Of a stretch of DNA of 35,064 nucleotides, positions 1-35,064 are shown piece by piece. The notes under the pieces were generated by a model. The model worked only from the letters and a program-made list of their open reading frames with translations, made no database searches and had not been told where the DNA came from. This stretch comes from an archaeon (GTDB lineage: Archaea > Thermoplasmatota > E2 > UBA202 > JdFR-43), in assembly GCA_024275755.1 (NCBI GenBank), contig JAJRYN010000158.1:1-35064 (forward strand), read 5' to 3'. Made by a program: the position numbers and the translations under genes. Positions within the stretch are counted from its first letter, which is position 1; each line of letters opens with the position of its first letter.

Positions 1-1
1 C

Positions 2-988
2 ATTTCTGGAAAGATAAAGGGAGCTGCTCTGTATTCTCCTTCTGGCAAAAAGGTTGCAATGGAAGGAGAGCAGATGGAAGGGTATGTGGTGGAGAGAAAA
101 ATATTTGAAAAGTGGCTGGCATCTGAAGCTATAAAAGCAGGAGCAAAGTATATGGTAAAAACACAGGCAATGGGAATGGAAAGAATCAATGGAAAATGGA
201 AAGTTAAGATAAAAAGTATTGAAGGCATGCAGGAAGTAGAAGCAAAACTCGTTATAGGAGCAGATGGGGTGGAAAGCAAAGTTGGAAGATGGGCAGGATT
301 GAATACTGTAAATAAAATTACTGATTATCACTCTGGCATTCAATTTGAAATGGCAAATGTGAAAATCAACGAAAAATACATCCACTTATTTTTTGGAAGA
401 GATGTTGCTCCATTAGGCTATGCATGGATATTTCCCAAAGCATTTTCTGCCAATGTTGGCTTAGGCATACTGGAAAAAGGGGCAAAAATGAAAGCATATG
501 ACTATTTGATCAAATTTATCAAAGAGCATGATGAAATTTTCAAAAATGCACAGCCTATCGAGATAAATGCTGGAGGTGTACCAGTAGCCCATTTTACAGA
601 AATGGTTGCTGACGGGGTCATGTTAGTAGGAGATGCAGCCCAGCTTGTAAATCCAATACATGGCGGAGGAATAACTCGAGCTATTCATTCTTCAATCATG
701 GCTATAGAAGTGGCAGATAAAGCTTTGAAAAAAGGAGATGTTTCAAGGGAAGTGCTTAAGGAATATGAGAAGATGTGGGATGAGGAATATGGGGAAAAGA
801 CAAAGAAGCTTATGAAATTAAGGGCTTTTCTTGAAAAGCTTGAGGATAAGGATTTTGAATTGCTGGCTGACATTTTGCAGGGAGAAGATATATATGCATT
901 GACTCAGGCGAAACTGAGTTTCCTGATTAAAAAGGTTGTGACAAAGCCTGCTTTGCTTGGCTTAGCGAAGAAATATCTCATGGATTAG
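2..988 (+). CDS. Digeranylgeranylglycerophospholipid (geranylgeranyl) reductase, 5'-partial
   Basis: Frame is open from the window start. GGR-family motifs VIGADGVES, GYAWIFPK and VGDAAQLVNPIHGGGI. Confidence 0.9.
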   Translation: MSGKIKGAALYSPSGKKVAMEGEQMEGYVVERKIFEKWLASEAIKAGAKYMVKTQAMGMERINGKWKVKIKSIEGMQEVEAKLVIGADGVESKVGRWAGLNTVNKITDYHSGIQFEMANVKINEKYIHLFFGRDVAPLGYAWIFPKAFSANVGLGILEKGAKMKAYDYLIKFIKEHDEIFKNAQPIEINAGGVPVAHFTEMVADGVMLVGDAAQLVNPIHGGGITRAIHSSIMAIEVADKALKKGDVSREVLKEYEKMWDEEYGEKTKKLMKLRAFLEKLEDKDFELLADILQGEDIYALTQAKLSFLIKKVVTKPALLGLAKKYLMD

Positions 989-1034
989 GAAAATAGGATA
1001 CTAAAACTTTTATTCTATTTTTCATTATTTAATC

Positions 1035-4000
1035 ATGATTAGAAAAGCTGTTGCATTATTTGCGGTATTGTTAATTTCTGGGATTTTTATTGAAGGCGGA
1101 AATTTTGTTATGAATGAAGACGAAATTTCTAATGGCTTTAACGGTATTTCATGGACTGAGGTTATTCCTATCAAAAAGGTTGCTTTTGTCGGTTTTGATG
1201 AGGAAAGTTATCTGGATGATTATGCATATCTTGCAGCCATACCTGCAACAACCTTTTATAAAAACAATAAATTATATTCATATCCTTTGCTTTTTTATGA
1301 GGAAAGAGAAATAAATGATAAGAAGGAGCTCACGTTAAATGCTAGCCAAGGAATAAAATATTTCATGGAAGATTGGCTTTCTTATTGCAATAATGTTGAA
1401 ATCGAATTAATAAATGCTGAAAATGCAAAAAAATGGGATGCACATTATTCCTACATAAATTCCACAAGCATATATGATGTTGCTGCCAAAATTGCGACAA
1501 AACACTGGTTGAATAGTAAAGAGTGCATGGTTGCGATAGCTGGTGATTTCTATAATGAGAGAAAGATCGATGGAGAAATGAGTACAGAAATTGGTGAGGC
1601 TGCCACTGATTCTTTTTCCATTTCTCTGCCAGAGCCAGAGGGAATAGGAGGTGTATACAAATCTTTTGAAATAAGAGAGCCGTATAAATATATAGAAGTT
1701 AAAGTCGAGTGGAACCCGTTGCTCAGAGGAAAAGATATTGATTTACAGCTTTATGATGATGCAATAGGGATGGTTGATGCATCAGAAAACTGGAATGCCT
1801 TGGCTGGAACATATGAAAGTGTTGAATCTTATATTTTTAATTATGGAACATGGGAAGTCGGCTTAACCAATATGCCCACCGAGGCAATAATGGAAAACAT
1901 ATCAGCAGAGATGTTTAAAGCAAGTAATAGAGAATATGAAGCAGAGATTTACTTATATCCTGGAAAAATAATTGATTTACCGTTCATAAATTTCTTGGCA
2001 AAAAACGTGAGCATAAATATAGAATGTAATAAGAATATCTCATTTGGTGCTTTGCTGCTCTCGGAGAAGAACATAGCATATGAAGCCTTTAAAGGTAAGG
2101 GGCAGCTAAAAATGCATTTCGATGAAATTGGAGGTGGCAATTACTCTATATGCATCTTTGTGATGGAGGACTCCAATAACCTGCAATTTAAGATTGACTA
2201 TGGATGGAATGAAGTCGATAGACAGCAAATAGATTCTTTTGCTTCTGCTTCCCAGGCAGCGATAATGGCTTCTTTAATGGATATTCCATTACTTTATGTT
2301 ACACCCGACAGTATTCCAAATGAAACAAAAAACGCAATGAAGGAATTAGGAGTGGAAAAGGTATATGTTGTGGGAAATTATCCTCACCAGCTGGAAGAAT
2401 TTGTTGAAGTTCAACATTACAGTTTGCAGGAAGCATATGAAAAAATTTATGAAATAACCGGTAGCAACGACGTTGTCTTTTCTTCTGCCAGCCCCTGGAG
2501 TTATTGGCTTGCTGAGGAACTCAAACAAAAAGGTGAAAAGGAGAAGGCACTTTATATTGCTCCTGCTACCTATGCTGCGCTACATCATGGATGTCCTCTT
2601 TTTATCGTTGAAGAACATAAAGAACTGAGTGAGGCAGCAAGCTGGGTAACTGATTTCTGGAAGAGAGATAGCAGGGCGAGGCAGCCGCCTTCGGTGGCAT
2701 GCATGTATCTGATGGCAAAACAGGTTTATGATTTTCTGATTGCTCTGGGTATAGATAAGGAGGGAAAAGAAGACATTCTTACTGTGGCTGGACAGTTTGA
2801 CATTGGTATAGGATGGGACAGAGCTTTTGTGGGGAAAGCTAACCCAGGCAGGATACTGGGCACTCCTGTCGACACGGCATACTGGATTTGCAGGAGCATT
2901 TTTTATCCTGCTTTAATTTTTCAGAATCCTGCTTTAAGAGAGGAGGGAATAACCTTGATAAATGGAAGTAAAAGCAGAAGAGACGCTCTGGGGAGACTTC
3001 ATATAATAAAGCCAAGTATGGAGGAACATTTTTATTATCCTGTATTGCAGACATGGGTCTCTTACTGTCATGAATTTAATAAAGAAGCAAGCAAGTATTG
3101 GGGGTGTAAATATACAACCAGGGATGGCATTACACCCTATGAAACACCCTCACCATACCGAATAGATGAAGGAGTTACTGACAAAGTTGGTGCATACTGG
3201 CCAGATATGAGTACTTCAGAGGTTGTCCCATTTTATCTGAAAAAACTTGGATATGCCAATGTTTTTTCAACCAATTTTACCGCTACAATGGATAATTTGA
3301 ATCGTGGAGCTATAATGTGGTTTGAGGGAATGCACGCCAGCCATGCAAGCTCGGGAGTAGTTGGATTCTGGGATCCAGATGCAAACTGGACAAAAATGTT
3401 CTATTACTTTAAGGATTTGCCACTTATAGGCAATGTTCTCAAAAACAAAAAAATAAATACAGAGCCAAACCCATGGCGCGGATACGAATTTGGACTATGG
3501 CGACAGGCATTTTTTAGATGGGGTATTGGCAGTAAAAGCACACAAATTTTCCAGACGGGTAGCACAGAAAATCCAGATGTAATTGTGATGGATAAATACA
3601 TTGGATGGGATTGGCGCGCGGGCATGTATGGCGATGGAGTCGTGATAGCCATATTGCAACAGGTTGCCACAGAAATAAAAACAGGATATGATATTGATGC
3701 CGCACTGAAAAATTTACATTCATGTGGCATAAATGCTGGCATATCATGCTATATTGCTGCCACATATCTCCACATAACCCTCATAAGGCATGGCTCAGTT
3801 TTCCAGATTATTGATCCATGGCTCACATCGTGGTATTGTAATTTTGCTGTAGAAATGTTTGCTCGATATCTTGCAATGGGCTATACTGCTGGAGAAGCGT
3901 ATGAAAAAGCAATAAGTCATGTTGGTATTGAATATCTGACAGGCAAGTGGTGGTGGGATATTTGTGAAAATGTATGTTATTTTGGCGATCCAAGCCTGAG

Positions 4001-4076
4001 AGTATGGAGTCCTGTATATTCGTGGGAAGAACCCGATGCCATTGAGCCTGAAATAATAGGAGAGCACGTCATTTAA
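1035..4076 (+). CDS. Large secreted protein with CWB2-like repeats and a C-terminal C25 (gingipain-like) peptidase-like domain
   Basis: N-terminal signal peptide; AIMASLMDIPLLYVT..IP...KELGVEKVYVVG repeat; candidate His (GMHAS) and Cys (GISC); terminal YFGDPSL motif. Confidence 0.65.
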   Translation: MIRKAVALFAVLLISGIFIEGGNFVMNEDEISNGFNGISWTEVIPIKKVAFVGFDEESYLDDYAYLAAIPATTFYKNNKLYSYPLLFYEEREINDKKELTLNASQGIKYFMEDWLSYCNNVEIELINAENAKKWDAHYSYINSTSIYDVAAKIATKHWLNSKECMVAIAGDFYNERKIDGEMSTEIGEAATDSFSISLPEPEGIGGVYKSFEIREPYKYIEVKVEWNPLLRGKDIDLQLYDDAIGMVDASENWNALAGTYESVESYIFNYGTWEVGLTNMPTEAIMENISAEMFKASNREYEAEIYLYPGKIIDLPFINFLAKNVSINIECNKNISFGALLLSEKNIAYEAFKGKGQLKMHFDEIGGGNYSICIFVMEDSNNLQFKIDYGWNEVDRQQIDSFASASQAAIMASLMDIPLLYVTPDSIPNETKNAMKELGVEKVYVVGNYPHQLEEFVEVQHYSLQEAYEKIYEITGSNDVVFSSASPWSYWLAEELKQKGEKEKALYIAPATYAALHHGCPLFIVEEHKELSEAASWVTDFWKRDSRARQPPSVACMYLMAKQVYDFLIALGIDKEGKEDILTVAGQFDIGIGWDRAFVGKANPGRILGTPVDTAYWICRSIFYPALIFQNPALREEGITLINGSKSRRDALGRLHIIKPSMEEHFYYPVLQTWVSYCHEFNKEASKYWGCKYTTRDGITPYETPSPYRIDEGVTDKVGAYWPDMSTSEVVPFYLKKLGYANVFSTNFTATMDNLNRGAIMWFEGMHASHASSGVVGFWDPDANWTKMFYYFKDLPLIGNVLKNKKINTEPNPWRGYEFGLWRQAFFRWGIGSKSTQIFQTGSTENPDVIVMDKYIGWDWRAGMYGDGVVIAILQQVATEIKTGYDIDAALKNLHSCGINAGISCYIAATYLHITLIRHGSVFQIIDPWLTSWYCNFAVEMFARYLAMGYTAGEAYEKAISHVGIEYLTGKWWWDICENVCYFGDPSLRVWSPVYSWEEPDAIEPEIIGEHVI

Positions 4077-4092
4077 ATATCTTTAATTCTCT

Positions 4093-4934
4093 GGTGCTGT
4101 TAACTTAACGAAATTTTTCGATAAAAATATGCACCCCACCCCATTGATTACATTTTGAGGTGAACAAAATGCGAGGGGATGGGGTGCAATTATTAAAATA
4201 CTTACTGAAAGAAAAATCTATCGTTATTAGAGAAAGAACACCAATTGAGATAATGTTATACAGCGTTTTCCTTTATCTTTGCAAACTTTCTCTAAGAGAT
4301 GTTGTAATGGCCATTCGTATTTTCGTTAAAAGAAGTAGAACTGCCATATGGAAATGGATACAGAAATTTGGCAATGTAGTTAAAGAACATATTGCAGATG
4401 AAATGCCCAATATTGTCGTCATTGATGAAACAATACTTCAGATAGGAGATACAAAATTCTGGTTCTGGTTTGTTCTGGATCCAGAGAACAAAAAGATAGT
4501 TCTTTTCATGATAAGCAGAAGTAGAACAGATTTTGCCTGTAAAAAACTTGTTTATAAAATGTGGGAAATGTATGGAAAATTACCATCTATAGCATTGACA
4601 GATGGTGGAGCATGGTATTCGATGCTAAGAAGATATGGAATCCAGCATGAAATTATTTCTGGAGGAATTAGAAACTATATTGAAAGAGTTATTGAAACAA
4701 TAAAAGATAGAACTAGAATCTTTGACCATTATTTCCCAAGTAAAAGATGGAAAATGATGCATGTTGAATTGTGGTTATCTCTTTACATTTTCTATTACAA
4801 CTGGATACGGAGTCATTTGAGTTTATCAAATAATTCTCCTGTTTTCCATAGCAGGAAAATAAAAATAGAAAATGAATACGAAAGATTTATAGTAGCATTG
4901 CAGGAGGTGCTGCAATGCTAAAGTTAACAGCACC
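4093..4934 (+). mobile_element. IS6-family insertion sequence (842 bp)
   Basis: Perfect 14-bp terminal inverted repeats GGTGCTGTTAACTT (4093-4106) and AAGTTAACAGCACC (4921-4934) around a single DDE transposase. No 8-bp target duplication seen. Confidence 0.88.
4169..4921 (+). CDS. IS6-family DDE transposase
   Basis: HTH (LSLRDV..RSRTAIWKWIQK) and DDE motifs VIDET, LTDGG, NYIER. ATG 4169 follows SD GAGGTGA; GTG 4160 is an alternative start. Confidence 0.88.
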   Translation: MRGDGVQLLKYLLKEKSIVIRERTPIEIMLYSVFLYLCKLSLRDVVMAIRIFVKRSRTAIWKWIQKFGNVVKEHIADEMPNIVVIDETILQIGDTKFWFWFVLDPENKKIVLFMISRSRTDFACKKLVYKMWEMYGKLPSIALTDGGAWYSMLRRYGIQHEIISGGIRNYIERVIETIKDRTRIFDHYFPSKRWKMMHVELWLSLYIFYYNWIRSHLSLSNNSPVFHSRKIKIENEYERFIVALQEVLQC

Positions 4935-5030
4935 CTGCGATGGACATAAATACTTTTTTGTTGGTTTATCACTACTCATTACATAATTTATATAATATCT
5001 ATACAACATAAATTCAGTATAGCCATATAC

Positions 5031-5876
5031 TCAACTAATATATTTTTTCTTGTTGTTTTCGATGATGAAGAGCTTTCCTTTTCTTTTCGCTTTTGCTGCT
5101 TTTCTTCGCTGCACCTCATTGAATTCTTCTATGCTTATTATTGCCTCATGCTCCCCTTTAAAAATGAAATCTTCCCATTCCATCAAACCACAGTAAACTG
5201 GATTGGAGAGAATGCGAGATATTGTTTTTCTATCCCACCTGCCACCTTTCTTCGTTCTTATTCCTCGCCTGTTAAGCTCATCAGCTATGTCTTTCATGCT
5301 CATGCCATCAACATACATCTCAAATATCTCTCTCGCAACTCTCAACTCCTTTTCCACACCCCGCAACATCCCTCCATCATATTCATAGCCATATGGCGCT
5401 GGCGAGCCAAGCAAACCCTTGCCTTGCTTTGCTTTTTGGCGCATGCCGTCATAGACGCGCTCACCAATCTGCTCGCTTTCCAACTGGGCTATACGCTGTA
5501 TAATGTCCATGACAAATCTTCCCATCGCCGTGGATGTATCCAAACTTTCTGTCATTGAAACGAATTCTTTATTTTTGTTTCGCAACTCTTCCATCATGAG
5601 CATGAAATTTTTTGAATTTCTGTGTATACGATCCATTTTCATCACAAGCAGCACATCCCATTTATCAATGTCCTCCATCATTTTTTGGTAAGCAGGACGG
5701 CGAATATCACGCCCGCTGTAGCCATCATCAACATACTCGCCAGCTATCTCCCAGCCTCTCGCCTTGCAGTAGCTACGCAGCTTCTCTAGCTGACTATCCA
5801 GGCTAAAGCCCTCTTTCGCCTGGTCTTCAGTGCTGACACGAGCATAAATCGCAACTTTTTTTACTCCATTCTCCAT
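5031..5876 (-). CDS. Serine recombinase (resolvase catalytic domain plus recombinase DNA-binding domain)
   Basis: YARVSTEDQ catalytic Ser motif, DDGYSG, DRIHRN, PYGY, ILSNPVYCG, HEAIIS. No zinc ribbon. Confidence 0.92.
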   Translation of the reverse strand: MENGVKKVAIYARVSTEDQAKEGFSLDSQLEKLRSYCKARGWEIAGEYVDDGYSGRDIRRPAYQKMMEDIDKWDVLLVMKMDRIHRNSKNFMLMMEELRNKNKEFVSMTESLDTSTAMGRFVMDIIQRIAQLESEQIGERVYDGMRQKAKQGKGLLGSPAPYGYEYDGGMLRGVEKELRVAREIFEMYVDGMSMKDIADELNRRGIRTKKGGRWDRKTISRILSNPVYCGLMEWEDFIFKGEHEAIISIEEFNEVQRRKAAKAKRKGKLFIIENNKKKYIS

Positions 5877-5878
5877 TT

Positions 5879-5912
5879 TATCGTGGCCATCGGTCTACCG
5901 TTAGCCACAATA
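5879..5912. promoter_or_regulatory. 34-bp imperfect palindrome, candidate recombinase binding or crossover site
   Basis: TATCGTGGCCATCGGT-CT-ACCGTTAGCCACAATA: 16-bp arms (13/16 match) around a 2-bp core, 2 nt upstream of the recombinase ATG. Confidence 0.55.
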
Positions 5913-6112
5913 TTTTGACAGCATATAAGTTTTATCAAATTTTTCAGGCAAAAATTTTGGATTGAAACGCTCATTGGCTGCATTGTCAGCATGCAAAAAT
6001 TTTTTAATTTTGCTGAAAACATTATTAAGTTTATGTAGTATCTAAACACCATTTATTTTATCATCTCGATGCCTAAACCAAAACAAAATAACTTATTTTT
6101 TCATTTTGCATT

Positions 6113-6766
6113 GTGTTCGAAAAAGTGAAGGAGGCAATAAATCCATATTCCAACCCAGCTGAGAAGTATGACAAGGCAGCAGACTTTTATCACTTAATAA
6201 TGGGTGTGTGGGAAATAAAGGCAAATAGAGAAGCGATGAAAATGGCTGATTTAAAGCCGGGCGAGATTTTTCTTGATCTGGCAGCAGGTACTGGCTGGGT
6301 GTTTAAAAGACTGCTTGAAAAGGCAGAAGGCCTAGCAGTCGATTTTTCATGGAACATGTGCAGACATTGCAAAAATTATGGCAACGTTATCCAAGCAAAT
6401 GCTCTGTCTTTACCATTCAAAGACGAATGCTTTGATGTGGTCTTTTCCAGCTTTTTGCTCGATCTCCTGCCTTTAAACAAAATCCAGATTGCCATAACGG
6501 AAATGAAGAGAGTCGTCAAAAAAGGGGGCAGAATTGTTGCCGTTGCATTAAGCAAAGAAGGCAGAGGCATAGCTAAAGCAGCTCGCATTCTTTACGAAAT
6601 TTTTTATGATTTCTGGCCAACAATAGGCGGCTACAGGGCAAGCAGCCGCCCAATCTATCTGCAACACGAAATAAAAAAGGCTGGCCTGAAAATTGTTGAG
6701 AACAAACTAACAAAAATTCCGCTTTTTCAATTTCCCATGGAGATATGCATTGCACAAAAGCCATAA
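6113..6766 (+). CDS. Class I SAM-dependent methyltransferase (UbiE-like)
   Basis: FLDLAAGTG, LPFKDECFDVV and EMKRVVKKGG motifs. Confidence 0.88.
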   Translation: MFEKVKEAINPYSNPAEKYDKAADFYHLIMGVWEIKANREAMKMADLKPGEIFLDLAAGTGWVFKRLLEKAEGLAVDFSWNMCRHCKNYGNVIQANALSLPFKDECFDVVFSSFLLDLLPLNKIQIAITEMKRVVKKGGRIVAVALSKEGRGIAKAARILYEIFYDFWPTIGGYRASSRPIYLQHEIKKAGLKIVENKLTKIPLFQFPMEICIAQKP

Positions 6767-6860
6767 TTTTGGCTGGAACCCCCCTAGTTTCTGTGTAAAA
6801 TTTGCCATTTTATTAAATGCAGTGTGATAGCATATAACACTAAAATTAATTTAAAGCTTT

Positions 6861-7433
6861 ATGTTTATTCCCATGCAAAAAAGCAAAAGAGCGCACGACA
6901 AACTATTCATACTGGCGGAGAAGATGCTATCATCTACTTTCCTCCGGCATGCCTACATAAATTTTTTTGAGAGAGCAACACTGGAGGAATTTGAAATGGC
7001 TGGTATAAAAAAGGGGCATAATGTGCTGCATATTGGTTGCGGGCCATTGCCCAATACCATCATAAGCCTGGCAAAGAATATTGATGCAAATTATGTTGGC
7101 ATCGATAAGGATGCAGAAGCTGTTGAGATAGCAAGAAAAATTGTCAAAGAATATGGCCTTAAAAATGTCATAATTGAGGAAGGAGATGCATTGAGCTACC
7201 CTGTAAAAGATTTTGATTTCATAATAATCTCATTTGGGGTGGAACCAAAAGAAAAAGTTTTTGAAAGATTGAGGAAGGAAATGAAAGAGGATGCAAAAAT
7301 AGTTTACAGGAAAACATGGGATTTCATGGATGCCATATATGGAAGAAAGGATTTTTTGCCCTTTGGATTCAAAGTTGTGGCATTTCATAACAGGAGAGAC
7401 TTCATTAAATCCTATCTCCTAGAAAAAGTTTAA
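6861..7433 (+). CDS. SAM-dependent transferase with a nicotianamine-synthase-like Rossmann domain
   Basis: VLHIGCGPLPNT resembles the NAS motif IGSGPLP; also YVGIDKD and EGDA. Start may be the second Met (6873). Confidence 0.7.
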   Translation: MFIPMQKSKRAHDKLFILAEKMLSSTFLRHAYINFFERATLEEFEMAGIKKGHNVLHIGCGPLPNTIISLAKNIDANYVGIDKDAEAVEIARKIVKEYGLKNVIIEEGDALSYPVKDFDFIIISFGVEPKEKVFERLRKEMKEDAKIVYRKTWDFMDAIYGRKDFLPFGFKVVAFHNRRDFIKSYLLEKV

Positions 7434-7485
7434 ATTAAATGTATATTTAGTATATGTTGTTTATTTACTATATATATTAAGTAAA

Positions 7486-8541
7486 CTAAATCACAATCCT
7501 TTTTCTTATTGCAATACCGGAGCCGGCGATAACGCTTATCCATCCAGCAAATTTTTTATCTAGAGATCTGTCGCCAGTATCAACATATAAAAAAGGAGTT
7601 TGCATCAATTTTTGAGGAGTTGCAACCACAATTATATTTTTTATTCCTACTTTCTCAATCACCCTGCTGCTTATTTGCTGATTTCCTCTGCCAAAAATGA
7701 ATCCTTCACCACCTATAGGACTTACAATTATTCTTGCTCTTTTTCCTTCTATCGCCTTTAAAATTTCTTCCTCATTTGCATCTCTTGCTATTATTTTTCC
7801 GTTTTCAACGATATCTACACCCAGTAATGTTTTTTCTATGCCCATCTCGTCTGCTATTGCCTTTACTGTACTTCCTGGCCCAAGAACATAGGTTCCTTCT
7901 TTACATATCAAAGCCATAAATTTTGCAATTCCTCTCTTTGCTTCATTCTCTCCTCCAAAAATTCTCTTTCCATTCTGAAGGAAATTTTTTATCGCTGGAC
8001 ATAAAGCATATCCAAAAAGTTTTATTTTCAACGTATCTTGACGAAATGCTACCTCATCAATATCCATTATTTCTCTTTCTACTCTTTCAGCTTTTCCTTC
8101 CATAAATGCATTTACAATTTCTAGGGCTTTATTCACATTTATTGCAAATACTCCAGAATACATTTTAACGCCAGCTGGGATACCTAAGATGGGCACCTTT
8201 TTACTAACTGCATTATAAACATCTCTTGCAGTTCCATCGCCACCAACAAATACAATTAAATCAGCGCCATGCTTCAAAAATTTCCTGCAGGCTTTTATTG
8301 TATCATCAGCGCTTGTCTTCTTCGGTGTTTTATAAATAATTTTTCCATCGATGTAATCTGCTCCCATCGTAGATGAACATGTTATAACATTTGCATCCAG
8401 AAATTTGCAGAATTCAGCAGCTTTTGCAGGAGCAACTGGAGTCCCTCCTCTCTTCAATGCTTCCTCCACATCATCGCTTCCTTTTAAGCCGACTTTGCCA
8501 CCTATGCCTGCTATCGGGTTAACAACAAATCCTATATGCAT
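7486..8541 (-). CDS. ATP-NAD kinase family protein (COG3199-like)
   Basis: [41 protein letters not shown]. Confidence 0.88.
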
Positions 8542-9878
8542 GGTAAACGCTGTATTGCCTCTCTTATTAATTCCTCAGGGTATTCATAATCCTGCAACAT
8601 ACCATTATTGTATAAGTCATATGCTGCCAGATCAAAGTGGCCATGTCCGCTGTTAACAAAACATATCACCTTTTCTTCTTTCTTTTTCCTGCATCTTATT
8701 GCTTCATCTATTGCAGCTTTTAAACCATGAGCTGTTTCAGGTGCAACAACAAATCCTTCTGTTTGGGCAAAAATTTTTGCAGCTTCAAAAACTTCATTCT
8801 GATAATAAGCTCTTGCCTCCACAATGCCTTCATCGACAAGCTTGCACAGCAATGGCGCATCCCCATGGTAGCGAAGCCCTCCAGCATGTATAGCAGGAGG
8901 AATGAAATCATGGCCAAGTGTATGCATTTTGAGCAAGGGTGTCTGCTGAGCTGTATCACCAAAATCATATGCATATATTCCTTTGGTCAATGTTGGACAT
9001 GCCATTGGCTCTGCTGCAATGAATTTTATTTCTTCACCCTTCATCTTATCTGGAACAAATGGAAATATTCCACCAGAGAAATTGCTCCCTCCTCCAACGC
9101 ATCCACATATTACATCTGGCTTCAAATCAAGCATATCAAACTGCTTTTTCATTTCCAGGCCAATAATTGTCTGATGCAGAACAACATGATTTAAAACTGA
9201 GCCAAGAGAATATTTTGTATTTTCATGCTTGATTGCATCTTCTATTGCTTCACTTATAGCAATGCCCAGGCTTCCAGCTGTAGATGGCATTTCCTGCCTC
9301 ACTTTTCTGCCAAATTCTGTTTTATCACTCGGGCTTGGTATAACTTCAGCGCCCCACGTCTGCATCAATATGCGGCGATATGGCTTTTGTTCGTAGCTGC
9401 ATTTAACCATATAAACTGTGCATTTTAAGCCAAAGAATCTGCAGGCAAAAGCCAAGGCAGAGCCCCACTGCCCGGCTCCTGTTTCAGTTGTGAGGCGCTC
9501 TACACCCTCCTTTGCATTGTAATATGCTTGTGCAACAGATGTATTTGGTTTATGGCTTCCTGGGGGGCTCACTCCCTCCCATTTATAAAATATTTTTGCA
9601 GGTGTTTTCAGAAACTTTTCCAAGCCTATCGCCCTATACAAAGGGGTGGGCCTCCATATCCTGTATATCTCTTTTACTTCCTCCGGTATCCTTATCCATC
9701 TATCCTTGCTCATCTCCTGTTTTATCAGTGCCTTAGGAAAAATTGGCTCCATATCCTCTGGCTTCAATGGCTCTAGTGTTGCAGGATGTAAAGGAGGGGG
9801 AATTTCTATATCTGCCTGTATGTTGTACCATTTATCTGGCATATCTTCCTCTTCAAGCAATATTTTCCTTTCTTCCAT
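8532..9878 (-). CDS. trpB2: TrpB2, stand-alone tryptophan synthase beta-like PLP enzyme
   Basis: GSHKPN (PLP Lys), [38 protein letters not shown] 9878 preferred over TTG 9896. Confidence 0.93.
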
Positions 9879-9984
9879 GAGAAGATATATTTGCAAAGTA
9901 TATAAAATTTTGTATAAAATTGTCCTTCAATGCATAAAATTATACATTATAGCAAAATTCTTATTCTCTGCCACATATTATATT

Positions 9985-10488
9985 ATGTGGAAAAAAATTC
10001 TAATGAAATATTTCAGGAAGTATCCTGCTCAGCAGAAAATAGCACAACTCCTTCTTTCATATGGGTTGTGTGTTAAAAATGGAAGGGTTTATTGCGGAGA
10101 TATTGAGCTTTCTTTCTCAAAAATTGCTAGGGCTGCTGGAGTTGATAGAAGAGCTGTTATGAAAACAGTTGAAACAATTGAAGGGAAAAGGGAATTGAGA
10201 AAGATTTTTTCTCTGCTGCAACCAACATGCAATTTTAAAGAGTTGGCTCCTGAGATGAAATGGGGTGTTGTAGAAATAATTCCCACCGATGCTTCCATGC
10301 CAGGAATACTCGCGGATGTGGCAAAAATACTGGCAGATGAAAAGATAAGTATTCGCCAGGCAAATGTTGATGATTATATGATAACGGAAGAGCCAAAACT
10401 TTTTATTGTAACAGAAAAAGCATTGCCCACTCATTTAATAAAAAAACTTGGAAAAGCAAAGGGAGTAAAAGGGGTTACTGTATATTAA
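9985..10488 (+). CDS. ACT-domain predicted regulator of amino acid metabolism (COG2150-like)
   Basis: YPAQQKIAQLLLSYGL, HTH IARAAGVDRRAV, ACT motif PGILADVAKILADEKISIRQ. Start moved to ATG 9985. Confidence 0.87.
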   Translation: MWKKILMKYFRKYPAQQKIAQLLLSYGLCVKNGRVYCGDIELSFSKIARAAGVDRRAVMKTVETIEGKRELRKIFSLLQPTCNFKELAPEMKWGVVEIIPTDASMPGILADVAKILADEKISIRQANVDDYMITEEPKLFIVTEKALPTHLIKKLGKAKGVKGVTVY

Positions 10489-10499
10489 AAAATAAAAAG

Positions 10500-10573
10500 T
10501 GGGCCCGCCGAGATTTGAACTCGGGTCTATGACTCCCGAAGCCACAAGGATAACCAAGCTACCCCACGGGCCC
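10500..10573 (-). tRNA. tRNA-Pro(CGG)
   Basis: Minus-strand cloverleaf: acceptor GGGCCCG/CGGGCCC, anticodon arm GTGGC-TTCGGGA-GTCAT, T arm CCGAG-TTCAAAT-CTCGG. CCA not encoded; T-run downstream. Confidence 0.95.
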
Positions 10574-10657
10574 TGGAGAAATAATTTAGCTCCTTATTTT
10601 AATTTTTGTGGATAAAAATAATATAAAGATAATAAAGGAAAAATAGATGGGAAAAGA

Positions 10658-11872
10658 TTATAGATCTGTTGCCACAGCTTCTGGGGTTGTTTCAATGCTT
10701 TCTCTTGGCTTGAAAAGACTTATTATCAATACATTCCTGCTTTTGCTACCATATAAGCCCGCTTCATCAAATGCCTTTACTGTAAGATTCTTTGTTCCAA
10801 TGTTGCCTCCCCATTTCCATGTGTATGGAGGTGTTGTCACATTTGCCATTTCTTCTCCGTCAACATAGAATTTAACAACCTCTACGCCTATATTATCTGT
10901 TGCAATTGCTTCAACAGTTATCTTTCCTATAACTATTGTCTTGCGGAATGTCGGCAGAATGTTTCTTCCAAAAACATACAGTCTCTTCTCTGCAGGAGTT
11001 GCTATATCAACAGACGGCGCTGTCTTATCTATTTTTATTGTAACGTTTCTCACATCTTCAACATTTCCTGCTTCATCATCAGAATAAAATTCCAGTAAAT
11101 GCACTCCTTCTTCGCTAATTACAAATGGCTCTTCATATAAAGTCCAGTTTCCTCCATCAAGCCTGTAAAATGTTGCATTTATTCCACTGACTGTTTCATT
11201 TACTGTGAGTTTAACAGTCACATTACTGATATACCATCCATTTTCTCCCAGAGTGCCATTTAACTCAACTGTAGTGCGAGGAGCAGAGGTATCCACTGTT
11301 ATCTGGCATGTATCCTCGTCATGCGCCCCAAAATCATCTGTAACATTCAATAACACAGTATATACTCCATCCTCTGAATATGTATGCTTAACAATTTTTC
11401 CTTCTCCTGTTGTTCCATCTCCAAAATCCCAGCGCCATGAAACTATGGTGCCATCTGGATCATAGCTGGCAGAGCCATTCAGAGTAACTGTTCTTGAATT
11501 AACAAGCTGATCGGGCCCCGCATCAGCAACAGGTGGCTGATTTTCTATGGTTATATTTTTCTCTGCTACATCTGCAGTTAAGTTGCCGCTTATATTCCAT
11601 ACAACAACAAGTGTTACAGTATATACACCTGGTCTTGCATACTGATGCGTTGGATTCTGCTCAATGGAACCATTTCCGTCTCCAAAATACCAAACTCTTT
11701 CCACTATGTCTGTTTGAGGCGTAGAATTATCCATAAATTGCACAACATCTGCAGTTGATGGATTCTCTGGAGTCCATGTAAAATCTGCCCTTGGGTCATC
11801 AACTCCATTAACGTATCCTATGAAAGAGCACATTAACAATGCTGCAACAATAATACTTTTATTCATCTTCAT
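10658..11872 (-). CDS. Secreted PKD and Ig-like domain surface protein
   Basis: Signal peptide; two PKD repeats (WYFGDG, WDFGDG); two further Ig-like domains (YRLDGG..YSDDEAGNVE; FYVDG..PYTWKW). Confidence 0.87.
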   Translation of the reverse strand: MKMNKSIIVAALLMCSFIGYVNGVDDPRADFTWTPENPSTADVVQFMDNSTPQTDIVERVWYFGDGNGSIEQNPTHQYARPGVYTVTLVVVWNISGNLTADVAEKNITIENQPPVADAGPDQLVNSRTVTLNGSASYDPDGTIVSWRWDFGDGTTGEGKIVKHTYSEDGVYTVLLNVTDDFGAHDEDTCQITVDTSAPRTTVELNGTLGENGWYISNVTVKLTVNETVSGINATFYRLDGGNWTLYEEPFVISEEGVHLLEFYSDDEAGNVEDVRNVTIKIDKTAPSVDIATPAEKRLYVFGRNILPTFRKTIVIGKITVEAIATDNIGVEVVKFYVDGEEMANVTTPPYTWKWGGNIGTKNLTVKAFDEAGLYGSKSRNVLIISLFKPRESIETTPEAVATDL

Positions 11873-12115
11873 CCCTATTAAATGTTATGTCGTAAAGGTT
11901 TTTAAGTATATCGGATATAGCTCAAATATAAAGAGAAGATTGTAATTTAAGAATAATTGTCTTTTTATGGATTGTTACCACTTTCCTGACTCATTGTCTC
12001 CCTTTATGAAAAATGTTTTTAATTTTCTTCCTCAATGATAAATGAGCTGTGAAAACATTTTAATTCTATATACTCCCCCCATAAATTCTTTATACAAAAT
12101 TTTCATTACCTTTTT

Positions 12116-13530
12116 ATGCTAGAAGATTTAGAGCCTAAGATAGTGTGGAAATATTTTGAGGAGATTTGTAAAATTCCGAGATGTTCAAAGCATGAAGAAA
12201 AGATTGCAGAATACATAATGGAAGTGGCTAAACAGCATGGACTCGAAGTGGAAAAAGATGATGTGGGAAATGTTATTGCAAGAAAAAAGGCAAATGGCTA
12301 CGATAATGCGCCAATGGTGACATTGCAGTGTCACATGGATATGGTATGCGAGAAAAACAAGGATGTGGAGCATGATTTCAGTAAAGATCCTATTCAGCCA
12401 TATGTGGATGGAGAGTGGGTTAAGGCAAAGGGAACAACACTGGGAGCAGATAATGGCATTGGCCTAGCAATGTGCCTTGCTCTGATGGAAATAAAGGATG
12501 CGAAGCATGGACCTTTAGAATTTCTATTCACAGTTGATGAAGAAACCGGGCTAACAGGAGCTTTTGGACTGAAAAAGGAATTTATAAAAGGCAAGCTACT
12601 CATTAATCTGGATAGTGAAGATTTGGCGTAATATATATAGGATGTGCAGGAGGGGGAAATTCAACAATAAAGCTGCCATTAAAATTCAAAGAAGTCGATA
12701 AAGAAGGGTTAAGAATAACTGTAAAAGGGTTAAAAGGCGGACATTCAGGCATAGAAATCGACAAAGGAAGAGCAAATTCAATAAAGTTGCTTGCCCGCAT
12801 ATTGTACAACATAAATGCAAGGGTAAGTAAAATCGAAGGTGGAGACAAACACAACGCGATACCAAGAGAAGCAATGGCAGAAGTTGTGGCTGGAGAAGAT
12901 GCAATAGAAAAGATAAAGGAGCTGGAATCTGCATTCAGAAATGAATATTCAAGAACGGAGCCAAATTTGAAGGTGGAAGTAGAAAAATGCAGGATAACAA
13001 AAGTGCTTGATGAAGAAACAAATGAGAAATTAATAAAACTGCTTATGTCACTGCCACATGGTGTGTTAGCAATGAGTCAGGAAGTGGAAGGGCTTGTAGA
13101 AACATCAACAAATCTTGCAACAATAAGAATGGATGGAGAAGCAACAGTTGTCATGAGTTCAAGAAGTTCGATAAACTCTGCCTTAGATGCAGTGATGCAG
13201 AGCATAAGATGTATGGCAGAGCTTGCAAAAGCGAGTGTTGAAGAGGGAAGCAAGTATCCTGGGTGGAAACCAAATCTTGATTCCAGATTACTAAAAATAG
13301 CATCGGATGCATTTAAGGAGTTATATGGAAAAGAACCAGAGAAAAAGGCAATCCATGCTGGATTAGAAACAGGAGTAATAGGAGATCTCACAGGAATAAA
13401 CGAGATTATTTCCATAGGTCCACAAATAGAACATCCTCATAGCCCTGATGAAAGAGTGCATATAAAAAGTGTTGAAGAATTCTGGAAATATTTGCTGCAT
13501 CTGCTTGAGAAGGTAGCAAGAGAATGGTGA
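12116..13530 (+). pseudogene. pepD: Aminoacyl-histidine dipeptidase (M20C) split by a 1-nt frameshift near 12622-12624 (pseudogene or sequence error)
   Basis: 5' frame has QCHMDMV, LGADNG, VDEETG, NLDSE. The conserved continuation FGVIYIGCAGG..GGHSG..HAGLE..HSPDERV lies in the -1 frame. Confidence 0.85.
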
Positions 13531-15422
13531 AGGGAGTAGCCATAGCTACTATTCTTTTTCTCCTCTCCCTTAATTTTAATTTTTTTGATGGCGATTATGT
13601 AAAAGAAACTTATATGGTAGAGATGAGAGATGGTATAAAACTTGCTACAGATGTGTATCTTCCTGGAGATGGCTCAGGCTCATATCCTGTTGTTCTGATA
13701 AGAACCCCATATAATAAAAATGGTACTTCTGAAGAACTTGTAAAAGCTTTTGTGAGCAGAGGATACGCTCTGGTTGTTCAGGATTTACGTGGCACCCATG
13801 CTTCAGAAGGTATATTCAGAGCTTTTCTTGATGATGGCTGGAATGAATGTCAGGATGGAAATGATACTGTGCAATGGATTTTGAGTCAGGAATGGTGCAA
13901 TGGCAAGATAGCGGTATGGGGCGGCTCTGCAATGGGAATAGCTGGCTATATGCTTGCTGGCAGCTGTAATGTTACTTGCATGCTAATTGCCATAGCTGCA
14001 TCTAATATGTATAAGCATGCTGTCTACCCTGGAGGAGAATTCAGAATAGATGCTGAGGAATGGCTTAAAGAGCAGGAAGCAGAATACATGGTGAGGATAT
14101 TTGAGGAGCATTATAACTATGATGACTTCTGGAGACAGCTTGATTTATCAACAAGATATAATCATGTTGGCACACCAATTTACCACATTGGAGGATGGTA
14201 TGACATTTTTGCAGAAGGAACAATGGATACATTTTTAGGGTTGCAAGATAAGGGAAATCAAAAGTTGCTGATGGGGCCGTGGACTCATGGCGAATTCCTT
14301 ACAACCCAGCAGGGTGATTTGATTTATCCAATTAACTCACTGCTTGATGTATATGGCGAGACAACTGGATGGCTTGATTACTGGATGAAAGGAGAGGAGA
14401 CGGGAATAATGAAGGAGAAAATAAGATTCTATATGATGGGAGAGTGCTCAACAAAACAGGGATATAAAGCTAAAAGTGGCGCAGGAAATGAATGGTGGGT
14501 ATGCAATGAATGGCCTCCTTTTATTGTCGAGCCAACAAAGCTATATCTGCATGAAAATGGTTTGCTGAACTATGATATGCCGTATGCCGAAGAACCAGAT
14601 TCATTTTTATATGATCCTTCCAACCCTGTTCCAACCATTGGTGGAAGAAATCTTGTTCTGCCATCTGGGCCAATGAAACAGAATGAAATTGAGGAGAGAG
14701 AGGATGTTCTAGTATATACCTCTCTCCCCTTAGAAAAGCCTGTTACAATAGCAGGAAAAGTTATAGCTCATTTATGGATAAGCTCATCTGCAAAAGATAC
14801 TGATTTTTCTGTTCGCCTGTGCGATGTTTATCCTGATGGAAATTCGTATATAATAGCGCATGGCATCTTAATGGCAAGGCATCGCATTTCCTTTGAAAGA
14901 GAGGACTTTCTGGAAGGAGGAATATATGAATTGAATATATCTATTGGAAATACAGCGATTATATTCGATAAAGGACACAGAATAAGAATTGATATTACAT
15001 CCAGCAATTATCCAGCATTTGAGAGAAATCCAAATACAGGAGATGCTTTCAGAAAAAATGATAGTTATGTTGTTGCCGAAAACACCATTTACCATGATGC
15101 TGAACATCCATCCTACATTTTACTTCCTGTATTAAATGAATTCAAAATTGAGCCAGAAGATGGTATATTCATTGCTGGAAAGAAAGTTATGAATGCAAAA
15201 ACGCTTGTTATAATAGGGAAAATAAATTTTGAGGTAAGGGCAAATTGCAGCAAAGCCATCTTTTATCTGGATGGCGAGAAAAAATATGAGGACTATGATG
15301 AGCCATTCATCTGGCAGTTTGATGAGTTTGCCATAGGATTTCATAAAATCAAGGTGGAGATTTACAGCAAGGATGGAAAAATGGTTGGCAGAGAAAAAGA
15401 AATCATAATTTTCAATATATGA
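13524..15422 (+). CDS. Secreted CocE/NonD-family (S15) hydrolase with C-terminal Ig-like domain
   Basis: MRDGIKLATDVYLP, RTPY, QDLRG..SEG, WGGSAMG nucleophile, GGWYD, GPWTH, SSNYPAF. Confidence 0.92.
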   Translation: MVKGVAIATILFLLSLNFNFFDGDYVKETYMVEMRDGIKLATDVYLPGDGSGSYPVVLIRTPYNKNGTSEELVKAFVSRGYALVVQDLRGTHASEGIFRAFLDDGWNECQDGNDTVQWILSQEWCNGKIAVWGGSAMGIAGYMLAGSCNVTCMLIAIAASNMYKHAVYPGGEFRIDAEEWLKEQEAEYMVRIFEEHYNYDDFWRQLDLSTRYNHVGTPIYHIGGWYDIFAEGTMDTFLGLQDKGNQKLLMGPWTHGEFLTTQQGDLIYPINSLLDVYGETTGWLDYWMKGEETGIMKEKIRFYMMGECSTKQGYKAKSGAGNEWWVCNEWPPFIVEPTKLYLHENGLLNYDMPYAEEPDSFLYDPSNPVPTIGGRNLVLPSGPMKQNEIEEREDVLVYTSLPLEKPVTIAGKVIAHLWISSSAKDTDFSVRLCDVYPDGNSYIIAHGILMARHRISFEREDFLEGGIYELNISIGNTAIIFDKGHRIRIDITSSNYPAFERNPNTGDAFRKNDSYVVAENTIYHDAEHPSYILLPVLNEFKIEPEDGIFIAGKKVMNAKTLVIIGKINFEVRANCSKAIFYLDGEKKYEDYDEPFIWQFDEFAIGFHKIKVEIYSKDGKMVGREKEIIIFNI

Positions 15423-15472
15423 ATTGCACGGCAGAAGCAGCAATTTTAATAAGGAGTTGTGTATTTTTGGGT

Positions 15473-15952
15473 GTGGGAAAAAAAGCATTGATTGTTCTGC
15501 TAATTGCCATTCCTATGCTTTCAGGATGTGTATATGTGGATAAAATGGTGGAGCTTCTCACTCCTCCACCTCACTATGAATGGATTAAAGTTATAAATGT
15601 TGAAGAGAGTTTTGGATGGCTTGATATTATAAATGCTGAGATGGCAAAAATAGCAGACTATCCGATATTTATAAAGAACGATACAAAATATCTCCACATT
15701 TACGTTCACGTTGACTTTTCCAACCCAATCAATCCGGATTTCAAAACCCTTAGCCAGGGAAATCTAAATTTAACGATAATAATGCCCGATGGCGAGAATG
15801 TGACAAAAAGTTACTGTACAACAGGAAAATTGCATTCTTATGATGACTATTTCTATTTTACCTCTCCTCAGGCAGGCGAATGGAAAATAACAGTGAAGGT
15901 AGCTGGCTATGGCAAATACAAGATAGTTGCACAGACTTATCAGCCTGCATAG
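15473..15952 (+). CDS. Hypothetical lipoprotein (beta-sandwich)
   Basis: GTG start, KK plus hydrophobic stretch plus LSGC lipobox; P.AGEWKITV PPC-like strand. Confidence 0.7.
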   Translation: MGKKALIVLLIAIPMLSGCVYVDKMVELLTPPPHYEWIKVINVEESFGWLDIINAEMAKIADYPIFIKNDTKYLHIYVHVDFSNPINPDFKTLSQGNLNLTIIMPDGENVTKSYCTTGKLHSYDDYFYFTSPQAGEWKITVKVAGYGKYKIVAQTYQPA

Positions 15953-16013
15953 TTATGTACCTGGGGAGGAGCGACTCCCTCTTCACCGCTCAGAGGAGCC
16001 GGTTACCCCAGGC
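15953..16013 (-). ncRNA. Box H/ACA-type pseudouridylation guide RNA (single hairpin)
   Basis: GC-rich island. Lower stem GCCUGGGG/CCCCAGGU directly followed by ACA; internal pocket UAACC/GCUCCU; upper stem GGCUCC/GGAGUC; apical GA..GA K-loop-like cap; 14 nt from pocket top to ACA. Confidence 0.75.
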
Positions 16014-16024
16014 AATTTATAGAT

Positions 16025-16052
16025 TATGCGAAAAAGAAAAAATTTTCGCATA
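16025..16052. promoter_or_regulatory. Perfect 10-bp inverted repeat between divergent RNA genes
   Basis: TATGCGAAAA-N8-TTTTCGCATA. Confidence 0.4.
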
Positions 16053-16133
16053 TGCGCCTAGCCCTTTGGAATCAAAAAGAGGAAAACTCAAAAGAAAAAT
16101 AGAATTATATACTCTTGCAAAATTTCATGATGA

Positions 16134-16292
16134 GCCGCCGTAGCTTAGCCCGGTAGAGCGTCTGATTCGTATAGCCCGAGCCCTTTAGAAGAGGGCTTCA
16201 CCCCAAAATGAGGCTCCGGAAAATCAGAAGGTCGCGGGTTCAAATGCATTGCTTTGCTTTGCAAAGCATGCCTGAAAATCCCGCCGGCGGCT
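16134..16292 (+). tRNA. tRNA-Thr(CGT) with two introns (37/38: 16172-16222; 59/60: 16245-16278)
   Basis: Acceptor GCCGCCG/CGGCGGC with U73. Splicing gives anticodon arm TCTGA-TTCGTAA-TCAGA and T arm GCGGG-TTCAAAT-CCCGC. TATA-like TTATATA at 16105-16111. Confidence 0.9.
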
Positions 16293-16335
16293 CTTTTATA
16301 GGAATAAAATTAAATATTCACAAAAATATAACATC

Positions 16336-17703
16336 ATGGTTAACAGAAAATATGTTGTTTTAAGTGTGTTTCTGATGATTTTATTTAGTTATTCTATTGG
16401 AGGAGCAATTATAAAAAATGAGGATAAGAAAGAGAAAGAAAATTTGGGCAATGAACAGATTTTTTCTAGCAATTATAAATTTTTCAGTGAGGCAAACGAT
16501 GGCCTGATTGATAGGCTGATAGAAAGATTGATGAAAATGGCTCATATGTCTGCTCTTTCTGCTGCAATAGTTATAGGTGATGAAGTTGTGTGGACAAAAG
16601 GATTCGGACTTTATGACAGAGAAAATAGAAAGGAGGCGAATGAAGAAACAATTTATTTGGTTGCTTCAATATCAAAAACATTCACAGCTACAGCCATAAT
16701 GCAGTTATATGAGAAAGGACTTCTGGACATAGACGAGGATGTTAACAAATATCTGCCCTTTTCTCTAAGAAATCCGAAATATCCGGATGTGCCAATTACA
16801 GTTCGCATGCTGCTTGCTCATCAATCCAGCTTGGCTGAGGATCCGCCAGCTTTCTATTCTTATATTCCTGGAGATTTGGAAGTAGTTGGCTATCCATATC
16901 CATGGCTTGAGCAGTATCTCGTTCCTGGAGAAATTCATTACAAGCCGCAGGTATGGAGCGATTATGAACCAGGAGAAAAAATGTATTATGCAAATGTGGG
17001 CTACAGCCTGCTTGGCTATCTCGTTGAAATAGTCTCTGGAAAATCCTTTGAAGAATATTGCAGGGAAAATATTTTTGAGCCATTGGGAATGAAAAATTCA
17101 AGCTTTAGATTGTCTAACCTAGATGCAAGGAAGGTGGCTGTGCCTTACATATATTATCGCGGCGAATACTGGCCCCTCCTCCATTACGGCATTCTTGACT
17201 ATCCAGCAGGAGGACTCAGAACAAATGTTATAGACTTGTCTCGTTTTTTGATTGCTCATATGAATGGTGGCATTTATGATGGCGTACGAATTTTAAATGA
17301 GGATAGTGTTGATGAAATGCATACTGTGCAGTATCCAAGCAACACATATAATTTTCAATATGGTCTGGGGTTCCAAATATGGAAAATTGGCGGGGAAAAA
17401 TATGTTGGGCATACAGGCGGGCTGTATGGAGTGGCAACAAAAATGGTTTACAGGCAGAGTGATAAAACAGGCATAATTTTCTTCACAAATAAAGAAGTGA
17501 GGAATTTGAGAGAAATAATTGCCTTTTCTCTGATAGAACGCTTGTTATTCTGGAAGGCAAGCGGATTTAAGGCGGAAGAGCTAAAGCAGGAAAAAATAAG
17601 AGATACAGTTTTCGCCAATGCACATCTCCTCAGAGATTTTAATCTTGATGATAGCAAAATAGATAGCGAGATCAAAAGCTTGCTCTCTGCCCTTCTTCTT
17701 TAA
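16336..17703 (+). CDS. Secreted serine hydrolase, beta-lactamase class C/S12 family
   Basis: Signal peptide; SxxK (ASISK), YxN (YAN), LLAHQSS, HTGG. Confidence 0.9.
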   Translation: MVNRKYVVLSVFLMILFSYSIGGAIIKNEDKKEKENLGNEQIFSSNYKFFSEANDGLIDRLIERLMKMAHMSALSAAIVIGDEVVWTKGFGLYDRENRKEANEETIYLVASISKTFTATAIMQLYEKGLLDIDEDVNKYLPFSLRNPKYPDVPITVRMLLAHQSSLAEDPPAFYSYIPGDLEVVGYPYPWLEQYLVPGEIHYKPQVWSDYEPGEKMYYANVGYSLLGYLVEIVSGKSFEEYCRENIFEPLGMKNSSFRLSNLDARKVAVPYIYYRGEYWPLLHYGILDYPAGGLRTNVIDLSRFLIAHMNGGIYDGVRILNEDSVDEMHTVQYPSNTYNFQYGLGFQIWKIGGEKYVGHTGGLYGVATKMVYRQSDKTGIIFFTNKEVRNLREIIAFSLIERLLFWKASGFKAEELKQEKIRDTVFANAHLLRDFNLDDSKIDSEIKSLLSALLL

Positions 17704-18628
17704 TTCCTTTATACCATTCAACCATATCTTTAACTGTTGCCTTTAAATCATAGCCTGGCTTATAACCCAGTTCTTTCTTTGCCTTTTCACAGCTTATTCT
17801 TCTGGTTGTGCCAAAAGATTTTACTCTGAATCTCGTTAATGACGGCTCTTTTGCAAATGTTTCAGAAAGAAAAGCAGCAAGGTAGGCGAGAAAATATGGT
17901 ACATGTTTTTTTGGCTCCTCAACACCGAGTCCATTTGCAATTTCTCTAAATAGTTCTTCAATTCGACAGACAAAACTCACAACATTGAAAATTTCTCCTT
18001 TTTCATCTTTTTCAAGAGCAAGTCTCAGGCAAAGAGCAACATCTTTTGGGTGAGCAATAGTAATATAATTTTTCCCATCTCCAATATATGCCATCTTTTG
18101 CTCCTCCATTTTAGATAATAGCATGAAAGCGGCTTTTGATCCAGCACCCAGTACTAAAGGCGGCCGTATAACAGAAATGTGCATATCCTCATATTCATTT
18201 AGCACATTTTCTGCCTCAAGCTTTGAGCGCTGATACGCATTTATTGGTTTCTTTGGGCTATCTTCTGTTATCCATTCATTGGTATTGGGAAAACCGTAAA
18301 CGCCTGCTGAACTTGTATATATTATTCTTCCCACCCCATTTTTTTTACACATCTCTGCCACATTTCTTGTTCCTTCAACATTTACTTCAAAAAATTTTCT
18401 CCTATCGCCATAATCTGCTGCATAAGCAGCATTATGAAAAACTGCATCTATGCCATGAAAAGCTTTTTGCAAAGTGGAGAGCTTTGTTATATCTCCTTTC
18501 ATAACCTCAACGCCCTCAACTTTTATTGCTCTCCTTGTCAATGCTCTCACTTCATATCCGTGCTTCATTAGCTCGTTCAGCAAATATCTGCCTATGAATC
18601 CACTTGCTCCTGTAACCAAAACTTTCAT
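17672..18628 (-). CDS. NAD-dependent epimerase/dehydratase (3-beta-HSD-like extended SDR)
   Basis: VTGASGFIG, HNAA, TSSAGVYG, YQRSK. Start moved to ATG 18628. Confidence 0.9.
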   Translation of the reverse strand: MKVLVTGASGFIGRYLLNELMKHGYEVRALTRRAIKVEGVEVMKGDITKLSTLQKAFHGIDAVFHNAAYAADYGDRRKFFEVNVEGTRNVAEMCKKNGVGRIIYTSSAGVYGFPNTNEWITEDSPKKPINAYQRSKLEAENVLNEYEDMHISVIRPPLVLGAGSKAAFMLLSKMEEQKMAYIGDGKNYITIAHPKDVALCLRLALEKDEKGEIFNVVSFVCRIEELFREIANGLGVEEPKKHVPYFLAYLAAFLSETFAKEPSLTRFRVKSFGTTRRISCEKAKKELGYKPGYDLKATVKDMVEWYKGIKEEGQRASF

Positions 18629-18823
18629 TGTATGCAAAAATACAACAATATTTAATTCCTGTGATTTTAAATGGACATAATTCCAGAAAACAAATAAATG
18701 AATGAGTTGCTTTTTGTATATCATGTTTTAAGGTAAATGTTACAAAATGTTACAAACATTTTATTTTCATTCATTTTATTGGGTTCTCACAAAATATTTA
18801 TATTGCATTCTCTTCCTTCTTTC

Positions 18824-19120
18824 ATGTTCTGTCCTGAATGTGGCTCTCTGCTCTACCCAAAAGGCAAGGAAATGGTTTGCAGGAGATGTGGCTATAAAAA
18901 GACGAAAGAGATAGAAAGAATAATAGTCTCAAAAAGAAGAGACTTGGATTCAGCAATAATTGAAGAAGATATGCAATTGCTGCCAAAAACAAATGTTGTG
19001 TGCCCAAAATGCGGGCACAATGAAGCTTACTGGGTTCTCCGTCAGACAAGAGCCGCTGATGAGCCTGAGACAAGGATATATACCTGCACAAAATGTGGCT
19101 ACAGATGGAGAGAATATTAA
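18824..19120 (+). CDS. tfs: Transcription factor S (transcript cleavage factor)
   Basis: MFCPECG..CRRCG and CPKCG..QTRAADEP..CTKCG zinc ribbons with the acidic DE hairpin. Confidence 0.95.
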   Translation: MFCPECGSLLYPKGKEMVCRRCGYKKTKEIERIIVSKRRDLDSAIIEEDMQLLPKTNVVCPKCGHNEAYWVLRQTRAADEPETRIYTCTKCGYRWREY

Positions 19121-19213
19121 GTGGTTTTTGTTGCAGCTGTATGAATTAAGAAAATATTTTTCATTTTCAGTTCATTTCATGAAAATAAAGAATAGGGGAA
19201 AGGAGAAGATTTT

Positions 19214-21913
19214 TTATCCATTATTTACTGGCTGATAAGGGTTAAATGCTGGGTCTCCATACAATGTGAATTCATGGAGGCAAACATATTTCTTGTCCAT
19301 ATATTTTCCATATTCAAATCTTGCATTCGTGTTTGTATCTGTATCCGTATTACCTAATGGCGTATCCAGAGGAGGAGTCCAGAGGAATGTTGAGTTTGCA
19401 TCTTTCGGAAGATACTTGTTCTTTGCATTCTTCAACGCCATTCCAACTGTGCTATCATTCTGTATCAAATCGAGAACAAAGTCCTCTGCCACCACTGCAC
19501 CAAAGTGTGGCTCTGGATATTCTCCATTTATTAGCCGATTAAGCAAAGCTTTCACAAATCCTTTGGCTCCAAATCCCTTGAATATTAAACCTGGCTCTAA
19601 ATAGCCTGGATCTGCAGTAACACGAGTTGCGCCAATGTATGCATTTACACCTGCATGAAGATAGGCCTGACTCAGGCAATTTTCTGGAATCAATCCATCT
19701 GTTCTTCCTGTTATACAGCTCAAAACGAATATAACGCTTGGCCCGTAGTCCATGTTAACGACATATCTCACAGCATATGCTCCCTTGCTTGACAATCCGC
19801 TTGAAATGCCCAAGCCACCTAGGAAGCGGGAAAGCCATGTTATTGGCGGGAATCCTCTTGAATCCAGCAATACATCTCCAGATTCATACAGGTAATAGAT
19901 ACCATGATTGAAGACAAATATCAGATTGCTGTTCTCCTGATATTTTCCTCCCTTAACAACCCTGTCCCCACTGATAAATTCAACGAAACGTGGGAATGGG
20001 ATATTAAGGCGACTTGTATATTTAGCCAAATCTTCAAAGCCCTCGCGCTGTGAAGCAAGTAAATGTGTCCTCCTTACATTATATCCTCCTTTCTCCATAT
20101 CATGAGCTAGCCTTAAGTTAATAAGGAGGCTCTCTCCACTTGGCCATTTTGTTGGTTCTTTATGTCCTGTAATCATATTGGTTATGGTGGTGATTATTGG
20201 AATCCACTGGAATTCCAAGCCGGCACCAGTCTGAACAGTTGCATTGTTCTTCCAATCGCCAAGCTGCTGAATGATTTTGTCATAAAAGACGGTTCTTGCT
20301 ATTAGGGCTGAGCAATCTTCTGCATCATAACCAGTTACTCTGCCAACAGCATTTTCCATTTCTGGCCAGTATGTGAATGAATTATTCTCAACATCATTTG
20401 GCTTTGGATCTATATCACCATAGATAAAATCACTTGGAAGTAGCACACCAATAATATTATCGCTGTCTGGATTGTAATAATAATACATTGGCACCATCGT
20501 TGGATCAGCCATTATTGCAATATAAATTGGATTGTTTCTGTAATGCCTCCATAATGCTTCTGTATCATCAGCAGAAATATTTGCAATTTTTGCAAGCAAC
20601 CTGTTGAGCTGTTCATGTATCTTCATAACGTGCTCATTGCATGGATCAACTAATGCTTCATTGGTTGATGGATATACCACGCCTTCTATGCCTATGCTTT
20701 CATTACCAGCAAATGCAAATTCTGGCTTTGCAAATACAATGCCACGATGATAGGCTGTCAGATAAGGTGCCATGCTGGAAAGATTGTTCATTAATGGCTC
20801 CAGGGGTGAGTCAACTTCTTCCACCTTTATTTTCAATCTGTATTTTCCATTCAGAGTTGAAACCCATCTTCCTAGGACTTGTGTAACATATTTTCCTGGC
20901 TTGTTATATATTATTGTTTCGACATGAACTTTGTCAACAACAATGTCTCCGTTCTCTACTTCTGGTATACCAGCTGCTGTGGATGTATAAACATAAACTT
21001 CGTCATCCGGATTGAATATGAGCAGAATCAAATCATCTCCAAGCTCGCTCACGTGCTCAGAATTTTCATTTATCAAATCTATTTTGAGGCGGGCGTATTC
21101 ATAGTCCTCTGGAATAACAAATGTATTTATGCTGAATAATCCGCTCAGCAGAGCATTTACAGTTTGAGCAGGAAGAATGTTGATTGAAGCTGTTTCATTC
21201 TCAAATTCATATTCTGTTTCATTCAACACCCTAACCTTTGTTACATCCAACGGGTTGGTAATTGTTACATAATCTATATCTCCAAATTTATTTTTAACAA
21301 GCTCGATAACAAAATCATTTATTTCCTCAACACTGTCAAACCTCCATGTCATTTCATGTCCTTCTAAATTGCCACATATAAAGGTATATTTCACTCCCAG
21401 CTTTTTAAGAATGCTTCTCACATTATTTGTATCATTTGTTACAAAAATCGGTATATTCAGATAGCTGGCAATAGGAGCAGCAACTATACCAAGTTCATAC
21501 CCACGCTGGCTATTTTCTATGAGCAAGGCTGCATCGCTCTTCTTCCATGCCTCGCTGAGCTCAATGGATACATTTTCTGGCGAGCCTCCTCTTATTTCTT
21601 TATATGAAGCAGGATAAAAATCAATGAATCTTTCAACTGGTTTCGATGGATTATCAAAATTTTCTACAAGCAATGGTTCAACATGCTGACCCTCTTCATC
21701 ATAATACAATGCTACAGGAGTAGCTATCACTGCATAAAATGGATTTTCCTCACTTACAATTACTGGCGTTGCTCCATAGTTCCTTTCCGACTTTATTTTA
21801 TCGATGGTTTCCATGCTGAATCCACTTACTTCCGTAAACTTCTCAACACAACCAGTTAATACAGGCAAAGAAATCGCTAACACTACCAGTATTGCCAACT
21901 TTTTCCTTTCCAT
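19214..21913 (-). CDS. Large lipoprotein with CWB2-like repeats and a C25 (gingipain-like) peptidase domain
   Basis: MERKK..LTGC lipobox; SDFIYGD..AVGRV; FNHG (His) and LSC (Cys); AGVNAYIG; VGMALKNAK; LYGDPAF. Confidence 0.75.
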   Translation of the reverse strand: MERKKLAILVVLAISLPVLTGCVEKFTEVSGFSMETIDKIKSERNYGATPVIVSEENPFYAVIATPVALYYDEEGQHVEPLLVENFDNPSKPVERFIDFYPASYKEIRGGSPENVSIELSEAWKKSDAALLIENSQRGYELGIVAAPIASYLNIPIFVTNDTNNVRSILKKLGVKYTFICGNLEGHEMTWRFDSVEEINDFVIELVKNKFGDIDYVTITNPLDVTKVRVLNETEYEFENETASINILPAQTVNALLSGLFSINTFVIPEDYEYARLKIDLINENSEHVSELGDDLILLIFNPDDEVYVYTSTAAGIPEVENGDIVVDKVHVETIIYNKPGKYVTQVLGRWVSTLNGKYRLKIKVEEVDSPLEPLMNNLSSMAPYLTAYHRGIVFAKPEFAFAGNESIGIEGVVYPSTNEALVDPCNEHVMKIHEQLNRLLAKIANISADDTEALWRHYRNNPIYIAIMADPTMVPMYYYYNPDSDNIIGVLLPSDFIYGDIDPKPNDVENNSFTYWPEMENAVGRVTGYDAEDCSALIARTVFYDKIIQQLGDWKNNATVQTGAGLEFQWIPIITTITNMITGHKEPTKWPSGESLLINLRLAHDMEKGGYNVRRTHLLASQREGFEDLAKYTSRLNIPFPRFVEFISGDRVVKGGKYQENSNLIFVFNHGIYYLYESGDVLLDSRGFPPITWLSRFLGGLGISSGLSSKGAYAVRYVVNMDYGPSVIFVLSCITGRTDGLIPENCLSQAYLHAGVNAYIGATRVTADPGYLEPGLIFKGFGAKGFVKALLNRLINGEYPEPHFGAVVAEDFVLDLIQNDSTVGMALKNAKNKYLPKDANSTFLWTPPLDTPLGNTDTDTNTNARFEYGKYMDKKYVCLHEFTLYGDPAFNPYQPVNNG

Positions 21914-21997
21914 ACCTATCCCTCTTAATATGTTATGCCATTCATGCCTATAATAATTTCGCTCAAAAACAAGAGCAAAGGAAGGAATGAAAGGGGT

Positions 21998-22825
21998 GTG
22001 GTGTACATTCATGCCTCTAGAGGATGCAAAAGGGGATGCCCTTTTTGTGGTGTATGGAAAATTGAACCAAAATTTATACCAGAAAAGAGTGTCAAGCACA
22101 AGATTAAATATAAAAAAATAGTATTTTACGATAACAACCTTTTGATGAACCCGTATATTGAAGATATATTGCAAGAACTTATTGAACTTAAAAAAGAAAA
22201 AAAGATAACTTGGTGCGAGAGTCAAAGTGGTTTCGATGGTAGGGTTTTACTTGAGAAACCCCATCTTGCCAAAATGATTAAGGAAGCAGGTTTTAGATAC
22301 CCAAGAATTGCATGGGATTGGGAATATAAACAGCATCCAATAATTAAAAAGCAAATAGACCTTCTTAAGGCAGCTGGTTATTCTTCTAAAGAGATATTCG
22401 TGTTTATGTTGTATAACTGGGAAATACCTTTTGAGGAGATGGAAAAAAAGAGAATAAAATGTTGGGAATGGAAGGTCCAAATCGCTGATTGTAGATATAG
22501 GCCCTTAGACCAACTATTTGATAACTATAATCCACGAATTATAGGGCAAACTAAAGAGGAGTATTACATTCATGAGAAAGCGGGTTGGACCGATGCACTT
22601 GTTAAACAATTCAGAAAAAATGTAAGGGAACAAAACATTTGTGTGAGGCACGGTTTTCCCTTTTATTCCAGAAGTTTCGAACACAAAAAATTTGGTAAGG
22701 AAATTAGGAAAAAGGTGAAGGAATTAAAAAATATCAAAGATAAAATAAAATTCCTCGAAAGTATCGGGGCTGAATATTGGATACCTAACCGTATTAGATA
22801 TCCACGGAGTAATAGTCTCTCATAA
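21998..22825 (+). CDS. Radical SAM protein, probably N-terminally truncated
   Basis: SRGCKRGCPFC (CxxxCxxC), FYDNNLL, SGFDGR, RIAWD. Start uncertain (ATG 21935, GTG 21998 or 22001). Confidence 0.75.
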   Translation: MVYIHASRGCKRGCPFCGVWKIEPKFIPEKSVKHKIKYKKIVFYDNNLLMNPYIEDILQELIELKKEKKITWCESQSGFDGRVLLEKPHLAKMIKEAGFRYPRIAWDWEYKQHPIIKKQIDLLKAAGYSSKEIFVFMLYNWEIPFEEMEKKRIKCWEWKVQIADCRYRPLDQLFDNYNPRIIGQTKEEYYIHEKAGWTDALVKQFRKNVREQNICVRHGFPFYSRSFEHKKFGKEIRKKVKELKNIKDKIKFLESIGAEYWIPNRIRYPRSNSLS

Positions 22826-23003
22826 AAAATTTTTGATTTATTCTTCACTCTATCCTCGGTTTCAGTATCGTCCCCAGATATGCCTTCCTTAACTCTTCTT
22901 TATTTATGTGATATATATTGCCTCATTTCTCGCATTGCTTTACAGCTTCTCACCCTTGTTCTATTCTTCCTTCCGCCTTGTCAAAAATTAAGTAATGAAA
23001 AAG

Positions 23004-23798
23004 CTATTCTTTTTTCATGATTATATTTCCCTCTGTCTTTATTTTTTCTTGTTTTTCTAATTTTTGGGCTAATTTTTTGATCCAGTTTTCATCTTGCTGC
23101 ATTTCTTTTGCGAGTTCCTCTATGGTATAACTCCTGCGATTTATCTTTTCTAAAATTAAAGAAATGGCAGCATCTTCTTCCGCCATTTTTTCTATTTCTT
23201 TTATATTTGGCACAACGATTCCATAATCCTCCTGCAACCTCATTAACCTTTGAAAAAGATATGCAATCCAGGCAATGTTGGAATTTTCACTCTGCCATTT
23301 TATTTCCTCTTTTATCACTTCAAAATCTAATCCCTGCAAGTAAAGAATGTGCATATCTTCCAAATCTCTTTCTCTTTCTGTTATACCTTTGAATAAGAAT
23401 ATATCTTCCTTTGATAGAAGAAAAAGTTTTAGATTTTTAAAATCAAACTGCATTTCTCTGCATCTACTCATCATATGAGGAGATAAAATTAAGCCATGAC
23501 AGACAACTTTTATGAATACATCCCATCTAAAACCATCTTTATTTTCCATTACCAATCTTGATCCCATTTTCTGGTATAGTGGCAAATATTTTTCTTTATA
23601 TCCACACTTCAACAATACATCTTTAAGAATTGCCAGCTCTTTTTCTTCGTTCAAAATAATATCTATGTCTCTTGTTGCATCTTTTAGGCCGAGTAAACTC
23701 ATATTTCCTCCACCAATCAAGTATAGTTTGATTTGCTTATCTATGGCGTTATCGATTTTCTTCAACTCTTTATGGATATATTCTTTTCCAAAACTCAT
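23004..23798 (-). CDS. DUF6036/AbiEii-like nucleotidyltransferase with C-terminal HTH
   Basis: YLIGGGNM..KDATRDIDII, WDVF, DIFLFK...RERDLED. ATGA overlap with the upstream gene. Confidence 0.78.
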   Translation of the reverse strand: MSFGKEYIHKELKKIDNAIDKQIKLYLIGGGNMSLLGLKDATRDIDIILNEEKELAILKDVLLKCGYKEKYLPLYQKMGSRLVMENKDGFRWDVFIKVVCHGLILSPHMMSRCREMQFDFKNLKLFLLSKEDIFLFKGITERERDLEDMHILYLQGLDFEVIKEEIKWQSENSNIAWIAYLFQRLMRLQEDYGIVVPNIKEIEKMAEEDAAISLILEKINRRSYTIEELAKEMQQDENWIKKLAQKLEKQEKIKTEGNIIMKKE

Positions 23799-24688
23799 TT
23801 TATCACCGCATATTCTTTCAAAAGTTCATTATATTCTTCTCTGTTAGGGAAGTCATCAAAATCTTGTTTTTCATCAACATATTTTATTATTTTCGCGGCC
23901 TTCTCTTCCATTTTATATATTTTGGCTATTCTCATCAAGTCTTTTGGCTTTGTTTTTTGATATAAAAGACAGGCATAAGCAATATTTGTTTTGCTATCTG
24001 GTTCGATCAAAACAGTATGGATAATTATATCAGAAATTGTTATATCTCTTCTGGAATAGAAATAATAGTTATACGATGGCATGAAGAGTAAGCCAAAATT
24101 TTTGAAAGCAGATATAGCTGTTAAATGATAATTTTTTTCCTTTATTTCCTTATGAGTTTTTATTAAAAATTCCGGACCCTGTTCCCATATCAAAATTGCC
24201 CCCTCGTCCACTTTTGCCATCTCCATCCTATTCAAAAAACTCTGAAACTCAAAAACGAATGCCCTTAGTATCCTGTGATGCGGATTTATTTTATAGCCAT
24301 TCTTTTTGATCAGGATTCCATATCTCAAAAAATCTTTTATGGCATTGTAAACTGTCTGGCAACTAACTCCAATTATCTTAGCTATAACGGATGATTCATT
24401 TTCTATTACAGAAAGCATTGCTATCCTTCTTTGAGTTAACAATTTCTCGACAGGTAAAGTCGGATATTCCTTGAGAAAATTAAAGAATAGAGAAGCATGC
24501 TTTGTATTTCCCATTTTCAAAAAAATTCTTTTGTTATGTCTTTCTCTGATTATAAAGCCCAGTCTTTCCAAATTCTTCATGGCAACAGATACTTTTCCCT
24601 TGCTTATCTTTACCTTTTCCACAATATCTTTTAAGGCGTCGCCTTCGTTGAAGTTACGAAGAATTTTTAATTCAGTTTTCCCAAGCAT
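23795..24688 (-). CDS. Tandem winged-HTH transcriptional regulator (putative antitoxin)
   Basis: wHTH motifs ISKGKVSVAMKNLERLGFI and IIGVSCQTVYNAIKDFLRYGIL. Translationally coupled to the nucleotidyltransferase. Confidence 0.7.
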   Translation of the reverse strand: MLGKTELKILRNFNEGDALKDIVEKVKISKGKVSVAMKNLERLGFIIRERHNKRIFLKMGNTKHASLFFNFLKEYPTLPVEKLLTQRRIAMLSVIENESSVIAKIIGVSCQTVYNAIKDFLRYGILIKKNGYKINPHHRILRAFVFEFQSFLNRMEMAKVDEGAILIWEQGPEFLIKTHKEIKEKNYHLTAISAFKNFGLLFMPSYNYYFYSRRDITISDIIIHTVLIEPDSKTNIAYACLLYQKTKPKDLMRIAKIYKMEEKAAKIIKYVDEKQDFDDFPNREEYNELLKEYAVIK

Positions 24689-24756
24689 TCAAAAATAAGG
24701 GAACTCATTTATATATAAGTTTCCTTTTATTTGAAAATTTGCATGGTACATCATCT

Positions 24757-25824
24757 TCACTTATACCTCAGCAATGCTGCAACATGCCCGAGGTTTTTTA
24801 TTTCATCGCCGGAGATAAATTCCACTTTTGCATCTGTTCGTTCGGCAAATTCTATGATTTCTTCAATGACGTCTGCCTCTGAAGTTTTTCCATGGCAGTA
24901 TGGGCATTCCTTTGCTGTTCCTTTTCCCACTGCCTGACAATTCTCGCAGATCCATCCTCTGAGTTTGTAGCCTTTTTCTACCAGCAACAATTCTATCTGC
25001 CCATTTCTTGCTGCTTCAATGATATCATCTACACCACAAACTCCTAAGCCATCTCTCAAAATTTCTTTTTTCAAATGCTGCATCGTATCTTTTTTCTCTT
25101 CCATTTCTTTTTCAGCCATCACTGCCATGGATTCTTCAAATAAATCATGTTCATCTTCTATGTCAACATCTATGGTATCGACAAGCTTTTCCTGCAAACT
25201 TTTTGGCAGCATTGACTTAAATTCATATTTAGCCTGGCCGGGTCCAGCTATTATGATGTTTGCATTGGCATACTTCTGCAGCTCCTCCATCACTTCCACA
25301 AAAAACGCGTGTATGCTTCCTTTTCTCAGCCTCTGAAACCTTGCCTGAGACCATCCCCCTTTCTTGTGTTTATTCATAATGTATGCTGACAGCCTTTTCT
25401 TCTCTGTTATCTTGCCACATGAAATAGAGAAAATTTTTGCGTGATTTGTATTGAGCAAAACAAGAGTGAATGACTCCCATGTATCTGTCAGTTCAACCAA
25501 AGGGCGAATGTAGGGTGAGGAATCAACAACAAGAAGATTTTTTATTTTCACAGGGATATCAACAACTTTGAAATATGCATGCTTGTGAGAAGCAAATATG
25601 GCAACATTACCAGCATGCTTCTTTCCCAAAAATTCTTTTATTTCTTCCATCGTCTTCACAAAATTATCCAGCTCCTCTCCTTTTAAAACAGCCATAACTG
25701 CTTTCTCTCTTCTATAAATAAATTTCCTATCCTTTCCATCAAAATAAAGGCTAACAAATGTATCCATGCTCTCCTCATCATATATGGAGGAAAGCTCCTT
25801 TATCGCTTCATCACATAATTCCAT
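24757..25824 (-). CDS. aRF1/eRF1-fold release-factor paralog (baeRF1/VLRF1-like)
   Basis: FVSLY, SSPYIRPL, KHKKGGWSQARFQR, IIIAGPG.AK..F, CENC..CPYC zinc ribbon, AALLRY. Lacks NIKS and GGQ. Confidence 0.82.
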   Translation of the reverse strand: MELCDEAIKELSSIYDEESMDTFVSLYFDGKDRKFIYRREKAVMAVLKGEELDNFVKTMEEIKEFLGKKHAGNVAIFASHKHAYFKVVDIPVKIKNLLVVDSSPYIRPLVELTDTWESFTLVLLNTNHAKIFSISCGKITEKKRLSAYIMNKHKKGGWSQARFQRLRKGSIHAFFVEVMEELQKYANANIIIAGPGQAKYEFKSMLPKSLQEKLVDTIDVDIEDEHDLFEESMAVMAEKEMEEKKDTMQHLKKEILRDGLGVCGVDDIIEAARNGQIELLLVEKGYKLRGWICENCQAVGKGTAKECPYCHGKTSEADVIEEIIEFAERTDAKVEFISGDEIKNLGHVAALLRYK

Positions 25825-25860
25825 GTTTCAGTAATGGATGCCCCTTCTTAACTTTATTGA

Positions 25861-26085
25861 ATGAAAATGGAATGTGGTTGCTGCTGTAGCATTTTGTATG
25901 AATGCAAGCTCAGTGAATGATATGAAAAGAATGTGTTGTGTGCATTTCATAATGAAGGAAAAATGTTGTGCTGTAACCATCTTCATTTGGAGTTTGCTGC
26001 TGCAACAGTCATTTTTCATTCATGATATTGAAAGAGTATGATGCAGTTGGCAGATTCAGATGAAAAATAATGCTGCTGCCACCGA
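25861..26085 (-). repeat. Array of 4-5 degenerate hairpin repeats (left array, minus orientation)
   Basis: Units at about 25861, 25922, 25952, 25987 and a half unit at 26060: ATGAA(A/G)..[TG-rich]..TTCAT on plus, i.e. CA-rich loops on minus. Confidence 0.6.
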
Positions 26086-26155
26086 AAACTTTATAAATGG
26101 TTTTAACCCCTCCCCTGGTTTATATAGTCTCATTGCTTTATTATACAAGCAGGAA

Positions 26156-26202
26156 AGGCCTGCATGTATATAAAGCGCCCTGGGGTGGGCACATGCAGGC
26201 TT
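26156..26202. other. GC-rich stem-loop flanked by C-tracts
   Basis: GCCTGCATGT/ACATGCAGGC perfect 10-bp stem with inner GCCC/GGGC. C-tracts at 26107-26115 and 26219-26235. Confidence 0.6.
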
Positions 26203-26275
26203 GGTTTGCCTTTCATTTCCCCTCCCCCTCCCTCCTTTTTTTATGAAAGTTTTTTAATGCCTTTTTTCTTTCTCA

Positions 26276-26509
26276 ATGATGATTTCTCTGGCAGCATTGC
26301 AGGAAGGCAAAAAGGCAAGAATAACAAAAATTGTAGGTGGCTTCGGATTCATAAGGAATTTGAGGGCGAGAGGAATAAGAGAGGGAAAGGTTGTTGAGAT
26401 TGTGGCAAAGCATCCTTTGGGAGGACCCATAGTCATAACCATTGATGGAAGAGAAACGACAATAGGCAGAGGAATGGCAGAAAAAATAATTGTGGAAGAG
26501 ATTGAATAA
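26276..26509 (+). CDS. feoA: FeoA domain protein (no adjacent feoB)
   Basis: LAALQEGKKARITKI..LRARGIREG..HPLGGPIVI..IGRGMAEKIIVE. Confidence 0.9.
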   Translation: MMISLAALQEGKKARITKIVGGFGFIRNLRARGIREGKVVEIVAKHPLGGPIVITIDGRETTIGRGMAEKIIVEEIE

Positions 26510-26515
26510 AGGCTT

Positions 26516-26849
26516 ATGAAAAGAAATGCTACTGCAATTTTTTCATACTCATGAAAGAGAATTTGTTGCAACATCCATTTTTTTCATTGGTTTTTTCTTT
26601 TCATTAACTCATAAAAGAGAAAAGGCACAACAACATTCTTTTCATTTGTCTTTCTTTTTGCTCATGAAGAGAATTTGCCATGACACCATCCTTTTCATTG
26701 GTTCTTTCATTAACTCATGAAAGAAAAAGAAAGAAGATATGTCACAATAGCATCCCATGAGCTCATGAAAGGATTCTACCACAACATCCATCTCTTTCAT
26801 TATTTCTTTATTCATGAGATGGAATAAGCCAACAAAACACCCATTTCAT
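26516..26849 (+). repeat. Array of 7 degenerate hairpin repeats, about 50-bp period (right array)
   Basis: Units start at 26516, 26551, 26611, 26664, 26717, 26765, 26814. Consensus ctcATGAAAGAGAAT-[..CACAACA]-TCC(A)TTTTCATt. Confidence 0.72.
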
Positions 26850-26917
26850 TTTTTATTTATACCTTATTTGTTCACATTAGCAACTTATTTAAACACTGGC
26901 TATTATATGATTGCAAA

Positions 26918-27541
26918 ATGAAAGTTCCTCGGTGGAAGAAAGCTGAGTTTGAAGAAATAGAATATGAGCCAAAGAGCATAAGAGAATTATTAAAAGAAAT
27001 GAAGAATATCAGCGAGTTGATAGTAGACTTAGCCTATTCTGCCATTCTTTTCAACAATAAAGAGATAGCTGAAGAAGTGAAATATCTGGAAGTAAGAATG
27101 GATAAGCTCAACTACGAAATAAGAATAATGGCTATGCTGGCAGCGAGAAATGCTGAAGATGCAGAGAAAATGGCGGGAGTGCTTCAAATTGCTCAGGCAG
27201 CAGATACAATATCAAATGCCGCCGCCGACATGGTAAAACTGCTTGCATACAAGCTTGATCACCCCATACTGCCTCATTTAATAAAAGAATCAGATGAAAT
27301 TATAAGGAAAATAAGCGTTGATGAAAATTCTGCTGCGTGCGGAAAAACAATAAGCGAGCTGAAAATTTCCTCTGAGACAGGAGTGAGAATACTTGCAATA
27401 AGAAGAAAGGACAGATGGATTTATGGACCAAAGGGAAATGTAAGGCTGAGAAAGGGGGATATTTTAATATGCATTGGGCCAGAAGAAGGTATAAAGCATC
27501 TTAATAGGCTTCTGAAAGGAGAAATAGAGGTGCTTGAATGA
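26918..27541 (+). CDS. PhoU plus TrkA-C (RCK_C) domain protein (COG3273-like)
   Basis: EMKNISELIVDLAYSAIL helical domain; GKTISELKI..GVRILAIRR..GDILI. Confidence 0.85.
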   Translation: MKVPRWKKAEFEEIEYEPKSIRELLKEMKNISELIVDLAYSAILFNNKEIAEEVKYLEVRMDKLNYEIRIMAMLAARNAEDAEKMAGVLQIAQAADTISNAAADMVKLLAYKLDHPILPHLIKESDEIIRKISVDENSAACGKTISELKISSETGVRILAIRRKDRWIYGPKGNVRLRKGDILICIGPEEGIKHLNRLLKGEIEVLE

Positions 27542-28119
27542 GCGAGAAGGAAGCTGAGGCTTTATTGCTGGAGTTGAAGGAAAAGGCTGAATTAATGGTT
27601 GATTTGGCATATTCTTCAGTAATTTATGATAATAAGGACTTGGCCAGAGAAGTGTATGAACTGGAGAATTTCATTGATGTGCTTAACGAAGAATTACAAA
27701 AACTTGCAATAAAAGATGTAAAAGGAGGAGAGTTGGAAGTAAATGAGGCTTTAGCAATAATACAGCTTGGTGCATGCTCTGAAGCTATAGCTGATGCTGC
27801 CCGTGATATTGCAGATGTTGAGTTAAGGGATGTTGAGTTGCACCCTGTGATAAAGGAAAGTGTTCTCGAATCTGAGGAGGTGTTTGTAAGAGTTAAAGTA
27901 GGAGAAAATTCTGTTTTGAAAGGAAAAACTCTTGGAGATATTAAACTTGCTTCCCAAACAGGAATGTGGGTAATAGCAATAAAAAGAGGAAATAAGTGGA
28001 TTTACGATCCCAGAAAGAATACAAGGATAGAGGAAGGAGATATTTTATTTGCCAAAGGGCCAAGAGAGGGAATGGAACATTTTATGGCAATTGCTGAGGG
28101 CAAAGAAAAAGAAATTTAA
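27538..28119 (+). CDS. PhoU plus TrkA-C domain protein (tandem paralog)
   Basis: ELMVDLAYSSV; GKTLGDIKL..GMWVIAIKRG..GDILF. ATGA overlap. Confidence 0.85.
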   Translation: MSEKEAEALLLELKEKAELMVDLAYSSVIYDNKDLAREVYELENFIDVLNEELQKLAIKDVKGGELEVNEALAIIQLGACSEAIADAARDIADVELRDVELHPVIKESVLESEEVFVRVKVGENSVLKGKTLGDIKLASQTGMWVIAIKRGNKWIYDPRKNTRIEEGDILFAKGPREGMEHFMAIAEGKEKEI

Positions 28120-28161
28120 TCTTCAGCCAAACTTAAAATATTGTTAGGGGATGCAATTATA

Positions 28162-30048
28162 ATGAGGAGAGGGAATAAGGAAAAGGGAGAAAGTCTGAAA
28201 AAAGAGCTGGGATTATTTGACATATTTTGTATAGCCTCAGGGGCGATGATTAGCTCTGGATTATTTATTCTCCCTGGATTGGCTTATGCGAAGACAGGCC
28301 CTGCTGTGGTTGTTGCATATTTTGTCGCCAGCCTTTTAATTATTCCTGCCATGCTTTCCAAGGCAGAGCTTGCCACAGCCATGCCAAAAGCGGGAGGAGA
28401 CTACTTTTATATAGACAGAAGTATGGGCCCGGCTATGGGGACTGTTGGTGGATTTGCTGCATGGTTTTCTCTGGCTTTTAAAAGCGCCTTTGCATTGCTG
28501 GGAATAGGTGCTTTCGCTCTGCTGCTTAACCCCGGGCTCACAGAAATACAGATAAAACTTGTAGCTGTTGCATTCTGCGTAATTTTCACAATCGTTAATC
28601 TTTTTGGAGTTAAGCATACCGGAAAGATTCAGATAATTCTGGTTGTCGGTCTGCTGGCTTTACTTGCCTTTTACATTACTGCAGGAGTTTTTCACGTCGA
28701 GCTATCTAAATTCACCCCTTTTACACCCTTCGGCCCGAGTTCCATTTTCGCCACAGCGGGCTTCGTTTTCATCTCTTATGCTGGATTGACAAAGGTTTGT
28801 AGCGTTGCAGAAGAATGCAAGGATCCTGGCCGAACTCTTCCATTAGGAATGTTTCTTTCTTGGGCTGTTGTTTCCTTACTATACATCATGGTTATTTTTG
28901 TAACAGTTGGCTTGGTAGAGTCAAATCAGCTTCAAAATTCCCTCACACCAATTTCTCTTGGAGCAGGAGTTTTTATGGGGAGTATCGGTGTTGCAGTAAT
29001 GGCAATCGCCGCAATCTTAGCCTTTGTTTCTACAGCCAATGCTGGCCTGCTTGCAGCATCCCGCAATCCAATGGCTATGGGTAAAGACGATTTGCTACCT
29101 CGGTTTTTTGCGAAAGTTTCGGAATATGGCACTCCCAAGCTTTCCATAATTTTTACCTCTGCCTTCATGATTTTCGTCATTTTATTTCTTGATCTTGAAG
29201 GACTCGTTAAAACAGCTTCAGCCATGCAACTTATTCTCTTTATGTTTGTGATGCTATCTGTTATTATTATGAGGGAAAGCAAAATAAGGCACTATCAGCC
29301 CAAATTTCGCAGCCCTCTCTATCCATGGATTCACATAACAGGAATTATTGGATATGGATTCATTTTAGTTGAAATGGGTATCATCTCTCTAATCACAATG
29401 GGCATTTTCATCGCCTTTGGTTTCAGCTGGTATATGATTTATGCTCGCCCAAAAATAAAAAGAGAATATGCTCTTCTGCATGTAATAGAAAGAATTACTG
29501 GCATTGAATCAACCGGTTATCTGATGGATGAGGAGTTGAGAGAGATATTGATAGAGAGAGATGACATCACTGAAAAAAGATTTGAAGAGATGATTAAAAA
29601 ATGCCTCGTACTGGATCTTGAAAAAATGTTATCACCTGATGAATTCACAAAATTGCTGGCACATAAACTGGCGGAGGAAATAGGCGCAGATGAAGAAGAA
29701 TTATACAGATCATTTATTAAAAGAGAAAAGGATTCCAACATCGTTGTATATCCAGGCATAGCTGTTCTTTCATTAATCATAAAGGGAAGAAACAAATTTG
29801 ACATTATTTTAGTTAGAAGTAAAAAAGGCATTATATTTTCTGATGAGATTCCGCCAGTGCATGCTCTCTTTGTTATTGTCTCCTCATCCGATCAGCAGAG
29901 CTTTTATTTCCACTCTCTTATGTGGATGGTTCAAATTTCGGAACAAGAAGATTTCGAAAAGAAGTGGCTGAATGCAAAAGACAGCGAGGAATTACGAAAT
30001 ATTATTTTGTCGTCATGGGAAAAACTGAAAAGAGAAAATTTTCTGTAA
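28162..30048 (+). CDS. APC-superfamily permease with C-terminal PTS EIIA-like domain
   Basis: LKKELG..GAMISSGLFILPG, AELATAMPKAGG, about 12 TM segments; C-terminal KREKDS..GIAV..RSKKGIIF..VHALF. TTG 28141 is an alternative start. Confidence 0.85.
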   Translation: MRRGNKEKGESLKKELGLFDIFCIASGAMISSGLFILPGLAYAKTGPAVVVAYFVASLLIIPAMLSKAELATAMPKAGGDYFYIDRSMGPAMGTVGGFAAWFSLAFKSAFALLGIGAFALLLNPGLTEIQIKLVAVAFCVIFTIVNLFGVKHTGKIQIILVVGLLALLAFYITAGVFHVELSKFTPFTPFGPSSIFATAGFVFISYAGLTKVCSVAEECKDPGRTLPLGMFLSWAVVSLLYIMVIFVTVGLVESNQLQNSLTPISLGAGVFMGSIGVAVMAIAAILAFVSTANAGLLAASRNPMAMGKDDLLPRFFAKVSEYGTPKLSIIFTSAFMIFVILFLDLEGLVKTASAMQLILFMFVMLSVIIMRESKIRHYQPKFRSPLYPWIHITGIIGYGFILVEMGIISLITMGIFIAFGFSWYMIYARPKIKREYALLHVIERITGIESTGYLMDEELREILIERDDITEKRFEEMIKKCLVLDLEKMLSPDEFTKLLAHKLAEEIGADEEELYRSFIKREKDSNIVVYPGIAVLSLIIKGRNKFDIILVRSKKGIIFSDEIPPVHALFVIVSSSDQQSFYFHSLMWMVQISEQEDFEKKWLNAKDSEELRNIILSSWEKLKRENFL

Positions 30049-30094
30049 CAATGGAAAAGAAAAAGATTTAACCTTATTCCCTTATTCTCTTTTG

Positions 30095-30499
30095 ATGAGA
30101 CACAGATTTGCCAGAAATTTACTTGGTGAAATTCTCACGGCAAGCAGAATGATAAAAATTGCTTTGCTCATACCTTTTATTGTTTTATTATTTGATGTGG
30201 AAATTTTTTATTACTCCTGGACGAATCAGGAGAGAACCATTCTGATTGCATCTGGCTTTGTTCTTTTCCTTTCCATTTTAGAAATAGTTGCTGTGATTAA
30301 AGAACTTCATGAGCATATAACTAAAGTTAGGAGGCTGGAAATACTGGAAAGAAGGCTGGAAAAAATAGCAAGGGAAATAAAAAACCCGACAGTGAGAAAA
30401 ATTGTTGATAAATTCATGGCAAAATATCCAAAAGAATATACAATAAATGAGGTATATCATGCTGCCTGCATACTGATGGACAATTTAAAGAATAAGTGA
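30095..30499 (+). CDS. Hypothetical membrane protein (2 TM)
   Basis: Two hydrophobic segments followed by a charged helical tail. Confidence 0.7.
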   Translation: MRHRFARNLLGEILTASRMIKIALLIPFIVLLFDVEIFYYSWTNQERTILIASGFVLFLSILEIVAVIKELHEHITKVRRLEILERRLEKIAREIKNPTVRKIVDKFMAKYPKEYTINEVYHAACILMDNLKNK

Positions 30500-30886
30500 A
30501 TAGAATTTTTCTATTAAATGGCGGAGTGTAATCTCTCCTATTATCTTTCCATTTTCAACAACGGGCAAGCGTCGAACATTGTGTTTCTTCACTTTATCCA
30601 AAACATCCTTAATTTTTTCTTCTTTTGTGCAGTAAATTAAATCTTTCTTTGCAATATCTCCTGCAGTCATATCTTCATTGAATTTTTCGAATAAATGAAG
30701 GGCATCATGTTCAGTTATTACACCAACAATATTCATATTAGTCATATCATCAACAACCCATACATAACCACGGGCTGTTAAAACAATTAAAACCATTCTT
30801 ATATCATCGTTCTCACCAACTAAAGGCAGATCCCAGACATGGCCCTGCATCACTTCCTTTACTTGCTGCTCATAAAATTCATCCAT
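30485..30886 (-). CDS. CBS-domain pair protein
   Basis: IVGVITEHD; VRRLPVVENGKIIGEITLRH. Confidence 0.88.
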   Translation of the reverse strand: MDEFYEQQVKEVMQGHVWDLPLVGENDDIRMVLIVLTARGYVWVVDDMTNMNIVGVITEHDALHLFEKFNEDMTAGDIAKKDLIYCTKEEKIKDVLDKVKKHNVRRLPVVENGKIIGEITLRHLIEKFYSLIL

Positions 30887-30918
30887 GATGATAATAATTT
30901 TTTTCTTTAAAAAGAATG

Positions 30919-31440
30919 CTACAGTTCGAAAATCTCCGCCTTATTCTTTTCTATATATAAGATTGCAACACTTTTTATATCTGTAAGATAGCCGCAGCAT
31001 TCCCCAGGATTTATAATGATGGCATTTCCTTCCCTTATTTCTTTTTCATGTGTATGACCATATATAACAACATCATGTTTTGCTGCCAAGGCATCAACTA
31101 TTTCTGGATGATGGGTCATGGCAATGCTTTTTCCGTATATCTCACCAATATATGGATCATTGTAAAAAGCGCCTATGTTCCTGAATCTTTCTTTCAAATA
31201 GAGCTTATCGCCATCATTATTTCCGTATATTAGAATCATGTCACAGTTCAAATTTTTGAAAACCTCAGCTGTAAAGGGCGAGACGATGTCGCCAGCATGC
31301 ATAACAAGCTCAACGTTCTGCTCATTGAAAAATTCAACCGCCTTTCTTATTGCATCCATATTATCATGACTATCAGCAATAATACCAATTTTCGCCTCTT
31401 TTCCTATTTCATTTTCCTTAAAAAGCATTTTTTGCATCAT
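30919..31440 (-). CDS. Metallophosphoesterase (YfcE/MJ0936 family)
   Basis: DSHDN, HAGD, GNND, GHTH, NPGE. Start may be 31440, 31437 or 31428. Confidence 0.88.
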   Translation of the reverse strand: MMQKMLFKENEIGKEAKIGIIADSHDNMDAIRKAVEFFNEQNVELVMHAGDIVSPFTAEVFKNLNCDMILIYGNNDGDKLYLKERFRNIGAFYNDPYIGEIYGKSIAMTHHPEIVDALAAKHDVVIYGHTHEKEIREGNAIIINPGECCGYLTDIKSVAILYIEKNKAEIFEL

Positions 31441-31496
31441 AAATGTAAGCATGGAATTTTTTATAAATTTTTTATATGCGATGCTGTTATAACAAA

Positions 31497-32204
31497 GTGT
31501 TTGGAAAATATGACTTGAACGTCGAATTAAAGGAAGGAGGCATAGAAGTATCAATTACAGGAAAAGGAAAGAAAAAAAGTTACTACAGGAAAGCAGGAGA
31601 GGAGGAAGTAGAAAAAATAATATATGCGGAAGAGGGAAATGTAGTTATATGTCCTGTTGAGCCTGTTAACCTGCCAAATGAAGGAACTTCACAACATTTG
31701 CTGATTGAGCTTGAAAAACCTATCATAATTGAGCCGGGAATTGAAGATGTTTTTTATGTTAAATTTCCCATTGAAGTTGGCGTTTTCCTTATAGATAAAA
31801 AAGATGTCGAGAGAATAGACATTTTCACAATAACAAAACCCAAGTATATCCTATATGGGCCTCCTGAAAGTGGAATAATATGTAAATGGTGGCGAAGCGA
31901 TGCTTTTGGAGAGACACCAGAAGTGAAAAGACTTTATGAGGGCGTGATGAAGGTGGAGGCGAAAAACAATTATTCTGAATGGGTGGAGATAAAAAAGATG
32001 GTATTCAGAGCGCTTGATATGAAATTATTTTACAATGAGCATGCATTCATGCATTCATATCTGGAAATAATGAAAAAAACAATGGGTGAGACATCGTTTA
32101 ATGAAAGAAAGCCTAAAAATATGAAAAGAGCCATTGATATATATCTGGCAAAAGGAATCAAAAGATTGGAAAAGAAATTTGTAATGGAGTGGGGATTCAA
32201 ATGA
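31497..32204 (+). CDS. DUF432-like protein
   Basis: GTG FGKY start; PVEPVNLP, FPIEVGVF, KYILYGPPESG.ICK. Coupled to mscS. Confidence 0.78.
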   Translation: MFGKYDLNVELKEGGIEVSITGKGKKKSYYRKAGEEEVEKIIYAEEGNVVICPVEPVNLPNEGTSQHLLIELEKPIIIEPGIEDVFYVKFPIEVGVFLIDKKDVERIDIFTITKPKYILYGPPESGIICKWWRSDAFGETPEVKRLYEGVMKVEAKNNYSEWVEIKKMVFRALDMKLFYNEHAFMHSYLEIMKKTMGETSFNERKPKNMKRAIDIYLAKGIKRLEKKFVMEWGFK

Positions 32205-33040
32205 ACATTGGGGCTGCTATTAAAGATGTGATTGATTATCAGATAAAGGTGCTGGGAGGAAGAACAGTTGGAGACGTGATATTCTTTTTTGTCATACTTT
32301 TCGTGGCTGTAATAATAGCAAAAATTGTGAGAATCAATATAAGAAGAACTTTGAAGGAAAAAGTGCCCAAAACAACGCTCAATGCTGTTGAAAAAATATT
32401 TTATTATGGCATCATTACAGTTGGCTTTCTGGCTGCATTGCCATATATAGGTGTTGAGCCAACTGGCTTAATGGTTGCTGGAGGGATAGCGGGTATAGTG
32501 ATTGGTTTTGCGAGCCAGACTGTTGTATCAAACTTAATAAGTGGCATTTTCCTGCTTATTGAAAAGCCAATAAAAATTGGAGATGGAGTAAGTCTGGGGG
32601 ATGTTAGTGGCGTGGTTAAAGACATAAGGATTCTTTCAACAACAATAAGGACATGGGACGGAATATATGTGAGGATACCAAATGAGAAGGTTTTCACCTC
32701 CAATATACAGAACTTTGTGGCCCATGCTGCCAGAAGGTTCGAATATAAAATTGGTATTGCATACAAAGATGATGCAGATAAAGCCATTGAAATAATCAAA
32801 AATTTACTGGAAGAGCATCCTTTAATATTGAAGGAGCCGGCTCCCCAGATTTTTGTTGAAGAACTTGGAGAAAGCAGCGTGAATTTAGCAATAAGGATAT
32901 GGGCTCCATCCAGCCACTGGTTTTCTGTAAAAACAGAAATGCTCTGGAAAATTAAAGTAGCTCTGGAAAAAGAAGGCATTGAAATACCATTCCCACAGCG
33001 CGTCATATGGATGGCTGATAAGAAGAAGGCTAAGATATAA
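32201..33040 (+). CDS. mscS: Small-conductance mechanosensitive channel
   Basis: GIVIGFASQ..SNLISG..KPIKIGD, IPNE, GIEIPFPQR. Confidence 0.92.
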   Translation: MNIGAAIKDVIDYQIKVLGGRTVGDVIFFFVILFVAVIIAKIVRINIRRTLKEKVPKTTLNAVEKIFYYGIITVGFLAALPYIGVEPTGLMVAGGIAGIVIGFASQTVVSNLISGIFLLIEKPIKIGDGVSLGDVSGVVKDIRILSTTIRTWDGIYVRIPNEKVFTSNIQNFVAHAARRFEYKIGIAYKDDADKAIEIIKNLLEEHPLILKEPAPQIFVEELGESSVNLAIRIWAPSSHWFSVKTEMLWKIKVALEKEGIEIPFPQRVIWMADKKKAKI

Positions 33041-34094
33041 CAAAATTCTCCAGCACATTGCCTTCGGCATCGATGGAAACGATTCTCATTTCTTCTTCAT
33101 TTACCATAACTTTGCAATAATGGAAAGCTGATGCAGAAAAAATATTCCATGGGCTCCATCCAGCATCTTCGGGAGGGGCTCCGCCTCCGCCTGTTATGAT
33201 ACAATGGATATTTCCTGCTTTCAAATGCTGGTAATAATGCTGATGCCCGGCAAAAACAGCATCTACTCCTGCAAGATAAAAGATGAGCATCCATATCTTC
33301 ATCATGGGCGGTGGATAATGATTGCCCGAAATTAAAGGAGGATGATGGAAAATCACTACTTTCCACTTGCTTTCTGTGCTAATGTCTTTAATGAGCCATA
33401 GAAATTGTGAAAGATTTTGCAGGCGATTGGAATCAAGAAATGTGAAATGGACATTGCCATAATCAAAAGAATACCATCTTTCATTGCCTGGAAGAGAAAA
33501 GAAAAGGACAAAATTATGGATGGGCAAATCGTGATTTCCTACAGCAGGGTATATGCTTTTATTGTGCATCCATGAAGAAATCTGGAAAAATTTCAGCCAT
33601 TGCTCCTCATTTCCTCCATTCCTGACAATATCTCCGGCATGGATGACTATGCTGGCATTCTCCTTTTCAATAACTTTTGCAACTATGGAGGCATTTCTCC
33701 ATCCATCCCACACTCCTCTTGTATCGCCATATACAAGAAATGTGAAATTGTCTGTGGGAGGTATATAAAAGGAATAAATTTGGCTCTCTGCTCCATCAGA
33801 TTCAATTTTATAGAAGTAATGAGTTGATGGCTCGAGTCCGTCTATCCTCACTTCGTGCCATTCCACATTGCTTTCTCCAGCAACCTCATTTTCCAGCTCT
33901 ACTGTTTTTCCCCAGAAAACTGTATTCTCCTCCGTTTTAATATTAGTCCTCCACATTATTGTTATGCCCTCTTCACCAATACCCTGCAGATATGGACCAA
34001 CTATAATTTCAGCATTTTCTGCAGATGTGAAAAGAGGAGAGAGAAAAGTGAAAAGGAGAATAAAAGGAAGAAGTTTGTGATGATGCTTTACCAT
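33030..34094 (-). CDS. Secreted purple-acid-phosphatase-like metallophosphoesterase with FN3-like N-domain
   Basis: Signal peptide; GPYLQ, GLEPSTHY; GD, HAGDIV, GNHD, FHHP, GHQH. Confidence 0.87.
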   Translation of the reverse strand: MVKHHHKLLPFILLFTFLSPLFTSAENAEIIVGPYLQGIGEEGITIMWRTNIKTEENTVFWGKTVELENEVAGESNVEWHEVRIDGLEPSTHYFYKIESDGAESQIYSFYIPPTDNFTFLVYGDTRGVWDGWRNASIVAKVIEKENASIVIHAGDIVRNGGNEEQWLKFFQISSWMHNKSIYPAVGNHDLPIHNFVLFFSLPGNERWYSFDYGNVHFTFLDSNRLQNLSQFLWLIKDISTESKWKVVIFHHPPLISGNHYPPPMMKIWMLIFYLAGVDAVFAGHQHYYQHLKAGNIHCIITGGGGAPPEDAGWSPWNIFSASAFHYCKVMVNEEEMRIVSIDAEGNVLENFVIS

Positions 34095-35062
34095 TATGCC
34101 ACCCTCCATTTCGTTTCCTTTCCCACATCTTCTATTTCTATTCCTGCCTGCCTCAGCTTATCTCTTATCTCATCAGCTAGCTTGTAGTTCTTTTCTTCCC
34201 TTGCCTTCCTTCTAATTGCCAGCAGCTTTTCTATTGCATCTTCTGTTTTATCTTCCTTTATACCATATTCTTCTGCCAGTCTTTTAATTGCTTTCTCATT
34301 CAATTTCTTTTTCTCCTCCTGCAAAAGCGTTAGAACATTTGCTATTTTAATGTATTCATCCAAAGCATATTTACATAGCCTTTCATCTGGTTTTTCCTTC
34401 TCCATCAAAAATTTGTTTGTTTTCCTGACAAAATCAAAAATTACTTCTATGGCTTTTGGCGTATTGAAGTCATCATCCATTGCCTCCTCAAATTTCCTTT
34501 TAAATATTTCCACTGCTTCAAGATATTCTTTTTCCTTTTCATCAAGCTTTCTTTCATCAAATCTGGCATCTTTGCCTGCCAGCTCCTCCAGCTTTTCCTT
34601 TGCCACTCTTAGCCTTTTAACTGCGTTCTCGGCATTTTTTAATGCCTCCTCGCTATAATCAGCAGGGCTGCGATAATGATACGAAGCAAAGAAGAAGCGT
34701 AACACTTCCGCATCCCACTGCTGCAGAGCATCTCTTATGTTTATTATGTTGCCCAGTGATTTGCTCATCTTCTCTCCCCTCACCTTTAACATTCCTGAAT
34801 GGAGCCAGTAATTAACAAACCTTCTGCCATATGCAGCTTCTGATTGAGCAATTTCATTTTCATGATGAGGGAATATTAAGTCCTGTCCTCCACCATGTAT
34901 ATCAAAGGGTATTCCAAGATATTTTGTGCTCATGGTTGAACATTCAATGTGCCATCCTGGCCTTCCATCACCCCATGGGCTCTGCCATTTTGGCTCCCCC
35001 GGTTTGGCTGCTTTCCATAAGGCAAAGTCTTCTGGCTTTCTTTTTTTCTCCCCAGGCTCTAT
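34094..35062 (-). CDS. cysS: Cysteinyl-tRNA synthetase, 5' part outside the window
   Basis: DFALWK, GRPGWHIEC, DIHGGGQDLIFPHHENE, KMSKS, DDFNTP. Confidence 0.97.
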   Translation of the reverse strand: MEPGEKKRKPEDFALWKAAKPGEPKWQSPWGDGRPGWHIECSTMSTKYLGIPFDIHGGGQDLIFPHHENEIAQSEAAYGRRFVNYWLHSGMLKVRGEKMSKSLGNIINIRDALQQWDAEVLRFFFASYHYRSPADYSEEALKNAENAVKRLRVAKEKLEELAGKDARFDERKLDEKEKEYLEAVEIFKRKFEEAMDDDFNTPKAIEVIFDFVRKTNKFLMEKEKPDERLCKYALDEYIKIANVLTLLQEEKKKLNEKAIKRLAEEYGIKEDKTEDAIEKLLAIRRKAREEKNYKLADEIRDKLRQAGIEIEDVGKETKWRVA

Positions 35063-35064
35063 TC

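Follow-up and report, generated by a model that had tools for sequence, protein, structure and literature searches.

The window, a stretch of 35,064 nucleotides, belongs to a genome of 1,422,108 bp (G000), which was compared with two close genomes (G001 and G002), with genomes of the same genus (G003 and G004), of a sister genus, g2 (G005, G012, G017 and G021), and of further relatives. All genomes compared are fragmented MAGs, so that repeat arrays may be mis-assembled in them. The region under study is a spacer of 1.09 kb between two divergent genes, with mirror repeats within it. To its left, an accessory eRF1/Pelota-like gene, similar to baeRF family 10, is found on the minus strand (24757-25824; Pfam baeRF_family10, 1.2e-19, plus eRF1_2 and eRF1_3); to its right, a gene for a protein with PhoU and TrkA_C domains, identified by Pfam, is found on the plus strand (26918-27541). 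Both genes point away from the array next to them.

The interval is composed of three unrelated types of parts: two arrays of a 35-55-bp unit, a small-RNA-like gene (26080-26250) and feoA (26276-26509, plus strand, 77 aa). To judge by sequence comparison, it is a lineage-specific intergenic block, found in G000, G001 and G002 only. The description of feoA as an orphan gene, given in an earlier, sequence-only reading of the locus, holds: the FeoA domain is recognized by Pfam at 1.5e-19 and the neighbourhood is devoid of feoB, feoB-like frames being located on separate contigs (C79 and C138/C141). The FeoA protein shares 93-95% of its amino acids with those of G001 and G002, and 75-82% with those of five other genomes, where the gene is found in other contexts. 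Its pairing with the small-RNA-like gene is confined to G000-G002, and no second copy of the whole block was found in any genome searched.

In G003 and G004, feoA is located elsewhere, without arrays, and the orthologous PhoU gene is preceded by an array-free spacer of 95 bp; comparison of the upstream sequences showed that the core promoter region of the PhoU/TrkA_C gene (26853-26917, plus strand) is conserved in these two array-less genomes. The number of units in the right array is 7 in G000, 6 in G002 and 5 in G001, and in G001 nearly the whole left array is gone, as is most of the eRF1-like gene. Among five genomes searched for the latter, an ortholog (88% amino acid identity) was found only in G009, on contig C195, with homologous repeat units upstream of it; in G003, G004, G005 and G017 the sole eRF1-like relative is a paralog at about 32-34%.

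The sequence-only description of the interval omits the conserved element at 26080-26250. This small-RNA-like gene, defined on the plus strand by a 21-copy alignment and matched by a model, R2, with 150 bits, contains, in order, a BRE/TATA-like box, a C-rich tract, a second TATA-like box, a covarying hairpin with an invariant loop, a C-rich tail and a T-run. RNAalifold predicts 11 pairs from the 21-copy alignment, 7 of them with compensatory changes, and the C-rich tails resemble the anti-Shine-Dalgarno sequence. The element is present in 39 of 151 genomes of the class, distributed over four families (f1, f2, f3 and f8), and produces no Rfam match at gathering score. A second G000 copy is located at C134:1396-1543 (126 bits with R2); its neighbour is a convergent tRNA-like sequence, by eye a tRNA-Cys with an intron. 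The hypothesis of a cis-acting leader was rejected, as five co-directional downstream genes are unrelated to each other (PKD, UbiA, coiled coil, Toprim and acetyl-CoA hydrolase) and the next gene is convergent in about 8 of 20 loci, as counted by eye. On these sequence features, the element may be regarded as a conserved, multi-copy candidate small-RNA regulator, uncatalogued in Rfam and open to experimental testing.

Repeat units and their folding

The repeat unit consists of a CTCATGAAAG-type word, a CA-rich core (GC-A-CAACA-TYC type) and TTTCATT. Seventeen units from G000, G001 and G002 were used to build a model, R1. The right array contains seven units on the plus strand, with ATG or ATA starts at 26516, 26551, 26611, 26664, 26717, 26765 and 26814, positions which reproduce exactly the spacings of 35, 60, 53, 53, 48 and 49 bp reported by the sequence-only reading; the four units quoted there as examples were all found in place. 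Unit 1 (26513-26547; nhmmer E 0.058) has a loop of the opposite, TG-type polarity. It is followed by unit 2 (26543-26590; R1 51.6 bits), unit 3 (26603-26648; 45.6 bits), where ATA replaces ATG, and unit 4 (26656-26701; 44.9 bits). Unit 5 (26714-26764), read from the sequence, is degenerate: the TTTCAT arm is missing, a terminal palindrome, CATGAGCTCATG, is present, and no R1 match was obtained on the plus strand. Unit 6 (26757-26803) reaches 56.6 bits, and unit 7 (26806-26852; 41.6 bits) is the best conserved across G000-G002, where the aligned sequences differ by an indel of 1 nt. Units 2, 3 and 6 were part of the training set of R1.

A period of 53 bp was detected by TRF over 26541-26724 (3.3 copies, 70% matches). 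The density of the hexamers ATGAAR/YTTCAT, counted in windows stepped by 100 bp, is at its genome maximum here, with 15 words in the 500 bp at 26500 (mean 2.16, sd 1.54), an enrichment well above what chance would give; the other hexamer-dense loci (C5:10400, C53:900 and C112:14100) have no array-like appearance. Elsewhere in G000, only a few weak solitary units were found (C73, C70, C85 and C54). A scan with a position weight matrix (PWM) of the 24-nt core was replaced by HMM and CM models, as its matches elsewhere in the genome were mainly reverse-complemented gene starts.

The left array is less regular. Its outermost unit (25858-25907, minus strand), read from the sequence, shows the core and the TTTCAT arm, but no clear 5' arm, and is matched weakly by R1 (25864-25907, E 0.7); over its outer 21 nt it is complementary to 26830-26850 at 71% of the positions. 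A short unit (ATGAAATG...TTTTCAT; 25919-25953, minus strand; PWM score 21.8) and the best unit of this side (ATGAAGATGG...CCTTCAT; 25949-25997, minus strand; R1 34.5 bits, E 3.5e-6, in the training set) follow. Next comes an imperfect long palindrome (25988-26058), predicted to form a hairpin in the MFE structure, in which a CA-type arm on the plus strand (25990-26020, also the extent of a plus-strand nhmmer match) precedes a TG-type arm; it resembles one entire palindromic element. The innermost, partial unit (26057-26103, minus strand; PWM score 17.0; nhmmer 26059-26099, minus strand, E 0.13) overlaps the start of the small-RNA-like gene. No period was detected by TRF in this array.

The mirror-oriented arrays of the sequence-only reading were recovered as a regular right array and an irregular left one, aperiodic by TRF and with one unit of opposite polarity (25990-26020, plus strand). 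Its statement that the outward-reading strand carries CA-rich loops is true of five strong right units on the plus strand and of the left unit 25949-25997 on the minus strand, two further left matches being very weak (E 0.35 and 0.7); right unit 1, which is reversed, and the left arm at 25990-26020, on the plus strand, are exceptions.

The ability to fold was evaluated by comparison with shuffled sequences. The right array folds better than its shuffles on both strands (z -4.34 and -3.96), whereas the left array does no better than them (z -0.62 and -0.68); folding above that of shuffled DNA (z about -4) and a TRF period (53) are found for the right array and not for the left. The predicted MFE structure of the right array consists mostly of long-range pairing between repeats, rather than of unit hairpins. 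The claim that stems vary in sequence and stay self-complementary is borne out marginally: 88.6% of the cells are paired in the alignment of 17 units, against 86.4% in column shuffles, and 44 of 500 shuffles are as high. The stem covariation score of the same aligned units was matched by 22 of 500 shuffles. Pairing within units depends on the conserved ATGAAA and TTTCAT words and on purine/pyrimidine runs.

Small ORFs of 12-18 codons occur on either strand, with ATGAAA starts and several ends in overlapping ATGA; they were rejected as coding sequences, because the distance from ATG to TTTCAT varies between 29 and 31 nt, hence over all three frames, and a 1-nt difference separates the last units of orthologous arrays. 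Comparison of the whole window with Rfam at gathering score produced a single match, a tRNA, and the absence of a known family, already noted from the sequence, extends to both arrays and the central element. At E<=10, 21 matches were found in 25800-26950, all far under gathering (best 29.9 bits vs 70).

These data bear on one earlier proposal, that the arrays are multi-hairpin RNAs acting as protein sponges and transcribed outward as leaders of the flanking genes. Folding of the right array above shuffles on either strand, and loops CA-rich on the outward-reading strand, are what such RNAs would show. This reading is nevertheless highly improbable, since the left array folds at shuffle level, covariation is marginal, the MFE is mainly long-range and nothing stands above noise in Rfam at E<=10; moreover, the family to which the units belong is found elsewhere, as described below, as a DNA element flanked by target-site duplications, with inconsistent orientation to genes in G005. 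A search of sequencing runs with 25700-27000 listed no RNA run, and the DNA runs listed had small shares, of 0.14 at most.

A palindromic element in the sister genus

R1 was run on 40 relatives at E<=1. Matches were found in genus g2: 85 in G005, 13 in G021, 9 in G012 and 4 in G017, scattered over many contigs. In G005 they correspond to part, the loop and the 3' arm, of a longer element, palindromic and about 105-110 bp in length, bounded by terminal inverted repeats (TIRs) of type GGGTnTGTTGAA and its complement; 66 merged elements were identified by nhmmer in 317,108 bp of this genome. An exact word of 9-11 nt is shared across the borders of 7 of the 12 near-full-length G005 copies, which indicates AT-rich target-site duplications of about 9 bp; as a control, only 2 of 132 mismatched left/right pairs share such a word. 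The combination of terminal inverted repeats and target-site duplications on a short palindrome identifies the G005 element as a MITE.

With a model of the full element, R3, 99 candidates were scored in G005, where copies number at least 98; there are 47 in G021 and 12 in G010. From 1 to 3 copies were found in nine other genomes of family f1, G000 included, and none in 14 genomes of families f2 and f3; this distribution of copy numbers points to a burst pattern. Conservation of the CA-rich core extends to four genera or more (G000, G005, G008 and G009), and G008 has a tandem array of its own, with at least 7 units, on contig C67.

According to a crude longest-ORF map, the element occupies 19 of 45 divergent spacers of G005 (42%), 24 of 105 tandem ones (23%) and 1 of 21 convergent ones (5%). 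It favours, therefore, spacers upstream of genes, not gene 3' ends, and the window locus is itself a divergent spacer. Orientation relative to the neighbouring genes is not consistent; in tandem spacers 20 of 29 elements are antisense, by our own count. A supply of start codons by the element was also considered and rejected: at three loci inspected by eye, the adjacent frames begin outside the element or are doubtful. At the site of the solitary unit on G000:C73, the one site where presence and absence could be compared, G003 and G004 are empty, G000 carries an insert of 53 nt and G001 one of about 150 nt. For empty-site comparison within g2, the contigs of G021 break at the repeats, and synteny is gone in G012 and G017.

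An element of about 810 bp on G005:C31 has ends, GGGTTCATCGAA and TTCGACGAACCC, matching those of the MITE, and contains two split, transposase-like frames. Their IS4/IS5 matches, at 15.7 and 12.8 bits, are far below the curated cut-offs, and no Pfam family was found for the first frame, nor for the G009 frame. Homologous frames and ends are found in G009:C195, beside the array remnant. The similarity of the subterminal sequence of the insertion sequence (IS) to the MITE arm was judged by eye. By these similarities, an IS of about 0.8 kb, with a weakly IS4/IS5-like transposase, is likely the driver of the MITE. In G000, homologous frames and ends, representing copies of the IS, are located at or within about 130 bp of contig ends (2 left, 5 right). 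Many contig ends mark breaks of MAG assembly at these repeats, with consequences for binning and for synteny analysis.

The MITE family and its IS partner are apparently undescribed, and are found in uncultured vent and sediment Thermoplasmata. Nothing on the repeats or the small RNAs of these archaea was found in a literature search. Thermoplasma is unmentioned in the main text of PMC11602168, a survey whose supplementary MITE lists could hold the family.

Origin of the window arrays

By sequence model, the window units belong to the dispersed palindromic family, and a single unit appears to correspond, by homology, to one arm of the 105-110-bp MITE together with its inner loop. The best G000 match to the HMM of the G005 element is right unit 4 (HMM positions 51-95, E 0.00096); as even this match is weak, our inference that the MITE gave rise to the window units rests on a similarity of about 45 nt in AT-rich DNA. 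The preferred interpretation, to which we assign a probability of about 0.6, is that the arrays are halves of MITEs in tandem, debris of selfish DNA within a spacer that bears promoters. MITE copies would have inserted into a divergent spacer of the type preferred by the family and lost their ends, and the halves would have multiplied head to tail, via slippage or unequal recombination. The small-RNA/feoA insert would have been acquired later, between MITE halves; since the element is palindromic, halves on either side of this insert would be in mirror orientation. Any action of such arrays would be exerted as DNA, by modules prone to form hairpins and possibly bound by transposase; the mode of tandem amplification and the absence of a host function are presumed in this interpretation, and a role of the arrays in regulating feoA or the flanking genes is hypothetical. 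No TIR-like word was found in 25800-26900, and the 9-mers at the outer borders of the arrays, read from the sequence, differ and reveal no target duplication, so that no unit of the window is demonstrably an insertion. The reverse direction, in which the MITE acquired a host motif, is also possible.

Conservation of the CA-rich core in at least four genera would equally fit recognition by a conserved host protein, and the G008:C67 array indicates that tandem arrays recur and might be selected. The arrays could accordingly be read as domesticated regulatory sequence, the core and the ATGAAA/TTTCAT dyad being a predicted site for a host DNA-binding protein or a transposase-derived regulator, which would coat the spacer and tune both outward genes, perhaps feoA and the small RNA as well. 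The position of the arrays directly upstream of both outward genes, with the core in the same sense as each, agrees with this, as do the conserved core, the preference of the family for gene-upstream spacers (the 42%, 23% and 5% given above) and a period of about 53 bp, which may correspond to about five helical turns. However, the core promoter of the PhoU gene is kept array-free in G003 and G004, G001 is without nearly all of the left array and most of the eRF1-like gene, and unit number and sequence change fast among three close genomes; the inconsistent orientation in G005 (20 of 29 antisense, in tandem spacers) argues in the same direction, and no candidate regulator was identified. We consider domestication unlikely.

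Still less probable is a non-autonomous transposon with cargo, in which the mirror arrays would be multi-site ends that once moved a cassette of the small-RNA gene and feoA. Some DNA transposons carry subterminal repeats at their ends. Read on the plus strand, the arrays show TG-type polarity on the left and CA-type polarity on the right, as do the arms of a single MITE; the arrays complement each other at 71% of the positions over their outermost 21 nt, and the whole block, with its pairing of small-RNA gene and feoA, is found in G000-G002 only. Against such mobility, TIR words and target duplications are missing at the borders, the left units of G009 accompany the eRF1-like gene and not feoA, and the genomes searched hold no second copy of the block. 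If true, this reading would reveal an archaeal DNA transposon of the IS/MITE family whose ends are arrays of subterminal repeats bound by transposase, and not simple TIRs.

An origin of replication or a locus for segregation, with protein-loading repeats in inverted orientation, also proposed from the sequence, would suit the 1.09-kb length of the spacer, its mirror repeats and the divergence of the flanking genes. It is barely credible in the light of the comparative data: in G003 and G004, of the same genus, no arrays were found next to feoA or upstream of the orthologous PhoU gene, and the unit is dispersed in G005 in 85 to 98 or more copies. In addition, the only Cdc6_C match, in an Orc1/Cdc6 gene, is on contig C16, where the 135-bp upstream spacer has no such repeats; GC skew on the 35-kb contig tracks gene strand, and the repeat units are, we assume, unlike ORB boxes.

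On the preferred interpretation as tandemised MITE halves, what appears to be a new regulatory or replication device is more plainly debris of a mobile element, and the case guards against over-reading. The occupancy calculated for G005 fits about one gene start in four; if real, one element has touched much of the promoter landscape of that genome.

Comparison with known systems

Among known systems, the arrays resemble the CsrB/RsmZ sponge RNAs in their predicted tandem hairpins and recurring loop motif, but differ from them by weak covariation, by one array folding at background level and by the occurrence of the unit elsewhere as part of a DNA transposon. Mirror repeats and a long spacer between divergent genes are also found in archaeal oriC regions with inverted ORB boxes; unlike these, the locus has no adjacent orc1/cdc6, is not conserved within its genus, and has a unit that is found genome-wide in the sister genus.

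Correia/ERIC-type MITEs are bacterial TIR elements of about 100-150 bp, often located upstream of genes, whose expression they can alter. The family described here shares with them the TIR structure and the gene-upstream placement; they differ in being bacterial, in their ends and duplications, and in that an effect on expression is known for them only.

REP and BIME sequences are GC-rich, are located at the 3' ends of genes or in convergent spacers, and produce no target duplication. Like REP/BIME/REPIN elements, the units are short, palindromic and extragenic, form clusters in which orientation alternates, and have a lineage-specific sequence; they are, however, AT-rich and not GC-rich, the family produces target duplications, and its copies are upstream of genes, not between convergent ones. 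REP/BIME/REPIN elements are mobilised by RAYT (Y1 HUH) transposases (PMC3733652, PMC3184786); Y1_Tnp (PF01797) was found in none of five genomes (G000, G001, G005, G012 and G021; 84-95% complete), the control being positive in 6 of 14 known genomes. Of the earlier suggestion of a REP-like hairpin family, membership of the unit in a dispersed palindromic family can be retained, whereas the family itself is a MITE with TIRs and target-site duplications, probably tied to a DDE-type IS, and not a RAYT-driven REP.

MITEs derived from DDE-type insertion sequences have been reviewed for prokaryotes (PMC10969869) and surveyed in PMC11602168. The window arrays differ from these elements in being head-to-tail series of approximately half elements, without TIRs or detectable duplications, and the strong gene-upstream bias of the family is not a defining MITE trait. 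The form found in G005 and G021 is like them in several respects: it is about 105-110 bp long, non-coding and palindromic, has TIRs matching the ends of a longer, putative IS and duplications of about 9 bp, and is present in tens to hundreds of intergenic copies, in lineage-specific bursts.

The repeat arrays and their setting

The repeat interval is a 1.09-kb spacer separating two outward-facing genes, within a source MAG of 1.42 Mb and 161 contigs, of which the window is one complete contig (C140). An accessory eRF1/Pelota-like gene (baeRF family 10-like; 24757-25824, minus strand) lies on the left, and a PhoU+TrkA_C gene (26918-27541, plus strand) on the right. The sole spacer ORF matching any protein family is feoA (26276-26509, 77 aa); feoB-like frames are found on other contigs of the same genome.

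The four units quoted in the sequence-only reading, and their six spacings, are exact. ATGAAR/YTTCAT words reach 15 per 500 bp at the locus, which is the genome maximum (mean 2.16, sd 1.54). Two like arrays had been described: the right one (about 26513-26852) is indeed composed of seven head-to-tail units, with a 53-bp period detected by TRF at 26541-26724, whereas the left one (about 25858-26103) is irregular and has no TRF period. By using R1, a covariance model of the units, 5 of the 7 right-array units score 42-57 bits; one of the others is degenerate and one has a reversed loop polarity. The left array also includes one unit of opposite polarity. The proposed outward reading holds, since a directional core of about 24 nt, formed by a CA-rich part followed by TYC, a T-run and TTTCAT, is common to both arrays and points outward on either side. 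A domesticated protein-binding array, for which this shared core would be the binding motif, is considered rather unlikely. The units were also evaluated as coding sequences and rejected as such, because the conserved words are not confined to one frame but occur in each of the three, and a 1-nt indel separates orthologous units.

When compared with dinucleotide shuffles, the right array folds better than expected on both strands (z -4.34 and -3.96), whereas the left one does not (z -0.62 and -0.68). Stems had been described as variable yet self-complementary: over 17 aligned units, the 9-bp stem does pair in 88.6% of the cells, but column shuffles reach 86.4%, and between 22 and 44 of 500 shuffles equal the covariation measures. 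What looks like a hairpin is therefore, for the most part, two conserved words in inverted orientation, together with purine/pyrimidine runs. A sponge RNA, one of the three ideas of the sequence-only reading, would have the folding of the right array on its side and these stem figures against it, and is regarded as highly improbable.

A conserved central element

Non-coding conservation in the interval is highest in a central element at 26080-26250 (plus strand), which the sequence-only reading missed. Along its 21 aligned copies, a BRE/TATA-like box and a C-rich tract come first; next is a second TATA-like box, with an AT-rich stretch and, about 20-23 nt downstream, a conserved AAG; a hairpin, another C-rich tract and a T-run complete the series. 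For the hairpin, RNAalifold predicts 11 pairs, 7 of them with compensatory changes, and a nearly invariant loop. The source genome carries a second copy (C134:1396-1543, minus strand).

Matches to R2, the model of this element, were found in 39 of 151 sampled genomes of the class, at 1-5 copies each: 21/24 in family f1 (source genome not counted), 13/13 in f2, 1/1 in f3 and 3/4 in f8, with 0/68 in f4 and 0/32 in f6. A 23-nt loop pattern matched 52 stretches of a species collection, about 36 of which, by hand count, belong to Thermoplasmata-type MAGs; the remaining matches, in scattered bacteria, are about the number expected by chance, according to a rough estimate.

The genes next to the element vary, the following one is often convergent, and the neighbour faced by the C134 copy is a tRNA-like sequence, by eye an intron-containing tRNA-Cys; these observations make it look like a free-standing small-RNA-like gene, rather than a feoA leader. 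Two tRNA-like sequences with non-canonical introns were seen by eye in the source genome: the tRNA-Cys(GCA)-like one, with an insert in the T-loop, at about 1290-1400 of C134, and a GAU-anticodon gene, with a long insert, at about 15101-15200 of C70. Rfam contains no match for the central element, a candidate for a new family of small RNAs whose C-rich tracts are anti-SD-like. As these tracts resemble the anti-Shine-Dalgarno sequence, they may be guessed to control translation by base-pairing with G-rich ribosome-binding sites. In three copies from other genomes (L016, L018 and L022), the C-rich tail is immediately preceded by an extra G-rich insert of the GGAAGGAGGG type, which could pair with the tail and mask it.

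A dispersed palindromic element and a related insertion sequence

R1 finds 85 matches, across many contigs, in G005, a genome of the sister genus, from which three further genomes yield 13, 9 and 4. The matches in G005 cover one arm and the loop of a larger palindrome, about 105-110 bp in length. A long-form HMM, run on 317,108 bp of this genome, identified 66 merged elements, or roughly one every 5 kb. Copies of nearly full length carry inverted repeats of the GGGTnTGTTGAA type at both ends; at their borders, direct repeats were found as an exact 9-11-nt word in 7 of 12 cases and as 6-7 nt in 2, with none in 3, while 9 nt are attained by just 2 of the 132 mismatched control pairs. These features make the element a MITE, with target duplications of about 9 bp. 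R3, which models the long form from sequence alone, was run across 39 genomes, and found at least 98 matches in G005 (99 candidates scored), 47 in G021 (same genus), 12 in G010, 1-3 in each of nine other f1 genomes, including the source genome, and none in the 14 genomes of families f2 and f3. A Y1/RAYT transposase was not found in any of the five genomes searched.

Genes on the 317 kb were mapped crudely by longest ORF (280 ORFs, coding fraction 88%), and on this map at least one element is present in 19/45 divergent (42%), 24/105 tandem (23%) and 1/21 convergent spacers (5%); Fisher p-values are 0.017 for convergent versus the rest and 0.019 for divergent versus tandem, on spacers not fully independent and a rough gene map. 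These numbers fit an occupancy of about one gene-upstream region in four. Orientation to neighbour genes is inconsistent, 20 of 29 elements in tandem spacers being antisense (hand count). At one locus (L151, G005:C57) an element precedes the orthologous PhoU/TrkA_C gene by about 100 nt (upstream of position 855), just after a frame resembling, by eye, an IS110-type transposase; the same upstream region has been struck independently in G005.

G005 also contains, on contig C31, an element of about 810 bp, with ends matching the MITE and two transposase-like frames. A 57% identical homolog of its protein adjoins an array remnant in G009:C195, in a further genus, and fragments are found at two contig ends of the source genome. 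The latter also carries five matching right ends, at or within about 130 bp of contig ends; in all, seven contigs (C21, C157, C75, C88, C107, C114 and C159) have identical ends so placed. The insertion sequence (IS) is present in multiple copies in this genome and breaks its assembly. Its family assignment is weak (IS5, 15.7 bits; IS4, 12.8 bits; both far under cut-off). Contigs of G021 and G012, both in the sister genus, often terminate inside the palindromic element. A separate mobile-element patch is found at 4160-5876 of the window, where an IS6-family transposase frame (104 bits, cut-off 125 bits) adjoins a serine recombinase with Resolvase and Recombinase domains. An M20-type peptidase at 12116-13530 (plus strand) is apparently in two frames (12116-12631 and 12787-13530), possibly by frameshift, pseudogene formation or assembly error.

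Origin of the window arrays

Among 40 relatives, the block formed by arrays, central element and feoA was found only in G001 and G002, with matches of 86% over its middle part and 78% across all 1091 nt, respectively. The right array has 7 units in the source genome, 6 in G002 and 5 in G001, which has lost almost the whole left array, along with most of the eRF1-like gene; since the genomes are without exception fragmented MAGs, these unit counts, like the copy numbers, should be taken as provisional. In G003 and G004, which share the genus of the source genome, feoA lies in another context, without arrays, and the orthologous PhoU gene is preceded by a 95-bp array-free spacer, with a core promoter conserved with that of the window, which argues that the arrays are a recent addition upstream of a pre-existing promoter. 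A replication origin, close to the loading sites of the sequence-only reading, would have the long spacer with its mirror repeats on its side and the lack of arrays at these sites in G003 and G004 against it, and is given hardly any credence. Outside the locus, the source genome has few weak solitary or paired units (C73, C70, C85, C54); at the single C73 site, the orthologous position is empty in G003 and G004, and holds a 53-nt unit in the source genome and about 150 nt in G001. In G008, of a further genus, C67 bears a separate tandem array, of 7 units or more.

The eRF1-like gene has an 88% ortholog in a different genus (G009), while G003:C37 has pseudogene fragments only, and G003, G004, G005 and G017 have only a paralog of about 32-34%, a pattern suggestive of horizontal movement of the gene, within a variable region. 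Directly beside it, at 23004-24688 (minus strand), a DUF6036 nucleotidyltransferase adjoins a winged-helix/HVO_2833_C protein, possibly a toxin-antitoxin-like or mobile pair.

Window units align to positions of about 44-95 of the G005 element, a stretch that runs from the loop through the CA-rich arm into the beginning of the terminal part, although the match to its HMM is weak (best E 0.00096). No TIR-like word is present within 25800-26900, and the borders of the arrays show no visible duplication. Arrays on both sides of feoA would fit the multi-site ends of a cargo transposon, a reading judged decidedly unlikely given these borders. A decayed copy at C54 of the source genome, with a TG-type arm, a loop resembling the 5' half of the window units and a CA-type arm, bridges the latter and the long palindromic form. 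The window arrays would have arisen by head-to-tail multiplication of half-elements, whose mirror orientation on the two sides would follow from the palindromic nature of the element. Descent may also have been the reverse, the MITE having taken up a host motif. Selfish-DNA debris is the preferred reading of the arrays, with a probability of roughly 60%.

A full-text literature search found no description of the MITE family or of the candidate small RNA; the supplementary MITE lists of PMC11602168 fall outside that search. The observation made in the sequence-only reading is real, if partly over-read. Its idea of a repeat family came closest, but the family is most suitably placed among IS-derived MITEs rather than REPs, with the window arrays as TIR-less tandem derivatives.
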